A stretch of DNA of 64,000 bases, taken from the sequence record PQ826431.1. One strand, given 5' to 3'. Origin of the DNA: a phage. The position numbers and the translations under genes are program-made. This document shows positions 1 to 64,000 of this stretch, piece after piece. A model generated the notes under the pieces. It saw only the letters and a list, made by a program, of their open reading frames with translations, did no database searches and had not been told where the DNA came from. Within the stretch, counting starts at the first letter, position 1. Each line of letters begins with the position of its first letter.

Positions 1-30
1 AATAGTTCCCGCTAAAAAGAGAGAAAGACC

Positions 31-384
31 ATGAAAGCACAAAATGCAATTAAAGAGTACATCCTTGCCGCTATCGATTTTAATGATTATGGTATTACAA
101 CCGAAAAAGAGAAGATCGCGGAATTGATGCGCCGTTTTAATTCCGAATACTGGTACCCTGATAATCAAAAACGGTACGATCATAGTATTATTAAAGCAAT
201 AGCATCATGGTTACAAGGTTTGCCATCAAATATTAATATCGCTTTCGAGTATTGGGAAGTAGATCGGTTGTTAACATCCTGGGGATACATTAAAGAGAAT
301 AGCAGCGATGATAAAATCCAACGAGAAAGGGAAAATTATTGGCTTTATATTGCAGGCGTGATCCTTGCTTGCTCTTATGAATGA
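31..384 (+). CDS. hypothetical protein (117 aa)
   Basis: ORF track; preceded by conserved hairpin fragment (1-13) and purine-rich RBS; no domain recognised. Confidence 0.55.
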   Translation: MKAQNAIKEYILAAIDFNDYGITTEKEKIAELMRRFNSEYWYPDNQKRYDHSIIKAIASWLQGLPSNINIAFEYWEVDRLLTSWGYIKENSSDDKIQRERENYWLYIAGVILACSYE

Positions 385-390
385 TAAACC

Positions 391-444
391 TTGACAATTT
401 TACAAAACAGTTTAAATTAACAATATAGCGGCAATGGTGCCGCT
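391..444 (+). promoter_or_regulatory. promoter (-35 TTGACA) plus conserved 5' stem-loop AGCGGCA-ATGG-TGCCGCT
   Basis: TTGACA at 391-396; hairpin ~427-444 immediately upstream of RBS of 464 ORF. Confidence 0.45.
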
Positions 445-463
445 CATATGAAGAGGAAACAAA

Positions 464-610
464 ATGAATACATCTAATCGCGCAGAAAAAATTCAATCTT
501 CCAAGATCCGCAAGGCCTGGAACGAGGAAGTGATCCGCAAAGGTGACAAGCGTAATAAAACAAAGCGCGGGAAGAGTGACAAATATAATTGGATGGATTT
601 AGAGGATTAA
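464..610 (+). CDS. small highly basic protein (48 aa)
   Basis: ATG with RBS GAAGAGGAAA; not in ORF track (<60 aa); followed by terminator. Confidence 0.4.
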   Translation: MNTSNRAEKIQSSKIRKAWNEEVIRKGDKRNKTKRGKSDKYNWMDLED

Positions 611-618
611 CATAACAA

Positions 619-644
619 GGGCGCATCAAGCGCCCTTTCTTTTT
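619..644 (+). terminator. intrinsic terminator GGGCGCA-tcaa-GCGCCC + T-run (copy 1 of 3)
   Basis: GC hairpin followed by TTTCTTTTT. Confidence 0.7.
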
Positions 645-665
645 ACATGTAGAGGATAAACAAAA

Positions 666-851
666 ATGACTTTAAACGAGCTTAAAACAGCCTACAACGC
701 AACATTAAAAATAGCCGTGCGTTACCGTGACGAGTACGGTTTTATCGCGCAGGGCGTGATCCTGGGCTTTTCTGACGATGGTTTGATCTATGTTGATGCA
801 CATCATAACAAGGTAAAACCTGAAAACGTCATTAGCATAAAATATCTTTAA
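666..851 (+). CDS. hypothetical protein (61 aa)
   Basis: ORF track; RBS GAGGATAAAC upstream. Confidence 0.5.
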   Translation: MTLNELKTAYNATLKIAVRYRDEYGFIAQGVILGFSDDGLIYVDAHHNKVKPENVISIKYL

Positions 852-857
852 AAGTGG

Positions 858-914
858 TTGACACCATAACCGGACCTGTTAAACTGTATTACATCAGGCG
901 GGGAATAGTTCCCC
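858..914 (+). promoter_or_regulatory. promoter (-35 TTGACA) plus 5' stem-loop GGGGAA-TAG-TTCCCC
   Basis: TTGACA 858-863, TGTATTAC box, hairpin ~900-914. Confidence 0.45.
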
Positions 915-936
915 ACCATACAAAAAGGTAAATATT

Positions 937-1143
937 ATGATCACCGCAAAACAAGAGAAAATCATTATCGACGTTGCAGCCGTTGCCGCTATTGCTATTA
1001 TTGGATCTTATTATGATACCCGTTTCCCGTCGGCTATGCATGAGGTCGCCGCCGTTGCATCAGTTGGCGTACTGTTTTACGTTGGTAAACGCTATTTATC
1101 ACCAATGATTAACAAGCTGACACCGTGGAAAAATAAAGGTTGA
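937..1143 (+). CDS. small membrane protein (68 aa)
   Basis: ORF track; hydrophobic stretch; RBS AAAAAGGTAAA. Confidence 0.5.
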   Translation: MITAKQEKIIIDVAAVAAIAIIGSYYDTRFPSAMHEVAAVASVGVLFYVGKRYLSPMINKLTPWKNKG

Positions 1144-1198
1144 CCCTGTTTTACATTGTGTTATAGTTATCGTGTAGGGCGGCAATGGTGCCGCGCCC
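1140..1198 (+). promoter_or_regulatory. promoter (TTGACC-16-TATAGT) plus 5' stem-loop GGGCGGCA-ATGG-TGCCGCGCCC
   Basis: -35/-10 spacing 16; hairpin 1177-1198. Confidence 0.5.
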
Positions 1199-1214
1199 CT
1201 TTGAGGATGCAATC

Positions 1215-1499
1215 ATGAGTAAAGCTAACACCGTGCTAATGTTTTCCCTGATTAATGATCTCGCTTACTTGTCCAACATGACGCAGGAGGGTAACACATT
1301 AACGGCAACATTCACCAATAAGCTTGACCGAGTGATCATCATCTCACTGAAAACAGTTAGTAAAGGCTTTTACTCGTTAGCTTATCATTGGATCACCGAT
1401 ACCGATGAGACAAGCCAGGACTATAGCGCCCCTTTCCCTGAATCAATGGCACGGGAGATCATCGCCGCCGTTGTAAATGATGGTTTGTTTACTGAATAA
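1215..1499 (+). CDS. hypothetical protein (94 aa)
   Basis: ORF track 1185-1499 trimmed to internal ATG with RBS GAGGATG; track start lies inside hairpin. Confidence 0.55.
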   Translation: MSKANTVLMFSLINDLAYLSNMTQEGNTLTATFTNKLDRVIIISLKTVSKGFYSLAYHWITDTDETSQDYSAPFPESMAREIIAAVVNDGLFTE

Positions 1500-1517
1500 A
1501 ATAATTTAGAAAAAGGC

Positions 1518-1574
1518 TTGCAATCATTTTGAGATAGTGTATATTTAATTCATAGGGCGGCGGGAATAGTTCCC
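1518..1574 (+). promoter_or_regulatory. promoter-like (-35 TTGCAA) plus 5' stem-loop GGGAA-TAG-TTCCC
   Basis: same module architecture as 858-914. Confidence 0.4.
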
Positions 1575-1597
1575 AAAGCAAACGAGAGGATTACACG

Positions 1598-1717
1598 ATG
1601 AGCAAGTACACAGTAGAATACACGGTAGAAAATCCGGCAGTATCCGAAGGTAAAAAGATGACATTTGCCATCAGTATAATCGCTTTCGTTGTCACTATCT
1701 TATCAATCATGTTATAA
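1598..1717 (+). CDS. small membrane peptide (39 aa)
   Basis: ATG after RBS GAGAGGATTAC; hydrophobic C-terminus; not in track. Confidence 0.35.
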   Translation: MSKYTVEYTVENPAVSEGKKMTFAISIIAFVVTILSIML

Positions 1718-1727
1718 GGTGCACACC

Positions 1728-1889
1728 ATGAAAACAACAGACATTATCAAAGAGATCGCCCTTGCCGCTGGCGTTGAAGTCGAGGAAGTGATCGCGCTCA
1801 ATCTTACAGAAAACGATCTGCGCAACTATGAAGCGGAAAGCGTGAAAGCAAGCGGCGCGGTCCTGGTATATGATCCGGCTAACAAGTAA
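1728..1889 (+). CDS. hypothetical protein (53 aa)
   Basis: track ORF 1689-1889 trimmed to ATG with RBS AAGGTG. Confidence 0.45.
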   Translation: MKTTDIIKEIALAAGVEVEEVIALNLTENDLRNYEAESVKASGAVLVYDPANK

Positions 1890-1898
1890 GGGGATAAC

Positions 1899-2009
1899 AT
1901 GAATCCGAAAGATATGCAAGCATGGAAAGGGTACGACGATCTAAGCGCCTTGCGCAATAAGTCAAGCCGTAACCTTAGACGGTTGGAAGCAAAGAAAAAG
2001 AAAAAATAG
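1899..2009 (+). CDS. small basic protein (36 aa)
   Basis: ATG with RBS AAGGGGATAAC; not in track. Confidence 0.3.
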   Translation: MNPKDMQAWKGYDDLSALRNKSSRNLRRLEAKKKKK

Positions 2010-2010
2010 T

Positions 2011-2066
2011 TTGACAAGTCCGCCTAGTCTGATAATATGTATCTTGTAGGGCGGCAATGGTGCCGC
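2011..2066 (+). promoter_or_regulatory. promoter (TTGACA-16-TAATAT) plus 5' stem-loop GGCGGCA-ATGG-TGCCGC
   Basis: sequence motifs. Confidence 0.5.
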
Positions 2067-2087
2067 TCACAAGAAGAGAGAAAAATC

Positions 2088-2372
2088 ATGAAAATCACAA
2101 AAAGCCTAACTAATTATGCAGCACGTCGCGGATTATGTTTAACCGTTGAAAACTTAGGGAAAGAAGACTTTTTGTGTTTTTGGGAGCTTGAAAATGATTG
2201 CGAGTGGATGTTTTCTTATTCTATCTGCGAAGATCAAAACGGTTGTTTGTTAACCTGGCGCGGTAATATCTATTTACCGGAAGAAATTAAAGAAGAGTTA
2301 CCAGGTACGATCATGACAGAGAGACAGCTTAAGGAAATGATTAATTTTGTAGGGCAAAACATTAAAAAATAA
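2088..2372 (+). CDS. hypothetical protein (94 aa)
   Basis: track ORF trimmed to ATG after RBS AAGAAGAGAGAAAAA. Confidence 0.55.
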   Translation: MKITKSLTNYAARRGLCLTVENLGKEDFLCFWELENDCEWMFSYSICEDQNGCLLTWRGNIYLPEEIKEELPGTIMTERQLKEMINFVGQNIKK

Positions 2373-2373
2373 T

Positions 2374-2437
2374 TTGACAGCACGCAAACAACGTAGTAAA
2401 GTTTATTACATAGAGCGGCGGAATGGTCCAGCCGCTC
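2374..2437 (+). promoter_or_regulatory. promoter (-35 TTGACA) plus 5' stem-loop GAGCGGCGGA-ATGG-TCCAGCCGCTC
   Basis: sequence motifs. Confidence 0.45.
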
Positions 2438-2458
2438 ACAACAGAAGAGAAACAAATC

Positions 2459-2629
2459 ATGATCCCGACTATGTTTTATGTATCGCGCAAAGGTCACAAT
2501 ATTTTTTGGTCTGAAGATTTAAATGAAGCTATGACGTTTGCCCGTGATCGTGTTGCTATCGGTGGCGTTAATATCACCGTGACCGATGAAAACGGCATTG
2601 AATACTATAACGGCGATGATGAAGAGTAA
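2459..2629 (+). CDS. hypothetical protein (56 aa)
   Basis: track ORF trimmed to ATG after RBS AGAAGAGAAAC. Confidence 0.5.
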   Translation: MIPTMFYVSRKGHNIFWSEDLNEAMTFARDRVAIGGVNITVTDENGIEYYNGDDEE

Positions 2630-2673
2630 TCAACAAGGCGGGATTAATCCCGCCTATATTAAAGGGCAATATA

Positions 2674-2811
2674 ATGAAAACTTTCAACGCAACAGCCTCG
2701 ACAATTGGTTATATTATTACAGTACAAGCCGTTGACCTGGTAGCGGCAGCAAACAAGATTAAAAAAATGATCCCAACAGGCAGCGAATTTTCCGTTTGGG
2801 AAGTAAAATAA
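2674..2811 (+). CDS. hypothetical protein (45 aa)
   Basis: ATG downstream of hairpin GGCGGGA-TTA-TCCCGCC; not in track. Confidence 0.35.
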   Translation: MKTFNATASTIGYIITVQAVDLVAAANKIKKMIPTGSEFSVWEVK

Positions 2812-2814
2812 AGC

Positions 2815-2876
2815 TTGACAATAATTTGTTATCTAGTAAAGTGTATTACGTAGGGCGGGGCAATGGTGCAACGCCC
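2815..2876 (+). promoter_or_regulatory. promoter (-35 TTGACA, TGTATTAC box) plus 5' stem-loop with ATGG loop
   Basis: sequence motifs. Confidence 0.45.
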
Positions 2877-2894
2877 ATTAATGAGGGTAGAATC

Positions 2895-2999
2895 ATGTTA
2901 GAGAAAATTTTCACGGTTGCAGTGGTTGGCCTGGCGTTATCGGTTGGAGTAGTTGCAACTATGGCTAATATGATCCTATCTTCCCACGGTATCGGTTAA
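2895..2999 (+). CDS. small membrane peptide (34 aa)
   Basis: track ORF trimmed to ATG after RBS GAGGGTAGAATC; hydrophobic. Confidence 0.35.
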   Translation: MLEKIFTVAVVGLALSVGVVATMANMILSSHGIG

Positions 3000-3009
3000 G
3001 GTGAAACAA

Positions 3010-3225
3010 ATGATCACGAACAAAACAGGCAAAACGGAATTTTTACGCGGCTTACAAGTTGGTAAGCCTGAGATCTGGCATTGCACGAAGTCCGCGCATA
3101 ATGAAATGAAAGATTTTACCGCTACTTTACAACGTGTTAAAATATCTATCACACAGAAAAAAGCCTTGTTAGTAGTAGAAAACGAGATCCCGCAAACTAT
3201 TATTATTGTCGAGCGTACAGCATGA
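3010..3225 (+). CDS. hypothetical protein (71 aa)
   Basis: ORF track; ATG after RBS AAGGTGA. Confidence 0.5.
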   Translation: MITNKTGKTEFLRGLQVGKPEIWHCTKSAHNEMKDFTATLQRVKISITQKKALLVVENEIPQTIIIVERTA

Positions 3226-3608
3226 AAACAGAAATCATTATTGAAATCATCAACGGCTATAAAGAAGCCTTTATTTTTGCTGAATCAGCAAGGGATCATG
3301 AAGGTAATTTTATTGAATACTTAGACTATTATGATTTTTCTCCTGGTGCGGATGAACGGATCGCCCAGGATGTAACAGCCTTTATTAATGCTAATCTTGC
3401 CGCTATCTCTGAGGCAATGAGCGACGGCGCAACAGCCATCCAGATCGGGAGTGATTTACATTTTACCCGTAACGGTCACGGCATAGGCTTTTGGAATCGC
3501 CCTGAAATATACACCACTAACACGGCAAACCGCTTAACCAGTGCCGCCGAGGTCATGCCGGACGTGTCGGCTTACATTGGGGAAGATAATTTGATTTATA
3601 TAGAATAA
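3222..3608 (+). CDS. hypothetical protein (128 aa)
   Basis: ORF track; start overlaps upstream stop (coupling). Confidence 0.55.
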   Translation: MKTEIIIEIINGYKEAFIFAESARDHEGNFIEYLDYYDFSPGADERIAQDVTAFINANLAAISEAMSDGATAIQIGSDLHFTRNGHGIGFWNRPEIYTTNTANRLTSAAEVMPDVSAYIGEDNLIYIE

Positions 3609-3614
3609 AAAGTA

Positions 3615-3673
3615 TTGACACCGATCCCCAATATGTTACTATTTACCACGTGGGCGGGAAATGGTTTCCCGCC
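3615..3673 (+). promoter_or_regulatory. promoter (-35 TTGACA) plus 5' stem-loop GGCGGGAAA-TGG-TTTCCCGCC
   Basis: sequence motifs. Confidence 0.45.
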
Positions 3674-3696
3674 AGGTAATCAAAAAGGTAAATACT

Positions 3697-4086
3697 ATGC
3701 GCAACCTGGTTTCTGTTTCTAACGTTGAAAAATTCCAATCTTTACAGGGTATCATTAACAACGTAGCGCCTTTTTTAGTCAATGGCTTGATTGCAAAGAT
3801 GAAGAATAAGCATCATGCGGCATGGTCTGCTTACTGCTTTGATAATGATGAAAAAGCGGCTGAAATGATGTTAAATATGCTGTTAGACAGTGTAGAATCA
3901 TCTTTACCGGAAAACATCGCAGAAGAGATCACCTATCGTTATAATATGGCGATCACTTACCAGGAAGTGGCACAGTTCAACATGATGGATGATGACGAAC
4001 AACAGGATCAAGAAATGTTTTGGGAGTATGCAGATCGTCAATCGGCTTTTGATGAAAAGTTAGCGATGTATTATAACGAATATTAA
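3697..4086 (+). CDS. hypothetical protein (129 aa), acidic C-terminus
   Basis: track ORF trimmed to ATG after RBS AAAAAGGTAAATACT. Confidence 0.6.
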   Translation: MRNLVSVSNVEKFQSLQGIINNVAPFLVNGLIAKMKNKHHAAWSAYCFDNDEKAAEMMLNMLLDSVESSLPENIAEEITYRYNMAITYQEVAQFNMMDDDEQQDQEMFWEYADRQSAFDEKLAMYYNEY

Positions 4087-4102
4087 TACACGGTAGAAGA
4101 AA

Positions 4103-4126
4103 GGGGCGCACTAAGCGCCCTTTTTT
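4103..4126 (+). terminator. intrinsic terminator GGGGCGCA-ctaa-GCGCCC + T6 (copy 2 of 3)
   Basis: hairpin plus T-run. Confidence 0.75.
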
Positions 4127-4473
4127 GTATTCTTTTTTCACGATGGAAACAACACGTAAAGAATAGGCGTAAAGGTGGCGTAAAACCATCTAAAACCGAC
4201 TGTAACCGCTTAAACAAGGTAGGGATGATTAATCACCTTACCAGGATGAAAAAGCCGTTATAAAGCTATCTAGAGCGTTTAAAGCACATAGGAAATAATT
4301 TGCTTTTTATCTTGCCTTTTATTCTGCTTTTGATTATTATTATGGAACGGGCGGCACCTGGGGGACAGGGGAAGATAATCACCGGAAGATCCCGCTATAT
4401 ATCGATAGCTAATACCTATCAAACAACAAAACATCAAAGAGATAAACTATCAAATCTTTACAATCCTACATAT

Positions 4474-4502
4474 TGACCGATAAATCACAACAGTTTAATA
4501 TT
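4474..4502 (+). promoter_or_regulatory. promoter (TTGACC-17-TAATAT)
   Basis: consensus-like -35/-10 upstream of 4550 ORF. Confidence 0.45.
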
Positions 4503-4549
4503 GTTTTTAGAGGTTAGAATATTCCCCAAACGAAAACAGGAAAAAGAAA

Positions 4550-4786
4550 ATGAAAGAAGTCATGATCCTCAAAAAATCACCTATTTTACGTGGTGGCTTT
4601 ATCGCTTACTCTGATGATCTGTTAATTGCAACAGTTGCAAAAATACTAAAATCAGAAGATGACAGTAAAAACGGCGTTTATCGTATCTGTTTCACCCGTG
4701 GAAAATTACAAGGTAAGATCGCTTATGCTTTTGATTTACAAGATGTAAACGATAAAATATGCGCTGTTATTGATTATGCAAAATAG
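4550..4786 (+). CDS. hypothetical protein (78 aa)
   Basis: ORF track; RBS AACAGGAAAAAG. Confidence 0.55.
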   Translation: MKEVMILKKSPILRGGFIAYSDDLLIATVAKILKSEDDSKNGVYRICFTRGKLQGKIAYAFDLQDVNDKICAVIDYAK

Positions 4787-4798
4787 TTAATTTTCTTA

Positions 4799-4827
4799 TT
4801 GACACCGGATCACGCTTGCATTATTAT
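4799..4827 (+). promoter_or_regulatory. promoter (TTGACA-17-TATTAT)
   Basis: good consensus; followed by degenerate TAGGGC box. Confidence 0.5.
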
Positions 4828-4873
4828 TTATCACGTAGGGCAAATCATTTTAAACGGTAAACGAGGAATCACC

Positions 4874-5257
4874 ATGAGCAATATCATCAACCTGGCAGCG
4901 ACTGTAAACGGTAAAGACTTTAACGGCGCTGTAGACCGTGATCCTATGTGGTGCTTATCAGTGTTTAAAGGCGACCTGGTTGAAGTTAGAACAACCGAAG
5001 GATATAGCGATGATTATAAATGTGAGGTCCATTTGCATAACTGGTACACGGGTAAAACTTATGCGCTGAATCACGCGTTTATCGGAAAAATCGAATATCG
5101 TGAGATGATCGACGAAGAAACGGGGCAAGATTTTAGCGAAAACGTTTATATCCGTTCAGAAACATTGGCCGAACGTTTGATCGAGAAAATGAAAGCAAAA
5201 AATAAAATTAACTTATCTCATTGGATTGATATAACAAACGATCCAGCTTATCAATAA
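4874..5257 (+). CDS. hypothetical protein (127 aa)
   Basis: track ORF trimmed to ATG after RBS AAACGAGGAATCACC. Confidence 0.6.
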   Translation: MSNIINLAATVNGKDFNGAVDRDPMWCLSVFKGDLVEVRTTEGYSDDYKCEVHLHNWYTGKTYALNHAFIGKIEYREMIDEETGQDFSENVYIRSETLAERLIEKMKAKNKINLSHWIDITNDPAYQ

Positions 5258-5273
5258 ATAACATTTCATACCA

Positions 5274-5299
5274 GGGCGCACCAAGCGCCCTTTCTTTTT
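5274..5299 (+). terminator. intrinsic terminator GGGCGCA-ccaa-GCGCCC + T-run (copy 3 of 3)
   Basis: hairpin plus TTTCTTTTT. Confidence 0.75.
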
Positions 5300-6780
5300 G
5301 CCCGAACAATGTTGATAGCTTCCGCCTATGAAAAACCGACACAGAACAAAACTGAATAAATCACGGTATCGAGCTAATCAACCAGCAAACGAATAACCAT
5401 ACACCCCAGGGCAACAGGCTGTTAGAGAGCTATTTAGAGCGGTTAAAATCGATCAACAACCAACAACAAACCATCAAAAACACGCTTTTCTTTCCTTTCC
5501 AGTGCAATGATAACCATTATCATCTACCCATGATTATCTATGCAATATAAGCGCATAACTATAATGTTGATAATAGTTCGCAACAACTAACCAACCAACA
5601 ACCTAAAACAATAAGCAAACTAATCATAATCAAAGGAATAATAGAAAGATGATTGATAACGACAAACAATCAAACCATGATGAATACTAAGCAAGATAAC
5701 GATAACACGACAAAACAACCAACTAACGAACAATAACAAACGAAACCATTAAAATAATAACTATTGCCATAATAGTGACTGAATGAAATCATTCCCAGGA
5801 TCATCATTAGCACGCTATGCCGGACACATAGCGAGCTAATAATAAGCCAACTACACCCCAACAATCATAACCATCGGTGATGGTTATTTCTTGTTACTGC
5901 GTAGCTTGCAATAATTGCAAGCGTAATGACGCTTACACTTATTGCGCTGGCTTATTATTAGCATTATATGTAATTACCAAGATCATAACATTAGCGCAAT
6001 AACAATAATCATTGTAATAATTACAGTATGAGATCATTAGCATGGCAATAATTATTGGGGGCAATGGGAGGATGATTATCATCATTCCGATACATTGCAC
6101 ACTATGCACATAATAGAATAAAAGTCAATACTTTTGGGGGCGAAATGTTACCGCCACAGGCGGGAATGTTGAGCATCTTCTCTTAAACGTAAATAAAATC
6201 AGAAAATTCTTGATTTATTCTGGTTTTTATGTTAATAAACGTTTAAATAATAATCATTCTCATATAAATAATAGTCTGCTTGTCATGAGCGGGATTAGTT
6301 GACATTGTTCCGTCATATGATGAAGTTGCCAAACCATTGATAAATAAGTGTTTGTGTGATTTATAATCAAGTGGCCCACCTTGTCGCTACGTTGGCATAA
6401 GCCTTGCATAAGTCATTGAATACGAATGATAATTATTCTCATTCGCATGATATTTGGGAATTGTCGCTGCGTGGACCTGACGGCCCGAAAATTCGCGTTA
6501 AGCACTTCTTACGTATGCGCCATGATTTTTGCCATATCCTATTGATTCTATTAGATATTCTTGCCATGATTGCCATGAAACAGGGTGTCCCGAAATAATC
6601 TCTCCCCGTAGATATTTTGGGTTACTTTTTATACAAGAGTGGGGTGTCAAAAATAATCGGTATATATGGGATAATTGATAGGAATCCCCTATGATAATTC
6701 GATTGTAATTCCCTAAGATTGATCGTATGATGTTGGTGATTGATGATTGCCATGAAAGATGGCTAACGATGAGAGGAGAT
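5300..6780. other. long non-coding region: G-poor A/C-rich tract with CAA/AAC repeats (5300-5880) then AT-rich palindromes (5880-6400)
   Basis: no RBS-supported ORF; strong strand compositional skew; palindrome GCTTGCAATAATTGCAAGC near 5903. Confidence 0.6.
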
Positions 6781-6784
6781 TATC

Positions 6785-7129
6785 ATGCAAGAGAGTAAAA
6801 ATGTTCCGTTGAGTAGCTTACGTCTAATGAAGTTTTACAAAGCTTGGCTTGCTGGTGAGGTAGAAGGTCACACAACGAGTGGTTTGTGCATATGTTTGAT
6901 TAAGTATGTAGAGGGAACATACCCTGATGAACTGTTACCTCGTCTACAACAGGAGATGAAATCACAGTTTATTAGTGCAGGATTGGATTACAATTTCCCG
7001 TTTAATGAAGGTGGTTATGAGGAATACACCTTCGAACATAAAAAACATATTTGCCATAAAAACAAACATCGTATACAATGGGTGCTAGATAGAATTCAGG
7101 ATTACGAAGGAGAGAAAAATGACAAATAA
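6785..7129 (+). CDS. paralog family member 1 (GLCxCL / WVKDR motifs), 114 aa
   Basis: ORF track; RBS GAGAGGAGATTATC; shares FYKAW, TSGLC, GLDYNFPFN, QWV-DRI motifs with six other ORFs. Confidence 0.65.
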   Translation: MQESKNVPLSSLRLMKFYKAWLAGEVEGHTTSGLCICLIKYVEGTYPDELLPRLQQEMKSQFISAGLDYNFPFNEGGYEEYTFEHKKHICHKNKHRIQWVLDRIQDYEGEKNDK

Positions 7130-7487
7130 TATTCCGTTGAGTAGTGCAGCATTGCTTCGCTTCTATAAAGCATGGATTGCCAACTATCCTGCAATGAATC
7201 GCACAACGAGTGGCTTATGTGGTTGTCTGGTAGATTATGTAGATGATTTTGTTGGTGAGACAACTAGAGAAGAAGATAGAAGATGGCGGGATAGTTTGTT
7301 AGACCGTTTGAAATATGAAATGAGGAAACAATTTACATGTGCAGGGTTGGACTACAATCTTCCGTTCAATGCAGATTGCATGGATTACCTTTCAGAGTGT
7401 ATAAACTTGGCGTGTCATACCAACACGTTACGTCTTCAATGGGTGAAAGATCGCATTGAAGATGCAAATAATGCTTGCATTGAATAA
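7119..7487 (+). CDS. paralog family member 2, 122 aa
   Basis: ORF track; motifs FYKAW, TSGLCGCL, GLDYNLPFN, LQWVKDRI. Confidence 0.65.
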   Translation: MTNNIPLSSAALLRFYKAWIANYPAMNRTTSGLCGCLVDYVDDFVGETTREEDRRWRDSLLDRLKYEMRKQFTCAGLDYNLPFNADCMDYLSECINLACHTNTLRLQWVKDRIEDANNACIE

Positions 7488-7546
7488 AAATGTCTGTATG
7501 ATAGTTTGCATACCGCGCATAACAGATAGCCAATGAGGAGATTGAA

Positions 7547-7813
7547 ATGTCAAATATGAAAAATACCTTTTACTCTGAAATTTGTGATCGATACGAAGCC
7601 ATTCTTCTTCAAGTAGAAGATCCAGATCAAGGTAAAACAGGTGCAAATCATTTGTTGTGGATGCTCAGTGAACTGCAAGATGATAGCAACCAAATGTCAG
7701 AAACCAAACGTCACCGTTGGTTGGGCTACATTCAGGGCGTAATGGTTATGAAAAATCTCATTAACGTTGAAGATGAACGTAATGCCACCCGCCCTATTTT
7801 TAAAGGAGCGTAA
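7547..7813 (+). CDS. hypothetical protein (88 aa)
   Basis: ORF track; RBS GAGGAGATTGAA. Confidence 0.55.
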   Translation: MSNMKNTFYSEICDRYEAILLQVEDPDQGKTGANHLLWMLSELQDDSNQMSETKRHRWLGYIQGVMVMKNLINVEDERNATRPIFKGA

Positions 7814-7814
7814 C

Positions 7815-8015
7815 ATGAAAATTCGTATTGAGAATGATGGTGGTTATAAAGGATTGGCACATGCAGAATTTCCACTTGTGTTGGAAGCTACAGTGGAATA
7901 CAGTGGGCTTGCTCATGTGCGATTCTCGAAGATGATGGAAGTGCAGGAGTGGTTTTGGGACGAGATAGATGCACGAGAAGGGGGAAGATTATGTTTTCTT
8001 TCCTCACGAATATGA
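7815..8015 (+). CDS. hypothetical protein (66 aa)
   Basis: track ORF trimmed to ATG after RBS AAAGGAGCG. Confidence 0.5.
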   Translation: MKIRIENDGGYKGLAHAEFPLVLEATVEYSGLAHVRFSKMMEVQEWFWDEIDAREGGRLCFLSSRI

Positions 8016-8040
8016 AATTGTCTATTAAAGGTTGTGTGCA

Positions 8041-8280
8041 ATGATCACACCACAACAGAACGAAGCAGCAATGGATCTTCTTGATAGTTTGTATTTCGAT
8101 AATTGGTACTCCGAATGTGAATGGATGAATATGCAAACTCTGAAAGAGAAAACAGAAGCGTTGATTACAGTAGATCAATTTCTTGCAGAGACGGAAAGAA
8201 TGAACTATGATATGGCATCTCGCGCACGACGCGTTTCCATTTTCAATAAAATGTTAGCATTATGGGGAGGTAGAAAATGA
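8041..8280 (+). CDS. hypothetical protein (79 aa)
   Basis: ORF track (TTG 8032) trimmed to first ATG. Confidence 0.5.
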   Translation: MITPQQNEAAMDLLDSLYFDNWYSECEWMNMQTLKEKTEALITVDQFLAETERMNYDMASRARRVSIFNKMLALWGGRK

Positions 8281-8738
8281 GACAATTCACTATACTGGCA
8301 GCTTATGTGCAATGTGTTCACGATTATGTTAGTGCTCATACAGGTTTGCTGGAAGTTACCAGTAAAATTGAAGGTAATATGGGTACTGTCTGTGTGCAAC
8401 ATACTTTATCCAATGTGCCGTTTAAAGTGTTCACTGTTGTAGCTGCCGATTACAATCGTGTAGATGTGCGTTTCTTGGATCATAATTTTCGTAACGCACT
8501 AGATAATATCGAAGATTATCTTCCCGTGAAACCTTTGTCATTTCCACCGAGTCGTGCAAATAATGTAGTGACAAACCTTAATGAAAGGAATGTGGCTATG
8601 CACAAAAAAGTCCGTCAACTGAAAACGCTGATGGAAATGCAAGAAGAGATTGAAAAAGAACTGAAAGAAGATTTTGGTATGCTTACAAAAGACGCTTTGA
8701 AATGGTATGATGAACTAGGAGGAGAAAGTTATGAATAA
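8277..8738 (+). CDS. hypothetical protein (153 aa)
   Basis: ORF track; RBS GGGAGGTAGAAA; overlaps upstream stop. Confidence 0.6.
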   Translation: MRQFTILAAYVQCVHDYVSAHTGLLEVTSKIEGNMGTVCVQHTLSNVPFKVFTVVAADYNRVDVRFLDHNFRNALDNIEDYLPVKPLSFPPSRANNVVTNLNERNVAMHKKVRQLKTLMEMQEEIEKELKEDFGMLTKDALKWYDELGGESYE

Positions 8739-8925
8739 AGGAACTACTGTATATTTAGTAACAAAGAATACCCCAGGCTGGAGCCAATGCAGCACTGTCC
8801 CTTACAAGATCTGTGCAACATTAGAACTAGCACAACGTGCAGAAGAAGAAGTGGATGCTATGCGATACAGCTACGGTGAAATCATTCCTTTTACTCTTGA
8901 ACAAGAAGGAGCACATCGTGTTTAA
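8731..8925 (+). CDS. hypothetical protein (64 aa)
   Basis: ORF track; RBS GGAGGAGAAAG. Confidence 0.5.
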   Translation: MNKGTTVYLVTKNTPGWSQCSTVPYKICATLELAQRAEEEVDAMRYSYGEIIPFTLEQEGAHRV

Positions 8926-9373
8926 AGTAGGGTTTACTTATAAATTCAAAAGCGTTGCTGACCAAGGAGCTATGGCAACACAGGACAAAGCAAATATTGC
9001 TGTTTGCCAAGCAATTGGAAACGAAGTTTTCAAAGTTATGAATACAGATGATAAGTATGGTCATGTTCTTGAGTTTTATATCAATGGTACCCTCTATACA
9101 GCAGGTGTTACCCCAGGGTTTAATTCGTATACTTATTTGATTGATAACGAAGAATTTAAATATTTTGAAGAAGCAAAGGAGGAAACAATGGGTAAAGCAG
9201 AACCACAATGGCATGTTGTGATCGTAGGATCAGAGTGTGTAGATGTTTGTTCTAGTTTTGAAAAAGCTTCTGAAGTCGCTACAAAAGCTAAGAAGGATTA
9301 TCCGTCGAAGACGGTTGAGATTTACGCTCGTGTTGCAGTAGCAAACGCCACAATCACTATTGATAAGGAGTAA
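8918..9373 (+). CDS. hypothetical protein (151 aa); C-terminal domain paralogous to 9379-9834
   Basis: GTG start 6 nt after AAGAAGGAG; track ORF 8837-9373 starts upstream without RBS. Confidence 0.5.
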   Translation: MFKVGFTYKFKSVADQGAMATQDKANIAVCQAIGNEVFKVMNTDDKYGHVLEFYINGTLYTAGVTPGFNSYTYLIDNEEFKYFEEAKEETMGKAEPQWHVVIVGSECVDVCSSFEKASEVATKAKKDYPSKTVEIYARVAVANATITIDKE

Positions 9374-9378
9374 AGCCA

Positions 9379-9834
9379 ATGTTCAAAGAAGGTCATGTCT
9401 ACCGTTTCCAGGATGAAGATTATATGCAATTATATTCTACCTTTGATAACAGTATGGCTGCTATCATTGGAGAGAATTTTTTCGAGGTGTTGAGCACTGA
9501 TGCAAATGGTAATATCTTGTCAATTGTTGTGATAGGGAGAGACGGTATTATCACTGCTAGTGATGGGGATCGTTACATAATCAATTCTGCTCATATAGAT
9601 TATTTTGTTGACGGTGGTATTCGTGGTGGTCGTGGAAAACCCCAAGAAGAACCTGTTGATACAACAAAAGAAGAGTGGTATGTTGTAATGACTGATGACA
9701 CCTGTATTTCTGGATTTGAAAGTTATGAAGAAGCTTTGAAAGAAGCAGCAGAGCATAAAATGGCTAATCCTACAGAAGAGGTTGAAGTTTATAAACGTTT
9801 GGTTGTTGCTACCATCGGCGTATCTTTTGTTTAA
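9379..9834 (+). CDS. hypothetical protein (151 aa)
   Basis: ORF track; RBS AAGGAG; C-terminus W-x-VV...VE-Y-R similar to preceding gene. Confidence 0.6.
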   Translation: MFKEGHVYRFQDEDYMQLYSTFDNSMAAIIGENFFEVLSTDANGNILSIVVIGRDGIITASDGDRYIINSAHIDYFVDGGIRGGRGKPQEEPVDTTKEEWYVVMTDDTCISGFESYEEALKEAAEHKMANPTEEVEVYKRLVVATIGVSFV

Positions 9835-9846
9835 AAGGGGAATGTT

Positions 9847-10284
9847 ATGTTTAAAGTTAATGCTGTTTACTGTTTCAAAAGTAAAGCTGCATGTGAAGCT
9901 TTCTCTATGATCTCTGATGAAAATTTCAAAATGGCAGCTTTGATTGAAGGGTCTTGTTTCCGCGTCGAAGATGTTAGTGAATCAGGGTCTGTTTGCTCAT
10001 TGACTTTATTGGACAGCGGGGATATTATTGAAGCTGGACAGTATCCGTTCAGGAGTTGGGAGATATTGTTAGCTCGCGGAGAGCGTAACTTTTTTATGTG
10101 CGTGTCTGCGGGGGAAATTGTGAAAGAAACTAAGGATGTTTCTGTTTACAATTCTGAATTTATAAGTTATAGTGAGTATCAACATCTGGAAGGCATTGTT
10201 GGTCACTTGTTATCTCTGATTGACATTGAATGTGACTTGCCTGAATCATTGAAAGAAGAGTTGAAAGCATTAGATCTGCTGTAA
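9847..10284 (+). CDS. hypothetical protein (145 aa)
   Basis: ORF track; RBS AAAGGGGAATG. Confidence 0.6.
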   Translation: MFKVNAVYCFKSKAACEAFSMISDENFKMAALIEGSCFRVEDVSESGSVCSLTLLDSGDIIEAGQYPFRSWEILLARGERNFFMCVSAGEIVKETKDVSVYNSEFISYSEYQHLEGIVGHLLSLIDIECDLPESLKEELKALDLL

Positions 10285-10311
10285 TGTTTCACACAACGAA
10301 AGGAGAATAAG

Positions 10312-10611
10312 ATGAATCTGACTGAACAGTTACGCCGTATTGCAAAAGAAGCTTCCTTCAACTTCCCTGTTGAAGAAGTGATCGAGACATGTTTCGCTGA
10401 AGCACGAGCGGGAAACTCTTCAAGAAATTTCACGCCATCTGATTTTGGTTTGGATAATTCTCCTACTCATCCAGGGGAAATCTACAATCAGGTGAAGTGG
10501 ATGGATGAAGCAGTAGCAATTCTTCGTGAGCGTGGGCTTATTGTTTATAAAGAAATGGATCTGAACGGAGCATATGAGTGGATCACTATTGATTGGTCCG
10601 AGGTGAAATGA
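10312..10611 (+). CDS. hypothetical protein (99 aa)
   Basis: ORF track; RBS AAAGGAGAATAAG. Confidence 0.6.
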   Translation: MNLTEQLRRIAKEASFNFPVEEVIETCFAEARAGNSSRNFTPSDFGLDNSPTHPGEIYNQVKWMDEAVAILRERGLIVYKEMDLNGAYEWITIDWSEVK

Positions 10612-10844
10612 TGAAAGGTAACAAGATGAAAGTTAATCAAGTGCCGAGCGCATACACTTTGTGGCTTGCGCGAGCATTACACCAGACGATCAAAAACCCT
10701 AAGAAGCCAATGAAGAGTGGGAAGAAGTTTATGTCTAAGGGCAAAACAACCTTTGGCTTCACTCGTATGTCTGTTAAGATGAAAAGGCTGGGGTACAAGC
10801 CAAACTACGCTCGTTACCCTTCTGAATACAACTGGTTTGACTAA
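10608..10844 (+). CDS. small highly basic protein (78 aa)
   Basis: ATG overlapping upstream stop, RBS GAGGTG; K/R-rich. Confidence 0.55.
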   Translation: MMKGNKMKVNQVPSAYTLWLARALHQTIKNPKKPMKSGKKFMSKGKTTFGFTRMSVKMKRLGYKPNYARYPSEYNWFD

Positions 10845-10857
10845 AAAGGAGAAAGCA

Positions 10858-11331
10858 ATGGCAGGTTTGAAACTGGAGATGTTGACAAAGCAAGAATTTG
10901 TTCCCGAACACGGTGAAACTTACATTGCTTTCTTGATTAGTGATTTTTATGGGGATTTAGAGTATGTTGAACTGGAGTGTGAGTTTCACTACCAAATGAT
11001 CGACGCAGAAACTGGTTATTGTCTGGGTACGTCTGCGGTGTATAATGGTGATAATGGCATTCCTTTTCATACCCCAATGAGGTACGAAGCGAAAAACCGA
11101 TTCAAACTTCTCACAGAAGAAGAAAAAGAGACATATAAATATCACGAAGAGGAGGATCAACGCTTCTGGTGGGAGAAAACTTGGTTCCTGTCTGATCGCC
11201 GTAATCTTCAGATTCACCCAGAAGAACTGGATGAAATGTCTATTGGCATTATGAAGAAGAAAGACTTCATGTTCCAGGTGAGAGAAGCTAATAAGTTCCG
11301 TATTGCAATTAAAGAGGAGAACAAAACATGA
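10858..11331 (+). CDS. hypothetical protein (157 aa)
   Basis: track ORF trimmed to ATG after RBS AAAAAGGAGAAAGCA. Confidence 0.6.
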   Translation: MAGLKLEMLTKQEFVPEHGETYIAFLISDFYGDLEYVELECEFHYQMIDAETGYCLGTSAVYNGDNGIPFHTPMRYEAKNRFKLLTEEEKETYKYHEEEDQRFWWEKTWFLSDRRNLQIHPEELDEMSIGIMKKKDFMFQVREANKFRIAIKEENKT

Positions 11332-11612
11332 AAACATCTATTCGCGTAAAACATGATCCAAACAGCAGTTACCCATACGCGGATGTTGAACGTCATGAAG
11401 GAGACTATTACACCATAAAACGTAAAGTCCCAACTGATACAGGGTTTAACTTTGATGTTATTGCGCTGGATGATCAAGGTGTTGATAATCTGGTGAATGC
11501 ATTACTCGCATTGAAGGAAGTGCGATATGAAAATCAGACTAAAGGTAAAGTGGCTTTCGATTCTTGTGATCGTTTAGCCGAAGAGATTGCCGAATGGCGT
11601 GACACTAACTAA
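11328..11612 (+). CDS. hypothetical protein (94 aa)
   Basis: ORF track; RBS AAAGAGGAGAAC. Confidence 0.6.
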   Translation: MKTSIRVKHDPNSSYPYADVERHEGDYYTIKRKVPTDTGFNFDVIALDDQGVDNLVNALLALKEVRYENQTKGKVAFDSCDRLAEEIAEWRDTN

Positions 11613-11627
11613 AACAGGAGAAAGATT

Positions 11628-11804
11628 ATGGCTACTTTTCAACAATTGAAAGATGTTTCACGTTTAGTAAGAAAAATCCGAGAAGCAGACGCTGCTGTGC
11701 GGAATGCATTAACGCCAGCAGAGCGTGAAGATCTTGAAGAGGAGGTGAAAACAGCCGAGAATGCTTTTGCTGTGTATCTTTCAACACTGTATACAGGAGG
11801 TTAA
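11628..11804 (+). CDS. hypothetical protein (58 aa)
   Basis: ATG after RBS CAGGAGAAAG; fills gap; not in track. Confidence 0.45.
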   Translation: MATFQQLKDVSRLVRKIREADAAVRNALTPAEREDLEEEVKTAENAFAVYLSTLYTGG

Positions 11805-12119
11805 ATGTCAGAAGAACTTAAAGAATTTTATCAGGCATATCATAACTGGCTATTAGCTGGTGCTCCAGATAATAATCCTTTCTGGCATGATAAAGGATTA
11901 TGTAGTTGCCTCTACCTTTGGACTGGTGGTTACGATGATCTAAATTATGAAATGCAAATGCAATTTCGAGAAGCAGGGTTGTCTGAAGAATACCCGTTTG
12001 ATGACGGAGACTGGTTTAAATATGATTTTGCACAAAGAAACGGGCTATTGCATTTGAATGCTGCCCGTATAAAATGGGTAAAAGATCATGCTACACAGGA
12101 GGATGTGCAATGCCAATAG
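11805..12119 (+). CDS. paralog family member 3, 104 aa
   Basis: ORF track; motifs FYQAYHNWL, GLCSCL, EEYPFDDG, IKWVKDH. Confidence 0.65.
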   Translation: MSEELKEFYQAYHNWLLAGAPDNNPFWHDKGLCSCLYLWTGGYDDLNYEMQMQFREAGLSEEYPFDDGDWFKYDFAQRNGLLHLNAARIKWVKDHATQEDVQCQ

Positions 12120-12310
12120 TGTTTAGTTTCTTGATAATTGTTATGGTTGTTCTTTTCGCGGCATGGCTTTGGGATTTTGACCCAGGAGCAGCGCAGCAAA
12201 GAGCTACAGACTGGAAAGAACAATGTATTGTGCTCAAACATGAACGAAATGCGGAGAAATTTCTTGACCTAGAGTGTGATCGCCTTGTAAGATACAAGCA
12301 AGATAAATAA
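12110..12310 (+). CDS. small membrane protein (66 aa)
   Basis: track ORF trimmed to ATG after RBS CAGGAGGATG; one predicted TM helix. Confidence 0.5.
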   Translation: MPIVFSFLIIVMVVLFAAWLWDFDPGAAQQRATDWKEQCIVLKHERNAEKFLDLECDRLVRYKQDK

Positions 12311-12324
12311 CCTTGAGGTGCAAA

Positions 12325-12513
12325 ATGGTAATTGAGATTAAACTTGAATATGCTGGGGCTGTTGCTCTGATCGCACAAATGCTTGGAGCAAAGATTGAAG
12401 AAGTGTATATCAATGCCTGGAGCGTAGAGATTGATGTTCCTATGGACAACATTGCTAATCGCTTGCTGGTGGCAGAGTGTGAACGCACCAACATAATCTA
12501 CAAAGGAGCATAA
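12325..12513 (+). CDS. hypothetical protein (62 aa)
   Basis: ATG after RBS GAGGTG. Confidence 0.5.
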   Translation: MVIEIKLEYAGAVALIAQMLGAKIEEVYINAWSVEIDVPMDNIANRLLVAECERTNIIYKGA

Positions 12514-12514
12514 T

Positions 12515-12736
12515 ATGAAAATTAGAGTTTGCGATGTATTGGGTTATGTTGGTTTTGAGAATGTTCAGATTCCTTTTGTTGTTGAAGCACATCTTGTTAG
12601 CGATGATATGACAACATTCTTTGTTACGATAGAAGAAATGTCCAAAGTTGAGGGATGGGAGTGGTTTGAAGAAGATGTTTGGGAAGGTTGTGATTACGTA
12701 TTTTTCTCTGATGAAGTGAATGTTCTTTCGGAGTAG
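12515..12736 (+). CDS. hypothetical acidic protein (73 aa)
   Basis: ORF track; RBS AAAGGAGCATAAT. Confidence 0.55.
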   Translation: MKIRVCDVLGYVGFENVQIPFVVEAHLVSDDMTTFFVTIEEMSKVEGWEWFEEDVWEGCDYVFFSDEVNVLSE

Positions 12737-12738
12737 GT

Positions 12739-12945
12739 ATGTCTTGTTTTACAAAAGCAGTGTCCATATGTAAGAAACAGTATGAAAGTGATTACGGAAT
12801 ATTTAATATTCCAGTGGATCATACGGAGTATTGTTCATGTGGTGGCAGGATGAAGAAAACAGTGATTTATGCGGATAGTGGAGACGAACTTGTTCCGGTT
12901 ATGGTTTGCAAAGCTTGTCATTCTGTTAAAACATTAAAAGCGTAA
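12739..12945 (+). CDS. small zinc-ribbon-like protein (68 aa)
   Basis: ORF track; Cys pairs CSCGG and CKAC. Confidence 0.55.
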   Translation: MSCFTKAVSICKKQYESDYGIFNIPVDHTEYCSCGGRMKKTVIYADSGDELVPVMVCKACHSVKTLKA

Positions 12946-13040
12946 GGAGTCGGGACACCCGACGATTGGAGCTAAAAATTTTGCGTACAACCCTTTCCGC
13001 CCAACAGGGGCGCGTCGGGTAAATAAAGAGGAGAGTTTAT

Positions 13041-13439
13041 ATGAAAAAGATCATTGTAGGTTTATTGTTACTCATTGCATCACTTGGAACAGCAAATGCG
13101 TCTCAAGTTTATGAGTGTGTGTCAGAGGTGGTTGTTAAAAATCTGAAAGGTGAAGTTATTTCTGGTCCTAAGAAAATGGCTTCTGTTGTCATTAACAAAG
13201 ATAACTCCTTTATCCTTAAAAATTCAGGTGGTGCTTTGATGAGTGGCATTCTGCAATACACAGGAGAAAAAAGTAAAGATGGTAGTGCTATGTACGGTTC
13301 ACAACAGTTTATTGGCACTACTGAAGTAGTAATGATGCGCACAGAGTATCGAGACACTTTGGCTTGGTTTGCATTTCTAAAAAATGATAAAACAATAACG
13401 AATGTTCTTACTCTAGAAGCTGATTGTACGCAACGATAA
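13041..13439 (+). CDS. secreted/periplasmic protein with N-terminal signal peptide (132 aa)
   Basis: ORF track; MKKIIVGLLLLIASLGTANA signal-like N-terminus; RBS AAAGAGGAGAG. Confidence 0.6.
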   Translation: MKKIIVGLLLLIASLGTANASQVYECVSEVVVKNLKGEVISGPKKMASVVINKDNSFILKNSGGALMSGILQYTGEKSKDGSAMYGSQQFIGTTEVVMMRTEYRDTLAWFAFLKNDKTITNVLTLEADCTQR

Positions 13440-13448
13440 GGGGGATTT

Positions 13449-13895
13449 ATGACTAAAATGAGACATTACGCTGTAAACTGCAACGATGCTTGGCGTTTGT
13501 GTCCTGATGATCCGACAGAAGGCACATTTGTAAGATATGAGGATTATAAAGAGTTATCGGATGCTGTGATCGCATTGTTAACTGATATCCGTTCACGTTA
13601 TCCAGGACAAGATTTCACTTGCCCTCACATCAAACTTCTTGCTTGTCTGGTAGAAGGTGAGAAAGAAGTGGAAGATGGCTTCAAGCGTGTAGAGTATCAA
13701 GGTGAAACTTTAGATGTTCCTGAATTTGTTAATTATATTGCAACAGACTCGGATGGTGATCGTTATGGTTACAGCCATAAGCCAGAGATTCCTGATTGGA
13801 TTCCCGCTTGGCGTATTTCCGTTAGTACCGGAGACTATATCTTCCTTGGCGTAGGTAGTAGTAAGGATTGGCGTTTCTCTTTGACAGAGGTTTAA
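13449..13895 (+). CDS. hypothetical protein (148 aa)
   Basis: ORF track; RBS AAGGGGGATTT. Confidence 0.6.
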   Translation: MTKMRHYAVNCNDAWRLCPDDPTEGTFVRYEDYKELSDAVIALLTDIRSRYPGQDFTCPHIKLLACLVEGEKEVEDGFKRVEYQGETLDVPEFVNYIATDSDGDRYGYSHKPEIPDWIPAWRISVSTGDYIFLGVGSSKDWRFSLTEV

Positions 13896-13899
13896 TAAT

Positions 13900-14163
13900 A
13901 TGAAAGAGACATTGCCAGCAGCATACCGTTTGAATGATGAACGTATTTGGGAGTGGACCGACGTTTCTTGTTTTTACCCTGAAATAGTTCAATATTGGCG
14001 AGCAAAAGGGTGTGTTGTAGTTATCAACCCTTGTGGACCAGTAGATGAAGATTGTTTGTATCTCAATGGAAAGTGGCACAGTTATTGTCGCTGGCCTTTT
14101 GAGTGGATGTGTAAAGAAGATCTCCCAGAGGGTTGGGAGTATCCGAAAGCAAATAGGAGATAA
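13900..14163 (+). CDS. hypothetical protein (87 aa)
   Basis: ORF track. Confidence 0.55.
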   Translation: MKETLPAAYRLNDERIWEWTDVSCFYPEIVQYWRAKGCVVVINPCGPVDEDCLYLNGKWHSYCRWPFEWMCKEDLPEGWEYPKANRR

Positions 14164-14164
14164 T

Positions 14165-14527
14165 ATGTCTAAAGATTTTGTTGAAGTGTTTGTCAAAGAC
14201 GAAGAAACTGGTTTAGGCACAGGTTTCATTTGCGAAGAAACTTTTAAGCGTGAACAAGAAAAAGCTATTCTTATGCACCGTTATGATCATGCATTAGAAC
14301 AATGGAAAAATGCAGAACAAAAATGCAAAAACCTTTACGCAGAAAATAGAAAACTACAAGATCAAATGGAGTTGTTAGCTATCAGTTTACGATCTCTCAT
14401 TTTGGCTGTAGAAGATGGTTTTAAAAATCCAGATGGTTTTCCTGTGAGCGATATTGAACATGATTTGTATCTTGCTCGTGGTGCTTACTTTTATGTTAAA
14501 CAGAAGCCTGTAGAAGGAGAGAAATGA
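14165..14527 (+). CDS. coiled-coil protein (120 aa)
   Basis: track ORF trimmed to ATG after RBS AATAGGAGATAAT. Confidence 0.55.
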   Translation: MSKDFVEVFVKDEETGLGTGFICEETFKREQEKAILMHRYDHALEQWKNAEQKCKNLYAENRKLQDQMELLAISLRSLILAVEDGFKNPDGFPVSDIEHDLYLARGAYFYVKQKPVEGEK

Positions 14528-14724
14528 TGGAAGAAAAACTGGAACGTATTATCGAGTTAGCCATGTCTATTGGCTACGACGATTGTTTTCTCCAAACTAT
14601 TGGAGAAACACAGGACGATTACGACTCTTGGGTGAAAGAGTTGGAAGAACTCAAAACTTCCTTGATTGCTGACTTTGCTGAAGCAGAGGATAAAGCAGAT
14701 CGTTACAACTATCTGTGTCGATAA
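14524..14724 (+). CDS. hypothetical acidic protein (66 aa)
   Basis: ORF track; RBS GAAGGAGAG. Confidence 0.55.
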   Translation: MMEEKLERIIELAMSIGYDDCFLQTIGETQDDYDSWVKELEELKTSLIADFAEAEDKADRYNYLCR

Positions 14725-14727
14725 GCC

Positions 14728-14756
14728 TTGACATTTATTTTATGTATGGTATACAT
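14728..14756 (+). promoter_or_regulatory. internal promoter (TTGACA-17-ATACAT)
   Basis: -35 consensus; intergenic. Confidence 0.4.
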
Positions 14757-14786
14757 ACATTATCAACGTGAGAAAGGTGGTGTAAT

Positions 14787-15059
14787 ATGAATAAAGATCG
14801 GTTTCTTTCTTTAGTCGCGGAAGCGCCTTTTGATGTTCTTGGGGTGAGATTATGGAAAGACAGAAACTATGGGTTAGATGTTCAAACATATTCTCTTTGG
14901 TTGGTTGGGGAGCACAGCTTAGATGAAAGCTTGTGCATGGGTAGGGATTCTCGTTCCCTTTGTTTAAAGTTTAGAAGCTTAGAACGCGCAAACAAAGAGC
15001 AAGAAAAACTAACGAGGTGGCTAAATGAAAACAAGCGCAGGGTTGATGGAGTTTTATAA
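14787..15059 (+). CDS. hypothetical protein (90 aa)
   Basis: ORF track; RBS GAAAGGTGG. Confidence 0.55.
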   Translation: MNKDRFLSLVAEAPFDVLGVRLWKDRNYGLDVQTYSLWLVGEHSLDESLCMGRDSRSLCLKFRSLERANKEQEKLTRWLNENKRRVDGVL

Positions 15060-15351
15060 AATTTATCTAGCATGGATTGATGTTGGTGCTCCTGAAGGTG
15101 AACCTTTTCGGCGAGATTGCGGTTTGTGTGCCAACTTGTTCGATTATGTGCACGCAGATGGCTACAATCTCCTTATAACAACCTTGTCAGACGAAATGCA
15201 CTCACAGTTTTACTACAAAGGGTTGAGTCAAGAACTCCCTTTCAATGAGAACTACGATGCATATGTCTTAGAATCAGATGCAGAGGTATGTCACCTGAAC
15301 GTGGACAGGATTAATTGGGTAAGAGATCGTATTGCAGAGGAGGATGAATAA
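15025..15351 (+). CDS. paralog family member 4, 108 aa
   Basis: ORF track; motifs FYKIYLAWI, GLCANL, ELPFNEN, INWVRDRI. Confidence 0.65.
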   Translation: MKTSAGLMEFYKIYLAWIDVGAPEGEPFRRDCGLCANLFDYVHADGYNLLITTLSDEMHSQFYYKGLSQELPFNENYDAYVLESDAEVCHLNVDRINWVRDRIAEEDE

Positions 15352-15578
15352 TGTCGGATTATAACTGGTATGAACTTGAGGCCGTTTGTCAGTTTTACGA
15401 CTCAATAGTTCTGCGTGATCCAATCTGTCAAGAATTAAGTCGCCGTGCAAGTGCATTGGCAATCAATGTTAAAGTGCACGATTGGAACGCAGATCTGGAA
15501 AAAGAATTGGAATTCCTTTTGGAAACAACCCGTGTCTTCCATAAAGTGTTCCCTGAATGGTTTGAGATGGAGGAATAA
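15351..15578 (+). CDS. hypothetical protein (75 aa)
   Basis: ORF track; RBS GAGGAGG; ATG overlaps upstream stop. Confidence 0.55.
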   Translation: MSDYNWYELEAVCQFYDSIVLRDPICQELSRRASALAINVKVHDWNADLEKELEFLLETTRVFHKVFPEWFEMEE

Positions 15579-15580
15579 GC

Positions 15581-15793
15581 ATGTGGATTGTCCGTCTTAA
15601 GTATGATGGCAAGTTTCCGTGGGAGAAAGATGTTTGTGCCTGTGATTCAGCAGCACATGCCAAAGCAGCGGGTCAGGCAGTAGTTGACATGTATAACAAC
15701 ACCCCTTTTGATCCAGAAATGGCAGGTGTTACAATGAGCATGTTCACTTACTATTCTTTTGAGGTTTACTATCACGAAGGAGAGTGGAAATGA
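15581..15793 (+). CDS. hypothetical protein (70 aa)
   Basis: ORF track; RBS GGAGGAATAAGC. Confidence 0.55.
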   Translation: MWIVRLKYDGKFPWEKDVCACDSAAHAKAAGQAVVDMYNNTPFDPEMAGVTMSMFTYYSFEVYYHEGEWK

Positions 15794-16110
15794 GCGAAGA
15801 ACTATTAACATTTTACCGCACGTATTTGGCATGGTTGGAAGCTGGTGCTCCTGAAGGTGAACCGTTCACCCGTTGCACAGGTTTGTGCACGAACCTCTAT
15901 GATTTTTACGACATAGGAGAAAGCGAACGATACGAACCTGTACTGGATGAAATGCATGAGCAGTTCTACCTCAAAGGTTTGGTTATGGTGTTGCCTTTCA
16001 ACAGTAATTTTGGAAAGTACACCTTAGAAGCGGAAAAAAGCCGTTGTCATTTGAATGTGGATCGTGTGAACTGGGTAAAAGAACGTGTAGCAGAAGAAAT
16101 AATTGGTTGA
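15790..16110 (+). CDS. paralog family member 5, 106 aa
   Basis: motifs FYRTYLAWL, GLCTNL, VLPFNSN, VNWVKERV. Confidence 0.65.
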   Translation: MSEELLTFYRTYLAWLEAGAPEGEPFTRCTGLCTNLYDFYDIGESERYEPVLDEMHEQFYLKGLVMVLPFNSNFGKYTLEAEKSRCHLNVDRVNWVKERVAEEIIG

Positions 16111-16135
16111 CAGAAGGATCTGTCTTTGTCATAAT
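16107..16135 (+). promoter_or_regulatory. promoter (TTGACA-17-CATAAT)
   Basis: good -35/-10 consensus upstream of 16165 ORF. Confidence 0.5.
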
Positions 16136-16164
16136 CATCTCATCGAAACAGAGAGGAGAAAATC

Positions 16165-16578
16165 ATGAAAAAGTTTATTTGCACCCGTTCCACTAACAGT
16201 GATATCCTTGTAGGTAAGGTTATCAAAGGAGACCTCTTCCATGCAAACGGTAAGAAATATATTCTGCTGAAAGATTCTTTCAACGGGGAATATCCGCGCT
16301 GCACTTTCTTCAATTACAACACTCCATTTGCTTTAGAAGGAGATTCTTGGGACTGGGCTGAACTCAATCCTTGTTGTGAGGAAGAAGAATCTATGTTCTT
16401 AGGTTTAAACGTTTACCGTGTAGATTACACCATGTGCGGAGCGGAACATTCTGTTCGCGTAGAAGCCGAATCCAAACTACAAGCACCTTTCAAGGCAGGA
16501 TTGACTTTGGGTCATTGTTTGGCAAACATTGAAGATGTTGTGATCCAAAGGGTTGTTTTAGAGAAAGAGGCTATTTGA
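16165..16578 (+). CDS. hypothetical protein (137 aa)
   Basis: ORF track; RBS AGAGAGGAGAAAATC. Confidence 0.6.
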   Translation: MKKFICTRSTNSDILVGKVIKGDLFHANGKKYILLKDSFNGEYPRCTFFNYNTPFALEGDSWDWAELNPCCEEEESMFLGLNVYRVDYTMCGAEHSVRVEAESKLQAPFKAGLTLGHCLANIEDVVIQRVVLEKEAI

Positions 16579-16631
16579 CAGAAGACGGTACAATATTTAA
16601 AATATAAAGATTAACCACAAAGGAGATAGAT

Positions 16632-16931
16632 ATGCAAGTTGAAGACCTGATCCACATTCTGAATAAAGCTAAAGAGAAGGGTGCTATCAAAGACTGGAAA
16701 CGTGAAACAAGTGAAGATTTATCTTATTGTTGCCGAGAGTTTTACATCGAAGGTATTGCTGACGATCATTATACTATCGAATGGTATATCAACTTAATGA
16801 CTCTTAAGCACGGTTCGTTTGAGGTTTGGTTTGATGACATTGATGTAAATGGTTTTCATCCTGGCTATAAAATCGCTATGCAGTTATCTTATCGTAGAGA
16901 AGTTGTAGCACATTTGGGTTTACATAACTAA
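16632..16931 (+). CDS. hypothetical protein (99 aa)
   Basis: ORF track; RBS AAAGGAGATAGAT. Confidence 0.6.
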   Translation: MQVEDLIHILNKAKEKGAIKDWKRETSEDLSYCCREFYIEGIADDHYTIEWYINLMTLKHGSFEVWFDDIDVNGFHPGYKIAMQLSYRREVVAHLGLHN

Positions 16932-16941
16932 GGAGAAAAGA

Positions 16942-17265
16942 ATGCAAGCAGTTGTTAACGAAGCTATTATGAACTTATCCTTCTTGTTAGCTGGTTTAGG
17001 AGGTGTTCTCATAGGCTTGGCTCTTATCTGGTGTATTCGTCGATTAATCGGGTACCGACAAAAAGGTGTTTCATGTTTTGTATCTTACAATTTTACAACT
17101 GCTTACAGTAATGAGGTTGGATCTGGCAATGCTCAAGCATTTTTACCAACATATCCTCCTACGGTGGAAGATATTCGAAACTTGGAAGTAGAACTTATGG
17201 GACTAGGTGATAACTATACATCTCTCGTTATTCAAAATATTTTTCGACTAAAACAGGAGTCGTGA
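16942..17265 (+). CDS. membrane protein (107 aa)
   Basis: ORF track; one TM helix; RBS AAGGAGAAAAGA. Confidence 0.55.
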   Translation: MQAVVNEAIMNLSFLLAGLGGVLIGLALIWCIRRLIGYRQKGVSCFVSYNFTTAYSNEVGSGNAQAFLPTYPPTVEDIRNLEVELMGLGDNYTSLVIQNIFRLKQES

Positions 17266-17478
17266 ATGAAGGCACATTACCCTCATCCCTTTGATCCTAA
17301 AAACAAAGCCGTAATTCTTCGTCAGTGGCAACGGGTTTGTCGTACTAAATGTCCAATCAATAGCCCACACAATGTAGACAAGGACTATCTTGGGACATTT
17401 GTTGAATACACTTACATAGACAAAAACAAGCGTAAACAACATGTCGAGGAATACTGCTTAAGAGTAGAATGGCTGTAA
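17266..17478 (+). CDS. hypothetical protein (70 aa)
   Basis: ORF track; RBS CAGGAGTCG. Confidence 0.5.
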   Translation: MKAHYPHPFDPKNKAVILRQWQRVCRTKCPINSPHNVDKDYLGTFVEYTYIDKNKRKQHVEEYCLRVEWL

Positions 17479-17490
17479 ATAATAAATACC

Positions 17491-17519
17491 TTGACAAGTG
17501 TTTATTCGTTTTGTAAAGT
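17491..17519 (+). promoter_or_regulatory. promoter (TTGACA-17-TAAAGT)
   Basis: upstream of recombinase gene. Confidence 0.45.
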
Positions 17520-17548
17520 GAGAATACAGTAATAGTTTAGGAGTGGTT

Positions 17549-18220
17549 ATGAAAAAGTTTGTTGTTTACAGTCGTCTTTCTAAACAGAAAAAAGGTGAGG
17601 CACAATATGGTATGGAGAGCCAAGAGAACGATATCCGTTACTTCTTAGACTCTGTGCCTGATGCTGAAGTTATTGGTCAATTTTCTGAATACTATTCGGG
17701 TAAGGGCGATTGGAAGCAACGTAAGGAACTGGTCAAAGCGGTTGAAATGTGTAAAGCTACCGGAGCAACTTTATTGGTAGCTAAAGTTGATCGCTTGGGT
17801 CGTAACAACGCCTCCGTAGCAACTCTTCTGGAGATGATCGATGTTAAGATAGCCATCATGCCAGACGCAGATAAAATGGTTATACAGCTTCTGTCTGTTC
17901 TGGCTGAACAAGAAGTTAGAGGTATTGCTGATCGTATTAAAAAGGGTCTTGCTGTAGCAAAAAGTAAAGGTGTTTTATTAGGCAGTGCTAATCCTAAAAC
18001 TGCCGCTGCACGTAGAAAAGGAAAAATGGAATACAATTCTGTTAAAGCAGACGCTTTTGCAGAGACATTCCGTGAACGCTTGGAGATCCTTAGAGATTTA
18101 AATACACCTTACAAAACTATTGCTGAAAAATTCAATAGTAAGAAAATAGCAACAGCACGTGGTGGTAAATGGGATGCTAAAACTGTTTCTCGTTTGTGTG
18201 CCAGACTGAACATTAAATAG
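17549..18220 (+). CDS. small serine recombinase (resolvase/invertase family), 223 aa
   Basis: N-terminal Y-S-R-L-S catalytic serine motif, LVAKVDRLGRN motif, GIADRIKKGLAVAKSKG, C-terminal HTH; RBS AGGAG. Confidence 0.7.
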   Translation: MKKFVVYSRLSKQKKGEAQYGMESQENDIRYFLDSVPDAEVIGQFSEYYSGKGDWKQRKELVKAVEMCKATGATLLVAKVDRLGRNNASVATLLEMIDVKIAIMPDADKMVIQLLSVLAEQEVRGIADRIKKGLAVAKSKGVLLGSANPKTAAARRKGKMEYNSVKADAFAETFRERLEILRDLNTPYKTIAEKFNSKKIATARGGKWDAKTVSRLCARLNIK

Positions 18221-18228
18221 GAGAGGAT

Positions 18229-18651
18229 ATGAAACAAGAAAATGAATCTGTAGATCACTTAATCATGCTGTCAGCCCTTTTTGCCGGATGGGACGTATTT
18301 TTTGAAAATTTGTTCAATTCTGCTACAGATGGTTCCGATTTTATGCGCCAGTTTAAACGACGAACTGTTGAGGACTATACCTTCTATTCAGGTCTGATTG
18401 AAAAAGGTTACGAAGATACAAATACAACACTCACCATTAAAGTTTTAGATGTGATGTTTAGTGTTATAGATGCTATCGACGAAAGTCTTCCGATCCTAGA
18501 CAATTGTAATACGAAAGCCTATGTTTACAAAATAGCTTGTGCTTATGTGTCTGCAAACAGTTGTCTTCTTTCCACCCAGATTGCCGTGAACAATCTTGCC
18601 AACTTGTTTGATGAAGGAGAAACTTTTTATGACAATCGATTTGAAGTGTAA
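18229..18651 (+). CDS. hypothetical protein (140 aa)
   Basis: ORF track; RBS TAGGAGAGG. Confidence 0.6.
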   Translation: MKQENESVDHLIMLSALFAGWDVFFENLFNSATDGSDFMRQFKRRTVEDYTFYSGLIEKGYEDTNTTLTIKVLDVMFSVIDAIDESLPILDNCNTKAYVYKIACAYVSANSCLLSTQIAVNNLANLFDEGETFYDNRFEV

Positions 18652-18994
18652 GAGGATTCTTTTAGATTTCTATAATAATTGGTTAGAACACCTCCGTCTC
18701 TTTCCAAGAGAAAGTGGTTACGCTGATGTTGGCTTATGCCGAGGTCTGCGTATGTATATAAGTGATGAATTTCGGGCAGAGCATTCTTTAGCATATTCTG
18801 TTTATGGTATGCAATTAGCCAGTTTTGAAAACGCTGGCTTAGATACAACTTTCCCATTTAACACAGCAAAATCTTTTGAGCAAGAGTGTAAGGAAAAACG
18901 TTGTATGTTTAATGAAAAACGTGTACAGTGGGTTAAGGATCGAGTTAAACAACTGGAACAAGAGTTGGATTTCTTCTATGATGAGGCAGAATAA
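18629..18994 (+). CDS. paralog family member 6, 121 aa
   Basis: track ORF trimmed to ATG after RBS AAGGAG; motifs FYNNWLEHL, GLCRGL, TFPFN, VQWVKDRV. Confidence 0.65.
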   Translation: MTIDLKCKRILLDFYNNWLEHLRLFPRESGYADVGLCRGLRMYISDEFRAEHSLAYSVYGMQLASFENAGLDTTFPFNTAKSFEQECKEKRCMFNEKRVQWVKDRVKQLEQELDFFYDEAE

Positions 18995-19266
18995 TGGATA
19001 GACAAACCTTAAAAACAATGGCAGATGCTACTAATTCCCCGTACTTTGAAAAAGTAAGTAAGTTGGTAGCTCAAGCCGCAGAGGAAGGATATTATAACAT
19101 AAACATCCACAACCCAAGTCTTATACTAGAAATGCCAAATGATAAGAAGATACAAGAAAGTATCTGCGAAGGTATTGTTAGTTACTGGCGCGAGCGTGGG
19201 TGTGGTGCAAACATGGCTTTAGACAGTGCAAACATTGTAAGATATATAAATATTTCTTGGGGGTGA
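18994..19266 (+). CDS. hypothetical protein (90 aa)
   Basis: ORF track. Confidence 0.55.
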   Translation: MDRQTLKTMADATNSPYFEKVSKLVAQAAEEGYYNINIHNPSLILEMPNDKKIQESICEGIVSYWRERGCGANMALDSANIVRYINISWG

Positions 19267-19270
19267 TTTT

Positions 19271-19882
19271 ATGATTCAATGCACTCATATCCAAATTACT
19301 TGGAGAGATGAACTTTACCATTTGGGACAATTTACTGTAGGGGAAACATACCCTATCATTAAACATAATCCTAACATCGCAAACTTTGACAGGATGGTTC
19401 TTGTTGAGGACGATCTAGGTCAAACTTATTCTTTAGATCTAAAATATCCGTTTTCTTACGGCTACGATTGGATCGTTACTTTTGAAGACGCGGAGGAAAA
19501 TAAAACAATGAACGAAAAAAATTCTTGGTATTATCGTTGTGAACTGCCGCCAGTAGGTGAAAAGGTTATCTTTGTTCCTGATTTGGAAAGATATTCTTGG
19601 GACAGTTCTTATTCTGTTCCTAAAGAAGGAACAGAAGTTGAAGTTATTGCACATCGCACAACTTCGCATGGTAACGATGTAGCAGTTGTTTTCTGGGATG
19701 ATGAAGGCGCTGCTTGTGCAGGTGGCTTTGTTGCAGGTAATTTTGAACCCCTGCCAGATCCTTTGAAGGAGGCAATTTTAGGCGTAGCTTCTTTTGGACT
19801 CTCTTACACATCTGCACAAGAGATCGTAGAAGGTATTTTAAACGGTACCGTTCCAAACGAAATTTTTAAACAGATTAAATAA
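19271..19882 (+). CDS. hypothetical protein (203 aa)
   Basis: ORF track; RBS GGGGGTGATTTT. Confidence 0.6.
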   Translation: MIQCTHIQITWRDELYHLGQFTVGETYPIIKHNPNIANFDRMVLVEDDLGQTYSLDLKYPFSYGYDWIVTFEDAEENKTMNEKNSWYYRCELPPVGEKVIFVPDLERYSWDSSYSVPKEGTEVEVIAHRTTSHGNDVAVVFWDDEGAACAGGFVAGNFEPLPDPLKEAILGVASFGLSYTSAQEIVEGILNGTVPNEIFKQIK

Positions 19883-19887
19883 TAGTT

Positions 19888-19915
19888 GCACCCCGTTCTG
19901 CGGGGTGTTATTGTA
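19888..19915 (+). terminator. weak terminator-like hairpin GCACCCCG-ttct-CGGGGTG + T-rich
   Basis: hairpin plus TTATTG. Confidence 0.35.
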
Positions 19916-19933
19916 TATGTAAAGGAGGCGCTA

Positions 19934-20272
19934 ATGTATTACACTGAAGACTACATACTGTATAACTTTTTTAAAAGCTGGTTGAAATGGGCTGAACAAG
20001 CTCCTGTCGGAGATTGTGTTTTTCCTTGGGATTCTCGTCAAGGTTTGTGTCGTTGTTTGGAAGATTGGCTTATAACCACAAACTACAATTCAGAAACTAA
20101 GAAATCTACATCAAATCGATTAAAAATGTTGTTTGAAGAAGATGGTTTAGATCCAATTTATCCTTTCGGTGAGGAAAGTTTCCACAATGGTCTTTTCCTT
20201 GGCACTCAACATTATGATAAAGATCGTGTAGATTGGGTAAAAGAAAAGGTAGCACAGTATGAATGGGGTTAA
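19934..20272 (+). CDS. paralog family member 7, 112 aa
   Basis: track ORF trimmed to ATG after RBS AAAGGAGG; motifs FKSWLKWA, GLCRCL, IYPFGEES, VDWVKEKV. Confidence 0.65.
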   Translation: MYYTEDYILYNFFKSWLKWAEQAPVGDCVFPWDSRQGLCRCLEDWLITTNYNSETKKSTSNRLKMLFEEDGLDPIYPFGEESFHNGLFLGTQHYDKDRVDWVKEKVAQYEWG

Positions 20273-20462
20273 GAATTATCACCGCTGGTTAGAAAGCTAT
20301 CTTAAGAAATGTGAACTTGGTGTTCCAGGTTATACTTACGACACGGACGAGATCCTTGATGAAATGGAAGTTTGGTTTAAAGAGCCTCGTGAACTATTGG
20401 AAAACATTCTAATGGCTTGGGATGGTACGGCACAAAGCATTGAAGGAGGTAGAAATGAGTAA
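20259..20462 (+). CDS. hypothetical protein (67 aa)
   Basis: ORF track. Confidence 0.5.
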   Translation: MNGVKNYHRWLESYLKKCELGVPGYTYDTDEILDEMEVWFKEPRELLENILMAWDGTAQSIEGGRNE

Positions 20463-20589
20463 GAAATTGTTTAATATTCGTGAGAACCGTGATGGATCGT
20501 TCTCTGTAGTCAATGAGTTTAACGTTTCGGTTGGGACTTTTATTACTAAACGTCAAGCAGAACAAGTAAGAGATACTTTAAACAAGTAA
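20455..20589 (+). CDS. hypothetical protein (44 aa)
   Basis: ATG after RBS GAAGGAGGTAGAA; not in track. Confidence 0.4.
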   Translation: MSKKLFNIRENRDGSFSVVNEFNVSVGTFITKRQAEQVRDTLNK

Positions 20590-20606
20590 ATTTTTAAGGG
20601 GGACTT

Positions 20607-21026
20607 ATGTTAGGTAAGATCAAAGCCTTTTTCAAACGTATTATCGAAGGAAGTCCAACAGAAGGTGCATTAGGAAGATCCCTAACAGGAGAACCACTTG
20701 CCATAATTTCTATCAGTCGGCATGGTGGATATTCCATTCGACAAACACCTTTAGGTATAAAAGGTAGTATGCTTTCTTGGACAATATCTCAAGTTGGTGA
20801 TAACAGGCTTGCAGCTATAGCGTTACTTCGTGGGGAGTATGACTACTGTTTATCAGCATCTTCTAAAAAGCACCTCATAGAGCACATTAGAGACAGAGTA
20901 GAAAGAGAAGGCGGATACTTCTTCGAAACTAAGAGAAACGAACAAGGAACTCTTGACTTCACTAAGGTTTACTGGGACAATCATACTCGTCAAACTGTTG
21001 AACAACTTCTGGAGGAAAGATGTTAA
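20607..21026 (+). CDS. hypothetical protein (139 aa)
   Basis: ORF track; RBS AAGGGGGACTT. Confidence 0.6.
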   Translation: MLGKIKAFFKRIIEGSPTEGALGRSLTGEPLAIISISRHGGYSIRQTPLGIKGSMLSWTISQVGDNRLAAIALLRGEYDYCLSASSKKHLIEHIRDRVEREGGYFFETKRNEQGTLDFTKVYWDNHTRQTVEQLLEERC

Positions 21027-21229
21027 AAGCTTTTGCTGTATACTCTACTGTAGGATTCTTTTATTGGATTATAGTTGTTGTTGGATGTTGGTTGGGTTCT
21101 TCTGTTGTGATGGGAGAATGGTTAACATACAATGTATTTGAATGGGATGTAGTTTGTAGATCATTACTTGTTATATGGACTGCTATTGTTTGTTGGATAA
21201 CTGTTAGTCTAACATTAGATCTATATTGA
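21020..21229 (+). CDS. small membrane protein (69 aa)
   Basis: ORF track; two hydrophobic helices. Confidence 0.5.
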   Translation: MLKAFAVYSTVGFFYWIIVVVGCWLGSSVVMGEWLTYNVFEWDVVCRSLLVIWTAIVCWITVSLTLDLY

Positions 21230-21522
21230 TTAATAGATGGTAGATAGATGATCATAGTTTATCTACCTTCACTTACGTTTCATACCTCACTATCGTGAGT
21301 AACATGAAACATTATTATATAGAAATCTACTACTCGCTATCGCTCGTAAACATATGTTTAGGGTACCATATTTTTTTGAAAAAGTCAATGCTGATTCACC
21401 TATCAATTATCTGTTTAAGATAAGTCTTACCTATCAATCTAAGTCTTAACTAGTATTGCACCTATAGTAAGACTATTCCTATAGTTATTAACCCTCTTCT
21501 TCTGTAGAATGTAATTAGATCC
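21230..21522. repeat. intergenic region with short repeated motifs (CCTATCAAT, AAGTCTTA, CCTATAGT) and inverted repeat GGTAGATA...TATCTACC
   Basis: no ORF; repeated words visible by eye. Confidence 0.4.
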
Positions 21523-21551
21523 TTGACAAACTCACAAAACTTGTGTTACAT
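21523..21551 (+). promoter_or_regulatory. promoter (TTGACA-17-TTACAT)
   Basis: -35 consensus upstream of 21590 ORF. Confidence 0.45.
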
Positions 21552-21589
21552 TGTGTCTCACAGGTGAATAATACCGAACAGGAGGAAGA

Positions 21590-21805
21590 ATGAGTTCCAA
21601 TTTTCTATACAAAGCAAAAGATTCACGAGATGGAGAGAACCATTGGTGGTTGATCACAGAAGATGGTGTTATCATCCTACCGTGGGACGGAGAGACGAAA
21701 GTTCAAATATTAGAGAAAGTAAAAGGTGTTAGTTTTAATGTTAGTCATGACATAACAACTTTCAAAGCTTTTGCTATGAATCCTAATCTTGTTGCTGAAT
21801 GGTAA
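21590..21805 (+). CDS. hypothetical protein (71 aa)
   Basis: ORF track; RBS AACAGGAGGAAGA. Confidence 0.55.
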   Translation: MSSNFLYKAKDSRDGENHWWLITEDGVIILPWDGETKVQILEKVKGVSFNVSHDITTFKAFAMNPNLVAEW

Positions 21806-21818
21806 TCCAGGAGAAAAT

Positions 21819-22037
21819 ATGACTAAAATGTATGCAGCCGTTGATAAGCTGGATGGGTCTGATTCTGTTTTTATTTTGAATAAAATGGGTGTCTTAGTTT
21901 ATGCCCGAACTTCTCAAAACATAGAACACCAAGTGGAAGCAGCACAAATTTTAGAGCAAATAACCCCTCCATACCTATACTCAAATGTTGAGCGTTTTAA
22001 CGATGCACTTGGTTTGACGTTAATAGCAGAATGGTAA
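21819..22037 (+). CDS. hypothetical protein (72 aa)
   Basis: track ORF trimmed to ATG after RBS CCAGGAGAAAAT; C-terminus ...IAEW resembles preceding gene ...VAEW. Confidence 0.55.
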   Translation: MTKMYAAVDKLDGSDSVFILNKMGVLVYARTSQNIEHQVEAAQILEQITPPYLYSNVERFNDALGLTLIAEW

Positions 22038-22039
22038 TA

Positions 22040-22237
22040 ATGGCGAAAATGTTGGAAATTGATAATGTTGTAACAATCACTACGTCCATACCTTGTCATC
22101 CTATGCCTTGCCCTTATTGTGGTGGTGCAGGATATGTTATGGCGGATGTAGGTCAAATTTACGAGTGTAACCCGTGCAAAACCACAGGCTATATCGAAAT
22201 AGAATCAGAGGAGAAACACTATGAGCCAAAACGCTAA
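22040..22237 (+). CDS. small zinc-ribbon protein (65 aa)
   Basis: CPYCGG and CNPCKTTG Cys pairs; start uncertain. Confidence 0.5.
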   Translation: MAKMLEIDNVVTITTSIPCHPMPCPYCGGAGYVMADVGQIYECNPCKTTGYIEIESEEKHYEPKR

Positions 22238-22670
22238 AGAAAAAGAAGTAATCACGGTAATCCGTCAGATGGAAGGTGCAGAAAACAATGCTTTTGTTAC
22301 TAAGATTCTTCTTAATATCTTTGAAGATATTATTTTAAACAATCCTGGTCATAAAGATTATCAGTATGATGTTATGATGGGTGCTTTGCTTGAGATTAAC
22401 AAAAACACTTTTGCTGAATATGAGCAACACATGCTTTTACCAGAGGAAGATCAGGATTATTTGTTATCTGGTGCTTTAAGTGCACAAGAAAATTTCTACC
22501 ACGTTCTTAATATGGCTTATGCAGATGAACTTGCTGTTTCCCTTGAAGAGCGTATTCAAATGGTTCGTGATGTGATGAATGAACAAATCCAAGAAGTTGA
22601 AGATTTGGTGGCAGAACCTTTAGCAGAAATTCGTGCAGCTATTGAAAAACAAAAAGGAACTCAATCATGA
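22221..22670 (+). CDS. hypothetical protein (149 aa)
   Basis: ORF track; RBS CAGAGGAGAAAC. Confidence 0.6.
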   Translation: MSQNAKEKEVITVIRQMEGAENNAFVTKILLNIFEDIILNNPGHKDYQYDVMMGALLEINKNTFAEYEQHMLLPEEDQDYLLSGALSAQENFYHVLNMAYADELAVSLEERIQMVRDVMNEQIQEVEDLVAEPLAEIRAAIEKQKGTQS

Positions 22671-22834
22671 TGCAAGTAGGTGATGTGGTTTGCCTTAAAG
22701 GTGCAAACAAACAAATGACAGTAATAGAAAGTTATGGTGAATCTTGTAAAGTAACTTGGTTCGATGAAAACGGGGAATTGCAACACGCCATATTCGATCA
22801 AAAAGCTTTGAGGAAGGTTGAAGAAAAAGAATGA
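22667..22834 (+). CDS. small beta-barrel protein (55 aa), DUF2158-like pattern
   Basis: GDVVxLKG...MTV...C.V.WFD pattern; not in track. Confidence 0.4.
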   Translation: MMQVGDVVCLKGANKQMTVIESYGESCKVTWFDENGELQHAIFDQKALRKVEEKE

Positions 22835-23094
22835 GCCATCCGTCAATATTTTTCTGTTTTGTAGATCTTGAAAACGAGTCTTTAATCGTTGATAGTGAGG
22901 GTTACTTCACTTATTGGGAATCCGAGCACGAAACTATAAGTGTAGTGAAAGAAATTATGCAAACCAATCCAAACCTACCAGCGCATAAGTACGGTATTGC
23001 AAAAGTGTTTGTTACTAAAACAGAGTACACAAAAGAGCGAAGCACTTTGTACCATAATATTGAAGTGATTCACTATTTCAAAGATGTTATTTAG
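22831..23094 (+). CDS. hypothetical protein (87 aa)
   Basis: ORF track. Confidence 0.55.
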   Translation: MSHPSIFFCFVDLENESLIVDSEGYFTYWESEHETISVVKEIMQTNPNLPAHKYGIAKVFVTKTEYTKERSTLYHNIEVIHYFKDVI

Positions 23095-23102
23095 GAGGTT
23101 AT

Positions 23103-23711
23103 ATGGAAGAGAAGATTTGGGATGGTAAAGATCCTTTAGAAGTTGGACACGTAGTGCGTGTCAAAAAATCTACTACAGGTCCTGGTTTTTCTGGTTTGTA
23201 TCATATACCAGAAGAAGGTCAGCACGTTACAATTTTGGCTCGTGACAAACAAAACGGAGCAACGCCTGTGTGGATTGTTCGTTGGTATGACAAAGATCTT
23301 AACATTTGCTTGTCACCTATTATGGCGCATTTGCTGGAAGCACCTTGCTCTGAAGAAGCTCTAATTTTTGTTTCGGCTTTTCAGAAAGCCACAGGTTTAA
23401 CATTAGATGCAAAAGATGTGCAAAAAGCATTTGACATTATTCAGGAAGACAACGATACTACATCTAACGACGAACTGGTTGAAGTTACAATCTTATCTTC
23501 AGCAGATATCCGAGAGATTGATAATTGTGATTTTCCAATCACATTTAAAATGTCGCAGAAAGACATGCAGTCATCTGGAAGTTGTTTTGGTATACCTCGT
23601 TGGTTTTTTGATTCTATCAAAAATTCTACTACAGAGGGATCAGACTATGATCAAGATGACGTGCTTTGGTTCTTAAAAAACCGAGAGATTGTTCTCTCAC
23701 CACTTAAATAA
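23103..23711 (+). CDS. hypothetical protein (202 aa)
   Basis: ORF track; RBS TTAGGAGGTTAT. Confidence 0.6.
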   Translation: MEEKIWDGKDPLEVGHVVRVKKSTTGPGFSGLYHIPEEGQHVTILARDKQNGATPVWIVRWYDKDLNICLSPIMAHLLEAPCSEEALIFVSAFQKATGLTLDAKDVQKAFDIIQEDNDTTSNDELVEVTILSSADIREIDNCDFPITFKMSQKDMQSSGSCFGIPRWFFDSIKNSTTEGSDYDQDDVLWFLKNREIVLSPLK

Positions 23712-23720
23712 GGAGAAATA

Positions 23721-23822
23721 ATGGTTTCATTTATCGTAGGTGTAGTTGTAGGCTATCTTATTAACAAATATCAAGACGTTATCACGGCAAAAGTAAAAGA
23801 CATTTTAGACTCATCTAAATAA
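23721..23822 (+). CDS. small membrane peptide (33 aa)
   Basis: ATG after RBS TAAGGAGAAATA; hydrophobic; not in track. Confidence 0.3.
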   Translation: MVSFIVGVVVGYLINKYQDVITAKVKDILDSSK

Positions 23823-23874
23823 TCTATCAAAGCTGCATCTTCAATAGGTGCAGCCTTTTAAAAGGAGATATGGC

Positions 23875-24048
23875 ATGACTAAACGCACTGATTTTAAATG
23901 TATGCATTGTGGGAAATCTTTTGGGGATCATCAAGCTCGCACATTCAACTGTCCACGTAAAGGTCGCGGAAATTTTAAAGGTTTTAATCCCGCACATGTT
24001 TATTCTCCAGATTACGATAAGCCAGAAGAAGAAAAATTTGTTATTTAA
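23875..24048 (+). CDS. small zinc-binding protein (57 aa)
   Basis: track ORF trimmed to ATG after RBS AAAAGGAGATATGGC; CMHCGK and CPRKG motifs. Confidence 0.45.
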   Translation: MTKRTDFKCMHCGKSFGDHQARTFNCPRKGRGNFKGFNPAHVYSPDYDKPEEEKFVI

Positions 24049-24060
24049 TAAGGAGGTCAT

Positions 24061-24342
24061 ATGGAACTCGTTCAAGAATTGTATAATGCTTTAGGAGCAA
24101 AAGGAAAAGATTGGCCCGAACATGCGCTTATTGCTATAAGAGACTCCGATGGTGAGATTAAGTTTTCAAGCGTAAGTAAAGAGCACATCGTAGAAACAAA
24201 ACTGGGTATTTACATGCGTGGAACTTATTGCTTATTCAACACCAGAATGGTAGAAGCCCCTGTTATCGAGGATGGAACAAAAGATTGCCCCACAATCGTA
24301 ACAAAATCTGAATATGAGAAGTTTTTCTACGCTAAGGCTTGA
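24061..24342 (+). CDS. hypothetical protein (93 aa)
   Basis: ORF track; RBS AATAAGGAGGTCAT. Confidence 0.6.
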   Translation: MELVQELYNALGAKGKDWPEHALIAIRDSDGEIKFSSVSKEHIVETKLGIYMRGTYCLFNTRMVEAPVIEDGTKDCPTIVTKSEYEKFFYAKA

Positions 24343-24387
24343 CACAGAAACAATACTATAGGATAGTGATCCTATCGTAGCAATAGA

Positions 24388-24409
24388 ACCCGCTTCGGCG
24401 GGTTTTTTC
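24388..24409 (+). terminator. intrinsic terminator ACCCGC-ttcg-GCGGGT + T6
   Basis: hairpin plus TTTTTT. Confidence 0.6.
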
Positions 24410-24433
24410 ATATCTGTAGCAATAGGAGGTCGT

Positions 24434-24664
24434 GTGTTAAATAAAATCGAAGAAGGTTGTATGGCATTTTTGGTAGATAACCCGTTTCCCTTTATGGTTA
24501 AGGTCCATGTAGGAGAGTATTTAGGTTATGACGAATGGGATTGTAGTATCAATAGTGAAATGCACCACTACCAACCAACAATACTTAAGACGGATCAAAT
24601 AGCGCGTATTACAGTAGAGGATGAATTGATCATTGAGTTATACGAGAGAGCACTACACAAGTAA
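24434..24664 (+). CDS. hypothetical protein (76 aa)
   Basis: ORF track; GTG start after RBS TAGGAGGTCGT. Confidence 0.5.
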   Translation: MLNKIEEGCMAFLVDNPFPFMVKVHVGEYLGYDEWDCSINSEMHHYQPTILKTDQIARITVEDELIIELYERALHK

Positions 24665-24708
24665 GCTAGAACCCACCTAAATCGAACAGAGACGCTCTAA
24701 AATAGAAA

Positions 24709-24737
24709 AGGCACCCACTTGGGTGCCTTTGTTTTAT
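24709..24737. terminator. bidirectional terminator at convergence of plus and minus gene blocks
   Basis: hairpin GGCACCCA-ctt-GGGTGCC flanked by A-run and T-run. Confidence 0.65.
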
Positions 24738-25006
24738 TCTTCGTTAGATTGCGTCTCAGACGCGTTAAATTCGGTTTCAGTACAACTTGCTAGGTAACTT
24801 ATATTTTGCATCACTACAACTACAGGTGTTTGAAGTTTATTTTCTAGCCCCGCAGCCACTTGAGCCAAGGCATTATCAATATTTGATTTTCTAACGCCTG
24901 TTCCATGTCCTGTTGCCAAGTAAAGATTACCTTCCCCTTTTTGCGTAGCATTGGCAAAGTAGTAAACGTAATGTGCAAGGTAGTAATCACGGATTTCTTC
25001 AGTCAT
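24734..25006 (-). CDS. hypothetical protein (90 aa)
   Basis: ORF track; RBS AGGAGAATAAA. Confidence 0.55.
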   Translation of the reverse strand: MTEEIRDYYLAHYVYYFANATQKGEGNLYLATGHGTGVRKSNIDNALAQVAAGLENKLQTPVVVVMQNISYLASCTETEFNASETQSNEE

Positions 25007-25049
25007 TTTATTCTCCTAATAAGAAAGGGGCCGAAGCCCCTTGAGTGGT

Positions 25050-25865
25050 TTATTTGTTTAAGTGGTCTTCGACCATTTTAATGAAACCTTCATTGCTGAA
25101 GGCTGTTGCAGCTTTTTCTCGGTAAACAAAAACTCCACGATCTTCATAGAGAAGTGTTTCTTCGTAATTAACTCCAGGGTTAACTACAACCATTTTTGTA
25201 CCCATACTAAGTGCAGGAAATAATTCCCAATTAAAATTGATAACTTGGTTTGAACATCCTACTACTACAACCAAATCTTGCATGGTCAAAGTATCGAACA
25301 AGTGAGCCATATCTGCATACAAAGGTGCAGCCTCACCAAAAAATACAACATTAGGCTTCACCCAGTTATAATCATCTATGTTTATACTATTGTAACCAAT
25401 ATCTACCAGTGTTTTGTAATCTCCAGGATGCATACGGTAAACTACTTCAGGAAGATATCCGTGTACGTGAATAACAGAATCTCTGTCTACACCTGCTCGC
25501 TCTAGTAGATCATCAACGTTTGTTGTCAAGTTTACTATTTGGTTAGGATATTCCTTAAACCACTTTGCTATTTGAATATGTGCAGCATTAGGTTGTACAT
25601 CTTTAAGCTCAACACGTCTTTTGTTATAAAATTCGTGTGTTTTGGCATACAAATCCATACCGTTCTCGTCTACACCACCGACCACTGGAAGATCTGGAGA
25701 TGTTCTAACACGATAACCTGCTTGGAAAGCTCCAATATCGCAGACCTCTTCTAAATCATATTCTTCCCATAAAGCACGACCACTATCTGTGTCTGTTCTA
25801 AATGTTCGAATCCCACTGTCTGCACTTAAACCTGCACCGCTTACAAAAATCACTCGTCTTGGCAT
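25050..25865 (-). CDS. Sir2-family (sirtuin-like) NAD-binding protein, 271 aa
   Basis: N-terminal FVSGAGLSADSGIRTFR (sirtuin GAG-S-x-x-SGI-P-x-FR-like motif), IHVHG motif; no Zn-ribbon cysteines seen. Confidence 0.65.
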   Translation of the reverse strand: MPRRVIFVSGAGLSADSGIRTFRTDTDSGRALWEEYDLEEVCDIGAFQAGYRVRTSPDLPVVGGVDENGMDLYAKTHEFYNKRRVELKDVQPNAAHIQIAKWFKEYPNQIVNLTTNVDDLLERAGVDRDSVIHVHGYLPEVVYRMHPGDYKTLVDIGYNSINIDDYNWVKPNVVFFGEAAPLYADMAHLFDTLTMQDLVVVVGCSNQVINFNWELFPALSMGTKMVVVNPGVNYEETLLYEDRGVFVYREKAATAFSNEGFIKMVEDHLNK

Positions 25866-26335
25866 TCTTCCTCCTCAAATGGATCATAAGAATTGTACTC
25901 GTAAGTATCATCTTCTGAAAATTCTACTTCGAAATAAATATCAAACTCTGCAAACAGACGTAGGATGTTAGACATGCTGTAATAATTATCGTAGGCAGAT
26001 TCAGCTTCATAGTAAACATAAAGCAAATGGTTAGCCTTATCATCTTCCAAATATTTCCCGTCTGCATACGCATAGTCTGCATATGCTTTACCTGCATCTT
26101 CCACAAGAGAACGATCAAGCAGAGTAGGAAATGGTTTCTCTTTTTCTTTTAGTTTGCTCACTAACCAATGTGCAATATCATTCCATTCTGCATCCATACC
26201 ACTAAAGCAACTTGCTTCTTCTCCAAAAGAAGCTTCTCCTAAATCGCCACTAATACGAACAACATTAGATGAATTATAGCCACACGTTTCACAATCAGAG
26301 TAACTATTATGCACATTGACATTTACTTGAAACAT
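25850..26335 (-). CDS. hypothetical acidic protein (161 aa)
   Basis: ORF track; D/E/Y-rich. Confidence 0.55.
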   Translation of the reverse strand: MFQVNVNVHNSYSDCETCGYNSSNVVRISGDLGEASFGEEASCFSGMDAEWNDIAHWLVSKLKEKEKPFPTLLDRSLVEDAGKAYADYAYADGKYLEDDKANHLLYVYYEAESAYDNYYSMSNILRLFAEFDIYFEVEFSEDDTYEYNSYDPFEEEECQDE

Positions 26336-26393
26336 ATTCCCTCCTATAAAAGAAAAGCCCCCTGAAACAGGAGGCTTTGTTCAGATATTGGCA

Positions 26394-27047
26394 CTATACC
26401 AGACTTTCAAGGTATTTGTCAAGGGCTTCTTGATCACCTTGACAAACATAGCAACGGAAGTCTTGAGCCGAAGGTTGTTTATTTTCATCCCAATCCCAAT
26501 AAACATTACCTTTATAACGCGAGCCAGGGAACTCAAAAGAGGCTGTATGTGTAATGTATCCTGGGCCACCAGTGAAATCACAGAATGAGAATTGAGGGTA
26601 TGCCGCCTTTACTGCCTCAATAAACCAAGCTTTACGATCTAAAGCTTCATTGATGCTATACGCATGTCTCTCCATTTCTTCCCACGTTTTCCAGACACTT
26701 CTCTCATCAGGAGAAAAGACAAGCCATTCTGGAAGGTATAGAGTGTCATAGTAATCATCATATTCGATCTCGGAGGCGCACGAAGCTGACTCCTCCAGTT
26801 TTGAGTAATCAAAAGCAGAATATACCCACCAACCATCTTCCAGTAACGCTTTGATAGGGACGAAGCCTTTATCAGCATATTGATCGAATTGTTTGACACG
26901 GTGGCTTGTGCAGTCTTCAAACTCACATTCTAAACGATATGCACCTTTTCGACGAGCCTCAAGACCGTGTGTACTGAAAATAACAACACTTCCTTCACCA
27001 TCATTACGATCTACTTGATAAGCAACCACTGGTTTTGAATTTGACAT
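26394..27047 (-). CDS. hypothetical protein (217 aa)
   Basis: ORF track. Confidence 0.55.
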   Translation of the reverse strand: MSNSKPVVAYQVDRNDGEGSVVIFSTHGLEARRKGAYRLECEFEDCTSHRVKQFDQYADKGFVPIKALLEDGWWVYSAFDYSKLEESASCASEIEYDDYYDTLYLPEWLVFSPDERSVWKTWEEMERHAYSINEALDRKAWFIEAVKAAYPQFSFCDFTGGPGYITHTASFEFPGSRYKGNVYWDWDENKQPSAQDFRCYVCQGDQEALDKYLESLV

Positions 27048-27730
27048 TATTTCTCCTTATCTAGAAGATTGTTAGACAAAAACACTGCACGAGCAAAACC
27101 ACGTGCGGTTAGTGATCTAAGTTGTTTTGTTTTTGCACTAGCTCCACCTAAGCTTTTCCAACCCCAGAAGCAGCCTATATGATCTACTGGTTTCTTCACT
27201 GGTTGAACAAAACCATTGCCGTGCCAAATACAAGTTTTCTTTGTATACCCATCACGGGTAGGCATTTTAGGATGAAAACTTCCTTCCTCTTCAAACAAAT
27301 ACCCACCATACTCATAAGGATCAAAGTAAAAATCAGGTTTACGCCATAAGGTTGAAAGTTTACCTACTGGGTTTTCAATCATCCAAGGAACATTATATTT
27401 GTTACCCAAAGCTTCCACTACACGAATATTAGCTAAAGCTTCATCTAATTCCTCTGTGCTACGTTCGTGTTTGCTACCACTACCTGCTAACATAGTGCAG
27501 GGTGGAAATCCAAAAATAATATCGGGTTTAGGTATCCCATGATCTTCAGGGTTGAATGTAGAATCTATCCAGGCATTCACATAAGTTATGTTTGGGTGCT
27601 CCATCCTAACCTCGTATTTACCGTGATCCCCTTCATCAGCGTTTACACAAAAACACTTGTGACCTGCTTCGGCATAACGTAACACCATGATCCCAGATCC
27701 GTCAAACATAGACAAAACTGTTTTACTCAT
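27047..27730 (-). CDS. C5-cytosine methyltransferase-fold protein, short (227 aa), Pro-Cys-Thr in place of Pro-Cys-Gln
   Basis: motif I-like FDGSG, motif IV-like DIIFGFPPCTMLAGSG, motif VI-like ENPVGKL; track ORF trimmed to ATG after RBS GGAGGGG. Confidence 0.5.
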   Translation of the reverse strand: MSKTVLSMFDGSGIMVLRYAEAGHKCFCVNADEGDHGKYEVRMEHPNITYVNAWIDSTFNPEDHGIPKPDIIFGFPPCTMLAGSGSKHERSTEELDEALANIRVVEALGNKYNVPWMIENPVGKLSTLWRKPDFYFDPYEYGGYLFEEEGSFHPKMPTRDGYTKKTCIWHGNGFVQPVKKPVDHIGCFWGWKSLGGASAKTKQLRSLTARGFARAVFLSNNLLDKEK

Positions 27731-28118
27731 TACCCCTCCATTCAAGACAAGCCATAACTTTACGCCAATCACTTTCTGTAAGAAAAATCTCGTTTGCTTT
27801 CTTCCACAAATCTAAATCGTGAAGGGTTGGAATACGATATGTTAGTTCACAGAATCTATGCTCTTCTTCTGTAATATAACCAAAATGCAGAGCCACATCG
27901 TGAAACCAACACCAACCATGCATCTCTCGAACAACATGGTCATGCTGAGACATTGTTTTATGCCGTAAACCTAACCAACAAGGAACAGATACTTTAGTAG
28001 TCTTTAATCTGTGATCAACAGTATTAGAGTATTCAATAATAGCTGTCAGTTTCAATCGTGCTTTTTCTAAATCCTCATGCGTCACTTTGAAATAACTTTC
28101 TGAAAGATATCCACACAT
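27723..28118 (-). CDS. hypothetical protein (131 aa)
   Basis: track ORF trimmed to ATG after RBS GAAGGAGG. Confidence 0.5.
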   Translation of the reverse strand: MCGYLSESYFKVTHEDLEKARLKLTAIIEYSNTVDHRLKTTKVSVPCWLGLRHKTMSQHDHVVREMHGWCWFHDVALHFGYITEEEHRFCELTYRIPTLHDLDLWKKANEIFLTESDWRKVMACLEWRGNE

Positions 28119-28119
28119 A

Positions 28120-29061
28120 TTAATAACCTCCTTCAAAAGGCTTTACTACATGTTGATTAGCTTTAAAACGTTCAACATAGTCGTTTTCGCCCATGTTTTC
28201 ATATAGCTTAGTAACAACATAAAAGTTTTCCCAAGCATATTCCCTAAACCAACCACTAGTGATGGATGTGCAGACTTTAGATAAAGCCATTATAAAACTT
28301 TGCTTAGGGGTTGGACCTCCGATCTCTCCACCGAAAGGAATTTGTGAACGTTCCAAAGCCAAAACACACGCTTCTTCATAAACACCTAACAGGCGCACAT
28401 GTTTTGGTTGAGCAAAAAACTTTTCTTTGCTGGTCATAACTTCACTTCCATCTTTCATATAAGATTTATATGCCGGAGCATCCATTACCGCGATTGCTTC
28501 ATGGATAGAATCATGATCATAAACATACGGAACCTCATCACCTTTAAAAAAGTCTTTACTTTTTACGTTTAAGTTCGGATGAGAGTAAGTGTATGTTTCT
28601 TTCTCACGCAACTCATAAATACTCTTAAGATTTTCTGGGATCTTTGCGCCCAGTGACCGCATGAAATGAATATCTTTCATAGTTTTAAAGAAGTGAGGAC
28701 TATCCTTTTTAAAACGATGACTCATTTTAAGAAGGTAGAGCACATCTAAAGGAGCAACAACATGTCCAGCGTAAGTTCGACGAACATCATCAGAATCTTC
28801 ACAATAACTAATCAAAGCTTCTGTGCTATCTCCTTGAGAAGCAATATCGTATTCCAAATGTGCACCAGCTATCATTTTGACATGGCCTTTGTTTCCTTTA
28901 CGTTCTACAAGTTCAACAAACTCCTCTTGAGAGAACATTTTTGATAATTCTTCCCACTCTTGTTCTGTACACAGGTAATCTAAATCTACACAAGGGCGAT
29001 ACAAGTCTTTTCCCATGTCCATAGCATGAATTTGCAATGCACGGCTACCAATTAACACCAT
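28120..29061 (-). CDS. hypothetical protein (313 aa); possible nucleotidyltransferase-like N-terminus
   Basis: ORF track; N-terminal LIGSRAL...DLD pattern only weakly resembles NTase GS...D-x-D motif. Confidence 0.5.
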   Translation of the reverse strand: MVLIGSRALQIHAMDMGKDLYRPCVDLDYLCTEQEWEELSKMFSQEEFVELVERKGNKGHVKMIAGAHLEYDIASQGDSTEALISYCEDSDDVRRTYAGHVVAPLDVLYLLKMSHRFKKDSPHFFKTMKDIHFMRSLGAKIPENLKSIYELREKETYTYSHPNLNVKSKDFFKGDEVPYVYDHDSIHEAIAVMDAPAYKSYMKDGSEVMTSKEKFFAQPKHVRLLGVYEEACVLALERSQIPFGGEIGGPTPKQSFIMALSKVCTSITSGWFREYAWENFYVVTKLYENMGENDYVERFKANQHVVKPFEGGY

Positions 29062-29091
29062 AATATTTCTCCTCTATTGGTTGATAGGTTA

Positions 29092-29120
29092 AGTTTATCA
29101 AGCTTCCAGATTCCTGTCAA
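29092..29120 (-). promoter_or_regulatory. promoter on minus strand (TTGACA-17-TAAACT)
   Basis: reverse-complement reading; upstream of 28120-29061 gene. Confidence 0.5.
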
Positions 29121-29141
29121 TAAAAAACCCGCCGAAGCGGG
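29121..29141 (-). terminator. intrinsic terminator (CCCGC-UUCG-GCGGG + U6) on minus strand
   Basis: UUCG tetraloop hairpin followed by U-run in minus-strand RNA; abuts promoter. Confidence 0.6.
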
Positions 29142-29151
29142 TTATTATTTA

Positions 29152-29424
29152 CTAACACATTGAGGAAGAAGAGATCCAAACACCTCTTGTGGTTAAACCA
29201 TTTTCATCCAACTCTACACCATAATCTTCACAAATGAAATCAATATAGTGATCTGCGGCTGGCGTTCCTGTAGGGTAATAAGTTTCTCCGTTACCGTAGT
29301 CACCTATCCAAGCTTGTTCCTGAAACTGTTCACAAAGTTCTTCAATCTCCTTACGGAACTTTCTTTGTGCTTGTTCCATCTCTTTAACTTTCTTTTTTAT
29401 CAGCAGTTCGCCTTCAGACTCCAC
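29152..29424 (-). CDS. small acidic protein (90 aa) with C-terminal GVW-x-SSS-x-C tail
   Basis: ORF track (GTG start); tail shared with 29434 and 29939 ORFs. Confidence 0.5.
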   Translation of the reverse strand: MESEGELLIKKKVKEMEQAQRKFRKEIEELCEQFQEQAWIGDYGNGETYYPTGTPAADHYIDFICEDYGVELDENGLTTRGVWISSSSMC

Positions 29425-29433
29425 AATCTCTCC

Positions 29434-29652
29434 TTAACAGCTACTACTGTGCCAAACGCCTTGAGAATTAACGACGAAACCATCATCACCTTCACCATAA
29501 CAAGAAGAGGATTGCCAATCTTCAAAACAGATTGCGTCATTTTCTAAACTAAGACCAAAACCAGCATCTTCAGCTTCTTTTGTAAGTTCGTCCACTAAAG
29601 CCATAATAGCTTGGGCTTTTTCAGTTAATTCTTCAACATTACGATCACTCAT
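29434..29652 (-). CDS. small acidic protein (72 aa) with C-terminal GVWHSSSC tail
   Basis: track ORF trimmed to ATG after RBS AGAGGAGAAATACTA. Confidence 0.5.
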   Translation of the reverse strand: MSDRNVEELTEKAQAIMALVDELTKEAEDAGFGLSLENDAICFEDWQSSSCYGEGDDGFVVNSQGVWHSSSC

Positions 29653-29927
29653 TAGTATTTCTCCTCTGGTTGGAAAACTGAACGACAAGCCCACATACTA
29701 GCTTCTTTTAAATGTTTAATAGCACAACGGATTTGATCAATACGTTCGTATGCAAGATCTAATTCTTTTTCTGTGCCGTCAAAAGACCCATGATCTGCTT
29801 CACAATACTCTTCCTCTAAAGCTTTGAAGATTAAACCTAAACGCTCTTCTGCATCTTTAATAGCGTTAACCTTGCCAATCTTATCGTCAGTATGCGCCTT
29901 ATAACCTTTGATATCTTCGATTCCCAC
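29652..29927 (-). CDS. hypothetical protein (about 91 aa)
   Basis: track ORF 29652-29966 (TTG, no RBS) trimmed to GTG after AGGAGG; start uncertain. Confidence 0.4.
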   Translation of the reverse strand: MGIEDIKGYKAHTDDKIGKVNAIKDAEERLGLIFKALEEEYCEADHGSFDGTEKELDLAYERIDQIRCAIKHLKEASMWACRSVFQPEEKY

Positions 29928-29938
29928 TTTACCTCCTA

Positions 29939-30136
29939 TTAACAACTTAAAGAAGATGGATGCCAATTTGTTCCAGTATTCTCATTTTCATCTTCTGGAT
30001 CATAATAGCCACCCATCCCATATTCAGGGGAGAAACGGAAACCTTTACCAGTCTCATCTGCTAACTGCTCTGCTTCCGCTAAAGCCTCATAAGCTGCTTT
30101 TACGGCTTCTTCTACTGTTTTAAACTTGGTCGTCAT
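29939..30136 (-). CDS. small acidic protein (65 aa) with C-terminal NWHPSSLSC tail
   Basis: ORF track. Confidence 0.5.
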   Translation of the reverse strand: MTTKFKTVEEAVKAAYEALAEAEQLADETGKGFRFSPEYGMGGYYDPEDENENTGTNWHPSSLSC

Positions 30137-30410
30137 AAAATTTCTCCTCTCCTAAAGACATGTTGACATGAAATGCACGATATGTAAATTCGTTGTCCGT
30201 TGTGTTTGAATAAAACTCAAATTGAACAACACCGTCTTGAGAAGACAGATACATGCCAATTTGAACTGTCCCTTCTGGTACCAGGTAAGCATACTCTGGA
30301 CGTAGTGTTACATTGTAAAAATAAAGTTCCCCAACACCCATTTCATCCCAAGCTTCCCAAGCGGTAACGAAGTTACTTTCAAAACTTGTTACTGATCCGA
30401 ACTCTGCCAT
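30120..30410 (-). CDS. hypothetical protein (96 aa)
   Basis: ORF track. Confidence 0.5.
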   Translation of the reverse strand: MAEFGSVTSFESNFVTAWEAWDEMGVGELYFYNVTLRPEYAYLVPEGTVQIGMYLSSQDGVVQFEFYSNTTDNEFTYRAFHVNMSLGEEKFYDDQV

Positions 30411-30901
30411 AAAACCTCCTCAATCTTGTAGTTTGACTCCATCTCCAACACATTTCCACGAACGTCTCTCCGAAGAAAGGCATAAGCTTTATTAGGTATT
30501 GTAGACTCATATTTAACCATATCTGGCACAGCAAAAGATACTACTACTCCTGCTGGGCTTCTGTCAAGAGCCTTATTAATATTTCTAAGAATATCGTTAG
30601 CCAAGATTTCTGCCAATTCTCCAAGAACAGTTTCGGTTATATCTTTATATCCCATTAAGTATTTGTTGATATCTTTCATCTCTGTATTGTTCAGAGTATA
30701 ATCCAAAGGATAGAAATTCAAAGCGGAGTCACTTTTATGTGTCCACATGAAATGCACCCGATCCGAGCAGAATCGTAACCCTCTTTGAAGAATATCTTCT
30801 ACAACAGGCAGAATTTCTTTTGTCACATCATTAACCATGTTGTAATCTAAGATTTCTGCCAAGTTTGTTCTTTGTTCACCACGTTTACGTTTAGGAATCA
30901 C
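30389..30901 (-). CDS. hypothetical protein (170 aa)
   Basis: ORF track. Confidence 0.55.
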   Translation of the reverse strand: MIPKRKRGEQRTNLAEILDYNMVNDVTKEILPVVEDILQRGLRFCSDRVHFMWTHKSDSALNFYPLDYTLNNTEMKDINKYLMGYKDITETVLGELAEILANDILRNINKALDRSPAGVVVSFAVPDMVKYESTIPNKAYAFLRRDVRGNVLEMESNYKIEEVLWQSSDQ

Positions 30902-31472
30902 TTGTTATTGCCCTCATTACCAAAGGTCGTAGAAAATCGTAAATCTCTTGTTTTGTTTTCCCACGAATGTTTAAACAAGGAACATTATTGGCTTTAGCTA
31001 TCTTCCAAGCCGTAGCTGTTCCACCTTTTGCATCTCCATGTTTATCAGTATTAGCACAAGCCAACAAGAAACATGATGGAGCAGGATTCTCCAAATCTCT
31101 ACCTAACACTTGATGCACATTACGTTGGTGCAATTTTCTAGCACCCTGCTTAAGCTTTTCATAGACTGGGTGAACATCTTTGATCCATTGCACAGAGATA
31201 GCATAGTTCATTGTATCTGGTTTTGCAAGAACAATAACATCCCCTGGAATCTGATTACCTTTGAAATTTTCCCAAGGAACATAAATCTCCTTGTTAGTAG
31301 GATTTTCAGACTCTTGGACACCTGTTTCAAAAGCAGAATCACTACCCTCTGCCTTCCCAGACCTTAATTTAAACCCAAGGTTTGAAAGCCATTTCCCTAT
31401 GCCTACCATCAAAGCCCACTCTTCTTCGGATATGTCTCTACTTCCAACTCCCGTATAGAACAGTTCTGCCAT
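30891..31472 (-). CDS. hypothetical protein (193 aa); weak DprA/SLOG-like Rossmann pattern
   Basis: VGSR...SGKAEGSDSAFETGV resembles DprA/SLOG nucleotide-binding motif; track ORF trimmed to ATG after RBS GAGGTG. Confidence 0.45.
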   Translation of the reverse strand: MAELFYTGVGSRDISEEEWALMVGIGKWLSNLGFKLRSGKAEGSDSAFETGVQESENPTNKEIYVPWENFKGNQIPGDVIVLAKPDTMNYAISVQWIKDVHPVYEKLKQGARKLHQRNVHQVLGRDLENPAPSCFLLACANTDKHGDAKGGTATAWKIAKANNVPCLNIRGKTKQEIYDFLRPLVMRAITSDS

Positions 31473-31479
31473 AATCACC

Positions 31480-31788
31480 TCAACAAGTAATTTCAAAAGG
31501 TGTATACGGTTCCGTATTTCTCATGATCCAAGGACTGCTAGGATTGCTCGGATCATAAGGACCAAAAGGTTTTATGGTCGGTTGTGTTTCTTTCTTCTGA
31601 ATCTCTTCAAAAATACGACGAAGTTCAGAATATTCTTGATCCACCATAAGATTCGGTGCATCTGATTCTACAGCTTGCAGGTTATCTTCCTTAAGAACAA
31701 TCTCACGAACAAGATTAACATCTTCTGTTTCTAAGATAACTTCTTTACGGATATTACCTACACTTTGAATAATTGTAATCTTATACAT
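31480..31788 (-). CDS. hypothetical protein (102 aa)
   Basis: ORF track. Confidence 0.55.
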   Translation of the reverse strand: MYKITIIQSVGNIRKEVILETEDVNLVREIVLKEDNLQAVESDAPNLMVDQEYSELRRIFEEIQKKETQPTIKPFGPYDPSNPSSPWIMRNTEPYTPFEITC

Positions 31789-32531
31789 TAATCCTCCTCA
31801 AGAGTTGAATAAAATTGAAGACCACCGTCCATATCGAAATAAGCAAATGTTAAGTTATTATTGAACACAGATCCAGTATCCATATAAACACGATTCGCAT
31901 TGATAATAGGTGTTTTTACATAAGAGTGTCCATGAAACACATAATCCACACCCATCACAACAGGAAGTTTCATTCCCTCTTTAGCACAGTCTACCATATC
32001 TCTGTCCCACATAAGTGCTTCAGCAAAACGGTTTTCCTGTGTTTTTGTCATCTTCGAAATGTATTCTGGAATATCTGTTACAGGGAGATATTCCAAAGAA
32101 GATGGATACCCACCATGAATAAACGCAAGTTTCATGCCTCTGTAGTTAACAATGAGAACAACAGGTAAATCTTCTGTCATCATTGCTAAGGCTGTAGCTC
32201 CTTCTTCACCACATTCTTCAAAGACCGTATATCCTCCATTTTGATACCAACACTCGTAGTAGCTACGATCTCCTTCCAGCATACCTTTAATCATCATGTC
32301 TTCATGATTGCCACGAATAGCGTAGCGATTGTGTTTACGAGTAAATTCTAAAACACAACGAAAGTTTTGCTTTCCACGGTCAGTAAGATCTCCTAGAGAT
32401 ACAACCACATCTGTATCTCGGATACCTAACTTTGCCTTTCCTTTTTCATACAAATTATAACAACCGTGTAGATCTCCAATTATAAAAAGATCTTGATCGC
32501 TTTTAACAGTAATTTCTCTGTGTATGATCAC
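31788..32531 (-). CDS. Ser/Thr protein phosphatase (calcineurin-like metallophosphoesterase), 247 aa
   Basis: GDLHG, GDLTDRG and GNHE motifs. Confidence 0.85.
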   Translation of the reverse strand: MIIHREITVKSDQDLFIIGDLHGCYNLYEKGKAKLGIRDTDVVVSLGDLTDRGKQNFRCVLEFTRKHNRYAIRGNHEDMMIKGMLEGDRSYYECWYQNGGYTVFEECGEEGATALAMMTEDLPVVLIVNYRGMKLAFIHGGYPSSLEYLPVTDIPEYISKMTKTQENRFAEALMWDRDMVDCAKEGMKLPVVMGVDYVFHGHSYVKTPIINANRVYMDTGSVFNNNLTFAYFDMDGGLQFYSTLEED

Positions 32532-32857
32532 TTATCCTCCTCAAAATCTAAGAAAATAAAAATATTCACCTTTCCTTCAATCTCTTGTTCTAAAACAAGA
32601 TCGGCAAATTCTGCATAAGCTTTCTCTTCAACTTTTTCAATATGTTCTGCGGCATCTTTAAAAGGCGTATCCCCATCCACCTTTACTAATAAGAAAAGAG
32701 ATCGCATTTCGACGTTTTTACTGTTACGAGGAAGGAAATCTACAGCTTCAACAATTCTCCAACCCAAATAGCCAGGGGTTTTATGAATCTCCCCTAAATA
32801 CTTTTCTAAGATTTTACGACCCTCGTCGATAAGGGCTTGTTCTGTAGTAATTTCCAT
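32528..32857 (-). CDS. hypothetical protein (109 aa)
   Basis: ORF track. Confidence 0.55.
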   Translation of the reverse strand: MEITTEQALIDEGRKILEKYLGEIHKTPGYLGWRIVEAVDFLPRNSKNVEMRSLFLLVKVDGDTPFKDAAEHIEKVEEKAYAEFADLVLEQEIEGKVNIFIFLDFEEDK

Positions 32858-32867
32858 TCCTTCCTCC

Positions 32868-33458
32868 TCAAATTATTAACGAAACCGCATGACTAAATCT
32901 TGGTTCAGATATAACCTCTGCTACAGTCACATATGTATCGTGCAGCCAAAAAGATTCTACTCTACAAACACAAATACCGTTGATAATGAAATCTACACAG
33001 GCTTTATTATTTTCGCACACTTGTTGACTATAAACAACCCCTAAAGAGTCATAAAGTGATCTCACTGTTGCTACCATTTCATCTGTTTCGTCTTCCTGTG
33101 AAACAAAGAAAACGAATACAGACAAGTTATTAGCGAAAGTATTGCTATTCTCTACTTCAACCGACTTACAAGGTAAAAAGGAGTAATATTTACCGTTAGG
33201 TATCAATTTCGCCTCAACCTGGTTAAGTATGCTTTGAGATGGTTTTGTTACATAAAAAAGATTTTCTGTTGGGTTTTCAACATTGCTCCTTACTATGCAA
33301 CGAGTGGGGTTCGAAGGATCAAAAACATGATCGAAATCGACACACACAGGTAAGTTAACAACTTTAAACTTTTTGCTAAGAATGCTTACTGCTGTAAAAA
33401 TCAAACCAGCATTTATTTTGCCAGTGAAAGTTGAACGCATAACTACTCCTCGGATCAT
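32868..33458 (-). CDS. hypothetical protein (196 aa)
   Basis: ORF track. Confidence 0.55.
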   Translation of the reverse strand: MIRGVVMRSTFTGKINAGLIFTAVSILSKKFKVVNLPVCVDFDHVFDPSNPTRCIVRSNVENPTENLFYVTKPSQSILNQVEAKLIPNGKYYSFLPCKSVEVENSNTFANNLSVFVFFVSQEDETDEMVATVRSLYDSLGVVYSQQVCENNKACVDFIINGICVCRVESFWLHDTYVTVAEVISEPRFSHAVSLII

Positions 33459-33649
33459 TCTACCAAAGAGAATTCCGCCTCTTCCAGGTAGATTACAGAC
33501 CTTGTTGCATGATATTTAACGCTCCAGAAATTACCTTCGCGCCGTAAAAGTATCTCATTCACATCAAGATTGCTTAGAAAAACCATATAACTTAAAGCTT
33601 GTTGACGCGTTGAGAATTGTTTCTCTAAAAGTTCTTCTCCGCTCTGCAT
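33455..33649 (-). CDS. hypothetical protein (64 aa)
   Basis: ORF track; RBS AGGAGGG after hairpin. Confidence 0.5.
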   Translation of the reverse strand: MQSGEELLEKQFSTRQQALSYMVFLSNLDVNEILLRREGNFWSVKYHATRSVIYLEEAEFSLVE

Positions 33650-33694
33650 AATCCCTCCTTAAAATACTCCCTCCGAAAAGGGAGTATAAGTATA

Positions 33695-33898
33695 TCACGT
33701 AGTTGTTATGTTGTCTTCTTGGATACTAGAATCCACTTCTGCAAACATATCTTCTGCACTGTAATTATTTCCAGTCCAGCGTGATAAAAGGATAGCACCA
33801 ATCTCTTTTGCATGAGATTCGGACTCTGCATAAACGTTAGTCCCAGTGTCACCTTTTTTCTTTTCATGTGCATAAATGCAGTAATAATTGTAAGCCAT
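33695..33898 (-). CDS. hypothetical protein (67 aa)
   Basis: ORF track. Confidence 0.5.
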   Translation of the reverse strand: MAYNYYCIYAHEKKKGDTGTNVYAESESHAKEIGAILLSRWTGNNYSAEDMFAEVDSSIQEDNITTT

Positions 33899-34134
33899 TA
33901 ATCTTCCCAGTCATTGCCCTCGGTAGAGTGAACTAAAGCTCGCACGATACCACCGTAATCTACTGCCTGATTTGCAGCATGTTCGGCATAAACTTCAATG
34001 GCTTTTTTGAAGAAAAGAGCAGTAGCTGCTTCAATATTATCCATTTCGCCATCTACGTCAGTAGAAAGTGAAAGGTTGAGGCTTTCATCTACTTCATCAA
34101 AATCAATAGCCACTGTCATAATTAGTTTACCCAT
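33898..34134 (-). CDS. hypothetical acidic protein (78 aa)
   Basis: ORF track. Confidence 0.5.
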   Translation of the reverse strand: MGKLIMTVAIDFDEVDESLNLSLSTDVDGEMDNIEAATALFFKKAIEVYAEHAANQAVDYGGIVRALVHSTEGNDWED

Positions 34135-34146
34135 AGTTCACACTCC

Positions 34147-34656
34147 TTAAACAAAATAAAATGGTTGAGAGAGGCCCAAACGATTCTTTGGGTCGTATAC
34201 ATACCAAGCGTATGCTGTCTTATCTGTTCCACCTGCAACAAACGAAGGCCGTTCTGAAAGGACTATAAGGTTTGTTGGTGGATTCTTTTGATGGAACTCT
34301 CGTCGTTTCTTTGACTCCAAGAAGCCCAACCGAAGAAGATAAATACAAACATCCGCCTCTTTTAAGCTCTTTTCCAAGAACTCCATTGCTAACTTAAATG
34401 GAGGATTTGTGATTATAATGTCGGGACGATTTTCCCATTCATGACTAAAATAATCTTTACCTTCTTCAAGTTCGCAATATTCTGAACCTTCAGGAAAATG
34501 GCGATAAATCGCTTCAGCTTCACCTCTGCAAGGTTCTGCAAAAACCCAACCTTCTTCCTTTAGATTTTTGAAATCTATAACACTAAACAAACTATTGATT
34601 GCTTTTTGCGGTGTCGGATAATAATCGCTCGTTGGGCGATCATAATCTAATGCCAT
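34147..34656 (-). CDS. putative N6-adenine (amino-)methyltransferase-like protein, 169 aa
   Basis: catalytic-type IIITNPPF (N/D-PP-F/Y) motif and N-terminal YYPTP motif. Confidence 0.5.
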   Translation of the reverse strand: MALDYDRPTSDYYPTPQKAINSLFSVIDFKNLKEEGWVFAEPCRGEAEAIYRHFPEGSEYCELEEGKDYFSHEWENRPDIIITNPPFKLAMEFLEKSLKEADVCIYLLRLGFLESKKRREFHQKNPPTNLIVLSERPSFVAGGTDKTAYAWYVYDPKNRLGLSQPFYFV

Positions 34657-35074
34657 CTAAAATCTCCTCTTTTGTAATATTATCCAACTCTTTAAAGGAT
34701 GAAATCTCGTTTAATAATCCTATTTGATCAGCTTCTAGAGGATAAGTGTTTTTATCTGTTTTTCTAGACAGAATATCTTCAACAAACTTATCAATAGCCA
34801 AAGAAGAATCATAAAATTTTAAAAGTTGGTAATCCATAGGAGATATTTTGTCATCTCTTAGAAATATTTCTAACATGTTTTCAGGAGTATCATGGTTTAG
34901 TTTATGTTCACCAAAAATATTAACTTCATAAACATCTTTGCCAAACCAACGTTTCTTCTTTTCAACAGTATAGGTTTTTGCCACCAGACCATCTAAACAG
35001 TTTCTTGCCCTCTTACATGTTTGACGGTAAGAGTGGATAGCGCCTTCAACAAACTTAGCAGGAACTTGTAACAT
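34640..35074 (-). CDS. hypothetical protein (144 aa)
   Basis: track ORF trimmed to ATG after hairpin and RBS TAGGAGATTAATA. Confidence 0.5.
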   Translation of the reverse strand: MLQVPAKFVEGAIHSYRQTCKRARNCLDGLVAKTYTVEKKKRWFGKDVYEVNIFGEHKLNHDTPENMLEIFLRDDKISPMDYQLLKFYDSSLAIDKFVEDILSRKTDKNTYPLEADQIGLLNEISSFKELDNITKEEILDGIRL

Positions 35075-35120
35075 TATTAATCTCCTATGTTTAAGAAATG
35101 CCCCCGAAGGGGGCAGTTTG

Positions 35121-35813
35121 TTAAATAGCGGTTCCTTCGAAATCCGCCACATTTACGAGATTAATATTTTCAGATTTAGAAGTCAAGTTGTTTTCTGCAA
35201 CAGATTTTTCTTCAGTATCCGCCTCGTTACCTGCCACGTTACGAGGTTCTTCTTCACCGTAGGGATTACCGAATTTCAAAAGATTGATCAATTCTTCTTT
35301 GGAGAAGTTTTCTAAATCATCATCTGTTAATTCAATAATCTCGTCTTGTTCTTCAATAAATGTTTCACCACCAGAAAAAGCATCTCGCTTTTTAGCTACT
35401 TCCATAGCCTGTTCTGGTGTTGCTCCTGCATCAAGAGCAGCTAAAGCAAAGTCTGACCCGCTTCCTACCGCATAATATTCTTCATCAATCGGATATGCAC
35501 GTGTTGGGTTGTTACCTTCGTGCAGGAAAATACGTCCATCTGGATGAACAACAAGTGCAATAAACTCTTCATCTTCTTTATCTGGATCAGAGTGAATCAT
35601 CAAACCAGGGACAGCATCACGTGCTGCTTCGCACTGTAGATTTTGTTCAAACCATTGAAAGAAAGAAAGCACGGAGGTCAGACGACCAGCACCGCCTACA
35701 AGGTAATCTCCAATTTTTCGGACCTTTTTGAAATTAATAGAATCTACACGTCCACCAAAAGTTACCTTACCGTCACTCAAAATCTTATTTTTGGTCGCAA
35801 TAATTGTCGTCAC
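35121..35813 (-). CDS. HslV-like (proteasome beta-type, N-terminal Thr) peptidase with acidic C-terminal extension, 230 aa
   Basis: MTTIIATKN N-terminus, GGRV, LVGGAGR, AVGSGSDFALAAL resemble HslV/ClpQ. Confidence 0.55.
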   Translation of the reverse strand: MTTIIATKNKILSDGKVTFGGRVDSINFKKVRKIGDYLVGGAGRLTSVLSFFQWFEQNLQCEAARDAVPGLMIHSDPDKEDEEFIALVVHPDGRIFLHEGNNPTRAYPIDEEYYAVGSGSDFALAALDAGATPEQAMEVAKKRDAFSGGETFIEEQDEIIELTDDDLENFSKEELINLLKFGNPYGEEEPRNVAGNEADTEEKSVAENNLTSKSENINLVNVADFEGTAI

Positions 35814-36316
35814 TATTCTTCCTCCTCTGTTAATGTTTTAAGAACCGCTTTCCCGCCATTCACATATTTGCAGATGTATTCTATCGCACGTAGTGTCTCT
35901 TTGTCAACAAAAATTTGATCAGACGTTGCGAGCGGGTTATTAAGAAGATCACTGCAATCACGAACAAGCAGTGCTTTCTTATTAAACAAATTACTTAAGA
36001 ACAGTAACTTCGCCTCTTCTTCTGTTATGTGCAGAAGGCTAGGATCGGAGCCAGCTATTCCTATTATACAATCAAACAAGCTTTCTTTACTATCAGAAAG
36101 TTCTTGAAAATGGTTTAAAAGCCAATCTTCTCCTAGACACCAACATTTAAACATTTCCAGTTTATCTCGGAGGGTCATATTCTCTAAAGTAAGAGCAATC
36201 TCTTTTTCAATATGGTTTACACAAATTTGACGAAATTCGTTAGGTTTTACGAGTCCCGTTTGATAGCACTCATCTATACCGCTTCTTCCGATAGCTATTG
36301 TTGCTACACCCATCAA
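35813..36316 (-). CDS. hypothetical protein (167 aa)
   Basis: ORF track. Confidence 0.55.
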   Translation of the reverse strand: MMGVATIAIGRSGIDECYQTGLVKPNEFRQICVNHIEKEIALTLENMTLRDKLEMFKCWCLGEDWLLNHFQELSDSKESLFDCIIGIAGSDPSLLHITEEEAKLLFLSNLFNKKALLVRDCSDLLNNPLATSDQIFVDKETLRAIEYICKYVNGGKAVLKTLTEEEE

Positions 36317-36348
36317 TCCTCCTTATAAATGGCTTCCCTGCCACATTA

Positions 36349-37107
36349 TTAAATAAACACTTCAGTAATCAGTTTAGACAAACGTCCACGTTTATTATCG
36401 TCCGTTGTCAGTTCAACATATCCAATAAAATCTACAATTGGCTCACGAACACCCTCTTCATTCTCTGGATATAAAAGTTCCAAAATTTGATGCAGACCAT
36501 TGCTACGTTTTTTAATTGCATATGTCTGGCGAACATCGCCTAATACAATAACATGCGTATTAATACCTGCACGTTCAATAAGAAGTTTAAGTGTTTCTGT
36601 TGACATAAGTTGTGCTTCGTCAATAATGACGATTGTATTATCCAGGGTAGCCCCCAACAAATAGTTAGGAATATTCAATTCGATCTTACCTGATCCAATA
36701 TCGTTTTCCAATTTGTTGGCTGTCATGAATTGCTGGAAAATACGTTTTGTAGATTCATAGTGTGCTGCTAGTTTATCTGTTTTATCCCCAGACAAGAAAC
36801 CAATCTGGTCATCTCCGACTTCAGTAGGGTTCTTGATAAAAAGTAGTTTACGGAAGTCTCCTGAACGAAGCATCTGCAAAGCTTTCCATAAAGCAACAGA
36901 GGTTTTACCAGTCCCTGCCGGAGCATTTACAACAGTCAGATCATTCCAAATCATGCTTTGAACAATCTTATTTTGGTCCCCTTCAGGCATAAATTCATCT
37001 AAACGGTAATCGTCATTACCTACCGCTTTTGCTGCATAACGGCTTTCAATCTTTGCTGAATTAGCCAGTTTCTGCCGTTGTGTTTTAGCTGCGGTTTTAT
37101 TTCCCAT
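36349..37107 (-). CDS. phoH: PhoH-like ATPase
   Basis: Walker A APAGTGKTSVAL, IIDEAQL and GDVRQ motifs; track ORF trimmed to ATG after RBS AAAAGGAGTG. Confidence 0.85.
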   Translation of the reverse strand: MGNKTAAKTQRQKLANSAKIESRYAAKAVGNDDYRLDEFMPEGDQNKIVQSMIWNDLTVVNAPAGTGKTSVALWKALQMLRSGDFRKLLFIKNPTEVGDDQIGFLSGDKTDKLAAHYESTKRIFQQFMTANKLENDIGSGKIELNIPNYLLGATLDNTIVIIDEAQLMSTETLKLLIERAGINTHVIVLGDVRQTYAIKKRSNGLHQILELLYPENEEGVREPIVDFIGYVELTTDDNKRGRLSKLITEVFI

Positions 37108-37126
37108 AGTAGCACTCCTTTTAGAA

Positions 37127-37140
37127 GGGGCCGAAGCCCC
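37127..37140 (-). promoter_or_regulatory. intergenic UUCG-tetraloop hairpin GGGGC-UUCG-GCCCC (copy; also at 25027 and 41413)
   Basis: identical 14-nt hairpin at three minus-strand junctions, each followed by RBS. Confidence 0.5.
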
Positions 37141-37144
37141 TTTA

Positions 37145-37645
37145 TTAGTTGTAAGCATCTAAAGTTCCAGAAGTCAGAACTTTAATTACTCGTTCAGCAC
37201 GGTTTGGCGTCTGGCTATACCATCGGCTTTTACGCATGTTTTTACCTGCTTGAGTATAATATGCATTGCTGATTAAAGTCAAGCTATTTTGAAACCCTTC
37301 AGCACCTTTTAACCCCAACTGGAAAACCATGTTGATTATTCCCAATTTACGAGTATCACTAACCTTATCATAGATTGGTGATAAGATAGTACTGTTTTTT
37401 ATGTCTCTCTTCACTTTTGCAACATCGTCAGCAAAGATTTGACGGGCTTCTTTTTCTGTGATAACTCCATTAGTCTTACGACCAAGAAGATTATCTAAGA
37501 TTTGAATAGCCTTTGCTTTATCTTTTATTTTAGTCAGAAGGTGTCCTATGCCGACTGTCCAATAACCAAGATGGTCTTGATAAACAGTAAGCTTCAGTCC
37601 TTCATCGACTCGTAGCATATCAAACTCATCTACTACTTTAGCCAT
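37145..37645 (-). CDS. T4-type lysozyme (endolysin, GH24), 166 aa
   Basis: near-colinear similarity to T4 lysozyme: EFDMLRVDEGLKL..YQD..GYWTVGIGHLL, catalytic E/D/T positions conserved. Confidence 0.9.
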   Translation of the reverse strand: MAKVVDEFDMLRVDEGLKLTVYQDHLGYWTVGIGHLLTKIKDKAKAIQILDNLLGRKTNGVITEKEARQIFADDVAKVKRDIKNSTILSPIYDKVSDTRKLGIINMVFQLGLKGAEGFQNSLTLISNAYYTQAGKNMRKSRWYSQTPNRAERVIKVLTSGTLDAYN

Positions 37646-37652
37646 TTACTTC

Positions 37653-37802
37653 CTATTCGTCGTCTCCTACTCCGTGATCCAACTCGTTAAACAACAAATG
37701 TTCTGGAGAAGTTTCACGTTTTGGTTTCGTTTTCTTTATGTTGGACTTCAGCTCATTTGCCAAAGCACGAGAAAAGATCTTACGTTTCTGTTTACTTTTC
37801 AT
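37653..37802 (-). CDS. small basic protein (49 aa)
   Basis: ATG after RBS GGAGTAACAATT; not in track. Confidence 0.35.
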   Translation of the reverse strand: MKSKQKRKIFSRALANELKSNIKKTKPKRETSPEHLLFNELDHGVGDDE

Positions 37803-37807
37803 AATTG

Positions 37808-38068
37808 TTACTCCGCAATTTGAGCCATGAGATCACGCAGTTCGGTAAAACCGCCTACGTATGTTACCTCCCCGTTCACTTCAGACAGAATTTGTGGAAA
37901 TGTGCGTGGAGGAACTCCGGTAAGATCAACAACTGTTTTAGTCATTGATTCTAAATCATAGTCTTGATCAAGACTTAAATATTCAAACTGTTTATTGCGC
38001 ATGGTTAATAGTTGTTTTGACATTTCGCAAAATTGACAGTTAGGTTTACCAAAAATTACAAATTCCAT
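37808..38068 (-). CDS. glutaredoxin-like protein (NrdC/NrdH-type), 86 aa
   Basis: thioredoxin-fold CxxC (KPNCQFC) and TFPQI...GG motif. Confidence 0.75.
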   Translation of the reverse strand: MEFVIFGKPNCQFCEMSKQLLTMRNKQFEYLSLDQDYDLESMTKTVVDLTGVPPRTFPQILSEVNGEVTYVGGFTELRDLMAQIAE

Positions 38069-38910
38069 TACCTCTCCTTATTAAGTAATACTGCTAAAGA
38101 CTGTTCAATACCTTTATTTAAATCTGATTTTGTAAGATAGTGACTGGTTACTAGTTGTGACTTCACCGGACGTGCTGCTGGAGCATTATAGGTTGAAGCT
38201 GATACCGCCGATATCTTAACAGGTTCTGGCATCTGTGTCAAGATCTTTTCCGCAAACTCCGCCCAAGAAATAAAATGGCTTCCTGCAAAATGGTAAGTCT
38301 TAACAGACCTTGACCAACCTGTTTTTAATACTTCAAAAATAGCTTCTGCTAAATCTGGAGCATATGTTGGACAAGAGAACTGATCAGCAACAACAATAAA
38401 ATCACGTTGTCCATCATTATAGCGAGACAACATGGTTTTTAGAAAGTTATTTCCAAATTCGCTATATACCGAGGCTGTTCGAATAATATATGCATTTGGG
38501 TTAACTCCTCGCACCATTTTTTCACCAAGTTCTTTCGTATACCCATAATTGTTTATTGGGTTAGGTGTAGTATCTTCAAAAATAGGATGAGAATAATTAA
38601 AAATATAATCTGTAGAAATATGCACAAAATCAATTTTAAGTTTGCTGCACACTGCCGCAATATTTGCAGGTCCATACGCATTAACAGCCAAAGCAGTAGC
38701 AAAATCATGTTCTGCTTTATCTACAGCCGTATAAGCGGCGCAATTAATAACACCATCTACATAATCTTCAACAATAGCGTTTCGCACAGCTTCAAAATTT
38801 GTAATATCTACACGTTCTTTAGGATAAATTAAAGATACATTTGAAGGAACCACTTTACGTAAAGCTTGTCCCAGTTGTCCATTACCGCCCAATACCAGAT
38901 ATGTTAGCAT
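38068..38910 (-). CDS. rmlD: dTDP-4-dehydrorhamnose reductase
   Basis: GGNGQLG, INCAAYTAVDKAE, HISTDYIF, YGYTKELGEK (YxxxK), RTASVY..GNNFLKTML closely match RmlD. Confidence 0.85.
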   Translation of the reverse strand: MLTYLVLGGNGQLGQALRKVVPSNVSLIYPKERVDITNFEAVRNAIVEDYVDGVINCAAYTAVDKAEHDFATALAVNAYGPANIAAVCSKLKIDFVHISTDYIFNYSHPIFEDTTPNPINNYGYTKELGEKMVRGVNPNAYIIRTASVYSEFGNNFLKTMLSRYNDGQRDFIVVADQFSCPTYAPDLAEAIFEVLKTGWSRSVKTYHFAGSHFISWAEFAEKILTQMPEPVKISAVSASTYNAPAARPVKSQLVTSHYLTKSDLNKGIEQSLAVLLNKER

Positions 38911-39470
38911 ACACCCTCGCTACGTAACTGTTGAAAAGATTTAGCCATTGCATCTTTTGTTGATAGGATAGGTTTAAAACCTTCGTCAAAAATCATATCG
39001 AAGCCCCAATCGATCCCTATGTCAGGATCATCCCAACGTAAACTTTGTTCACTAGAAGGGTCGTATGGAGTTGTGCATTTGTATTCAAAGATCGCATCCA
39101 TACTCAAAACTATAAAACCATGTGCCAAACCAGGAGGAAGCCAAAACTGCGTATGGTGTCGTGCACGAAGAACAACACCGTCCCAAGCACCGTAAGTTGG
39201 ACTGTCTTTACGTAAGTCTACAGCGAAATCCAATACTTCCCCACTTACACAACGAACAAGCTTACCTTGCGGATTATTTGTTTGAAAGTGCATTCCTCGC
39301 AAAACACCGAAGTTTGATTTAGACATATTATCTTGAACGAAAGTTTGTTTACCAATAATATCTTCGTATTTTTGTTCATTGTATGTTTCTAAAAAGAAAC
39401 CACGATCATCTTTATAAACGTCTGGTTTGATAATTACCGCACCTTCAATTTTTGTTTTTTCTACTTTCAT
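38904..39470 (-). CDS. rmlC: dTDP-4-dehydrorhamnose 3,5-epimerase
   Basis: DDRGFFLETY, FVQDN-SKS-FGVLRGMHFQ match RmlC cupin signature. Confidence 0.85.
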   Translation of the reverse strand: MKVEKTKIEGAVIIKPDVYKDDRGFFLETYNEQKYEDIIGKQTFVQDNMSKSNFGVLRGMHFQTNNPQGKLVRCVSGEVLDFAVDLRKDSPTYGAWDGVVLRARHHTQFWLPPGLAHGFIVLSMDAIFEYKCTTPYDPSSEQSLRWDDPDIGIDWGFDMIFDEGFKPILSTKDAMAKSFQQLRSEGVC

Positions 39471-39479
39471 TTTCTCTCC

Positions 39480-39806
39480 TTACCAGACATGTTGAGAAAT
39501 AATAGTTTCCGTTTTAATGTTATATTTTTCAAGTAGCTCTGCATAGGCTTCTTTTGCATTCTCATTCAATTGCTCAAGATCTACAGCTATGCTTCCTTCT
39601 CCACCTTCTAAATCAAGGCCATATATGCAATAAGACTCATCTGCATCGTAGAAAGGAGAGATGCGGCTTAAGTCAAGACCTTCTTGTAAGAACCAATTAA
39701 AATCTCCATCAAATTCTTCTTCAATTCTAGGATCTTCTCCTACAGCCTCTTCCCACTTATTAAAAGGTGCACCCTGTAACATACGCCATTCGATATCAAT
39801 ACCCAT
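39480..39806 (-). CDS. hypothetical acidic protein (108 aa)
   Basis: ORF track. Confidence 0.55.
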   Translation of the reverse strand: MGIDIEWRMLQGAPFNKWEEAVGEDPRIEEEFDGDFNWFLQEGLDLSRISPFYDADESYCIYGLDLEGGEGSIAVDLEQLNENAKEAYAELLEKYNIKTETIISQHVW

Positions 39807-39960
39807 TTTTCATCTCCTCCTCTTCTTGAGCAGCTTTAATAATTGCTTCATAAATATCGTAAGCAATGCCTCCACAACATCTAGCTTCGAAAGCTATTGC
39901 TTCTGCAATGTGATCTGTTAATTCTCGTGGAATACGGACATACTCTTTTTCATTCTCCAT
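39796..39960 (-). CDS. hypothetical protein (54 aa)
   Basis: track ORF trimmed to ATG after RBS GAGGTGGAAG. Confidence 0.4.
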   Translation of the reverse strand: MENEKEYVRIPRELTDHIAEAIAFEARCCGGIAYDIYEAIIKAAQEEEEMKNGY

Positions 39961-40096
39961 CTTCCACCTCTTCTTTTTCAAAGACTACTACTCGTCCCTC
40001 ACCATGACAATTCAGGCAAGGAAATGTTACCATAATTTCCACTTCCATCTGTCCAGTCCCACCGCACACAGGACAAAAAATAAGTTTTTCAGCCAT
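39956..40096 (-). CDS. small zinc-ribbon protein (46 aa)
   Basis: CPVCGG and CLNCHG Cys pairs; not in track. Confidence 0.4.
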
Positions 40097-40305
40097 TATT
40101 CCTCCTTAATTATTTCAAACTTGGCAACACCATTTACAATAATATGACCACAAGACATAACTCCTAGCCAAGGATCGCCGTTTTTCTTCAGGCGTTTACC
40201 GAATACATCACAAAAACCATTCTTCATTTCGGAGGCTTCATAAGAAGCCCCTTTGTCAAAAACGTCTTTGAATGTGTCGATTATACCAACACATCTCAAA
40301 ATCAT
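40096..40305 (-). CDS. hypothetical protein (69 aa)
   Basis: ORF track. Confidence 0.5.
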   Translation of the reverse strand: MILRCVGIIDTFKDVFDKGASYEASEMKNGFCDVFGKRLKKNGDPWLGVMSCGHIIVNGVAKFEIIKEE

Positions 40306-41390
40306 TAGAAGTCAAGCTCCTCATCATCAGAGAGATCTTTGTTAGCTGAATTCAATTTGTAGTTAGTTAACTGAATCTCTTGGGCTGCTGACTGAATCAA
40401 ATCAGGATTCAACCATTTTTCCATCCAAGCTAAAGGACTATGTTTAGGTGCTTTAAACTTAGCTTTCATTTTCAATCGACGATAAATAGGAGCAGCATTG
40501 AAATAAACCCACTGTTTAGACAATTCGGCGTTAAGACCTACAATAAAACGACCTTCACTAAACAGGTAGTCACACCACTGTTCCTCTTGTTCAACAACAG
40601 TGTCGAGGATCAAAGTCAACTCTTCAATATTGTCTTCGTAAATTTTACGCCAAATTGGGTCATGCATCAATGCATCAATTACAGCATAATCCATCTTAAC
40701 ATGCAAGATTTCATCTAGCATAATTTTCTGGATCAGTTTACAAGCCCCAACAAACAGTTGTTGTTCTGCCATAGCAAAAGTAGCAGAGAAGGAAGATATA
40801 AACTGAATACCTTCTAATCCAATCAGGGCTACCATCCCTTTAAGAATCAGCAGTCGAAGTTCATCGTTAGCTTCAATCAATCCTAGAGCATACTTATGAC
40901 CAGCTTCTTCCAACTGACCCATGATATCAGCAATGATACCCATACGATTGAAAATTTTATCATTAATCATAATCTGATTGATGACTTCAATTGGATCTGG
41001 AGTACATTGACGGATTATTTCAGAATACGTTAACGCATGGAGAACTTCCATTTCACTCTGCTTCATCATCATAGCACAGGCTTCATTGTTACTCAAGAAT
41101 GGAGAGAACAAAGTGATGATTGATTTTGCAAGAGAATCATTTTCCCATTGGAACGATAAGTTTTTAATCATAACATCATAGTTGTTTTTAGAACAAGCTA
41201 CGAAATCTTTACGTGTCTGATCCAGATTAACTTCGTTTTCATCCCAATCTTGTGCTTTTTGAAGTTTGTAGAGTTTGTGCATTTCTGGATAAGTTACGTT
41301 AACAGAATCAAAGATCCCTAATTGCTCCCCCAAAAATACTGGATATTTTCCTGTTTTGTAAACTTCATTGTGTAAATTAATTGCTGCCAT
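40305..41390 (-). CDS. nrdB: ribonucleotide reductase class Ia beta subunit
   Basis: di-iron ExxH motifs (MEVLHA, DEILHV), size and adjacency to nrdA. Confidence 0.85.
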   Translation of the reverse strand: MAAINLHNEVYKTGKYPVFLGEQLGIFDSVNVTYPEMHKLYKLQKAQDWDENEVNLDQTRKDFVACSKNNYDVMIKNLSFQWENDSLAKSIITLFSPFLSNNEACAMMMKQSEMEVLHALTYSEIIRQCTPDPIEVINQIMINDKIFNRMGIIADIMGQLEEAGHKYALGLIEANDELRLLILKGMVALIGLEGIQFISSFSATFAMAEQQLFVGACKLIQKIMLDEILHVKMDYAVIDALMHDPIWRKIYEDNIEELTLILDTVVEQEEQWCDYLFSEGRFIVGLNAELSKQWVYFNAAPIYRRLKMKAKFKAPKHSPLAWMEKWLNPDLIQSAAQEIQLTNYKLNSANKDLSDDEELDF

Positions 41391-41407
41391 TTAAAATTCT
41401 CCTCAAT

Positions 41408-41426
41408 AAAAAGGGGCCGAAGCCCC
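41408..41426 (-). terminator. UUCG-tetraloop hairpin + U5 (attenuator-like) immediately upstream of nrdB RBS
   Basis: GGGGC-UUCG-GCCCC followed by UUUUUAUUGAGGAGAA in minus-strand RNA. Confidence 0.55.
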
Positions 41427-41433
41427 TTTATAT

Positions 41434-42087
41434 TTAGCCTCGAAATACTGTTTTTGTTTCCGCCAGGTGCCAATAGAAATCCGCCTTGTTTACAAGAGTG
41501 TTGTACACCTCTGGATAAAAATGTTCTTCCTCTTTGTAACGATCCGCTGTTTCCCTGATTGACTTAGCTTTATCTTTTAGCCAAGCGAAGTGTGCCTCTT
41601 CCTCTGTAGCGAAGTAACCTAAATGCTTTCCTTTGTGTCCAGATGATTTAGAAGAAATCTTACCATCGGATTTTCTTACAGTTACCCCTAAAAGGGATTT
41701 TCTTTCCGTCCTTTTTGAGTAACTTAACAGAGTATTCACATATGCTGGAACAAACCTACAATACGCTGGACAATAGACCGTATTACCTTCAAGTACAAGG
41801 TCTTTGTCCAGAACAAAGTTTGCTACAAAGTTTTCTTGATACCACATGTCGAAGTTTGAAAACATAAACCACTCGTCACAAACCGTCACACCTGTATACC
41901 CAGGTCTTGCTTGTTCCATTTTATAGGCTCTTTCGAACATGTTTTTCCAAGCTTTGTAAGACGGGTCTGGCTTCCCGTCTACAAATAATCGTCTTTCTAC
42001 ATCAACTACTAAGGGGATTTCTCCCCTTTCGGTAGTAACGGTCACTGCACGTTTACCTTTGAGCATTTGACCTCCTACATGCTGCAA
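41434..42087 (-). CDS. homing endonuclease-like protein (degenerate HNH-type N-domain + AP2-like DNA-binding domain) between nrdA and nrdB
   Basis: YKAW..M..RAY...GVTVCDEW..F.NFDMW pattern shared with 52446 ORF; C-terminal GYFATEEEAHFAW AP2-like motif. Confidence 0.5.
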   Translation of the reverse strand: MQHVGGQMLKGKRAVTVTTERGEIPLVVDVERRLFVDGKPDPSYKAWKNMFERAYKMEQARPGYTGVTVCDEWFMFSNFDMWYQENFVANFVLDKDLVLEGNTVYCPAYCRFVPAYVNTLLSYSKRTERKSLLGVTVRKSDGKISSKSSGHKGKHLGYFATEEEAHFAWLKDKAKSIRETADRYKEEEHFYPEVYNTLVNKADFYWHLAETKTVFRG

Positions 42088-44321
42088 CCCTCACATCCAG
42101 ACTCTTTCAGGTTATCTTCTTGTGCTAAAGAATCTGCTGATTTTGTTCTACTATTAAGGTAATACAATGACTTACCACCCAGTCTAGCAAAGTTCAAAAT
42201 AAATTTCATCTCTTCTTTAACTGATAAACGTCCCCCTACCAATTTAGAATAATCTAACCAAGAATCACAAGAAATTCCTTGGTCCGTAAACTTGGTAAAG
42301 ATACCATACATTTCTGCAAGATCTTTAGCCGGAGTATCCCAGGCAGATTGGTAGAACATTTTCAGTTTTTCATAGTCTGGAACAATAAATAATACACTGC
42401 CTTTCTGACTTTGTTTATACATAATGGTATCACGAACAGGATACAGAGAGTTAGTAGTATTGCTTACCAAACTGCTGGACTCATTAGGTGCAATAGCAGC
42501 CAAGACACTGTTACGGATACCACCTTGTTCAATGATTTCAGCACGTAAGCCTTCCCAGTCCATTTTAAGATCAAAATTACCGATACTATCTACTGTTTTA
42601 GCATAAGTGTCAATTGGTAGCCAACCTTGAGGCCATTTGGTCTTATCGATCCACTCCGCATTACCTTTTTCCTTAGCCAGACGCAGAGAGGCTTTTGCCA
42701 ACCAAAAGTAATGACGTTCTGCAAGTTCATGCATTAATTTTTTAGCATAAGCATCTGAATAATTTACAAAATTACTTGCCAAGTAATGCGCTAAGTTTGT
42801 AATGCCTACACCAATAGATCTACGTGCTTTAGCAGTTATTTCGTTATGTTTAAATGGATAATCCATTGTTTCAATAACGTTGTCAATTGTCAATACAGTG
42901 TAGTATGCAACATCTTCATATTCTTCAGGTAATACACGACCAGCAACAATAGAAGATAAGAAACATAAAGCCAATTCTTGATCTTCTGTATTCTCACCAG
43001 TAAAGAGATCCGGCATACTGTGGAAAGCTTTAGTTGGTAAGAAGATCTCTTGACACAGGTTTGATTGATACACCGTATCCAGGAAAGGTGTATGGTTGTT
43101 AACGTTGTCAGCAAAGAACATGTAAATACGTCCTGTTTCTGCACGTTGAACAATAATCTCTGTCAGAAGATCACGAGCCTTAACAAATTTTTTCTTAATG
43201 CGACGACGGCTTACTTTGTCATAAACTGCATCAAACTCTTCTTCACTTTTATACAAAGCTTCATAAAGTTCAGGAGCATCATCACAACTAACTAACATCC
43301 AATCTTCGTTTTTTGCTGCTCGACGCAAGAACGAACGGTTAACAACAATAGAATAATCCAGTTTGTCTACTCGTTTATCTATAGGTGTTGTTGGATTCTT
43401 CAGTCGAATCAGATCGTCGAAGTCTGGTTCAAGTATGGTAAAGGTAACTGTAGCACTACCTCCACGGCTTGCTTGCTTCGAAGCTCCAACACTATCTTCC
43501 ATCCATTTCAGATACGGAAGAAGACCACCATGAATAATACGATTATTCTTAACACCTTGACCTGTGGCACGAGTTTGAAGATTAACACCAATACCTGCGT
43601 TATTCAACGTATACTCATGAGCTAAGTAATTAGCAATGGCTAAAGATTCTGCCGTATCGTCTGCACGGAATAAACAACAAGACGCACTTCCTTTGATTGG
43701 AGTTCGTAGAGTTGTCAGATACGGCGATGGCAGATTAATCTTAAGATCGCTAACATAAGTATAAAGTTTTTTAATATCTTCTATACGGCGTTCTTTTGGT
43801 TGGATCTCCATAACCTTCATTGCGATACCAATGAAAAGAAACTGTGGAGACTCATGCACCACATCGTTTACTGCATCTCGAATAAGATATTTATCTACCA
43901 TCTGACGTAAAACAGAATAACCATAAGTTAGATTTTTATTATGCTTTACAATCTTACCGATTTCTTTGATCTCTTCATCAGTATAATCCATTTTAGCCCA
44001 ATGTCCACGTTCTACCATATCATGATAAAAGGTATTCAGTGAAGGGATACTGTGGTATCCCCCATGAGCCTGTTTGTAAATCATACCCAGAAGAAGTCTT
44101 CCTGCCATATCACTGTAAGCTTGTGTTTTCTTGTCAATACACGCTGCAATCATTGCTTTATGCAGATCACGTGTAGACACACCGTCATAACACCGCTTCA
44201 CAGCTTCTAATTCAATTTCAGACCAGTTTAGTTTACCTGCTGCAAATTCAGACCACTTGCGAAGTTTTTCTGGATTAAACTCCTCTGTCTTACCGTTAGA
44301 TTTAGTTACAAAACGAATCAA
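42075..44321 (-). CDS. nrdA: ribonucleotide reductase class Ia alpha subunit
   Basis: 748 aa; ATP-cone N-terminus, catalytic-core motifs (NLCQEI, PNESSS), C-terminal CEGCSM tail analogous to T4/E. coli NrdA. Confidence 0.9.
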   Translation of the reverse strand: MIRFVTKSNGKTEEFNPEKLRKWSEFAAGKLNWSEIELEAVKRCYDGVSTRDLHKAMIAACIDKKTQAYSDMAGRLLLGMIYKQAHGGYHSIPSLNTFYHDMVERGHWAKMDYTDEEIKEIGKIVKHNKNLTYGYSVLRQMVDKYLIRDAVNDVVHESPQFLFIGIAMKVMEIQPKERRIEDIKKLYTYVSDLKINLPSPYLTTLRTPIKGSASCCLFRADDTAESLAIANYLAHEYTLNNAGIGVNLQTRATGQGVKNNRIIHGGLLPYLKWMEDSVGASKQASRGGSATVTFTILEPDFDDLIRLKNPTTPIDKRVDKLDYSIVVNRSFLRRAAKNEDWMLVSCDDAPELYEALYKSEEEFDAVYDKVSRRRIKKKFVKARDLLTEIIVQRAETGRIYMFFADNVNNHTPFLDTVYQSNLCQEIFLPTKAFHSMPDLFTGENTEDQELALCFLSSIVAGRVLPEEYEDVAYYTVLTIDNVIETMDYPFKHNEITAKARRSIGVGITNLAHYLASNFVNYSDAYAKKLMHELAERHYFWLAKASLRLAKEKGNAEWIDKTKWPQGWLPIDTYAKTVDSIGNFDLKMDWEGLRAEIIEQGGIRNSVLAAIAPNESSSLVSNTTNSLYPVRDTIMYKQSQKGSVLFIVPDYEKLKMFYQSAWDTPAKDLAEMYGIFTKFTDQGISCDSWLDYSKLVGGRLSVKEEMKFILNFARLGGKSLYYLNSRTKSADSLAQEDNLKESGCEGCSM

Positions 44322-44337
44322 CTTCTCCTCCCTATTA

Positions 44338-44592
44338 TTAATGCATATTCAAAACATCTACATCATAACCGAACTTCATTTCATTAAAAAGTCCATTAGC
44401 ATATAGAAAACCTTCAAAATGAGTTATGTCATCAAACCCTTTTGCTTTTGCTCGACGGTCTGCTTCTTGTCTTTTAGGAGATAAACGTTTTGAAGTGTCT
44501 AGAATTACAGTTACATTACAACCAACAGTTTCATCAAAATAGACTTCGATTTCACAGCCTTCATATTTATTATCAGTCATTGTCCCTCTCAT
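44338..44592 (-). CDS. hypothetical protein (84 aa)
   Basis: ORF track. Confidence 0.5.
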   Translation of the reverse strand: MRGTMTDNKYEGCEIEVYFDETVGCNVTVILDTSKRLSPKRQEADRRAKAKGFDDITHFEGFLYANGLFNEMKFGYDVDVLNMH

Positions 44593-44999
44593 TGATTAGT
44601 ATCATCTGCTTTCGCAGGATCATAAGAGTTACCGAAATCATCCATCTTAATATGTGACGCACCCCAACCTGTAAATTCTTCATCACCAAAATGAAAAATA
44701 TCATTTTCTTGATAGATTCGTTTAAAACCACAATTAGGTGAAACAGGGAAAGTGAAAAGCGTTGTATTTGCAAACACTACTCGCTTATCGTTATTGCTTC
44801 GGATATTCACATTACGCTCAACAGAATAGTGTGAATCTTCAGCCATACCCAGCATTACAAGCGACGCTCTAATAACAGCATTTTGTTTCTCGTGTGGGAT
44901 ATTACCATTGTGTTTATTTGATTCTAGTTTCCAGATAGGGGTAGACATTACAGTAGACATGCTTACGGTAGCCCAAGTTGTAGTATTTACTAATGACAT
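44589..44999 (-). CDS. hypothetical protein (136 aa)
   Basis: track ORF trimmed to ATG after RBS AAGGAGAAAAT. Confidence 0.5.
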   Translation of the reverse strand: MSLVNTTTWATVSMSTVMSTPIWKLESNKHNGNIPHEKQNAVIRASLVMLGMAEDSHYSVERNVNIRSNNDKRVVFANTTLFTFPVSPNCGFKRIYQENDIFHFGDEEFTGWGASHIKMDDFGNSYDPAKADDTNQ

Positions 45000-45053
45000 A
45001 TTTTCTCCTTCATTTTGAATGGGAGGACTCACCTCCTCCCAGTATTGTGCTAT

Positions 45054-45081
45054 ATTATACTAAAACTAATACTAAAGTCAA
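45054..45081 (-). promoter_or_regulatory. strong promoter on minus strand (TTGACT-16-TATAAT)
   Basis: near-consensus -35/-10 in reverse complement. Confidence 0.6.
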
Positions 45082-45097
45082 TAACTATTTAAACAGA

Positions 45098-46096
45098 TCA
45101 CCATTTAGTATGATTTGTTAAAAGTTGACGATGTTGAATCCAGCCTTTGAAATTGCCAGACCAAAACTTACCATTACGATCTACATGGGTAATGCCTGGC
45201 TCCCAAGAGTTAAAATCCCAAGGAGCATTGATAAACAAATCTTCAAAACAGTTCTCTCCATATTGTTCGTATGTTTCTTGCATTGGAGTGGCTTGATGTT
45301 CAAACGGAGAAGCATGAACCTTGCGCCCAGTCAGCAAACGACCATAGATATCTAAAGCTTTATCTTTAGTTGCATTCAAACGACGATAGCTAACCTGTGC
45401 ACAACACGAAGCTGAAATAGCTTTGGCTTCTTCCAAAGTAAGCACAACAACTTCTCCAGATTCATCTTGAACGTAGTATCCACCAAAAACAAAATGATCG
45501 TCACCTTCTGTGCCAATAGTATCATAGAAATGGTCTACATAAGGTGTGTGCCATTGCCCTGGTTTCAGCACTTCTGGTGTAGATCCTTCATACTCTTTGT
45601 GCATCTCTTTAGCCAAAGCTTCGATAGTAGGATCGGCTTCTTTGTCATCACGCAGCCACCAGAAATTTTCATATTCTGTTGCTGTCAGAACTGTTTTAAT
45701 TCGTTGGAAAGGTTCCAGAAGACGGTTTGCAACTTGTTTGTGGTACCCTGCCAAAGAGAATTCTTCTGCAAAACGTGCTGCACTAAGCGCGGCAAGATCC
45801 CACCACTCTTGAGCAGTATAACCTGCATCAATAAGAGCGTCATGATCAACACCTTTATCCTGCATACCAGGTTGGTTAGCCCCAAAACGATAAGGACGAG
45901 CAGGTTGATTTCGCACCATTTCAATCAGTGTTTTAACAGGTATAGCACGGCTAGAAGCAGCATTACGACTGAACAGGCGGTGAGTCATCAATTCTGAATG
46001 AATAATACGTGGATATTCTAGTTCAAAAGTTACAATCTCTTTTCCGTCTTCAGTGATGGAATGCGCAATAATACTAGCCGAAATCTGTTTTGTCAT
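45098..46096 (-). CDS. thyX: flavin-dependent thymidylate synthase-like protein
   Basis: ThyX signature variant THR-x3-S-x4-SSR (LMTHRLFSRNAASSRAIP); 332 aa. Confidence 0.65.
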   Translation of the reverse strand: MTKQISASIIAHSITEDGKEIVTFELEYPRIIHSELMTHRLFSRNAASSRAIPVKTLIEMVRNQPARPYRFGANQPGMQDKGVDHDALIDAGYTAQEWWDLAALSAARFAEEFSLAGYHKQVANRLLEPFQRIKTVLTATEYENFWWLRDDKEADPTIEALAKEMHKEYEGSTPEVLKPGQWHTPYVDHFYDTIGTEGDDHFVFGGYYVQDESGEVVVLTLEEAKAISASCCAQVSYRRLNATKDKALDIYGRLLTGRKVHASPFEHQATPMQETYEQYGENCFEDLFINAPWDFNSWEPGITHVDRNGKFWSGNFKGWIQHRQLLTNHTKW

Positions 46097-46112
46097 TTTT
46101 TCTCCTTAGTTT

Positions 46113-46715
46113 TTAAAAATTGTTCAAAGTGTTAAAAACATCCAAACATGTTAGCCACTGATCTTCTAAACCTGTGATCACAACATTTGGTTTTTTCTTT
46201 AGTTCTTCTAGATGGTTATCTTTATAAGGCGTATTAAAATATATTTTAACCACTTCATCTGGAAAATATAGTAGGTTATCAGCCCTGTCATCTATTGCTA
46301 TATCACAAGGCAATAAGTATTTTTCTTTCGTAGCAAAAAAGCCGTTGCCAGATCCTTTGCTAAAATCAATCGTATCTAATGTTCTTAAAACATGCTTATG
46401 TTTAGAACTTAAGTGACCACCTTTTGTCACACTTGCGATCAAAAGATTGCTACCTTTCCTTGAAACATACTTTAAGAAATCTGGCATACCTGGAACAAAA
46501 CCCATTGTATCATAGAGATGAGGATTATCCAGAAATCCGTAAGGATCTATATTGAACTCCTCCCTGAAACCAGGAAAGTAGTTGGTAAGATCATAGTCTG
46601 CATTTTTTGTGAATGTGTCTATCTTAACACCAAGTCCACTAATCTTATTCAACCATTCTAACCAAGCAACATCTAATGGAGCCACAACTAAATCCCAATC
46701 ACATACTATCTGCAT
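46113..46715 (-). CDS. HAD-superfamily phosphatase, 5'(3')-deoxyribonucleotidase-like, 200 aa
   Basis: N-terminal CDWDLV (DxD motif I) and IAIDDRADN (motif IV). Confidence 0.5.
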   Translation of the reverse strand: MQIVCDWDLVVAPLDVAWLEWLNKISGLGVKIDTFTKNADYDLTNYFPGFREEFNIDPYGFLDNPHLYDTMGFVPGMPDFLKYVSRKGSNLLIASVTKGGHLSSKHKHVLRTLDTIDFSKGSGNGFFATKEKYLLPCDIAIDDRADNLLYFPDEVVKIYFNTPYKDNHLEELKKKPNVVITGLEDQWLTCLDVFNTLNNF

Positions 46716-46736
46716 AAAACCTCCTCTCTCTCTTTT

Positions 46737-46764
46737 AGTATAGTTATCTTATACTAACTTTCAA
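46737..46764 (-). promoter_or_regulatory. promoter on minus strand (TTGAAA-16-TATACT)
   Basis: reverse-complement reading; upstream of 46715 start. Confidence 0.45.
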
Positions 46765-47329
46765 TTTCCTGCAATAGGATTTTGACTATTTGTTTGCGGC
46801 GTTTTGCTACTGTGCTTTCAGGTTCTATTTTACGCTTCTTCAGCCATGCCTTATCTTTCTTAGCTCTACACAAAGCTATCGCTTCTTTTTCAGCTTTTGC
46901 TTCTTCAAAAGATATGCCTTGCTTGTCTGCATAAGCAAGAATAGAGTTGCACAATTTACAAACCATTCGCAAATCTTCTTCTTTCACATAGATCAAACGG
47001 AAAACAAAAAGAGGAATATCATCAAAACATTGAAGTTGTTTTGCTGCGTGAATATGATCCACTTGGAAGTCTTTCATTCCTCCCCTATGTCCACATATTT
47101 CGCACTCACAATTCCAAACTTGTTTTGGTTTTCCAGTTTTCTTGTCTATCATTACATTGCCGTCTTTATCTACTCGATCAACTTTAAAACGCCTTGCATT
47201 GATAACCTTAATTTTATTAGGGTGTCTCATCCATGCTTTTCTAAAACATCCCCTAAGATAAGTATAAAATTCAGCTTGTGTTTTCCAGGGTGTTCCTTCA
47301 CCCCACATTATTTTTGGTTCACCTGCCAA
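46754..47329 (-). CDS. HNH endonuclease, 191 aa
   Basis: CECEICGH...DFQVDHIHA...LCKLCN (CxxC-HNH-CxxC); start uncertain. Confidence 0.6.
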   Translation of the reverse strand: MAGEPKIMWGEGTPWKTQAEFYTYLRGCFRKAWMRHPNKIKVINARRFKVDRVDKDGNVMIDKKTGKPKQVWNCECEICGHRGGMKDFQVDHIHAAKQLQCFDDIPLFVFRLIYVKEEDLRMVCKLCNSILAYADKQGISFEEAKAEKEAIALCRAKKDKAWLKKRKIEPESTVAKRRKQIVKILLQEIES

Positions 47330-47375
47330 TATTGCTCACCTTTTTAGCTGTATATTCCCCTGGTGGGATATTGTG

Positions 47376-47408
47376 TTTAAAAAACAAAAGGCGGTCTAAC
47401 CCCGCCTT
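47376..47408 (-). terminator. intrinsic terminator on minus strand
   Basis: hairpin GGCGG..CCGCC followed by UUUUGUUUUUU in minus-strand RNA. Confidence 0.6.
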
Positions 47409-47496
47409 GCACATTGTTTCTGGAATAGTCAAAGTTAGTAAAAGTTTATCACCTTTTCGGTTGAATATTTTATAAACTTCTCCTGCTCCATATTGT

Positions 47497-47898
47497 TTAG
47501 TATTGCTCGCCACTAATACGTTCCTTAAGTTGTTTAATAGCTTCAACTGCATCTACATAAGAAGAGTTATACATGTGTTTCAGTGCCACTCGGATTAAAG
47601 GATCTTTTGTGAAGAAATCAATAAGAAGCATAGCTTGATCATGTTTAGCTGCATTTGTCATAGATGGATAATTTTCACGAACCATATACGTGTTATTTTC
47701 CATAAGGGTTCTTTCTAGTTCAATACAATGAATAGCTTTATCTAGGTTAATCTGACGTTCACCTTTGATACGTGTTGCGTATTTTGCCAATTTGCAAAAA
47801 CAAGGTGTGCCACCAACCAAATAAGCTAGTTCAATAGGTTGCATTGCCATTTTTGTGTAGTGATCACCGTCAACCTGATTATCAAAAGCATTAGACAT
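47497..47898 (-). CDS. DUF3310-like phage protein, 133 aa
   Basis: VDGDHYTK..MQPIE...KYATRIKG pattern typical of DUF3310. Confidence 0.6.
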   Translation of the reverse strand: MSNAFDNQVDGDHYTKMAMQPIELAYLVGGTPCFCKLAKYATRIKGERQINLDKAIHCIELERTLMENNTYMVRENYPSMTNAAKHDQAMLLIDFFTKDPLIRVALKHMYNSSYVDAVEAIKQLKERISGEQY

Positions 47899-48118
47899 AA
47901 TTTTCCTCCTGAATTCCTACTGCGCCGTCTTCTGGGTAGTCTGTATAATAAGCTACCCTACCTTGATAGATAACATCACCATCGCTATTGTAGATTGCTG
48001 TATCTTCTTGAATTGTTATTTCAACGTCAAGTAAATCTGGGTCTTTCTCGATGGTATAGTTCAAACCTAACATTTCAAACAGTTCGAAAATTTCGTTACC
48101 TGTTAATGTAATGCTCAT
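47891..48118 (-). CDS. hypothetical protein (75 aa)
   Basis: track ORF trimmed to ATG after RBS AAAGGAGGAAAT. Confidence 0.5.
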   Translation of the reverse strand: MSITLTGNEIFELFEMLGLNYTIEKDPDLLDVEITIQEDTAIYNSDGDVIYQGRVAYYTDYPEDGAVGIQEENYV

Positions 48119-48145
48119 ATTTCCTCCTTTTATTGTGGTTAGCAG

Positions 48146-48174
48146 AGTATACACTAATATAAAATTTTTGTCAA
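48146..48174 (-). promoter_or_regulatory. promoter on minus strand (TTGACA-17-TATACT)
   Basis: near-consensus in reverse complement. Confidence 0.6.
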
Positions 48175-48175
48175 T

Positions 48176-48198
48176 AAAAAAGGGAGCAATAAGCTCCC
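48176..48198 (-). terminator. intrinsic terminator on minus strand abutting promoter
   Basis: hairpin GGGAGC..GCTCCC + U-run. Confidence 0.6.
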
Positions 48199-48204
48199 TG
48201 ATTA

Positions 48205-49164
48205 TTAGATTCCAATAATAGTTGCTGCTCGTTTATCCTTGGATCTGGTGTTTGCTCTACTACGTGACAAACCTCCACAAGATTCACAACGAATGATATC
48301 GAAAGAACTTACCGCAGTGTGGTATTGTTTACCAGTAACAACGTGAACGTGATCACTGCCACAACGAGAACAACGGACCTTCTCATCTGGGTAATAAGCG
48401 GATAAGTTAGGATGCTGTGGAATCCACGGAAGGATTTTCATATACAAATCACGGAGTGAAACAACATCACCATCATTGTAAATCTGCATACGTTCAAAAG
48501 CATCACGATCACCTTCACAACATGCTTTCCATAAAGGGAACCCCTCGTTATCCAGTTTTTCACTTTCTGTTTCGAAATATGCTCCCATTTCTTTAAGGGA
48601 GTTGGAAGGAAGTGCAAATTGTTTCTTAGCTGCCTTCAATGTATCAACGACTACATAATTAGAAGGAGGAGCCATATCGTGATATGCAAATCGTTGGTTA
48701 ATGTATGCACGGTCAAACTTATACCCGTTGTGTGCCACAACTACATCTGCCTCGTTCAGAAGGTTCCAAAGATCTTGGCAAAGCTCCCAATCATCTGTAT
48801 GATCAATATCAAAAAGAGGATAAGAAGACAAGTTCTTACCTTCCACTTCACCTGTATACAAATCAGCAGAAGAGTAAGATAACAAATAACCCCTACGAAT
48901 TACTTGATCTGGAGAAATGAAGGCTTTGAATCGACGGAAAGTATATGCAATCTCTGGTGCAGTTTCAACATCAATAATTTTAATAACTGGTTGTTTCTTT
49001 TTAACTGGCTCTTGTCTACTTGCTCCGAATCGTGCAAGGAAATCGTTCACTGTGCTTTTTCTTGTTGGACTACCTAAAACAATTGCTGCAATATTGCGAG
49101 AAGACATACCCTCTGCACTCATACTAAGGATATCTGCTTTCTGCTCTTCTGTTAATCTGCTCAC
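48205..49164 (-). CDS. DnaQ-like DEDD 3'-5' exonuclease with N-terminal HTH and C-terminal zinc ribbon, 319 aa
   Basis: Exo I IIDVETAP, Exo II VVAHNGYKFD, Exo III YNDGD; CSRCG/CESCGG. Confidence 0.6.
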   Translation of the reverse strand: MSRLTEEQKADILSMSAEGMSSRNIAAIVLGSPTRKSTVNDFLARFGASRQEPVKKKQPVIKIIDVETAPEIAYTFRRFKAFISPDQVIRRGYLLSYSSADLYTGEVEGKNLSSYPLFDIDHTDDWELCQDLWNLLNEADVVVAHNGYKFDRAYINQRFAYHDMAPPSNYVVVDTLKAAKKQFALPSNSLKEMGAYFETESEKLDNEGFPLWKACCEGDRDAFERMQIYNDGDVVSLRDLYMKILPWIPQHPNLSAYYPDEKVRCSRCGSDHVHVVTGKQYHTAVSSFDIIRCESCGGLSRSRANTRSKDKRAATIIGI

Positions 49165-50279
49165 TCTGCCTCCTGTTGCGAGATGTATGACTGAAGCATA
49201 CTCTCAAATGTTGTATCGTCATTATCCCAGCGTTTCATGTATACCAACTGGAAAATTGTTTCTATCCATTCATCTGTTGTCATATGGACTTCTTCTCCAT
49301 CCCAAGAAGTAAAATTAACACCATCTGGGAACCATGAGTAGTAAGTATCTTTAACTGTTTGGAAAAGTTCTGCTTGAGTTTTACAAGCTGAAAGAAGATT
49401 AAAACAAGTAATATCTCCGAACTTAATATCAAAATCTTGATAAGGTCGGATACTATCTGTTTTATCTCCCATTAGCATCTGGTATGCTAACCAGTAACTG
49501 CCCCAACCTTTAACTTCTTTCTTTTTACCTTTATCTACGATCCATATATCGCCAATAGACTCGTCAATAAGAATTATATCTGGATTTTTAAATACTCCAT
49601 CCTCTTTGTAGAAATTAAAAAGGATACTAGGAGTATGTAAACTATCTTTATCTATAGATACTACGATATAAGAAAATTTACCCGTCCTTTTATAATCTTT
49701 ATAACCTTGGAAACCATACTTCTCTAACTCATCATCAGCTTCTATTACAGTAACAACATCACCATTGTGGAACTCCACAAGATAATCTTTGGTTTCTGAA
49801 AGCTGAAGTGGTTTGATATCTAATCGTTCAGATTTATATTCTACAGGCATTTTGAAGGCGTGTCTGAAAGTTTTTCCTACGCCAATAACTCCGCAATATT
49901 TTTCTAAACGTAGATGTTTTAGAATACCTAAGACTTTTGTTTTAGCTGCTTGGAAGGTGTGTCCGATATCTTCTGGCGGGTATTGCTTATCAATGATTTC
50001 GAACTCTTCCTTTGTGAAGGGACGTTTGTTTTTGGAGGCTCTTTCTGCATTTGTATCTCCTAGCCAACCTCCAATTTTAGTCTTACTTTTACCCCAAAAC
50101 TCTGTCTTATTTTTAAATTCCTTTTGAGCACCTGAAGGGATGTGCTTCGCAATGATTGTTCTTTTCTCTAATGCAGACGCTGCTTGGAAAGCGATCTGAT
50201 CATAATCAATTGCAGCTATTGTTTCTTCGTTGACATATAAATGAAGATCTTCAGGTTTAATTAAAATATAACCGCTAAT
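49161..50279 (-). CDS. rnh: T4 RNase H-like 5'-3' exonuclease / flap endonuclease; start codon unresolved
   Basis: IAAIDYDQIAFQAAS and GDKTDSIRPY resemble T4 RNase H; conserved N-terminus lies in open frame upstream of first ATG (49850) with no ATG/GTG/TTG; 5' end placed at candidate ATT. Confidence 0.6.
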   Translation of the reverse strand: MSGYILIKPEDLHLYVNEETIAAIDYDQIAFQAASALEKRTIIAKHIPSGAQKEFKNKTEFWGKSKTKIGGWLGDTNAERASKNKRPFTKEEFEIIDKQYPPEDIGHTFQAAKTKVLGILKHLRLEKYCGVIGVGKTFRHAFKMPVEYKSERLDIKPLQLSETKDYLVEFHNGDVVTVIEADDELEKYGFQGYKDYKRTGKFSYIVVSIDKDSLHTPSILFNFYKEDGVFKNPDIILIDESIGDIWIVDKGKKKEVKGWGSYWLAYQMLMGDKTDSIRPYQDFDIKFGDITCFNLLSACKTQAELFQTVKDTYYSWFPDGVNFTSWDGEEVHMTTDEWIETIFQLVYMKRWDNDDTTFESMLQSYISQQEAE

Positions 50280-50291
50280 ATTTCCCCCTAA

Positions 50292-50501
50292 TTATTCATC
50301 GTCATCCTCTGTTGAGAATGTTTTAGTATACGGACATTGACGACTTTTCGGGATTGCTATAACTTCATCTTGGTTAGCGTTAGAATAGTAGCAATATTTT
50401 GTATTGCCATTAACTTCAGAATCAGACAAGATTAAAGTAATTTGACCTGCTGCTACTGTGAAACTAAAAGCTAAAAGAACGACTGTCAGAATCTTTTTCA
50501 T
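50292..50501 (-). CDS. small secreted protein with signal peptide (69 aa)
   Basis: ORF track; MKKILTVVLLAFSFTVAAG signal-like; RBS AGGAGG. Confidence 0.55.
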   Translation of the reverse strand: MKKILTVVLLAFSFTVAAGQITLILSDSEVNGNTKYCYYSNANQDEVIAIPKSRQCPYTKTFSTEDDDE

Positions 50502-50539
50502 AACGCCTCCTAAAAGCCTACCTCATTAAGTAGGTAGGC

Positions 50540-50568
50540 ATAATATCATAACTAATCCCGCAAGTCAA
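50540..50568 (-). promoter_or_regulatory. promoter on minus strand (TTGACT-17-TATTAT) followed by 5' hairpin
   Basis: reverse-complement reading; hairpin GCCTACCT..AGGTAGGC between -10 and RBS. Confidence 0.5.
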
Positions 50569-50572
50569 GAAC

Positions 50573-51451
50573 TTATTTAAGGATTGTTGCTTTGGTTAAA
50601 TCTTCCATCAGACCTCGAATCTCATTGAAGCACAGAAGGACCGAAGCTTCAATACTACCTTCTTCGTCTGCAAAATATTTCGGAAAACGTAGTTTAGAAA
50701 GTTTAAACTCTTTATCCACTACAAAATCTACAACACCATCATATTCAAGACCGATTGCAACAACATTTTTACCATCTTCTTTTAGTTCGACAGCTTTAGA
50801 CTCATATAAGGATTCTTTACTCCAAACAACAACGCCCTCGCTATCCTCCATTTTGATATAATTTCCGAGAGTAATACGATCTGCTTCGTGATTCTCCAGC
50901 AATTCACCAAAACCTTTTACAATAGCTTCTTCATGCACACTAAAACCTACTGAAGGGAAAGTCCCCAGAACGGAACGGAGGAAAGAAGTAATCTCTTCTG
51001 CAACCTTTTTACTTCCATTAAGAACATAAAGAAGATTCGTAGTTTTATCCAAGACAACATAGTTAAAGAAATCTTCAGGTTCTGTTTCAGGCAATAGTGC
51101 AAATTCAATATCTTCCTTCATTGCTTTGACTACTTCTTTATCGACATAAAACTCTTTACCTTCGCTCTCCATGTCCTGACGCATTTCTTCTAGACGTTCA
51201 TTCAGAATACGTTTAACTTTCTTTTTATCTACCTTCTTCACAGATTGACCTACATTAAGTAGTTCAAGATCTGAGAACTCTTTTACAAATTTAGAGTCAT
51301 CTTCGAAACGAACAAGACCGATAGTGTGTGACTGGGAGCCTTCTGCTGTTACAAATTCCAGAGGAATATCTGTAATGCTGTTAAGGGATGCTACAGAAGC
51401 ATCGTCACCAACAACCATAGGCAGAGCGGATTTAAAAGATTTTACAAACAT
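50573..51451 (-). CDS. RdgC-like recombination-associated protein, 292 aa
   Basis: LRSVLGTFPSVGFS and LNGSKKVAEE resemble RdgC; size matches. Confidence 0.45.
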   Translation of the reverse strand: MFVKSFKSALPMVVGDDASVASLNSITDIPLEFVTAEGSQSHTIGLVRFEDDSKFVKEFSDLELLNVGQSVKKVDKKKVKRILNERLEEMRQDMESEGKEFYVDKEVVKAMKEDIEFALLPETEPEDFFNYVVLDKTTNLLYVLNGSKKVAEEITSFLRSVLGTFPSVGFSVHEEAIVKGFGELLENHEADRITLGNYIKMEDSEGVVVWSKESLYESKAVELKEDGKNVVAIGLEYDGVVDFVVDKEFKLSKLRFPKYFADEEGSIEASVLLCFNEIRGLMEDLTKATILK

Positions 51452-51507
51452 GTTTCCTCCTATTTAATACATCTCACATTACCGCCCGTAAAGGGCGGCT
51501 TACAACA

Positions 51508-52233
51508 TTACTTGTTAATAATACCTGCGATATTAGGTTTAATGAAACCTGACCACTTCATGATCTTACCTTTATCATCAAAGAACACATACACTTTCTG
51601 TTTTTCATTATAAACGGCATGAACACCAGTGTATGCCCCTTCTGGACGATTGGCATTTCGTTCTTCAATTGAAGCGCATTCTTGTGCAATGGCTGAATCG
51701 ATATCTGAAGTTTTCCAAGTTTTCAGCAACTGTTGTTTAGTTGGATACTTGGAATCATTACTTTTCAATACCTCTTTAATAACTTTCTTTTCTGGATATT
51801 TTGAACGGATTAGAGTGTCACGAGACATACGCATGATACCAGCAGCCATTAGTGCCATTTGAACTGGCTCTGTAAATGTTTGTTCCAAAGCATCAAAATC
51901 AGTATACACAGTTGGAGTAAAAACATCGCCTACAGCATAGTCCAAGAAATTCATCGTATGTTCTTCACCAAAGAACATGTAAGTAAGATAACTGGATACT
52001 ACAAAAATATCCGCTGCTGCATCCAAGAGTTCTACATGATCGTTTACTTTCGCGGCTGTTTCATACTCTTTAAGCTCTTCACGAACGAACCCGATTTGGG
52101 ACATAAATAGCTCTTGAGTGAATTCAGGTTGTTCACCACCTCGTGCTTTGGCATTCCAATCAATTACGTGCTTTGCTGCATTTTTGAAAAATTCAGTATC
52201 GAATTTAATATCTTTAAAAAAATTCTCGATCAT
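51508..52233 (-). CDS. MazG-like nucleotide pyrophosphohydrolase-domain protein, 241 aa
   Basis: EExxxYE...ELLDAAADIF resembles MazG EExxE/D motifs. Confidence 0.4.
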   Translation of the reverse strand: MIENFFKDIKFDTEFFKNAAKHVIDWNAKARGGEQPEFTQELFMSQIGFVREELKEYETAAKVNDHVELLDAAADIFVVSSYLTYMFFGEEHTMNFLDYAVGDVFTPTVYTDFDALEQTFTEPVQMALMAAGIMRMSRDTLIRSKYPEKKVIKEVLKSNDSKYPTKQQLLKTWKTSDIDSAIAQECASIEERNANRPEGAYTGVHAVYNEKQKVYVFFDDKGKIMKWSGFIKPNIAGIINK

Positions 52234-52242
52234 TGTTTCTCC

Positions 52243-52434
52243 TTATTTAAAATATTGTTTTGTAAATTCCACCAGATATACAACAACTGCACCCATTTGT
52301 GTACCTGCTGCACCGTAGACAATAATTAGACTAACCTTCTGCCACCATGTTGGGTGAGGGAAAGTTGATGCGCCAATTATACCACAAGCAACAATAGAAA
52401 GGAACACAAGAACCAGAATAACTTCAATGCTCAC
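52243..52434 (-). CDS. small membrane protein (63 aa)
   Basis: ORF track; GTG start after RBS AAGGAGG; two TM helices. Confidence 0.5.
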   Translation of the reverse strand: MSIEVILVLVFLSIVACGIIGASTFPHPTWWQKVSLIIVYGAAGTQMGAVVVYLVEFTKQYFK

Positions 52435-52445
52435 TGCAACCTCCT

Positions 52446-53075
52446 TTATGTTTTAATCTTGCCAAAATACAATACTTCAGCTTCCTGTCTTGCTGATATA
52501 GCATCTTCAATATCAGTAAATGCTCCAAGACGGATATCTTTTCCTTGATAGGATATACGAGCAATCCATCTTTTTTCTTTCTCGCTCCACACAACACCTG
52601 TTTTACCAGAAGTGTTGTTTTTCTGTTTTCGTGTATTGTATGACTGGACAGACCTTGTAGCCCAGCGACAATTTTCTTTACTGTAATCTTTTTCCGAGTC
52701 TATTCTGTCAAGAGATAAACCTTTAGGTCTATCTCCCATATCCTCAAAAAATGCAGAGAATGAATTTCTCCAAGCATCGCAGACCTTAATACCACGACCA
52801 CCGTAGTATTCAAAGTGAGTATTGTTTTTGTTATAGCATCTCCCTAACATAGCTTCCCACGATTTGTATGCTCCTGTTTGTGTTGTTTGCGGTCTACACT
52901 TCGAACAATAAGAACTTTTATTCTTCCTAAGTGTTGCCATAGTTACCGTGCAAATATTACCACAATCACAAGAACAAGTAAAACGTCTTTTGCCATGCTT
53001 GTCCCTTTCAATCTCTTCTAAGACAGTATAACAACCACATTTCTTACCTACAAGGTCTACTCTCTTGGCTCCCAT
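52446..53075 (-). CDS. HNH-AP2 family homing endonuclease-like protein, 209 aa
   Basis: LDRIDSEKDYSKENCRWAT (HNH_3-like) and C-terminal AP2-like WIARISYQGKDIRLGAFTDIEDA. Confidence 0.6.
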   Translation of the reverse strand: MGAKRVDLVGKKCGCYTVLEEIERDKHGKRRFTCSCDCGNICTVTMATLRKNKSSYCSKCRPQTTQTGAYKSWEAMLGRCYNKNNTHFEYYGGRGIKVCDAWRNSFSAFFEDMGDRPKGLSLDRIDSEKDYSKENCRWATRSVQSYNTRKQKNNTSGKTGVVWSEKEKRWIARISYQGKDIRLGAFTDIEDAISARQEAEVLYFGKIKT

Positions 53076-54184
53076 GTTCCCTCCACCATTTCCCGTAAAC
53101 GGACACCTGTTGGTTTAGTAGGTATTCCACCATCAGAAAACTCTTCATACTCAATCTCAACAAATTTACCAATTAACATTTCGGCATTCTCTGCTTTACG
53201 ATAATTGATAGTCTCATGAGCATCTTTACGCATTAAGAATTCGACTACTTTACCATTTTCCATCTCACCTGTCAACACTCCATCGCCATTTTTATCACTT
53301 TTTGAATTTGTTACTTTAACTTCAAGGGTGTGGCGAGGCTTACGTTTAATAACGTCATAAGAACGTTTATCAAATTCGTAAACTCCGTGAGCATTACGAT
53401 ATACTACACCTTCAGCTTTCTCAAGTAAAGCTTTTTCATAGAAAGCATCAAACTGTTCTTGGTTTTCAATATACTCTGTATGAACTACGCAAATAAGCTC
53501 GTCAAGACCATAATCTTCAACTACTGCCTTAAGAGCAGTAAGAACATCAACACGTTTTTCAAACGGTAGATCTGGAACTGGAATATCGTATACGTAATAG
53601 TTCAGCAAAGGTGTATTTGCATTATGCTTCTTCCAGGCACTGTTAATTTGTTGTAGACTAAGGACACCTAACCCAGCAAACACTTCACCATCAAGAGGAT
53701 GACCAACAACTTCACTAATAAAGTTTGGAATACCTTTCCAATGAGGTGGCAGGTTGTACACTTCCCCAGCTTTTGATAAACACTCTCCTTTCATGTTAAT
53801 CATAGAACGTAACCCGTTCAGTTTGTATTGTGCATAACCAGGGAACACAACCCTTTCAGGATAATCTTTATAATCCTGGCATTTCATTGGTGTGGAAGGA
53901 ACATGGTTTTCAGCTTCTTCTTTTGTTTTATAATAGCCATTCTTTAACTGTTTTGTCCATTTGGCAAAAGCTTCAAGTTCAGCTTGTTCTTCTGGTGTTG
54001 TTTCATTGGAACGACCAATGTTTTTTGCTTCTGCTGTATAAGATTTTTCTGTGATTTTTCCACCTACCCTTCCATGAGCTACAGTAACAACTGCACCATC
54101 TGTATACACTGTCCACTGTTTAAGTTTTCCTTTTGAATCTTTACCATACAGCGTTTGATTTGTTTGTTGCATTAGTCCTCCCAC
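53057..54184 (-). CDS. ATP-dependent DNA ligase-like protein, 375 aa
   Basis: nucleotidyltransferase motifs I (KLNGLR, Asn replacing usual Asp), III (DGEVFA), IV (EGVVYR), V (VIKRK). Confidence 0.6.
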   Translation of the reverse strand: MGGLMQQTNQTLYGKDSKGKLKQWTVYTDGAVVTVAHGRVGGKITEKSYTAEAKNIGRSNETTPEEQAELEAFAKWTKQLKNGYYKTKEEAENHVPSTPMKCQDYKDYPERVVFPGYAQYKLNGLRSMINMKGECLSKAGEVYNLPPHWKGIPNFISEVVGHPLDGEVFAGLGVLSLQQINSAWKKHNANTPLLNYYVYDIPVPDLPFEKRVDVLTALKAVVEDYGLDELICVVHTEYIENQEQFDAFYEKALLEKAEGVVYRNAHGVYEFDKRSYDVIKRKPRHTLEVKVTNSKSDKNGDGVLTGEMENGKVVEFLMRKDAHETINYRKAENAEMLIGKFVEIEYEEFSDGGIPTKPTGVRLREMVEGTWEPRE

Positions 54185-54393
54185 TTAAAAACTGAAATTT
54201 TCAATCTGTTACACACTTCATCCAAATCTGCGTCGAGTAACGTTGTAGATGTTGCCAACATATAATCAATGCTTGTGAAACCTTGCCCTTTGGCATAGTC
54301 AAGCATATCTTCATACATATCTTCAAGATCACCGTCATCAAAAGTAGCTAGAAAATCCTCGTCCCCGCTACGAACATAAAATGCAGTACTCAT
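54172..54393 (-). CDS. hypothetical acidic protein (73 aa)
   Basis: ORF track. Confidence 0.5.
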   Translation of the reverse strand: MSTAFYVRSGDEDFLATFDDGDLEDMYEDMLDYAKGQGFTSIDYMLATSTTLLDADLDEVCNRLKISVFKWED

Positions 54394-54578
54394 TCATCTT
54401 CATCCCAAGATTCACAAGCACAACAATCATAGATTTCTATAATACCAGTACGTCCACAAGAAAGGCAAGTGATTTTATCACCGTAGAATACATAATTCTC
54501 GTCTCCGTTGGTATTCACGGAAATCAGATCACTGCCACAGGGACATTCCAACCAAGGCACAATGATATCTTTCTTCAT
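54390..54578 (-). CDS. small zinc-ribbon protein (62 aa)
   Basis: CPCGSD, CLSCG, CCAC. Confidence 0.5.
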   Translation of the reverse strand: MKKDIIVPWLECPCGSDLISVNTNGDENYVFYGDKITCLSCGRTGIIEIYDCCACESWDEDE

Positions 54579-54587
54579 GTTTTCTCC

Positions 54588-54740
54588 TTAACCTTTAGGT
54601 GTGCAGAATCCACGATCAAATACATTCTTACGGATGCCTTCTGCTAAAGCCATCTCACAAGCCCCTTGCGATCCGAATTCTTGTGTATAATCATTACTAC
54701 CATGACTCCAAAGAGCAAACAAAATATAGATTGTTGCCAT
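54588..54740 (-). CDS. hypothetical small protein (50 aa)
   Basis: ATG after RBS AAGGAGG; not in track. Confidence 0.35.
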   Translation of the reverse strand: MATIYILFALWSHGSNDYTQEFGSQGACEMALAEGIRKNVFDRGFCTPKG

Positions 54741-54749
54741 TTTTCCTCC

Positions 54750-55076
54750 TTAAGCATTCAGTTCGCTGTTGAGTTCATATATCTCCTCTTGAAGAGAATA
54801 GATCTCTTCCTCCAAACGGGAGATCTCTTCTTTTAGATATACCATTTCGGATTCTTTCTCTTCTAATTCATTTTCAAATTTTACTTTATTAGCCTCATTT
54901 TCATAATGCAGTTCAGCGTAATCATCACGCATTTGTTCAATAAGATGAATCAGAGACAAGATATAATTGTCTCCCGTTTCATCACACCACTCTTCACCGT
55001 GACGGAGAACGGTAATTCGTCCAGTATCTTCATCTAAAATTGTCTCATATTTACAATCATCTGTATAAATCTGCAT
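54750..55076 (-). CDS. coiled-coil protein (108 aa)
   Basis: ORF track; heptad-rich C-terminus. Confidence 0.55.
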   Translation of the reverse strand: MQIYTDDCKYETILDEDTGRITVLRHGEEWCDETGDNYILSLIHLIEQMRDDYAELHYENEANKVKFENELEEKESEMVYLKEEISRLEEEIYSLQEEIYELNSELNA

Positions 55077-55085
55077 TATTTCTCC

Positions 55086-55490
55086 TTATTGAAGTTTAAG
55101 TGAACCACGAAGACGTTTCTCTTGCTGATCACGGATATATTGTGGAACCTCGTGAATTGAATCATTACCGTGCCTATTTTCAACAACTAAAGAGATAACT
55201 TGATAACCAAACTCTTCAGCAAGAGCTAGATAAGGTTTAAGTTCTTTCTCTGTGGTTGAAGTATTAGAAACAATAATCTTGTTAAGATTAGATGCCATAG
55301 CATCACGAACAATACCCTGACACCATGCGTGTGCTTTACCTACATTTTCTGGCTTCCAATCGTAAACACCACTCTCTGTGTAATGATATTGATCTGCCTC
55401 ACAGATAGGCCAATAACCTTCAGAAATAATTTCTGCTACTGTAGATTTACCAGCACCTGAAACACCACGTAAAATGATAAGTTGTTTCAT
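55086..55490 (-). CDS. P-loop nucleotide kinase (polynucleotide kinase-like), 134 aa
   Basis: Walker A GVSGAGKST; immediately downstream of RNA ligase gene. Confidence 0.6.
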   Translation of the reverse strand: MKQLIILRGVSGAGKSTVAEIISEGYWPICEADQYHYTESGVYDWKPENVGKAHAWCQGIVRDAMASNLNKIIVSNTSTTEKELKPYLALAEEFGYQVISLVVENRHGNDSIHEVPQYIRDQQEKRLRGSLKLQ

Positions 55491-56423
55491 TTATCCTCCA
55501 AAAAAGTTTTCGATTTTTTCACGTCGCTCTTGCTGATTTAAAGCAGCCCATTGAATCTTCGTAAAATTATTTCGAATCCATTCTAACAAAGCGTAATATT
55601 CTTCGTCAACCATTTGTTTGGCATTTTTTGGATTATCCCAAATCAGATCCCACTTTTTATCTCCACCGCGCATAAGAAACTTCTTAGTAAGATAGTGTGG
55701 TGATTTAATTTTTAAAAGTAAGTTGAACGGATAGTTTGTTTCACGAACTACAAACCCTTCGTGTTTACAATGTTTAGACATTTCAACAACATCTGAAAAC
55801 TTAACCATTGGATGAACTTCAGGACGCTTAAATTTGGTGACAGAAGCAATTCCATCAAGAGCACCTTCAGGTAACATAAAACTTGTCCCATCAGGATTTT
55901 GAATTCTGGCACCAATTAAGTATGCACCTGGTTCTTCTTCGACAATATGCGGATCAGAAGGATCACAGATTTCAAAAAGGAAAGTTGCTTTTGCACTCTC
56001 TGTCCATTTGATGAAATGTTCTATGTCATCACACTCTGAAATAATATGATTCTTTGCAATACTTGCAAAATCTGATTCAAGGCTTCCTGTTGTCGATACA
56101 ATAAGTTGACCTTTATATACACCTACAGAGGCCATAAAACCATTTACTTTACGAACCACATCTACAAGTTCATCCGCTGGTAGATCTGTGCCATTCTCAA
56201 AACGATTAAAAATCTTAGTGAAAGGCCAAATAACAACATTGTCATCAGCATCAACAACGATTCCGCGACATTCTAGAAGACGAGAATCAATGCTCCATAA
56301 GTTATCCCAGAAAACTTTGTTCTTATACTTAAGAACAGATAGACCAGAATACTCTCCTTCTTTATATGTTTTCTTATGAACTAAACCTTTTTCAACCAAA
56401 TCGTCGCAATTAAATTTAGCCAC
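55491..56423 (-). CDS. RNA ligase (Rnl-type nucleotidyltransferase), 310 aa
   Basis: motif I RKVNGF (K-x-x-G), motif IV EGFVVRE, motif V LLKIKS. Confidence 0.6.
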   Translation of the reverse strand: MAKFNCDDLVEKGLVHKKTYKEGEYSGLSVLKYKNKVFWDNLWSIDSRLLECRGIVVDADDNVVIWPFTKIFNRFENGTDLPADELVDVVRKVNGFMASVGVYKGQLIVSTTGSLESDFASIAKNHIISECDDIEHFIKWTESAKATFLFEICDPSDPHIVEEEPGAYLIGARIQNPDGTSFMLPEGALDGIASVTKFKRPEVHPMVKFSDVVEMSKHCKHEGFVVRETNYPFNLLLKIKSPHYLTKKFLMRGGDKKWDLIWDNPKNAKQMVDEEYYALLEWIRNNFTKIQWAALNQQERREKIENFFGG

Positions 56424-56424
56424 A

Positions 56425-56976
56425 TTATTCTCCTTTGATTATTTTGTGATGGTCTACAGTCACGATATCTCGTTTACTCATCATAGAAATTATCTCATCA
56501 AAATGCAAGATTTTTCCGTGTGCATCCCAACCCACATCTAACATTTTACCATAAGCTTCATCAGGGAAAGATCCGTGGGAATGCCCGTGTAGCATGATTG
56601 ATCCACGACCTTGTTTATTCCAGGAGGCCATAGGGTAATGGCTTAAGACGAAGAACAGCTTCTGATATTTCACTTCGTCATAATACACCACTTCTCCATA
56701 CTCTGCAAGCACTTCTCGGTGTTTGCTGTAGTCATGGTTCCCAACACAGTAGGTGATATCTCCTTGGAGACGGGAAGCAATTTTACGGGTATCTTCTTCA
56801 GTTCCGAAACAGAAGTCGCCCAAATGCCACATCTTAACACCAGGAGTAGTAGCACATTTGTTCCATGCTTCGATCAAGGCTTCTGTCATGTGGTCCATAT
56901 CTTCCCACGGACGATATTCAGGAGCAAACTCTCGAATACGTTTATGCATAAAATGCAAATCGCTTGTAATAAACAT
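56425..56976 (-). CDS. calcineurin-like metallophosphoesterase, 183 aa
   Basis: DLHFMH, GDF, GNHD, HGHSH motifs. Confidence 0.7.
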   Translation of the reverse strand: MFITSDLHFMHKRIREFAPEYRPWEDMDHMTEALIEAWNKCATTPGVKMWHLGDFCFGTEEDTRKIASRLQGDITYCVGNHDYSKHREVLAEYGEVVYYDEVKYQKLFFVLSHYPMASWNKQGRGSIMLHGHSHGSFPDEAYGKMLDVGWDAHGKILHFDEIISMMSKRDIVTVDHHKIIKGE

Positions 56977-57332
56977 TAGTATAATCCCTCGCTAAATAAT
57001 TCATGGTCGTGACCATTACGCTCATGGTCGATCTGGTCAGCATTTTCCGCGATAATGTAAGCATCCGCACGACTCCACCAATTGTAATACTGATCGATAA
57101 AGCCTTGATTATCTGGTGTGCACAAAGTTTTGTTGATTACACCTGCTTCTTTCAACACGTTTAACTGTGCATATAGTACAGGATTTGCATGTCGAACACA
57201 AGGAATAATTAATTCTTCACCATTATTCAAAATATACTTATTTGCAGCACAGACGATAACACGTTGCGCATAATGCCCCTCACCAATCCAGGTAAGAGGT
57301 TGGTAACAAATGTTGTTTTCAATACCACTCAT
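56976..57332 (-). CDS. hypothetical protein (118 aa)
   Basis: ORF track. Confidence 0.55.
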   Translation of the reverse strand: MSGIENNICYQPLTWIGEGHYAQRVIVCAANKYILNNGEELIIPCVRHANPVLYAQLNVLKEAGVINKTLCTPDNQGFIDQYYNWWSRADAYIIAENADQIDHERNGHDHELFSEGLY

Positions 57333-57338
57333 TGTTTC

Positions 57339-57482
57339 CTAATCCTCCTCTCTTAAGTTATCCTCGAAAAAACTAGTATCTGGAAGTAAAAGATCATTGC
57401 TTGTGTCGGGCCAATCCTCTTCTTCTCTGTAGATAAAGTAACCTTCGTCCTCTTCTTGTTCCGACCAAACCGAATGATGCAT
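57339..57482 (-). CDS. small acidic protein (47 aa)
   Basis: ATG after RBS TAAGGAGAG; not in track. Confidence 0.35.
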   Translation of the reverse strand: MHHSVWSEQEEDEGYFIYREEEDWPDTSNDLLLPDTSFFEDNLREED

Positions 57483-57491
57483 GTTCTCTCC

Positions 57492-57848
57492 TTAGTAGTG
57501 CACACGAATCATTTTAATACCATAACGCTGCATGGATTCTTTTGCAAGCATGAATTTATCCCCAGCGGCGGGATTAGAAGTATGCACGAAAATGGTAGGT
57601 GAACCAAAGCAAGGTTTACCAAACGCCAGAAGTTCTTCCAGATGCAGGAAAACATCATACCCATCTTGGTCTGACTCCATACCCAAATCGTTGTCAAAAT
57701 GCCACTCGTCTACAAAACGATAACCCTTCTGCACCTCATTCATGTAGTGAGAGGCAAGAAGTTCCTGTGATGTTTTAAACCAGATTGCATCTGGACAACC
57801 ATAATCTTTTGGATCACGTAAATCATCAAGCCAAATAATAGTACTCAT
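57492..57848 (-). CDS. hypothetical protein (118 aa)
   Basis: ORF track. Confidence 0.55.
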   Translation of the reverse strand: MSTIIWLDDLRDPKDYGCPDAIWFKTSQELLASHYMNEVQKGYRFVDEWHFDNDLGMESDQDGYDVFLHLEELLAFGKPCFGSPTIFVHTSNPAAGDKFMLAKESMQRYGIKMIRVHY

Positions 57849-57858
57849 ATAACCTCCT

Positions 57859-58329
57859 CTAAGCTGGCATTATTAAAAAAGAACTCTCCACTTCAAAATG
57901 CCAATCGTCAACAAGCCCTGATTCCCAATCCTTCTCTTCATGGAAAGAGCAAATCCAACGGTACATACCTGGCGGTGTATTATCAACATCTTCTGGCAAC
58001 CCGTAATCCAAAGCTGTCAAACCGTTCTCTGTAAAACTAGGATGGAGATTAGGAGCTTTCAATACAGAAACCCTTCCTCCAACATCTACAGCCACAATCC
58101 ACTCTGTCATGTATGGGCTGTCATATTGAGGTTCATCAGAACCTACCTCAACAGCCTCTGTGCGTAAGATGATAATAGCCTGCTCTGTGATTGGGGCTTT
58201 GACAATATACCCGTGATCCTCAAAAAGATCGATAACCTCGAACTCATCGCCGTTTTCGACACCATAACTCTTATTCAAAGAGATAAACTTCGGGTTATCA
58301 TCGTAAGCTTTAGTTACTTTAATTCTCAT
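57859..58329 (-). CDS. hypothetical protein (156 aa)
   Basis: ORF track. Confidence 0.55.
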   Translation of the reverse strand: MRIKVTKAYDDNPKFISLNKSYGVENGDEFEVIDLFEDHGYIVKAPITEQAIIILRTEAVEVGSDEPQYDSPYMTEWIVAVDVGGRVSVLKAPNLHPSFTENGLTALDYGLPEDVDNTPPGMYRWICSFHEEKDWESGLVDDWHFEVESSFLIMPA

Positions 58330-58550
58330 TTTTCCTCCTTCACTTTAACCTCAAATTCTACAGGCTTACCCTCAATGTAAAAACAATGATACTCTGCCTT
58401 ATCATCCTCATCACGAGGCCAAGTTACCAAGGAGTTATAGCAATCTTCTGGTGCTTTGAAGATGGTTTTAGTCTCCACAGTAACATTCCCATTAAGTGTT
58501 GCCAATACCACCCACCCAGTTACAGGGATCATAGTGCCTCCACTTTCCAC
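58326..58550 (-). CDS. hypothetical protein (74 aa)
   Basis: ORF track. Confidence 0.5.
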   Translation of the reverse strand: MESGGTMIPVTGWVVLATLNGNVTVETKTIFKAPEDCYNSLVTWPRDEDDKAEYHCFYIEGKPVEFEVKVKEEK

Positions 58551-58711
58551 GTTTTACCCTTATCAACCAAGGTCTTTGCTACAGCATACTCCTTCCCATT
58601 AACAAGGAAATAATAAACGATAAAAGATTTCCCGATTGTTACTGTCTTAGTAACCTCTACACGTTTAACACCTTGCATGTATTTTGCCTTACCGGAATAG
58701 AGTAAAATCAT
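58529..58711 (-). CDS. hypothetical protein (60 aa)
   Basis: ORF track. Confidence 0.45.
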   Translation of the reverse strand: MILLYSGKAKYMQGVKRVEVTKTVTIGKSFIVYYFLVNGKEYAVAKTLVDKGKTWKVEAL

Positions 58712-58989
58712 TTTGCATTCCTCTTGTTGTTGATAACATCCATAGCAGTATATGGTTTATTAGTGCCATGATACTCCAGAATCATTGGAGAGCCTTCTTG
58801 CACTACTTCAAAGATACCATAAACAGAACTTTCAGCAAATACCATTTGCTTCGTGCCTTCATCGTTTACAACGAGAGAAAACTTCTTGCCTGTCCCGTTG
58901 AGGATCTCGTATTTCTTGCCAGCAGTGAATAATCCAGAGTACCACTCATTATCTGTTGCTTTTACACACTTCAGGAAAGTCTTGATCAT
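58708..58989 (-). CDS. hypothetical protein (93 aa)
   Basis: ORF track. Confidence 0.5.
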   Translation of the reverse strand: MIKTFLKCVKATDNEWYSGLFTAGKKYEILNGTGKKFSLVVNDEGTKQMVFAESSVYGIFEVVQEGSPMILEYHGTNKPYTAMDVINNKRNAK

Positions 58990-59339
58990 TTCTTTTTGCT
59001 CCTCTTTTTAGATTTCTCATACAAACCTAACACAGCCGCTTCTTTTGCACAAGTAGGAACTGAAGTCATCCCTCTTCTTTTTGCTTCTGGTAGTTGCAAA
59101 GTCCATATTCCCCACCAATAAATTTGGTCTGCCGTGAGTGGTTCAGCCATTGGATCTGCCTCCTGCTCCTCAAGACGTTGCAACGCTTCTTCAATCTTCT
59201 CGATTGGTGTGTCAAAGACGAATGCCTCCGTATCAAATTTATCTTTCTTAGGAACTGATTTAGCTACTTTGAGAACCTCGTTTTTCGGTTTCTTAGTAAC
59301 GTTCTTTGGCTTTGATAACTTCTTCGGTGTTTTCGCCAC
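58986..59339 (-). CDS. lysine-rich basic protein (117 aa), possible DNA-binding
   Basis: ORF track; N-terminal K/P-rich histone H1-like tract. Confidence 0.5.
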   Translation of the reverse strand: MAKTPKKLSKPKNVTKKPKNEVLKVAKSVPKKDKFDTEAFVFDTPIEKIEEALQRLEEQEADPMAEPLTADQIYWWGIWTLQLPEAKRRGMTSVPTCAKEAAVLGLYEKSKKRSKKK

Positions 59340-59532
59340 TTACTACCTCCATACGATCTAAAAAGTCATTCACAAATCTCCAGTAACGTTGACCTGTTCT
59401 AAGATCTTCATAGATAACCACAGGATCAAACACTTTAGATATTCCGGCAGGTTTTGGAAATTCCACTACTGTATATAAACCACCTTTTGCTACACAAGAA
59501 TAGGTTACGCCTGTAATTGGATAGTTGCTCAT
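59293..59532 (-). CDS. hypothetical protein (79 aa)
   Basis: ORF track. Confidence 0.5.
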   Translation of the reverse strand: MSNYPITGVTYSCVAKGGLYTVVEFPKPAGISKVFDPVVIYEDLRTGQRYWRFVNDFLDRMEVVSGENTEEVIKAKERY

Positions 59533-59723
59533 TTCTTTACGTACTCCATGATTGGGGTATGGTCGCCAGTAAGCGTAACACGGCTGTAGGACACATCTTG
59601 TGTCTTCAGTGTATCAATCCACTCTAAGAAGTGTTCTTTCGCTTCTGTGTAGTTCTGTGTTCCTTTAACAACGTGTATACCATCTAGAGTTACACGGAAT
59701 ACCATTTGAATAACGTCTTTCAT
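59529..59723 (-). CDS. hypothetical protein (64 aa)
   Basis: ORF track. Confidence 0.5.
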   Translation of the reverse strand: MKDVIQMVFRVTLDGIHVVKGTQNYTEAKEHFLEWIDTLKTQDVSYSRVTLTGDHTPIMEYVKK

Positions 59724-59836
59724 TTCTTACCTCCTTTGTTGTCAAAATAACTTACCAGAACATCGTGAACCACACACATGGCAAAAATCAGAACAATTGT
59801 TGTCAGGACTGGATTCTCACTAATTAGTGCTATCAT
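59720..59836 (-). CDS. small membrane peptide (38 aa)
   Basis: track ORF 59720-59917 trimmed to ATG after RBS GGAGGTGG. Confidence 0.35.
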   Translation of the reverse strand: MIALISENPVLTTIVLIFAMCVVHDVLVSYFDNKGGKK

Positions 59837-60143
59837 CTTTAACCACCTCCAATTGCCTTTCGAGTTTGACTTTGTTTGAGAACTGATAATGACACAACTT
59901 ACATTGCATGTCAACAATCTGATCGTGATTTAACCCTACAATTTTAACTTCCTTTGCACCATCCCACTCCAAATACTCAAAGCCATCCAAATGATTACTC
60001 TTGTCCAACAGGAATGCTATCTGCTGCCATTCAATCTGAATGTCATTTAAATGATATGCTGCACAGAAGATATCTTCATAGTAAAAGACGATCATTGTCA
60101 TTGCTTCGTCCAGCACAACTACCTCTTGTCTTGTAAATCTCAT
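59820..60143 (-). CDS. hypothetical protein (107 aa), first gene of minus-strand block
   Basis: ORF track; RBS TAGGAGGCT. Confidence 0.55.
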   Translation of the reverse strand: MRFTRQEVVVLDEAMTMIVFYYEDIFCAAYHLNDIQIEWQQIAFLLDKSNHLDGFEYLEWDGAKEVKIVGLNHDQIVDMQCKLCHYQFSNKVKLERQLEVVKDDSTN

Positions 60144-60624
60144 TCTAGCCTCCTAAACGCGTCTCTGACGCACTTTTTATATATAAGATGATAAATCACC
60201 TTACCTAGTAAGTAAACTTGCTCTACGAGCCTCTTATGAAGCTTGTGTTATAGGCTATACTATTGCTACCTGTTTAAGCAAGGTTTTTGCACACAGAAAA
60301 TAATTTTTAATAAAACTCTTGACTTTTGTGTTCGAAGTATGCTACCCTGGAAATCTATTAACGAGCGCAGCGAGTTAAGGTTTTAGGTTGTTGATGTAGT
60401 ACTCTGTACTCAAGTACTGTATTCCGTACTAGATTAATAATTATTAAATATTAATAATAAATAATTATTAGATCTAACAAACAGGTACAGTGTATCAGAA
60501 CTGGTACGTACAGATCAACTTCTATCAATTAAAAATAAAATAATAAATTATTATAAATAATACTTGATCTATAGATCAGTATGAAGTACAGTACGGAACA
60601 TCTTAACAAGAATGGAGGTGTGCA
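60144..60624. other. divergent AT-rich intergenic region with nested palindromes; candidate origin / bidirectional control region
   Basis: palindromes TGATCTATAGATCA, TAATAATTATTA tracts, distant inverted repeats GTATTCCGTACT / AGTACGGAAC; no ORF. Confidence 0.5.
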
Positions 60625-60810
60625 ATGATTAGTGAGAATCCGTGCAAATGGCATCATGTGCCTATTAAAGATTGTATGTCTTGTAATCCACGTTCTATTT
60701 ATAACATTGCATCTTATGATGACGACAATGTGTTAGACGATGATGAAGGCTGGGAGGATTTAGATTGGACTGGTTATGAAACCAAAAAGGATAAAATTAT
60801 TCCTAGTTGA
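60625..60810 (+). CDS. hypothetical acidic protein (61 aa)
   Basis: ORF track; RBS GGAGGTG. Confidence 0.5.
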   Translation: MISENPCKWHHVPIKDCMSCNPRSIYNIASYDDDNVLDDDEGWEDLDWTGYETKKDKIIPS

Positions 60811-60847
60811 CTTAAGATATCCTTCGTGCTAAACTAGAAGTGAGGAG

Positions 60848-61099
60848 ATGCCGATCACTCCCCATTTGGGGTTCGAAGGATATATGCAAAATAGCTTTTA
60901 TTTTAGGTGCCGTGCTTGTAATAGGCATTTGACAAACCACTCCAGACGTGATAAAAATGGAGTCATCAAGGAATCAGACCTCTGTTCTATTTGCACAGGT
61001 TTGGCTTTTGATGATAGTCCCGAAAGGGTTTATCAGCATCAATGTATAACAGACGTTCTCGTGTCAAACTTGGTAGAGGACGAACAACTAACAGATTAG
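60848..61099 (+). CDS. zinc-ribbon protein (83 aa), start uncertain
   Basis: CRACNRH and CSICTG; RBS spacing poor at track start. Confidence 0.45.
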   Translation: MPITPHLGFEGYMQNSFYFRCRACNRHLTNHSRRDKNGVIKESDLCSICTGLAFDDSPERVYQHQCITDVLVSNLVEDEQLTD

Positions 61100-61107
61100 G
61101 AGGAACA

Positions 61108-61356
61108 ATGTCTCTATTAGAAAAACACGTGTTTGAAGATGGTAACGGCAATGCAGTTTTTCTTTTCCATCCAGAAAAATACACATCTGAAAACAATGGT
61201 ACAACTTCTATTGTAATCACTAAAGATGTTAAAGTTATTGATTTCTTGGCTCTGATGCGAGAGATGGATCTTGAAATTAATACTTTTAACGCAGAAGCTT
61301 TGGTTGTTGCTCTTCTGGAAAAGAAAGATAGTGAAGAAGTAGCAGAATATGCTTAA
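61108..61356 (+). CDS. hypothetical protein (82 aa)
   Basis: track ORF trimmed to ATG after RBS TAGGAGGAACA. Confidence 0.55.
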   Translation: MSLLEKHVFEDGNGNAVFLFHPEKYTSENNGTTSIVITKDVKVIDFLALMREMDLEINTFNAEALVVALLEKKDSEEVAEYA

Positions 61357-61364
61357 ATAACTAT

Positions 61365-61393
61365 TGACAAACGTATCCTTCATATGTTAGGAT
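61365..61393 (+). promoter_or_regulatory. promoter (TTGACA-17-TAGGAT, ATGT box)
   Basis: same promoter class as 61951, 63038, 63803. Confidence 0.5.
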
Positions 61394-61600
61394 ACGTTCA
61401 TCAAGTGTGGTAACAGGGTCGTTGACTTTTGTTAAGAGGGGCTTGCACTGCGGTAGTGTTAGAGACTACTTCTTCAGAGGTTAGCTACCAAAGAGGAAAA
61501 GGAATAGTCTCGGCTCAAGAACTTTTACGCTGAAAGTTGGGCTTGGTCTTAGAGAATGTAGCGGTTCTCTACAATCGTCAGCGTCTCTGTTACCACATTT
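61394..61600 (+). ncRNA. candidate structured leader / small stable RNA upstream of tRNA cluster
   Basis: no ORF; several local hairpins and long-range complementarity GTGGTAACAG / CTGTTACCAC at its ends. Confidence 0.3.
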
Positions 61601-61602
61601 AT

Positions 61603-61677
61603 GGCCCTGTAGCTCAATGGGAGAGCTGTCGGCTCATAACCGATAGGTAGCTGGATCGAAACCAGCCAGGGCCACCA
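61603..61677 (+). tRNA. tRNA-Met (anticodon CAT; initiator/elongator/Ile2 not resolved), incl. CCA
   Basis: manual cloverleaf: acceptor GGCCCTG/CAGGGCC, D GCTC/GAGC, anticodon loop CTCATAA, T-arm GCTGG-ATCGAAA-CCAGC. Confidence 0.8.
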
Positions 61678-61679
61678 AC

Positions 61680-61754
61680 GTCTTTATGGTGTAATGGATA
61701 GCACAGGAGTCTTCTAAACTCTTAGTCAAGGTTCGATTCCTTGTAAAGACACCA
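61680..61754 (+). tRNA. tRNA-Arg (anticodon TCT), incl. CCA
   Basis: manual cloverleaf: acceptor GTCTTTA/TAAAGAC, anticodon loop CTTCTAA, T-arm CAAGG-TTCGATT-CCTTG. Confidence 0.8.
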
Positions 61755-61950
61755 GAACATTTTAACATGAATTAGCTCAAGTGATTTGAACCCACTACTG
61801 ATCATGGTGGCAGAGAATGAGGCAAGTATGTCAGACATTATAAACAAAGGCCACGGTTATATTAGAAGACATAAATGCTCGAAGAGCACCGTTCGTTGAG
61901 AACGGGGGTTGGTGGAGTCACCATTCATGGTAAAATGTTTTAAAAAACTA

Positions 61951-61979
61951 TTGACAACTAACATTATTTTATGTTAGAT
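61951..61979 (+). promoter_or_regulatory. promoter (TTGACA-17-TTAGAT)
   Basis: consensus -35; upstream of tRNA-Ser. Confidence 0.5.
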
Positions 61980-61988
61980 TATAAGTAT

Positions 61989-62079
61989 GGAAGGGCAAAT
62001 CGACGTGGCGACGAAAACGGTCTTGAAAACCGCCGAGCTTGAAAGAGCCTTGGGAGTTCGACTCTCCCTCCTTCCGCCA
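61989..62079 (+). tRNA. tRNA-Ser (anticodon TGA), type II long variable arm, incl. CCA
   Basis: acceptor GGAAGGG/TCCTTCC, anticodon loop CTTGAAA, variable-arm hairpin GCTT-GAAA-GAGC, T-arm GGGAG-TTCGACT-CTCCC. Confidence 0.7.
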
Positions 62080-62084
62080 GATTA

Positions 62085-62170
62085 GGTAGATTGGTGAAAT
62101 GGTAGCCACAACAGTTTGCTAAACTGTAGTCGGAAACGGCGTGTAGGTTCGAGTCCTACATCTACCGCCA
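62085..62170 (+). tRNA. tRNA-Ser (anticodon GCT), type II, incl. CCA
   Basis: acceptor GGTAGAT/ATCTACC, anticodon stem ACAGT/ACTGT loop TTGCTAA, T-arm GTAGG-TTCGAGT-CCTAC. Confidence 0.75.
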
Positions 62171-62303
62171 AGTTCTTTTTAATATAGCTTACTTTAATAG
62201 AGTAAACTTTCAGCAGATGGCCCCCCCACCATCTTACTGATAACTCATAGTTAGTGGTGTGAACACTGGCTATTTTAAAAAGAATTTTAAATATTAGTAT
62301 TTA

Positions 62304-62391
62304 GGTGAGTTAATTCCGTAGGGGTAGCGGGGCAGACTGTAAATCTGTTATCATTGCGATTCGGGTGGTTCGACTCCATCACTCACCACCA
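62304..62391 (+). tRNA. tRNA-Tyr (anticodon GTA), type II, incl. CCA
   Basis: acceptor GGTGAGT/ACTCACC, anticodon loop CTGTAAA, long variable arm. Confidence 0.7.
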
Positions 62392-62397
62392 AATTAA

Positions 62398-62483
62398 GAT
62401 GAGTTGGCTGAATGGTTTAAGCGGCGGACTGTTAATCCGTGTTCGAAAGAACGATATAGGTTCAAATCCTATACTCATCGCCA
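62398..62483 (+). tRNA. type II (long variable arm) tRNA; manual fold gives anticodon GTT (Asn), identity uncertain
   Basis: acceptor GATGAGT/ACTCATC, 3-bp D stem, anticodon stem GCGGA/TCCGT loop CTGTTAA, variable hairpin GTTC-GAAA-GAAC, T-arm ATAGG-TTCAAAT-CCTAT. Confidence 0.5.
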
Positions 62484-62490
62484 GAATTAT

Positions 62491-62567
62491 GGACTTGTAG
62501 AGTTAAGGTAAACCCCCAGTCGCCAAGAGGCTTCTGGAATTGCAGGTATCGAATCCTGCCGAGTCCC
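62491..62567 (+). tRNA. tRNA-like element with non-canonical anticodon domain (possible pseudo-tRNA)
   Basis: acceptor GGACTTG/CGAGTCC and T-arm-like GCAGG-TATCGAAT-CCTGC present, but no 5-bp/7-nt anticodon arm. Confidence 0.3.
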
Positions 62568-62686
62568 AGAAAAGAAACAGGGTCGCTCCCTGTAAGTCGT
62601 CCAACTGAAGCCCACTGCGGTGTTCCTCCTCCCACAGTTTAACTGTGTTCTGGTCAACATCAAGCATGGTTGAAGGGGCGCAATAT

Positions 62687-62762
62687 GCTTCAATAGCTCA
62701 GTTGGTAGAGCACTTGCCTTGTAAGCATGAGGTCGTAGGTTCGAGTCCTACTTGGAGCACCA
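62687..62762 (+). tRNA. tRNA-Thr (anticodon TGT), incl. CCA
   Basis: D-arm TAGCTCAGTTGGTAGAGCA, anticodon loop CTTGTAA, T-arm GTAGG-TTCGAGT-CCTAC; one T-T mismatch in anticodon stem. Confidence 0.75.
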
Positions 62763-63037
62763 ACACAACATTAAGAGCACTGTGATTGATCGTCGTATCC
62801 TGTGCACAAGGTCTGTTCGAAAGACAGTGTTCTTAGTATTGTGTTGATCACACAAAAAGAGTCACCTGAAACTTGACCGGAGTAGGGTTGGATGGGGTAA
62901 AAGAAGAAGCGGCTCTCCCATCGACAGCAACGAAGAATAATATTTGACTTTGGTTTTGTATTATTTTAAGTTAGCTTACCGAACGTAGGGCTAGTCACCC
63001 AATGGGATACTCGTCACTGTCCCACTCAATAAAACTA

Positions 63038-63068
63038 TTGACAACCAATAGTAAAATGTAGTATAGTA
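63038..63068 (+). promoter_or_regulatory. promoter (TTGACA-17/18-TATAGT)
   Basis: consensus -35; upstream of tRNA-Gly. Confidence 0.5.
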
Positions 63069-63078
63069 AAGAGGTAGG

Positions 63079-63152
63079 GCGTTCTTGGTGTAGCGGTAGC
63101 ATTCCGTCCTTCCAAGTCGGCGGCACGAGTTCGATCCTCGTAGAACGCTCCA
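63079..63152 (+). tRNA. tRNA-Gly (anticodon TCC), incl. CCA
   Basis: acceptor GCGTTCT/AGAACGC, anticodon loop CTTCCAA, T-arm ACGAG-TTCGATC-CTCGT. Confidence 0.75.
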
Positions 63153-63250
63153 AATTATTTAATAAAGGGTTGCCAGAAAACTTTCTCTTTTACTCATGGT
63201 TTTCTCCTTCTCTCACACCTCTTCTGGTTGCCCTTCATTAAATGATTTAT

Positions 63251-63326
63251 TGGTTTGTAGTGTAGTCAGGTAGCACACGACACTTTGACTGTCGTAGGTT
63301 TGGTTCAAATCCAGACAGACCAGCCA
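63251..63326 (+). tRNA. tRNA-Gln (anticodon TTG), incl. CCA
   Basis: acceptor TGGTTTG/CAGACCA, anticodon stem CGACA/TGTCG loop CTTTGAC, T-arm TTTGG-TTCAAAT-CCAGA. Confidence 0.7.
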
Positions 63327-63331
63327 TATAA

Positions 63332-63408
63332 CGGAATTTAGCTCAGTTTGGTAGAGCATACGCTTTGGGAGCGTAGGGTCGCAGGTTCGAATCCTGCAAT
63401 TCCGACCA
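63332..63408 (+). tRNA. tRNA-Pro (anticodon TGG), incl. CCA
   Basis: acceptor CGGAATT/AATTCCG, anticodon stem TACGC/GCGTA loop TTTGGGA, T-arm GCAGG-TTCGAAT-CCTGC. Confidence 0.8.
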
Positions 63409-63414
63409 ATTTAA

Positions 63415-63488
63415 TGTTTCGTAGTTCAATGGTAGAACCCACGACTGATAATCGTGAGACACAAGTTCGATTCTTGTCGAAACAACCA
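63415..63488 (+). tRNA. tRNA-Ile (anticodon GAT), incl. CCA
   Basis: acceptor TGTTTCG/CGAAACA, anticodon stem CACGA/TCGTG loop CTGATAA, T-arm ACAAG-TTCGATT-CTTGT. Confidence 0.75.
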
Positions 63489-63490
63489 AT

Positions 63491-63560
63491 TTCCCGTTAG
63501 ACTTACAGGATAAGAGTTCCACAACTTATTGTGATGCTGGTTCGAATCCAGCACGGGATA
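63491..63560 (+). tRNA. tRNA-like element with degenerate anticodon arm (possible pseudo-tRNA); no encoded CCA
   Basis: canonical T-arm GCTGG-TTCGAAT-CCAGC and acceptor TTCCCGT/ACGGGAT but anticodon region forms CACAA-CTTA-TTGTG hairpin (4-nt loop). Confidence 0.3.
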
Positions 63561-63566
63561 CCTAAT

Positions 63567-63645
63567 AGCGGGATAGAGGAGTCTGGTCGTCCTCGCCAGT
63601 TTCATATGCTGGAGATCATTGGTTCAAATCCAATTCCCGCCTCCA
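63567..63645 (+). tRNA. tRNA-Met (anticodon CAT), second copy, incl. CCA; A1-C72 unpaired
   Basis: acceptor AGCGGGA/TCCCGCC, anticodon stem CCAGT/GCTGG loop TTCATAT, T-arm ATTGG-TTCAAAT-CCAAT. Confidence 0.65.
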
Positions 63646-63760
63646 AATATCGCTTGCCAGCGGTATCTTTGAAGACCTTGCCTGGTTCCTTCTAAGATGG
63701 AGGGGTGCGACTCCTTAACGCACAATTATAATAAAGCATTTCAAATTAACAGTATTTATT

Positions 63761-63785
63761 AGCCTCCTTATTGGAGGCTTTTTGC
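63761..63785 (+). terminator. intrinsic terminator after tRNA cluster
   Basis: hairpin AGCCTCC-ttatt-GGAGGCT + TTTTT. Confidence 0.7.
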
Positions 63786-63802
63786 TATCTATTGAATAAA
63801 AC

Positions 63803-63831
63803 TTGACTTATTATTTTTTATATGTTAAGAT
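63803..63831 (+). promoter_or_regulatory. promoter (TTGACT-17-TAAGAT)
   Basis: same class as tRNA-region promoters. Confidence 0.5.
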
Positions 63832-63852
63832 AAAGTTTAGGAGGATTTTATT

Positions 63853-64000
63853 ATGCCTAAACTAAAACGTGGTCGTGGAAGACCAACAGCCGAAATGCAA
63901 CAGATTTACGCAATGGATGCGGCGCAAGCAAGTGTAAAAGAATTATTTGCAGAGCATTATTTAGAAGCTATGCGGTATATTGTTGAACTTGTTAATGATA
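63853..64000 (+). CDS. AT-hook-containing protein, 5' partial (runs off window)
   Basis: ATG after RBS TAGGAGGATTTT; MPKLKRGRGRPT N-terminus; no stop within window. Confidence 0.5.
   Translation, partial: MPKLKRGRGRPTAEMQQIYAMDAAQASVKELFAEHYLEAMRYIVELVND

Follow-up and report, generated by a model that had tools for sequence, protein, structure and literature searches.

In the HepT-MntA (type VII), GlnE and GlnD systems, a nucleotidyltransferase covalently nucleotidylylates its partner protein on a hydroxyl side chain, the acceptor being Tyr; MntA, for example, AMPylates HepT. Most of the protein-modifying Pol-beta enzymes known so far likewise target Tyr. CitX and MdcG transfer a nucleotide-derived prosthetic group onto a Ser of the carrier protein CitD or MdcC, which is small, acidic and largely helical. 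The MenT toxins add nucleotides to the 3' ends of tRNAs. MenA1 (68 aa), whose gene lies upstream of that of MenT1, consists of a long helix and a short one at the C-terminus and neutralises MenT1 by blocking its active sites (PMC10435456).

The stretch of DNA analysed here, referred to as the window, comprises 64,000 nucleotides of a phage genome (sequence record PQ826431.1). It contains three small genes whose products (proteins A, B and C) share a C-terminal tail, and directly downstream of them lies a gene for a predicted nucleotidyltransferase. The features discussed below are as follows.

28120-29061, minus strand: enzyme of 313 aa with the Pfam domains DUF7277 and DUF7275, the next gene downstream of protein A
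29092-29120, minus strand: sigma-70-like promoter before the enzyme gene (TTGACA, 17 nt, TAAACT, TG; a consensus match only)
29126-29143, minus strand: intrinsic-terminator-like hairpin directly after protein A (AACCCGCTTCGGCGGGTT, then a T run)
29152-29424, minus strand: tail protein A, 90 aa, pI 4.40 (ORF translation; RefSeq gp219)
29155-29178, minus strand: tail codons of protein A, which ends in GVWISSSSMC (stop codon TAG at 29152-29154)
29434-29652, minus strand: tail protein B, 72 aa, pI 4.05 (ORF translation; RefSeq gp220)
29437-29454, minus strand: terminal VWHSSSC of protein B (full ending GVWHSSSC)
29500-29517, minus strand: codons of the internal DWQSSSC of protein B, followed by YGEG
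29652-29927: Acb2/Vs.4 homologue between B and C (PF24729, 1.8e-16; 65% identical to T4 Vs.4)
29939-30136, minus strand: tail protein C, 65 aa, pI 4.31 (ORF translation; RefSeq gp222)
29942-29965, minus strand: tail codons of protein C, which ends in TNWHPSSLSC
35121-35813: HslV-like peptidase, ~5 kb from the array

The original prediction was of three paralogous small acidic proteins with a common C-terminal Trp/Ser/Cys tail, and most of it held. All three ORFs coincide with RefSeq CDSs of Escherichia phage Mt1B1_P17 (a Phapecoctavirus, 99.7% identical to the window over 27000-32600), all three products are acidic, and the tails (WISSSSMC, WHSSSC and WHPSSLSC) survive a check of starts and stops because the ORF ends agree with those CDSs. 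Of all six-frame ORFs in the whole window with a length of 30 aa or more (1089), only A, B and C carried the C-terminal motif W..[ST]S.{0,2}C. From amino-acid composition 0.019 such endings were expected, and 300 codon-block shuffles gave a mean of 0.033 and a maximum of 1. With three endings observed where 0.02-0.03 would be expected, the shared tail of A, B and C is not due to chance.

Whether the three proteins are paralogous depends on the method of comparison: pairwise BLASTP aligned almost nothing of A, B and C outside the motifs, whereas all three matched the profile phrog_899 of the PHROGs collection (A with E 5.1e-14 over residues 9-90, B with E 1.4e-5 over residues 4-71 and C with E 1.2e-12 over residues 3-65). 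Since these matches run over nearly the full length despite the poor pairwise alignments, A, B and C belong to one fold family and have divergent bodies. Scans of the three proteins against Pfam, NCBIfam and PADLOC gave nothing significant. Protein A has a long N-terminal helix, a GDYGNGETYYP motif and the tail, protein C has an N-terminal helix, an EYGMGGYYDP motif and the tail, and protein B has two copies of the tail motif, one internal and one terminal. The tail is retained in homologues of protein A at 42-76% identity, and protein C is conserved in 77 phage records.

A profile of the family matched 452 clusters (50% identity) at E <= 1e-3 among 1.84 billion representative proteins, and in nearly all of the 452 the match reached the last residue; homologues carrying the tail, which had been looked for as a check on the prediction, thus number in the hundreds. 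The exact C-terminal motif W-x-x-[ST]-S-(x-x)-C was present in 135 of 144 new representatives, and eight of the 144 had one extra residue after the Cys. Counted from the terminal Cys, the residue frequencies in these 144 representatives were W 93%, S 95%, S 94% and C 94%, the order of the tail being W, then S/A/P at the third position after W, S, S, two variable residues and C. In an alignment of 52 sequences, Gly, Trp, the terminal Cys and the first of the two adjacent Ser were invariant, and at least 90% of the sequences also kept the other Ser. The motif that defines the family is G-x-W-x-[S/A/P]-S-S-(x-x)-C, which A, B and C all carry as their tail; the Trp is preceded by Gly or Gly-Gly in most members, and the spacing between Ser-Ser and Cys varies by type (0 or 2 residues). 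On these alignments the tail is better conserved than any other feature of the family. A free alpha-carboxylate on the Cys is not strictly required, to judge from the extra residue in 8/144 representatives and the internal copy in the B type. A second motif, (D/E)-Y-G-x-G-x-x-Y-x-P, is found in A, C and most of the family, and in most members it follows the N-terminal helix as YG(M/N)GG(T)YYP.

Other Stephanstirmvirinae and many T4-like phages have homologues, and the named sources of family members are all phages, or phage-sized contigs under bacterial names. Mosigvirus MM02 has three tandem copies and Dhakavirus ESCO10 has five, with the endings GAWVSSSALC, GGWVASSHTC, QGWVSSSYSC, GFWFTSSMSC and KIWYPSSC across the two phages. 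The KIWYPSSC type of T4-like phages has the two-motif layout of protein B (DWLNSSCYGEE...KIWYPSSC), and each of the paralogue types A, B and C is kept across phage families. The tail is also found on proteins of 130-230 aa, the N-terminal parts of which are not matched by the family profile and gave no informative Pfam or PHROG family. The family is a phage-restricted and widespread one of small acidic alpha+beta proteins, consisting of phrog_899 and more diverged relatives. In the ESCO10 record, tail genes are named 'inhibitor of prohead protease' and 'helicase', names that look unreliable at this protein size and were disregarded. T4 vs.3 and vs.5, which flank vs.4/acb2, were considered as relatives of the tail proteins, and the comparison with T4 showed them to be unrelated. 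The sequence EYGDAETYYE in T4 tk.1 bears a weak resemblance, which is not significant, to the YG-x-G-ETYY motif.

We modeled protein A with AlphaFold2 from the family alignment and obtained a mean pLDDT of 94.2 (88 for the last 10 residues). The model has a helix at residues 4-34, beta-strands at 38-40, 47-50 and 82-85 and a terminal helical turn at 86-89, with the Trp in the last strand and Ser-Ser-x-x-Cys forming the terminal turn. Because the model puts it in a beta-strand and a helical turn, the tail is predicted to be part of the folded domain, not a free tag or a floppy appendage. Sequence searches of the PDB with a family member and with the family profile gave no meaningful match, and matches to Phi92_gp137 (E 0.13) and Nif11 (E 1.7) were regarded as noise. 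The alpha+beta fold of the family is without a solved relative.

The strongest evidence on function is gene linkage between the tail proteins and the enzyme, which is near-obligate. We examined 80 IMG/VR loci (1.54 Mb) anchored on homologues of the enzyme, which contained 192 tail ORFs: 182 of these lay on the same strand within 3 kb upstream of the enzyme gene, and four lay within 3 kb downstream. Between one and six tail copies were present in 73 of the 80 loci. The seven exceptions comprised (i) four loci with a tail ORF 6 kb off on the other strand, (ii) one locus with a degenerate tail (...GWAPSNVCW), (iii) one locus truncated upstream and (iv) one locus with no tail. Starting instead from seven loci picked via diverse tail proteins, we found the enzyme on the same strand within ~2 kb in all seven, 2-kb contigs included. 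The window has the same arrangement, with the array (29152-30136) and the enzyme gene (28120-29061) both on the minus strand and less than ~3 kb apart.

The pair of tail genes and enzyme gene is present in Phapecoctavirus, Mosigvirus, Dhakavirus and jumbo-phage contigs, in Pseudomonas Otagovirus (four tail copies), in Acinetobacter Twarogvirinae (one or two copies) and in Stenotrophomonas Menderavirus (one copy, downstream), and T4 has neither the tail family nor the enzyme gene. A pattern-limited scan of 185,579 species genomes gave only two loci, one of them a 167-kb contig with two tail genes that is probably a binned phage. In other phages, the neighbours of the module include RNA ligase, PNKP, RlaP or NAD-salvage genes.

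The closest structural match of the enzyme is MenT1, followed by MenT3/TglT and MenT4, and its predicted Pol-beta fold carries both the hG[GS] and the DxD motif together with a third carboxylate. In 53 sequences the catalytic motifs (G5-S6, D26-x-D28 and E70) and the residues Cys232 and Cys264 do not vary; from the invariant catalytic motifs we predict an active nucleotidyltransferase with a Pol-beta fold, of the AbiEii/MenT kind. This identity is not detectable by sequence: Pfam (E up to 0.1) returned only DUF7275 and DUF7277 with no DUF1814/AbiEii, and PADLOC gave no match. The DUF7275 domain contains long invariant stretches, e.g. KVCTSITSGWFREYAWEN. Homologues at 42-47% identity are encoded just downstream of tail arrays in MM02, ESCO10 and jumbo-phage metagenome contigs. 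More distant homologues (28-38% identity), with a shortened N-terminal part, occur in Gordonia, Streptomyces, Vibrio and Roseobacter phages, and no tail genes were found near them, which indicates that the enzyme family can work without tail proteins.

Two features of the array in the window concern how the module is delimited. The first is the Acb2-like gene between B and C, the stop of which overlaps the start of protein B. Acb2 is an anti-CBASS cyclic-nucleotide sponge, and of the ORFs in the array only the interleaved one at 29652-29927 matches the Acb2_Tad1_hairpin model, A, B and C giving no match. Arrays of other phages, e.g. those of L008, T4-like phages and jumbo-phage contigs, lack the Acb2 gene, which is therefore an insertion outside the tail/enzyme module; in L008 the C-, B- and A-type genes directly adjoin. 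The second is the putative terminator and promoter between protein A and the enzyme gene, because of which array and enzyme appear here to be adjacent but separate transcription units.

On the strength of the gene linkage, it is probable that the nucleotidyltransferase and the tail proteins take part in a single process. Physical interaction, Ser or Cys chemistry and the biological role of the module are what we infer. The mechanism that we favor is one in which the invariant tail would be the element recognised by the adjacent nucleotidyltransferase and the tail proteins would be the protein substrates on which it acts. One of the two invariant Ser hydroxyls, beside the conserved Cys, would receive a nucleotide monophosphate from the enzyme, and this transfer would arm or switch one to six small acidic effectors, which differ in their bodies and are not redundant, in host takeover or counter-defence. 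Such a role is likely given the early-gene accessory setting, the presence of Acb2 in the array and the RNA-repair and NAD-salvage genes found nearby elsewhere. That the tail proteins are NMP-accepting substrates of the enzyme via the invariant tail is itself a tentative proposal, to which we give somewhat less than an even chance.

Three lines of reasoning lead us to favor substrates. One tail on many bodies, larger proteins included, would be expected if one enzyme had several distinct substrates; the paralogue types are non-redundant and of ancient origin; and invariant hydroxyl and thiol residues at the chain end would suit Pol-beta-fold acceptor chemistry, for which MntA/HepT, GlnE and GlnD, and the Ser of the small acidic carriers modified by CitX and MdcG, are precedents. 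Against this, the AlphaFold2 model packs the tail within the fold, so that it may be structural and poorly accessible. Also counted against the substrate mechanism were (i) the targets of the MenT family, which are tRNA 3' ends, together with the preference of known protein-modifying Pol-beta enzymes for Tyr, (ii) the variable spacing of 0 or 2 residues between Ser-Ser and Cys, (iii) the terminator and promoter between array and enzyme gene in the window and (iv) the distant enzyme homologues that lack tail genes, along with the four loci with a tail 6 kb off and the one without a tail. A more elaborate version is a phage protein-modification system in which the MenT-like enzyme would nucleotidylylate or otherwise convert the Ser-Ser-(x-x)-Cys of one to six effectors, turning them into nucleic-acid or substrate mimics directed against host defence or translation; in this full form we consider it rather unlikely. 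If true, it would be a nucleotide-tagged or cross-linked effector mechanism so far undescribed for phages; the genes themselves are widely distributed, hundreds of well-known genomes carrying them, including those of RB69-type, Mosigvirus, Phapecoctavirus and jumbo phages.

The main rival to the substrate mechanism is that the tail proteins are antitoxin-like inhibitors or regulators which, in the manner of MenA1, bind the electropositive tRNA-binding cleft of the enzyme. With its Ser and Cys, the tail might plug the cleft as a pseudo-substrate and so restrain or time the activity of the enzyme on host tRNAs. Structurally, MenA1/MenT1 is the nearest precedent, and acidic tail proteins would suit such binding, but as many as six paralogues per enzyme gene, ancient and non-redundant, are unlike the toxin-antitoxin pattern, and a terminator and a separate promoter lie between protein A and the enzyme gene. 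Steric blocking would leave the invariant Ser-Ser and Cys unexplained, the family profile retrieved no MenA1 chain from the PDB at E up to 10, and in lytic phages addiction has no obvious use. We therefore regard inhibition as doubtful; the three alternatives of adaptors, tail-intrinsic chemistry and mere co-location are less likely than it.

The tail proteins could instead be targeting adaptors, the tail docking unmodified in the DUF7275 domain, which is C-terminal and strongly conserved, and the variable acidic bodies steering the enzyme to RNA or protein targets. This would agree with conserved tails on varying bodies and with non-redundant paralogue types kept across phage families, and the invariant stretches of DUF7275 could form the docking surface. 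Docking, however, gives no reason why hydroxyl and thiol residues in particular should be invariant, and we judge adaptors to be distinctly unlikely.

It is improbable that the tail has a chemistry of its own in which the neighbouring enzyme is uninvolved. The possibilities here are a RiPP-like cross-link, formed by Ser dehydration and Cys addition (a lanthionine or AviCys-type ring) or as a Trp-Cys link, a metal site built from the terminal Cys of several subunits, and a persulfide arm as in DsrC/TusE. A terminal S-x-x-C is like the cores of AviCys and lanthionine precursors, tandem precursor arrays beside one enzyme are typical of RiPP clusters, most members have Gly or Gly-Gly before the Trp, and the profile gave its non-significant match (E 1.7) to a leader-type protein, Nif11. 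Yet the RefSeq annotation of 17.6 kb around the array contains no dehydratase, cyclase, LanD-type flavoprotein/decarboxylase or radical-SAM gene, and Pfam scans of the neighbouring ORFs also gave no RiPP enzymes. RiPP precursors have a conserved leader and a variable core, and here conservation is reversed, with an invariant tail on a variable body that is predicted by AlphaFold2 to be a folded domain; the residue after the Cys in 8/144 members and the internal copy in one type also argue against such a chemistry.

There is similarly little likelihood that the tail proteins act alone, e.g. as nucleic-acid mimics or host-defence inhibitors, their adjacency to the enzyme reflecting a shared hyperplastic accessory region. 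They are small and acidic, an Acb2 sponge gene is interleaved with them and the regions are rich in accessory genes, but same-strand adjacency is kept though the surrounding genes differ completely (182/192 tail ORFs; 7/7 tail-picked loci; T4 without both). The idea of the tail as a shared recognition or modification tag gains in its general form from the conservation of the tail, its presence on larger bodies and the linkage to the enzyme gene, and fails in its specific form: that the HslV-like peptidase, encoded in the same early-gene region of the window phage, uses the tail as a degron or recognition tag is very improbable indeed, as none of 25 rows sampled across the ranking of the 234 phage records with this gene (Stephanstirmvirinae, Vibrio, Caulobacter, Rhizobium and others) was a T4-like coliphage, whereas the tail family is abundant in T4-like, Otagovirus and jumbo phages, the tail lies within a confidently predicted fold, and the gene that accompanies the tail is that of the nucleotidyltransferase rather than that of the peptidase.

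We found no papers on phrog_899, DUF7275, DUF7277, the RB69 ORF names or the linkage of the families, and literature searches on phage MenT-like enzymes gave nothing relevant, a survey of jumbo phages making no mention of the module. Both phrog_899 (PHROGs) and DUF7275/DUF7277 (Pfam) are already catalogued, as uncharacterised entries. The occurrence of tail arrays beside one nucleotidyltransferase gene in many unrelated phages suggests a two-part phage system that has not been described before. Should the coupling be functional, nucleotidyltransferase and tail-protein array would form a new two-component module, would offer a first approach to the function of phrog_899 and DUF7275/DUF7277 and would be a phage-side counterpart of the bacterial MenT/AbiEii toxins and abortive-infection effectors. 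The module is present in many phages of laboratory and therapeutic use, among them T4-like coliphages, Phapecoctavirus, and Acinetobacter, Pseudomonas and Stenotrophomonas phages. As the invariant W, S, S and C of the tail and the catalytic D26 and D28 of the enzyme are known, the hypothesis is directly testable.

Among known systems, the locus can be compared first with MenAT1 of Mycobacterium tuberculosis, since the modeled structure of the enzyme is closest to MenT1. The enzyme is similar in length to MenT3 and MenT4 (about 290-310 aa) and has its catalytic carboxylates intact, and the gene just upstream of it, as in the MenA1/MenT1 pair, codes for a small protein with a long helix at its start. 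In contrast to MenT/AbiEii (DUF1814), to which no sequence similarity is detectable, the enzyme is phage-encoded. Unlike MenA1, the partner is encoded by one to six diverged genes, ends in the invariant W-x-x-S-S-(x-x)-C and has a beta-sheet, which MenA1 lacks; the tail proteins resemble MenA1 neither in sequence nor in fold.

With HepT-MntA, GlnE and GlnD the locus shares a Pol-beta-fold nucleotidyltransferase gene beside that of a small partner protein, but the candidate acceptors are Ser, possibly with Cys, and the partners come as paralogue arrays. Like CitX/MdcG with CitD/MdcC, it has a gene for a nucleotidyltransferase-fold enzyme near that of a small acidic protein with a conserved Ser; the tail proteins differ from the CitD/MdcC acyl carrier proteins in having no sequence or fold match to them, in carrying Ser-Ser at the extreme C-terminus by a Cys and in lying outside any metabolic operon. 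RiPP precursor arrays (lanthipeptide, AviCys, Nif11/NHLP) also consist of tandem small genes with a common Ser/Cys C-terminal element and one enzyme, but here the tail is invariant and the body variable, the whole protein is predicted to be folded and no dehydratase, cyclase or decarboxylase is annotated nearby. The Acb2/Vs.4 and Tad1 sponges are, like the tail proteins, small, acidic, early phage products, from which A, B and C are set apart by their failure to match the Acb2/Tad1 model and by the position of the Acb2 gene outside the module. The module therefore resembles nucleotidyltransferase toxin-partner pairs, and differs from them in the fold of the partner, which is without a solved relative, in being phage-encoded, in the arrays of partners and in their invariant tail.

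In other phages, the module, that is the tail-gene array together with the adjoining predicted nucleotidyltransferase gene, lies near genes for RNA repair (a T4 Rnl1-type ligase, PNKP, RNA ligase 2 with a phosphoesterase, and RlaP) or for NAD salvage (NAMPT and NadM). The loci concerned, each in its own coordinates, are:

L005 689-3478: RNA-repair or NAD-salvage genes
L093 2265-3810: the same
L095 4991-6004: the same
L094 1-1779: the same

This proximity suggests that the nucleotidyltransferase-tail module is tied to tRNA repair or counter-defence. A NinI-like metallophosphatase also recurs no more than a few kb from the module in Phapecoctavirus-like and jumbo-phage contigs, with 34-39% identity, and is not adjacent to it in T4-like phages.

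31788-32531, minus strand (window): NinI-like metallophosphatase
L005 8647-9426: NinI-like metallophosphatase
L096 2341-3078: NinI-like metallophosphatase

The early region around the array in the window also contains the following genes; the RefSeq relative, Escherichia phage Mt1B1_P17, has an extra Sir2-like gene ~3 kb past the methyltransferase.

27047-27772, minus strand: DNA methyltransferase
30891-31496, minus strand: DprA-like protein (possibly SLOG-type)
35121-35813, minus strand: HslV-like peptidase

The B-type proteins contain an internal second copy of the tail motif, DW-x-x-SSC, immediately followed by YGE(G/E).

29500-29517, minus strand (window): internal motif copy in protein B
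L004 3964-4188 (phage ESCO10): B-type protein with the internal copy

This layout looks like a fusion between one tail and a second unit's YG-x-G loop, a hint that tail and loop lie side by side in the folded protein or across a subunit contact.

In Acinetobacter phages, apparently decayed or variant members, which adjoin intact ones, lack the Cys; they may have lost the tail naturally and could serve as a comparison. The tail is also carried by proteins of 130-230 aa (phrog_23943 is one such group) whose N-terminal parts are unmatched by the family profile; in some of these the Cys is followed by a Trp, giving the ending ...GWISSSICW.

L107 2303-2494 and L089 3955-4206: Cys-less members, ending ...VWHNSNWSNSE(A/S)
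L009/L096 4931-5794, L016 7953-8393, L083 12946-13644 and L088 3518-3961 (phiPsa267): larger tail-bearing proteins

The ESCO10 record (GenBank OM386655.1, L004 2941-4188) names its tail-gene products 'inhibitor of prohead protease', 'helicase', 'group I intron endonuclease' and 'DNA helicase'; because these proteins are only 65-97 aa long, the names look implausible and should not be propagated.

Between tail genes B and C, the array in the window is interrupted by a further gene, whose stop codon overlaps the B start codon (TAATG).

29652-29927, minus strand: Acb2/Vs.4 homologue (Pfam Acb2_Tad1_hairpin, 1.8e-16)

Arrays without this homologue occur in related phages, e.g. at L008; the window protein is 65% identical to T4 Vs.4.

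Follow-up and report, generated by a model that had tools for sequence, protein, structure and literature searches.

The window, by which we mean the whole 64,000-nt stretch of phage DNA that was analyzed, encodes a 169-aa protein that is, almost certainly, a DNA adenine methyltransferase of very small size. We consider it probable, and by a comfortable measure, that this protein is an orphan S-adenosylmethionine (SAM)-dependent DNA N6-adenine methyltransferase that lacks a target-recognition domain and acts on replicating phage DNA, most likely at GATC. The fold, motifs, family, and synteny behind this explanation come from our analysis of the window, while the GATC m6A signal, its loss in a T83P mutant, and the triggering of retrons come from the literature on an ortholog that is 48% identical. 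By analogy, the window protein would share the activity and the target of that ortholog, although at 48% identity the target need not be the same. The original prediction of a compact N6-adenine (amino) DNA methyltransferase is borne out by the motif order, by a fold in common with M.TaqI, MmeI, CamA, and HsdM, by remote homology to the Dam protein of phage HP1, and by the T83P data for the ortholog.

The gene and the elements upstream of it are as follows.
34147..34656, minus strand: coding sequence of the compact methyltransferase, 169 aa, ATG start (ORF list; PHROG 799 match).
34664..34669, minus strand: Shine-Dalgarno sequence GAGGAG, 7 nt 5′ of the methyltransferase ATG (sequence reading).
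34640..35075, minus strand: upstream gene, PHROG 15078, function not assigned (ORF list and anhysbys annotation).
35099..35115, minus strand: GC-rich terminator-like hairpin, TGCCCCCTTCGGGGGCA followed by a T-rich tail (sequence).

The ORF had been proposed without a strand, which is minus; its coordinates proved exact, as did the reported IIITNPPF (aa 80 to 87) and YYPTP (within DYYPTP, aa 11 to 16). The source phage is a Phapecoctavirus, a phAPEC8-like Escherichia coli myovirus (Stephanstirmvirinae). At 99.7% identity, positions 32000 to 37000 match Escherichia phage anhysbys as well as more than 50 other Phapecoctavirus genomes. In the anhysbys RefSeq record, the ortholog (JR321_gp183; YP_009985526) is labeled “DNA methyltransferase” (VOG0822), and proteins with 100% identity occur in other deposited phages, several of them under the same label (tblastn). 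Because identical proteins already carry this annotation, the gene is no new discovery. It is an ordinary gene, since it is annotated in dozens of near-identical phages, and methylation of GATC by a counterpart with 48% identity was demonstrated in 2025. Several records labeled as phages of Campylobacter, Acinetobacter, or Klebsiella (for example, the MG0656xx series, vB_AbaM_ABPW7, and ZCKP1) are 98 to 100% identical in these genes to rV5-like or phAPEC8-like phages of E. coli, which suggests host mislabeling, contamination, or a very broad host range.

According to the anhysbys RefSeq annotation, the methyltransferase gene lies within a long minus-strand block of early and middle genes that includes PhoH, an HslV-like peptidase, ribonucleotide reductase, ThyX, and a polymerase exonuclease; no restriction endonuclease gene is annotated beside it. 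The stop of the upstream PHROG 15078 gene overlaps the methyltransferase start by 17 nt, and because of this overlap the two genes are likely to be translationally coupled. Mechanically, the longest upstream ORF spans 34640..35152, but the hairpin at 35099..35115, which separates the HslV-like peptidase gene from the gp184-methyltransferase gene pair, falls inside it; therefore, the real start of the upstream gene is probably at about 35075, as annotated in anhysbys. The PHROG 15078 protein has no Pfam match. We considered it as a partner or specificity subunit and rejected it, because it is absent beside the Vequintavirus and Seunavirus orthologs and the gene pair is not co-conserved outside the Stephanstirmvirinae.

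Conservation of the 169-aa protein was read from an alignment of 50 diverse homologs. Fifteen positions are invariant (T15, E41, P42, C43, T83, N84, P85, P86, F93, L107, R118, R136, P137, F139, and W151). Five segments, all on the minus strand, hold invariant or nearly invariant residues.
34609..34626, minus strand: motif X-like DYYPTP, aa 11 to 16; T15 invariant, Y13 and P16 nearly so.
34516..34542, minus strand: motif I region FAEPCRGEA, aa 39 to 47; E41, P42, and C43 invariant, G45 nearly so.
34447..34467, minus strand: EEGKDYF, aa 64 to 70; G66, D68, and Y69 nearly invariant.
34396..34422, minus strand: catalytic motif IV DIIITNPPF, aa 79 to 87; T83, N84, P85, and P86 invariant.
34240..34251, minus strand: RPSF, candidate motif VIII, aa 136 to 139; R136, P137, and F139 invariant.

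The order of the motifs (YxTP, EPCRGxG, NPPF, RPSF; that is, X-I-IV) is that of the gamma class of amino-methyltransferases: both YPTP (aa 13 to 16) and EPCRG (aa 41 to 45) lie N-terminal to NPPF (aa 84 to 87). YYPTP and NPPF had been singled out as typical of amino-methyltransferases, and this holds, with the order X-I-IV and an NPP(F/Y) that is invariant across the 50 homologs. Motifs X and I align with those of a type I-like M subunit, whose FYTP (7vru_A), like the WATP of HP1 Dam, is the counterpart of DYYPTP. In the predicted structure, aa 39 to 41 of FAEPCRGEA form a strand, and the loop after strand beta1 is presumed to bind SAM, by analogy with gamma-class methyltransferases. The arginine and phenylalanine of RPSF are also found in HP1 Dam (R123 and F126), and the phenylalanine would stack on the flipped adenine.

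The family to which the protein belongs is very large. It matches PHROG 799, “DNA methyltransferase,” over residues 4 to 163 (profile search, E = 2.8e−59), and tblastn places the family in 544 phage records, with hosts that include Escherichia, Vibrio, Klebsiella, Aeromonas, Staphylococcus, and Caulobacter. An exhaustive profile search recovered 13,677 cluster representatives (clusters at 50% identity) at E ≤ 1e−3, 7,169 of them at E ≤ 1e−10; nearly all members of this PHROG 799-type family are 160 to 220 aa long. Against the 85%-identical Justusliebigvirus ortholog, dN/dS is 0.048. With the confident AlphaFold model described below, the PHROG 799 match, the 544 records, the 13,677 clusters, and this dN/dS place the observation well beyond chance. 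In some members, RPSF is followed by a Cys-rich zinc-ribbon insertion, or the C terminus bears a zinc ribbon or an extension; examples are P0070, kp12 of Vibrio phage Kappa (L003:3971-4585), and a 226-aa Seunavirus protein (L068:2474-3154). These additions are possibly add-on DNA-binding modules on a core that has no recognition domain.

Scans of the 169-aa protein and the 50 homologs against Pfam and NCBIfam gave nothing above threshold, and for the 169-aa protein NCBIfam gave zero matches. The Pfam matches of the window protein are sub-threshold and confined to motifs: EcoRI_methylase (E = 0.02, 14.7 bits against a cut-off of 26.4) and MTS (E = 0.29, 11.2 bits against a cut-off of 23). Among the 50 homologs, sub-threshold matches are to EcoRI_methylase (42/50), Dam PF05869 (19/50), MTS (14/50), and Eco57I (10/50), so that families of DNA adenine methyltransferases predominate. 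Of the profiles that the original prediction had put forward, N6_N4_Mtase and MT-A70 did not match, and Dam (PF05869) did so only below threshold, as did the related EcoRI_methylase, Eco57I, and N6_Mtase models. Among RNA methyltransferase models, RrnaAD had no match and MTS stayed below threshold for the window protein. When the protein and the family profile were run against PDB sequences, only motif-level or chance matches came back (MglB; the PacII M protein at E = 0.05).

The bacterial homologs, examined at 63 loci in many phyla, are located in prophage-like early regions. Among 150 neighbor proteins at these loci, the commonest Pfam families are phage replication protein GPA and C5 DNA methylase (6 each); HTH repressors, Pol III beta, S24 peptidase, DnaB, and GemA are also frequent, and no restriction endonuclease is among the 25 most frequent families. 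Because no restriction endonuclease is adjacent in the phage or among these top 25 neighbor families, the enzyme is an orphan, one that keeps company with genes for replication and for other DNA methylases.

The AlphaFold2 model of the protein (pLDDT 90.8, pTM 0.87) is a bare and somewhat reduced class I Rossmann SAM-methyltransferase core. Its structural neighbors are gamma-type N6-adenine enzymes of EC 2.1.1.72 (M.TaqI, MmeI, CamA, and HsdM) together with m6A RNA methyltransferases. In order of structural match, they are PH1948 (METTL5-like; RNA, 13.3), MmeI (DNA, 13.1), METTL5 (RNA, 12.9), M.TaqI (DNA, 12.9), M.BseCI (DNA, 12.1), HsdM (DNA, 12.0), ErmC′ (RNA, 12.0), and CamA (DNA, 11.7). 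The single best neighbor is an RNA m6A methyltransferase, and the fold comparison does not separate DNA from RNA adenine methyltransferases. Foldseek ranked M.TaqI first, with TM-scores of only ~0.5 to 0.6, and hence there is no close solved structure. In the best structural matches, the alignment with the neighbors' catalytic cores takes in 140 to 159 of the 169 residues. Because the core takes up this much of the protein, there is no room for a target-recognition domain; neither a separate domain of this kind in the model nor a co-conserved specificity partner in the phage and bacterial neighborhoods was found.

A more specific link leads to the Dam protein of Haemophilus phage HP1. HP1 Dam is said to be specific for GATC, a finding that PMC7556043 credits to Piekarowicz and Bujnicki (1999). 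The protein is the product of orf13 (173 aa), which matches the Pfam family PF05869, “Dam,” with 250.8 bits (E = 7.1e−75) and is the founding member of that family. We compared the profile of the 50 homologs with a profile of 17 HP1 Dam relatives and found that the two families align over 125 columns (hhalign, probability 94.8%, E = 4.8e−8). The alignment pairs YPTP of the window family with WATP of the HP1 Dam family, NPPFS with NPPYS, an S..K..F segment after strand beta5 with the same segment, and RPSF with RIPF. At the PF05869 gathering threshold (28.1 bits), the window protein does not match, and the 19 sub-threshold homologs reach E = 0.0046 at best, with a bit score that falls far short of the threshold. 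In the P2-like Vibrio phage Kappa, a family member occupies the same early/replication module in which HP1 carries dam. On this profile comparison, the window family is a sister group to the HP1 Dam type that has no Pfam model of its own. HP1 orf13 is named as a phage Dam in PMC7556043.

Experimental data exist for an ortholog in the Vequintavirinae. In a 2025 study of retrons in PLoS Biology (PMC12548924), mutants of BASEL phage Bas51 that escaped the retrons Asa1 and Squ1 were all mutated in a phage “N6 adenine methyltransferase,” and re-engineered D69G, D79G, and T83P substitutions in this enzyme abolished defense by both retrons. Nanopore 6mA calling gave a GATC logo for wild-type Bas51 DNA, and the signal was lost in T83P (PMC12548924): calls at GATC, GTAC, and other m6A sites numbered 1405, 509, and 576 in the wild type and 35, 511, and 349 in T83P (S4 Table of PMC12548924). 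Because GATC m6A was nearly lost in the mutant on a Dam+ host, host Dam barely contributes to virion methylation, and therefore it is the phage enzyme that keeps the genome methylated. Toxicity of the enzyme was also seen in E. coli that carried no retron (PMC12548924), and this toxicity, with the drop in “other” calls from 576 to 349, hints at a relaxed specificity.

We strongly infer that the Bas51 enzyme and the window protein belong to the same family, on the basis of the BASEL annotation string, the near-identical enzymes of sister phages, and three matching residues. The syntenic gene in BASEL Vequintavirus genomes carries the label “putative N6 adenine methyltransferase” (bas49_0177, bas52_0174, bas56_0172, and bas59_0157), and these four orthologs are at least 98% identical. 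The Bas52 protein (bas52_0174) has aspartate at 69 and 79 and threonine at 83, which are the Bas51 escape positions, and is 48% identical to the window protein over its full length (BLASTP, 168 aligned residues, small gaps only). The escape positions D69, D79, and T83 align with D68, D79, and T83 of the window protein, which are invariant or nearly invariant in the family. The gene order PhoH, protease, methyltransferase is common to Vequintavirus, Seunavirus, Justusliebigvirus, and the window phage.

The favored explanation can be put as a sequence of steps. The gene would be transcribed with the early and middle DNA-metabolism genes of the phage; in the product, the N-terminal YxTP motif and the EPCRGxG loop would bind SAM, and NPPF with the invariant phenylalanine of RPSF would hold a flipped adenine. 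Recognition of the target would have to come from the basic region at 110 to 128 (with the invariant R118), the loop at 134 to 148, and possibly the N-terminal arm (R7). A Dam-like activity at GATC would then make the phage independent of the slow Dam of its host. The invariance of the catalytic motifs in the 50 homologs, the dN/dS of 0.048, the predominance of DNA adenine methyltransferase families among the sub-threshold Pfam matches, the profile link to HP1 Dam, the conserved synteny, the Bas52 alignment with the Bas51 nanopore counts, the replication and methylase genes beside bacterial homologs, and the lack of GATC avoidance in the window count for this explanation; the missing curated Pfam or NCBIfam model, an RNA m6A methyltransferase as the top structural neighbor, and the lack of a recognizable DNA-reading domain count against it. 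Together with PF05869, the family may exemplify a minimal mode of reading 4 bp, in which a 169-residue core reads GATC through two core loops and an N-terminal arm, without a solved precedent and with a target that has possibly drifted or relaxed; we advance this only tentatively. Such minimal recognition of GATC is perhaps loose, perhaps exerted as a dimer, or perhaps directed at single-stranded or hairpin DNA such as retron msDNA.

The benefit to the phage is a separate question. Evasion of restriction, the purpose named in the original prediction, is unsupported: according to the BASEL authors, phages related to the window phage are exceptionally sensitive to restriction-modification systems, and because of this an anti-restriction role is unproven. 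The sensitive group includes the phi92-like phages (BASEL authors), whose ortholog is 85% identical to the window protein. This sensitivity is in keeping with a narrow GATC specificity and speaks against methylation that protects broadly. The sole biological consequence demonstrated for the ortholog, the triggering of retron defense, is negative for the phage (PMC12548924). The phage may benefit through protection from DpnII/MboI-type enzymes, through escape from nicking by MutH, or through effects on packaging or gene regulation of the kind known from other phages that encode Dam. dTDP-4-dehydrorhamnose reductase and epimerase genes are annotated in anhysbys among the DNA-metabolism genes (~38068 to 39470, minus strand). 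Olsen et al. speculated that rhamnose-type genes glycosylate modified bases, and the BASEL authors found no evident restriction protection from the rhamnose machinery of phi92-like phages.

The window shows no avoidance of GATC (305 sites, observed/expected [O/E] 1.03), nor of GCGC (O/E 1.07), TGCA (1.02), or GATATC (1.01). Strongly avoided palindromes are GTAC (66 sites, O/E 0.36), CCGG (22 sites, 0.35), GGCC (27 sites, 0.38), and CTAG (67 sites, 0.51). The palindromes that are not avoided may be sites masked by phage or host methylation, and the lack of GATC avoidance is weakly compatible with GATC protection. Because the host also has Dam, however, over- or underrepresentation of GATC is only weakly informative.

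These data bear on the alternative that survives best, a DNA N6-adenine methyltransferase whose target differs from GATC or whose specificity is relaxed or nearly absent, which we consider unlikely. Because there is no target-recognition domain in the model, specificity could drift between orthologs that are only 48% identical, and the decrease in “other” m6A calls in Bas51 T83P and the retron-free toxicity hint at off-target activity. However, the two orthologs agree well in their candidate DNA-contact segments (LRLxFLESK, RPSF, and TDxxAYA), GATC enzymes also occur in the remotely related HP1 Dam family, and GATC specifically is not avoided in the window. Nonspecific methylation of adenines also agrees poorly with the sensitivity that relatives retain to EcoRI and EcoRV-type systems.

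That the protein instead methylates rRNA or tRNA (m6A or m2G), or glutamine in proteins, is much less probable. NPPF is common to METTL5, Erm/KsgA, RsmC/D, and HemK, 14 of the 50 homologs have the sub-threshold MTS match, and tRNA-related functions are encoded nearby in the phage. Nevertheless, a loss-of-function mutation in the ortholog strips GATC m6A from phage DNA, the profile homology is to HP1 Dam and to no RNA methyltransferase family, the genomic neighbors are replication genes and DNA methylases, and the protein has no RNA-binding extension. Least probable of all is that the fold is catalytically active but kept mainly for a nonenzymatic or regulatory role (a decoy, a SAM sink, or a partner of the upstream protein) with methylation incidental: the 17-nt overlap with the upstream ORF, the absence of visible protection of relatives from the tested restriction systems, and the liability of triggering retrons would fit, but no catalytic residue varies in thousands of clusters, co-conservation of the upstream gene ends with the phage subfamily, dN/dS is 0.048, and DNA methylation is clear for the ortholog.

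The DNA N6-adenine methyltransferase favored here may not be the only modification enzyme of the phage.
27047..27730, minus strand: second compact methyltransferase-like gene, 227 aa from MSKT..., PHROG 757, C5-type motifs.
The C5-methyltransferase-like gene that had been placed 7 kb away is indeed present, about 6.4 to 7.6 kb distant. Its product matches PHROG 757, “DNA methyltransferase” (E = 1.8e−84), and carries the C5-type motifs FDGSG, PPC, and ENP; it has no Pfam match and only weak similarity to M.HaeIII. This second gene was found in 1,488 phage records, including rV5-like phages (48% identity). Because this second gene has C5 motifs, a pair of distinct modification activities, as originally proposed, is plausible; the restriction evasion attached to that proposal is the part left unsupported. 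In Bas51, GTAC m6A calls were unchanged in T83P (509 versus 511), which the authors left unexplained (PMC12548924), and the PHROG 757 enzyme could be behind this signal, either directly or through a miscalled neighboring modified base. GTAC was called the most depleted palindrome of the window (O/E 0.36, with CCGG at 0.35). A Sir2-like gene (NAD-dependent deacetylase family) is annotated in anhysbys at ~25056 to 25871, minus strand, ~1.2 kb from the second methyltransferase gene.

With an experimentally assigned GATC activity in the family, the annotation outcome for the window gene is routine. More than 13,000 clusters at 50% identity are nevertheless without a Pfam or NCBIfam model or a solved structure. 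Because there is no such model, standard domain scans miss the family; many of its records have been left as “hypothetical protein” by domain-based pipelines, and their precomputed Pfam fields are blank. The residual interest lies in this missing curated model and in an architecture without a recognition domain for which no structure has been solved. The enzyme is known to be a liability in rV5/phAPEC8-group coliphages used for therapy, since it triggers retron abortive infection and gives no visible protection against common restriction systems, and it is therefore relevant to host-range prediction. Beyond the retron paper, searches of the literature on methylomes of Phapecoctavirus, Stephanstirmvirinae, or rV5, or on the biochemistry of the window protein, turned up only statements at the level of genome announcements.

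Among known systems, the closest is the Bas51-type enzyme, which shares with the window protein the PHROG/VOG family, the size (177 versus 169 aa), and the place downstream of PhoH and the protease. The two differ in 52% of residues and in the catalytic motif (NPPF in the window protein, NPPY in Vequintavirus), and the window phage has an extra small gene between the protease and the methyltransferase. HP1 Dam is likewise a single-domain phage enzyme of ~170 aa (173 versus 169) without a target-recognition domain, with the same N-terminal aromatic-x-TP, NPP(Y/F)S, and R-x-x-F; however, the window family retains a canonical, glycine-containing motif I, EPCRGxG, in place of the DLDxCA of HP1 Dam, and identity in the aligned columns is 13%. 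In M.TaqI, MmeI, M.BseCI, CamA, and HsdM, a large C-terminal or separate recognition domain or subunit brings the total to 382 to 1500 aa, whereas the window protein ends with the core, and its sequence matches to gamma-class families (Pfam Eco57I and N6_Mtase) are all sub-threshold. With METTL5/PH1948 and Erm/KsgA there is no significant sequence relationship, and the likeness is at the level of the fold. The classical Dam enzymes of E. coli and phages T2 and T4 are of the alpha class (Pfam MethyltransfD12, DPPY motif, ~260 to 280 aa). Their motifs follow the alpha order, and an inserted target-recognition domain separates the SAM-binding half from the catalytic half. MethyltransfD12 did not match in the Pfam scans of the window protein and its homologs; what the window protein shares with classical Dam is the predicted product, m6A in GATC. 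T-even, T1, and P1 phages encode a Dam-type enzyme of their own although their host has Dam, and the window phage, too, carries its own enzyme despite the Dam of its host.

Follow-up and report, generated by a model that had tools for sequence, protein, structure and literature searches.

Phage homologues of the proteasome were catalogued by Fuchs, Alva and Lupas in 2021 (PMC8665760). The PPH proteins of this catalogue (reference sequence WP_042125023.1) are found in tailed phages and prophage regions, have about 140 residues, are devoid of helix H2 and carry no C-terminal extension (Fuchs et al. 2021, PMC8665760). RPC proteins were described as related to PPH and as having a C-terminal extension, and have been reported from proteobacterial genomes only (PMC8665760). 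No unfoldase is known to work with BPH, whose pore loop is acidic, and connectase uses a proteasome-type fold as a ligase and not as a protease (PMC8665760). For HslV itself, the pocket for the tail of HslU includes Phe54 and Phe57 of helix H1 and Ala79/Lys80 of helix H2 (PMC6429459). Our full-text search of the literature on function yielded only the 2021 bioinformatic catalogue and tables of genome announcements, and found no experimental study of any phage proteasome homologue.

The present work concerns one gene carried by a 64,000-nucleotide stretch of phage DNA (PQ826431.1), hereafter the window. This window belongs to a Phapecoctavirus and shows 99.8% identity to Escherichia phage anhysbys, whose gp185 is the same gene as 35121..35813 and bears the label "peptidase HslV family". 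Public phage genomes already name the gene in this way. The joint explanation that we favor, with a probability of about 60%, is that it encodes a phage-specific long form (PPH-like sensu Fuchs et al. 2021) of the proteasome/HslV superfamily of Ntn hydrolases, which would act as a ring peptidase independently of HslU.

Gene organization and expression signals

The gene, its neighbors and the associated signals are as follows:

36349..37158, minus strand: PhoH-like P-loop ATPase (Pfam PF02562, E=1.2e-36), which opens the conserved three-gene cassette
35813..36316, minus strand: 167-aa ORF directly 5′ of the peptidase gene, PHROG 14834 (unknown function)
35878..35907, minus strand: sigma-70-like promoter match TTGACA-18-TAGAAT (11/12), a consensus match only
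35821..35827, minus strand: Shine-Dalgarno GAGGAGG, 7 nt 5′ of the GTG, a strong ribosome-binding site
35121..35813, minus strand: peptidase CDS (230 aa plus stop), proteasome-fold N-terminal-threonine peptidase, equal to anhysbys gp185
35099..35115, minus strand: GC-rich terminator-like hairpin TGCCCCCTTCGGGGGCA, then TTTCTT, beginning 6 nt past the peptidase stop

ORF 35121..35813, whose translation is identical to the string quoted in the initial annotation, is confirmed as a genuine gene, carried by an E. coli phage of the phAPEC8-like type. It starts at the GTG 35813..35811 and the protein begins with MTTI; since no possible start codon precedes this GTG in its frame, a propeptide is impossible, and the Thr directly follows the sole possible initiator Met. 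One base is common to this GTG and to the TAG stop of the 167-aa ORF (TAGTG), an overlap that suggests translational coupling. The promoter-like match, about 65 nt 5′ of the peptidase start, falls inside the 3′-terminal part of the 167-aa ORF and is weak on its own because 23 such sites were seen in the region versus 17.6 expected. The hairpin that follows the gene has a z of -3.4 versus shuffles. It should be mentioned that the annotation of anhysbys starts PhoH later, giving a 252-aa product.

Fold and catalytic residues

The core of the protein and its catalytic residues (precursor numbering) are the following:

35349..35813, minus strand: catalytic core, residues 1-155, from alignments and model
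Thr2 (mature Thr1), Asp14 (=Asp17) and Lys30 (=Lys33), in the core
G40-G41-A42-G43, in the core: oxyanion region (Gly47)
G117-S118-G119 (=Gly128-Ser129-Gly130) and D144/S147/G148 (=Asp166/Ser169/Gly170), in the core

The initial annotation had read the MTTI N-terminus, with its Thr next to the initiator Met, as that of an HslV/proteasome beta fold, and the following comparisons agree with this reading. The Pfam Proteasome family PF00227, a search that it had proposed as a check, scores above its gathering cut-off (25.6 bits versus 22.4), and PHROG 1040, "peptidase HslV family", matches residues 1-229 with E=1.6e-63. The AF2 model displays an alpha-beta-beta-alpha Ntn fold with a pLDDT >90 across most of the core, and its leading Foldseek matches in the PDB are HslV, 20S beta subunits and BPH (probability 1.0, E ~1e-10). 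The top sequence match among solved structures is the HslV of T. maritima (1m4y, E=4.9e-9).

Among 30 homologues, down to 26% identity, M1, T2, T3, I4, D14, K30, G117-S118-G119 and D144 are invariant, conservation is 90% or higher at G40, G41, A42 and G43, and G148 reaches 90%; S147 attains 90% among the 12 long-form sequences. In a pairwise alignment with the HslV of E. coli, D14 and K30 fall opposite D17 and K33. An MTT[IVL] N-terminus is found in 213 of the 232 family members. Furthermore, BLASTP aligns GSGS and AKKRDAFSGG of the peptidase with GSGS and AKQRDSASGG of the beta subunit of T. acidophilum, that is with Ser129, Asp166 and Ser169; this alignment (27% identity) is limited to 75 residues, and the residue numbering of its subject sequence fits. 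Overall, alignments and model assign to this protein the proteasome/HslV Ntn fold with all the catalytic residues intact.

In the model, one long helix (residues 45-67) is followed by a coil (residues 68-83) including P69, G70 and P77. At the position of helix H2 of HslV, these residues 68-83 constitute a conserved Pro-containing loop that carries an acidic DPDKEDEE patch. The loss of H2, together with a first hairpin shorter by four residues, could alter the quaternary structure.

Relationship with HslV and HslU

The peptidase shares 27% identity with HslV of E. coli K-12 and scores far below the cut-offs of the NCBIfam HslV equivalogs TIGR03692 and NF003964 (31.4 bits versus 157.75 and 32.2 versus 137, respectively). 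In HslV, two apical helices, H1 and H2, make up the docking surface and the tail pocket for HslU; the model of the peptidase lacks H2, and this region is a Pro/Gly-containing loop. The identity and the equivalog scores rule out a recent capture of a host hslV gene. The peptidase is neither an orthologue nor a recent copy of HslV. The "phage copy" of HslV announced by the initial annotation is indeed encoded by a phage, but it is not a copy of HslV, considering this divergence, the replacement of H2 by a loop and the retention of RDxxSGG.

The pocket of HslV for the HslU tail is partly conserved: its Phe54, Phe57 and Gln114 correspond in the peptidase to L, F and Y, respectively, and Ala79/Lys80 align to His74/Ser75 within the non-helical coil. 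No HslU- or ClpX-type gene is annotated across the whole 149-kb reference genome. The sole AAA-like gene of this genome, gp074, weakly matches clamp-loader-type ATPases. Judging from the model and from this partly conserved pocket, the enzyme most likely works without the host HslU.

The C-terminal extension

Past the last core strand, the extension comprises 75 residues: about 27 residues of conserved linker and helices, then 48 residues of disordered tail. The initial annotation had correctly described an added, acidic, C-terminal extension and had underestimated its length (about 60 residues). Residues 156-230 include 20 Asp/Glu and five Lys/Arg (net charge -15) and can be divided into two parts:

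35268..35348, minus strand: conserved acidic linker and two short helices, residues 156-182 (QDEIIELTDDDLENFSKEELINLLKFG), from alignment and model
35124..35267, minus strand: variable acidic disordered tail, residues 183-230 (11 D/E, 3 K/R)

In the first part, the helices of the model span residues 164-169 and 172-181 (pLDDT ~85). The motif LTxExxxxx(S/T)KEEL is kept in every long-form homologue, T163 and L175 being invariant in the 12 long-form sequences. One weak BLAST extension pairs this element with the S12/H5 region at the C-terminus of the beta subunit of T. acidophilum, and the conserved helix may thus correspond to H5 of 20S beta subunits; if so, it would serve in assembly or docking. 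The second part has a pLDDT <50 at residues 189-220. Among homologues, the core has a mean pairwise identity of 0.80, compared to 0.57 in the helix element and 0.23 in the tail. The extension is nevertheless net-negative in 134 of 137 homologues, with a median of -12, and the tail shows a conserved acidity with a variable sequence and a length ranging from 13 to 86 aa.

Two other interpretations of this extension were examined and rejected. A C-terminal docking peptide (HbYX-like or HslU-tail-like) does not agree with the last 12 residues, which vary in nearly all homologues, nor with the various lengths of the tails. A motif of the SAP, HeH or Rho_N type, suggested by visual impression in the conserved helix or in the C-terminal "AHNIGxEKL" domain of distant homologues, was dropped, since no such Pfam match was obtained at E<=10 in six extensions. 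The tail is more likely an appendage that recruits partners or substrates, or that solubilizes the protein, than a specific docking peptide.

Distribution of the long form

The gene was found in 234 records of isolated phage genomes as well as in viral contigs. In the collection of species-representative bacterial genomes, the sole match is a 425-bp contaminant contig identical to phage. Long-form copies in bacteria or prophages were rejected, the scan of genome contigs having given nothing other than this contaminant. The profile search retrieved 62 representatives of 180-330 aa at E<=1e-30, and the remainder among the best 150 matches listed (E ~1e-24 to 1e-30) are mostly 140-150 aa long; in total, 5309 representatives reach E<=1e-10. 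Homologues of the proteasome are common in phages, with 46 fold matches among predicted viral structures and, for this family alone, the 234 phage genomes. The peptidase is a "long form", confined to phages in these searches, within a much larger family whose proteins have about 140-150 aa. The C-terminal appendages of the homologues vary, some consisting of a zinc ribbon and a Trp-rich domain and others, in distant homologues, of the helical "AHNIGxEKL" domain.

The PhoH-orf167-peptidase cassette

The cassette is present in all 22 loci whose peptidase shows at least 47% identity, and its three genes are contiguous in 20 of them. In this phage lineage, orf167 is invariably located between PhoH and the peptidase gene. 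In these 20 loci, the gap between PhoH and the peptidase gene is constant (about 530 bp) and occupied by orf167; in the other two, PhoH is located slightly further upstream. More distant peptidases from Vibrio and Aeromonas phages (35-38% identity) also have PhoH 0.3-2.8 kb upstream. In L003, PhoH is only 24% identical, compared to 59% for the peptidase, and their relative position is unchanged. No PhoH was found within 3.5-6 kb of the short-form genes. A PhoH-like gene was also reported beside a Clp protease in the gene table of Alteromonas phage V22 (PMC7289586).

The model of the 167-aa protein is confident and all-helical, without any fold match in the PDB (best E=0.15). This protein has no Pfam match, PHROG 14834 was the only PHROG found, and no homology was detected with the ORFs located at the same position in the cassettes of Aeromonas or Vibrio phages. 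It is a candidate partner of the peptidase. In phage VEcB, a viable isolate, a single in-frame deletion took PhoH, orf167 and the peptidase gene, the Thr1 half of the latter being gone. Since VEcB lacks this gene, the function of the peptidase is not essential on a laboratory host.

Proposed mechanism and alternative explanations

Methionine aminopeptidases are expected to cut the initiator Met before a small penultimate residue. The host enzyme would strip the initiator Met of the phage protein and expose the Thr1 nucleophile, as in the E. coli HslV, which also starts with MTTI. Thr1 would rely on the conserved pair Asp17/Lys33 and on the network of Ser129, Asp166 and Ser169. By analogy with every characterized close relative, the subunits would assemble into a ring-shaped homo-oligomer that sequesters the active sites and that, during infection, would cut unfolded or disordered chains inside the cell. 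The acidic disordered and rapidly evolving tail would project from this particle. Expression probably occurs with the early/middle nucleotide-metabolism block, the peptidase gene being the last of a unit that includes PhoH and the 167-aa ORF and that would be closed by the terminator-like hairpin. Our best guess, in line with the initial annotation, is that the enzyme remodels proteins of the host or of the phage by proteolysis.

The synteny raises the question of a coupled module, in which the peptidase would join the PhoH ATPase and the helical protein of 167 aa in a nucleotide-dependent machine for degradation or remodelling, PhoH standing in HslU's place. The contiguity of the three genes in 20 of 22 loci, the upstream PhoH of Vibrio and Aeromonas phages, the position kept in L003 despite the divergence of PhoH, the overlap of the orf167 stop with the peptidase start, the VEcB deletion that hit exactly these three genes and the neighborhood of PhoH-like and Clp protease genes in V22 (PMC7289586) are all consistent with such a module. 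However, these phages may all descend from a common ancestor, and therefore the synteny, which runs from NrdAB, Grx and lysozyme to PhoH and beyond, may be inherited and not selected. Furthermore, PhoH is very frequent in phages devoid of the peptidase and belongs, according to its Pfam matches, to helicase-like ATPases and not to AAA+ unfoldases; short-form genes have no PhoH in their vicinity, and no homologue of orf167 could be detected in the Vibrio and Aeromonas cassettes. We thus consider this module unlikely. Its more elaborate version, a phage nucleotide-driven machine with an ATPase unrelated to HslVU, coupled to the peptidase by the acidic extension or the helical protein and clearing specific host proteins (e.g., defence or stress factors) at an early stage of infection, is a rather improbable one. 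Another possibility is that the peptidase docks on the host HslU hexamers, either to build a hybrid ATP-dependent protease of new specificity or to titrate HslU from HslV. Proteobacteria typically encode HslVU, and the hosts of long-form phages (Escherichia, Klebsiella, Vibrio and Aeromonas) are all proteobacteria; helix H1 is kept with L and F at the Phe54 and Phe57 positions, and the phage genome has no annotated unfoldase. These features are opposed by the Pro/Gly loop modelled in place of H2, a helix that contributes Ala79/Lys80 to the pocket and provides the apical surface for docking, by the low identity to host HslV and by the pairing of Gln114 with Tyr. Fuchs et al. (PMC8665760) did not find any AAA+ partner co-occurring with any new homologue, and the tail cannot be a conserved HslU-like activating peptide because its C-terminus is unconserved. 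This docking appears quite doubtful, and the decoy for the host HslU put forward by the initial annotation is unsupported, with the Ala79/Lys80 part of the pocket lying in a non-helical loop and the end of the tail unconserved.

Other explanations concern the chemistry or the role of the protein itself. A different Ntn chemistry, either ligation or transpeptidation at specific sequences, as with connectase, or the cleavage of a single host target (e.g., a protein of defence or signalling) by amidase or isopeptidase activity, would fit with the ligation carried out by connectase with the same catalytic set (PMC8665760), with the variable C-terminal appendages of the homologues, which resemble target-recognition modules, and with the dispensability of the gene in VEcB, as is often the case for accessory or counter-defence genes. 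Nonetheless, alignment and model lack the S3-S4 insertion of connectase, the nearest structures are all chambered peptidases and no defence-related context was seen, which leaves this chemistry a low probability. A protease of prohead maturation could be invoked because none is annotated in the reference genome. This role was rejected: the peptidase gene lies in the early/middle block of replication and nucleotide metabolism, on the strand opposite to the head genes, a 159-aa gene located right after the portal gene is a better candidate ("head maturation protease" PHROGs, phrog_3017, E=2.5e-12) and VEcB is viable without the Thr1 half of the peptidase. We regard it as very improbable. Equally hard to believe is a catalytically dead scaffold or pseudoenzyme retained just for its acidic tail: this tail is a family-wide feature, but the catalytic residues show little or no variation among homologues, even at 26% identity, and the core is the best conserved part (0.80 versus 0.23 for the tail).

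Significance and comparison with known systems

This work is a correct reading of an accessory gene that was already annotated. It provides a useful E. coli example in which the catalytic set is complete, the two-part extension is defined and the three-gene context with PhoH is fixed, and VEcB offers a natural deletion mutant for comparison. If the peptidase acted on host proteins or with PhoH, two widespread phage genes of unknown role would be explained; in particular, the ubiquitous and enigmatic phage PhoH would gain a function if it were part of a degradation machine.

The peptidase has the same fold as HslV (ClpQ), the same MTTI N-terminus, Asp17, Lys33 and GSG, and HslV provides its best matches among solved structures. 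It differs from HslV by its 27% identity, a first beta-hairpin four residues shorter, the absence of the H2 helix in the model, the lack of an adjacent hslU and the addition of the 75-aa extension; it also has RDxxSGG, of the 20S-beta type, where E. coli HslV has GDICIYTN. With the 20S beta subunit (PsmB of T. acidophilum), it shares the full catalytic network, including Ser129, Asp166, Ser169 and Gly170, and perhaps a helix resembling H5 beyond the last strand of the core. Unlike this subunit, it has neither propeptide, H2 nor alpha-subunit partner, and it is far more compact. BPH (PDB 5ovs) is among its top structural matches, and the acidic DPDKEDEE patch occupies a position equivalent to that of the BPH pore loop, before strand S5. 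However, the sequence match with BPH is marginal (E=1), and BPH has both apical helices and no acidic C-terminal extension.

The comparison with RPC and PPH relies on their published description. Unlike RPC, the long form was found only in phages. Like PPH, the peptidase is phage-borne, has a compact core of group I (HslV/BPH-like) and is devoid of propeptide and of helix H2; its weaker relatives among the best 150 matches, mostly of about 140-150 aa, have the size of PPH, and relatives of this length occur at E of 1e-25 to 1e-31. It differs from PPH in that (i) its H2 region is not deleted but kept as a loop of nearly the length found in HslV, and (ii) its 230 aa comprise a 155-aa core and a 75-aa extension that opens with a conserved helical element.

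Gene structure and existing annotation

Over the 4 kb surrounding the peptidase gene, identity is 99.8% with Escherichia phage anhysbys (NC_052656, Phapecoctavirus, Stephanstirmvirinae) and 99% or more with 57 phage records. The gene is gp185 of anhysbys, annotated 'peptidase HslV family', and other records label it 'ATP-dependent protease subunit HslV' or 'putative proteasome component'. Therefore, the peptidase was already in public annotation, and the class of phage proteasome homologues has also been described. What our analysis adds to the public label is: (i) a PPH-like long form rather than an HslV copy (PPH being a class of proteasome homologues), (ii) a complete 20S-type catalytic network, (iii) a two-part extension and (iv) a fixed gene cassette with one natural deletion. 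Across 4 kb, two records, MG065650.1 ('Campylobacter phage B15') and OP562383.1 ('Acinetobacter phage vB_AbaM_ABPW7'), share 99.5% identity with these E. coli phages, which points to either unreliable host labels or contaminated lysates.

The features of the locus are:

35121..35813, minus strand: peptidase ORF (230 aa, ORF listing)
35115..35099: GC-rich hairpin with a T-rich tail, 6 nt past the peptidase stop codon
35813..36316, minus strand: orf167 (167 aa), PHROG 14834, unknown function
Upstream of the peptidase: gene of a PhoH-like ATPase (Pfam, E=1.2e-36)

The protein string quoted in the initial annotation is the exact translation of the peptidase ORF. Its start codon is a GTG (35813..35811), with a Shine-Dalgarno sequence (GAGGAGG) 7 nt upstream. 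No start codon lies between the previous in-frame stop and this GTG, which rules out a longer N-terminus or a propeptide. The first base of the GTG is also the last base of the orf167 TAG stop, an overlap that suggests translational coupling of orf167 to the peptidase. The hairpin past the stop codon folds better than 200 of 200 shuffles. A mechanically called 170-aa ORF downstream (34640..35152, minus strand) overlaps both the 3' end of the peptidase gene and this terminator-like hairpin. Since its PHROG match begins at residue 27 and its annotated homologue has 144 aa, its real start is the ATG at 35075, after AGGAG.

Family, fold and catalytic residues

The initial assignment to the proteasome/HslV family was right. 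It agrees with the HMM search (Pfam Proteasome, 25.6 bits versus a gathering score of 22.4), the match to PHROG 1040 'peptidase HslV family' (E=1.6e-63), the AF2 model built with 30 homologues (mean pLDDT 81, >90 across most of the core) and the Foldseek search of this model against the PDB, whose top matches are HslV, archaeal and eukaryotic 20S beta subunits and the homologue class BPH (probability 1.0). By sequence, the closest solved structure is T. maritima HslV (E=4.9e-9).

In precursor numbering (Thr2 being the mature Thr1), M1, T2, T3, I4, D14, K30, G117-S118-G119 and D144 are invariant in the 30 homologues, down to 26% identity. In the same alignment, conservation is 90% or higher at G40, G41, A42, G43 and G148; for S147, it reaches 90% in a set of 12 long-form sequences, i.e. 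phage proteins with a C-terminal extension. Pairwise alignment with E. coli K-12 HslV places D14 on Asp17 and K30 on Lys33. With the T. acidophilum beta subunit (canonical residue numbering), G117-S118-G119 corresponds to Gly128-Ser129-Gly130, and AKKRDAFSGG to AKQRDSASGG, which carries Asp166, Ser169 and Gly170. By these alignments, the 20S-type catalytic network is complete. The N-terminus is MTT[IVL] in 213 of the 232 family members and, likewise, MTTI in E. coli HslV. Methionine aminopeptidase cleaves Met before Thr, and the initiator Met of the peptidase would be removed by this enzyme.

The C-terminal extension

The acidic extension initially described is present (20 acidic and 5 basic residues, net -15), but it covers 75 residues past the last core strand instead of about 60 and is not uniform. 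It consists of a conserved helical element followed by a disordered tail constrained in composition:

Residues 156-182: acidic linker and two short helices (164-169 and 172-181), pLDDT ~85
Residues 183-230: predicted disordered tail, pLDDT <50 for 189-220

The motif L-T-x-E-x5-(S/T)-K-E-E-L is found in all long-form homologues, including those with 33-42% identity; T163 and L175 of the helical element are invariant and E173 is nearly so. BLASTP carries the alignment with the T. acidophilum beta subunit through this element (IIELTDDDLEN versus YVQLPTDQIES). The same position is occupied in 20S beta subunits by S12/H5, of which H5 stabilises the double ring (Fuchs et al., PMC8665760). As a lead, residues 156-182 may thus be the counterpart of S12/H5.

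Mean pairwise identity between 58 close homologues falls from 0.80 for the core to 0.57 for the linker and helix and 0.23 for the tail, whose length ranges from 13 to 86 residues. Extensions are nevertheless net negative in 134 of 137 cases across the family (median -12, 25% Asp/Glu): the composition is kept, the sequence is not. In some distant long-form homologues (P0061-P0063, P0096, P0099, P0102, P0105, P0110, P0112 and those of loci L009 and L010), the acidic stretch is followed by extra modules, without any Pfam match, of two types: (i) a CxxC...CxxC segment with a Trp-rich domain ending in W(K/R)L and (ii) a helical domain ending with the motif V(K)YAHNIGxEKL. C-terminal extensions in general have been suggested to be appendages for partners or substrates (Fuchs et al., PMC8665760), and the pattern seen here fits an outward-facing appendage of this kind. 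A conserved terminal docking peptide is at odds with this pattern, the last dozen residues of the 58 close homologues having no common motif.

Distribution of the family

The profile search covered 1.84 billion representatives and gave 5309 matches at E<=1e-10, of which the best 150 were listed. All 62 representatives at E<=1e-30 are long proteins (180-330 aa) whose matches include the conserved helix; beyond about E=1e-30, the matches listed are mostly proteins of 140-150 aa. Tblastn detected the family in 234 phage genomes (Escherichia, Klebsiella, Vibrio, Aeromonas, Caulobacter, Rhizobium and others), and Foldseek retrieved 46 proteasome-fold proteins from a viral structure library. A scan of one bacterial genome per species found no copy except a 425-bp contig (JAPMLR010000072.1, Lysobacteraceae bacterium JHOS43) that is 100% identical to the phage gene and is probably phage contamination of the assembly.

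Aeromonas phage 2L372D (NC_048769.1) carries two adjacent proteasome-fold genes (2932-3483 and 3501-4385). The first encodes a 183-aa paralogue starting with MTCII and the second a 294-aa long form; of the two, only the long form is present in the related phage phiA009. The pair could form a two-subunit particle.

Genomic neighbourhood

The peptidase gene belongs to a leftward early/middle block (ThyX, NrdAB, glutaredoxin, lysozyme, PhoH, DNA methyltransferases, DprA, phosphatase); the genes for head and tail lie far away from it, on the opposite strand. The order PhoH, orf167, peptidase was found in all 22 loci compared (20 viral and two metagenomic contigs; peptidases 47-99% identical). In 20 of them, a constant gap of about 530 bp is occupied by an orf167 homologue (28-100% identical). 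The orf167 product has a confident all-helical AF2 model (pLDDT 92), without any match in Pfam or any fold match in the PDB (best E=0.15). Its family occurs in this phage lineage only; in one source, a homologue is named 'ABC transporter', which our results do not support. A second GC-rich palindromic hairpin, GAAGGGGCCGAAGCCCCTTT, lies at 37124..37143, where the lysozyme and PhoH genes meet, and may delimit a transcript ahead of the cassette.

PhoH is also 0.3-2.8 kb upstream of the peptidase gene in Vibrio phages S4-7 and 1.187.O and Aeromonas phage 2L372D (peptidase identity 35-38%), and no orf167 homologue was found in their cassettes. No PhoH gene lies within 3.5-6 kb of the short-form genes of phiCbK, a Rhizobium phage and 21 viral contigs. 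In a metagenomic phage (L003), the peptidase (4425-5168) is 59% identical to that of the window and the adjoining PhoH (6001-7140) 24%; this PhoH may have been replaced with its position retained. The gene table of Alteromonas phage V22 lists a PhoH-like CDS-146 adjoining a Clp protease (CDS-147) and a separate 'proteasome-like' CDS-113 (PMC7289586), which by this table alone is another arrangement of PhoH beside a chambered protease. The proximity of PhoH could be inherited synteny or a functional link; a PhoH-coupled degradation module is improbable.

One natural isolate has lost this fixed cassette by deletion. The complete genome of Escherichia phage VEcB (NC_052663.1, Justusliebigvirus) has here a single 267-aa ORF (2501-3304, protein P0066), an in-frame fusion of the N-terminal half of PhoH with the C-terminal half of the peptidase. 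VEcB therefore lacks the C-terminal half of PhoH, the whole orf167 and the Thr1/Asp/Lys half of the peptidase. Its record labels the fusion 'peptidase HslV family' all the same. Unless the assembly is erroneous, PhoH, orf167 and the peptidase are dispensable for growth on the isolation host.

Possible partners and functions

No experimental work on any member of the family was found in the full-text literature, and the functions initially proposed, a remodelling protease or a decoy for the host HslU unfoldase, are speculation. The annotation of the whole anhysbys genome includes no HslU-, ClpX- or ClpA-type gene; its sole AAA-like protein, gp074, weakly resembles clamp-loader-type ATPases. In E. 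coli HslV, the pocket for the HslU tail involves Phe54, Phe57, Gln114 and the H2 residues Ala79/Lys80 (PMC6429459). The first three correspond to Leu, Phe and Tyr in the peptidase, and Ala79/Lys80 to His74/Ser75 in a non-helical loop; the pocket is partly retained in H1 and lost in H2. There is little chance that the peptidase hijacks or decoys host HslU.

A morphogenetic role is also unlikely, since another anhysbys gene (NC_052656.1, 22030-22509, 159 aa), directly after the portal gene and annotated 'DNA methyltransferase', matches head-maturation-protease PHROGs (phrog_3017, E=2.5e-12) and by its position is the more likely prohead protease; VEcB also argues against the peptidase having an essential role. 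The invariance of the catalytic set makes a pseudoenzyme unlikely. Non-proteolytic Ntn chemistry, such as that of a connectase-type ligase, is conceivable, but the peptidase has no connectase-like insertion.

Comparison with HslV and other proteasome homologues

The initial description of a phage HslV copy holds for the fold and the phage origin but not for the class: the peptidase is not HslV. It is only 27% identical to host (E. coli K-12) HslV over 157 residues and scores 31-32 bits with two NCBIfam HslV equivalog models whose cut-offs are 137 and 158. Compared with E. coli HslV, its first hairpin is four residues shorter, and RDAFSGG stands opposite GDICIYTN. At the site of the second apical helix (H2) of HslV, residues 68-83 are modelled as coil; this stretch contains a nearly invariant Pro69, and an acidic DPDKEDEE patch precedes the next strand.

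In their catalogue of new proteasome homologues, Fuchs, Alva and Lupas (2021, PMC8665760) described PPH as proteins of about 140 residues, devoid of H2, from tailed phages and their hosts; AAH and CPH were also reported from phages. From the homologue search, the phage distribution and the structure data, we read the peptidase as a probable phage-only long form of a PPH-like family, likened to PPH by this published description.
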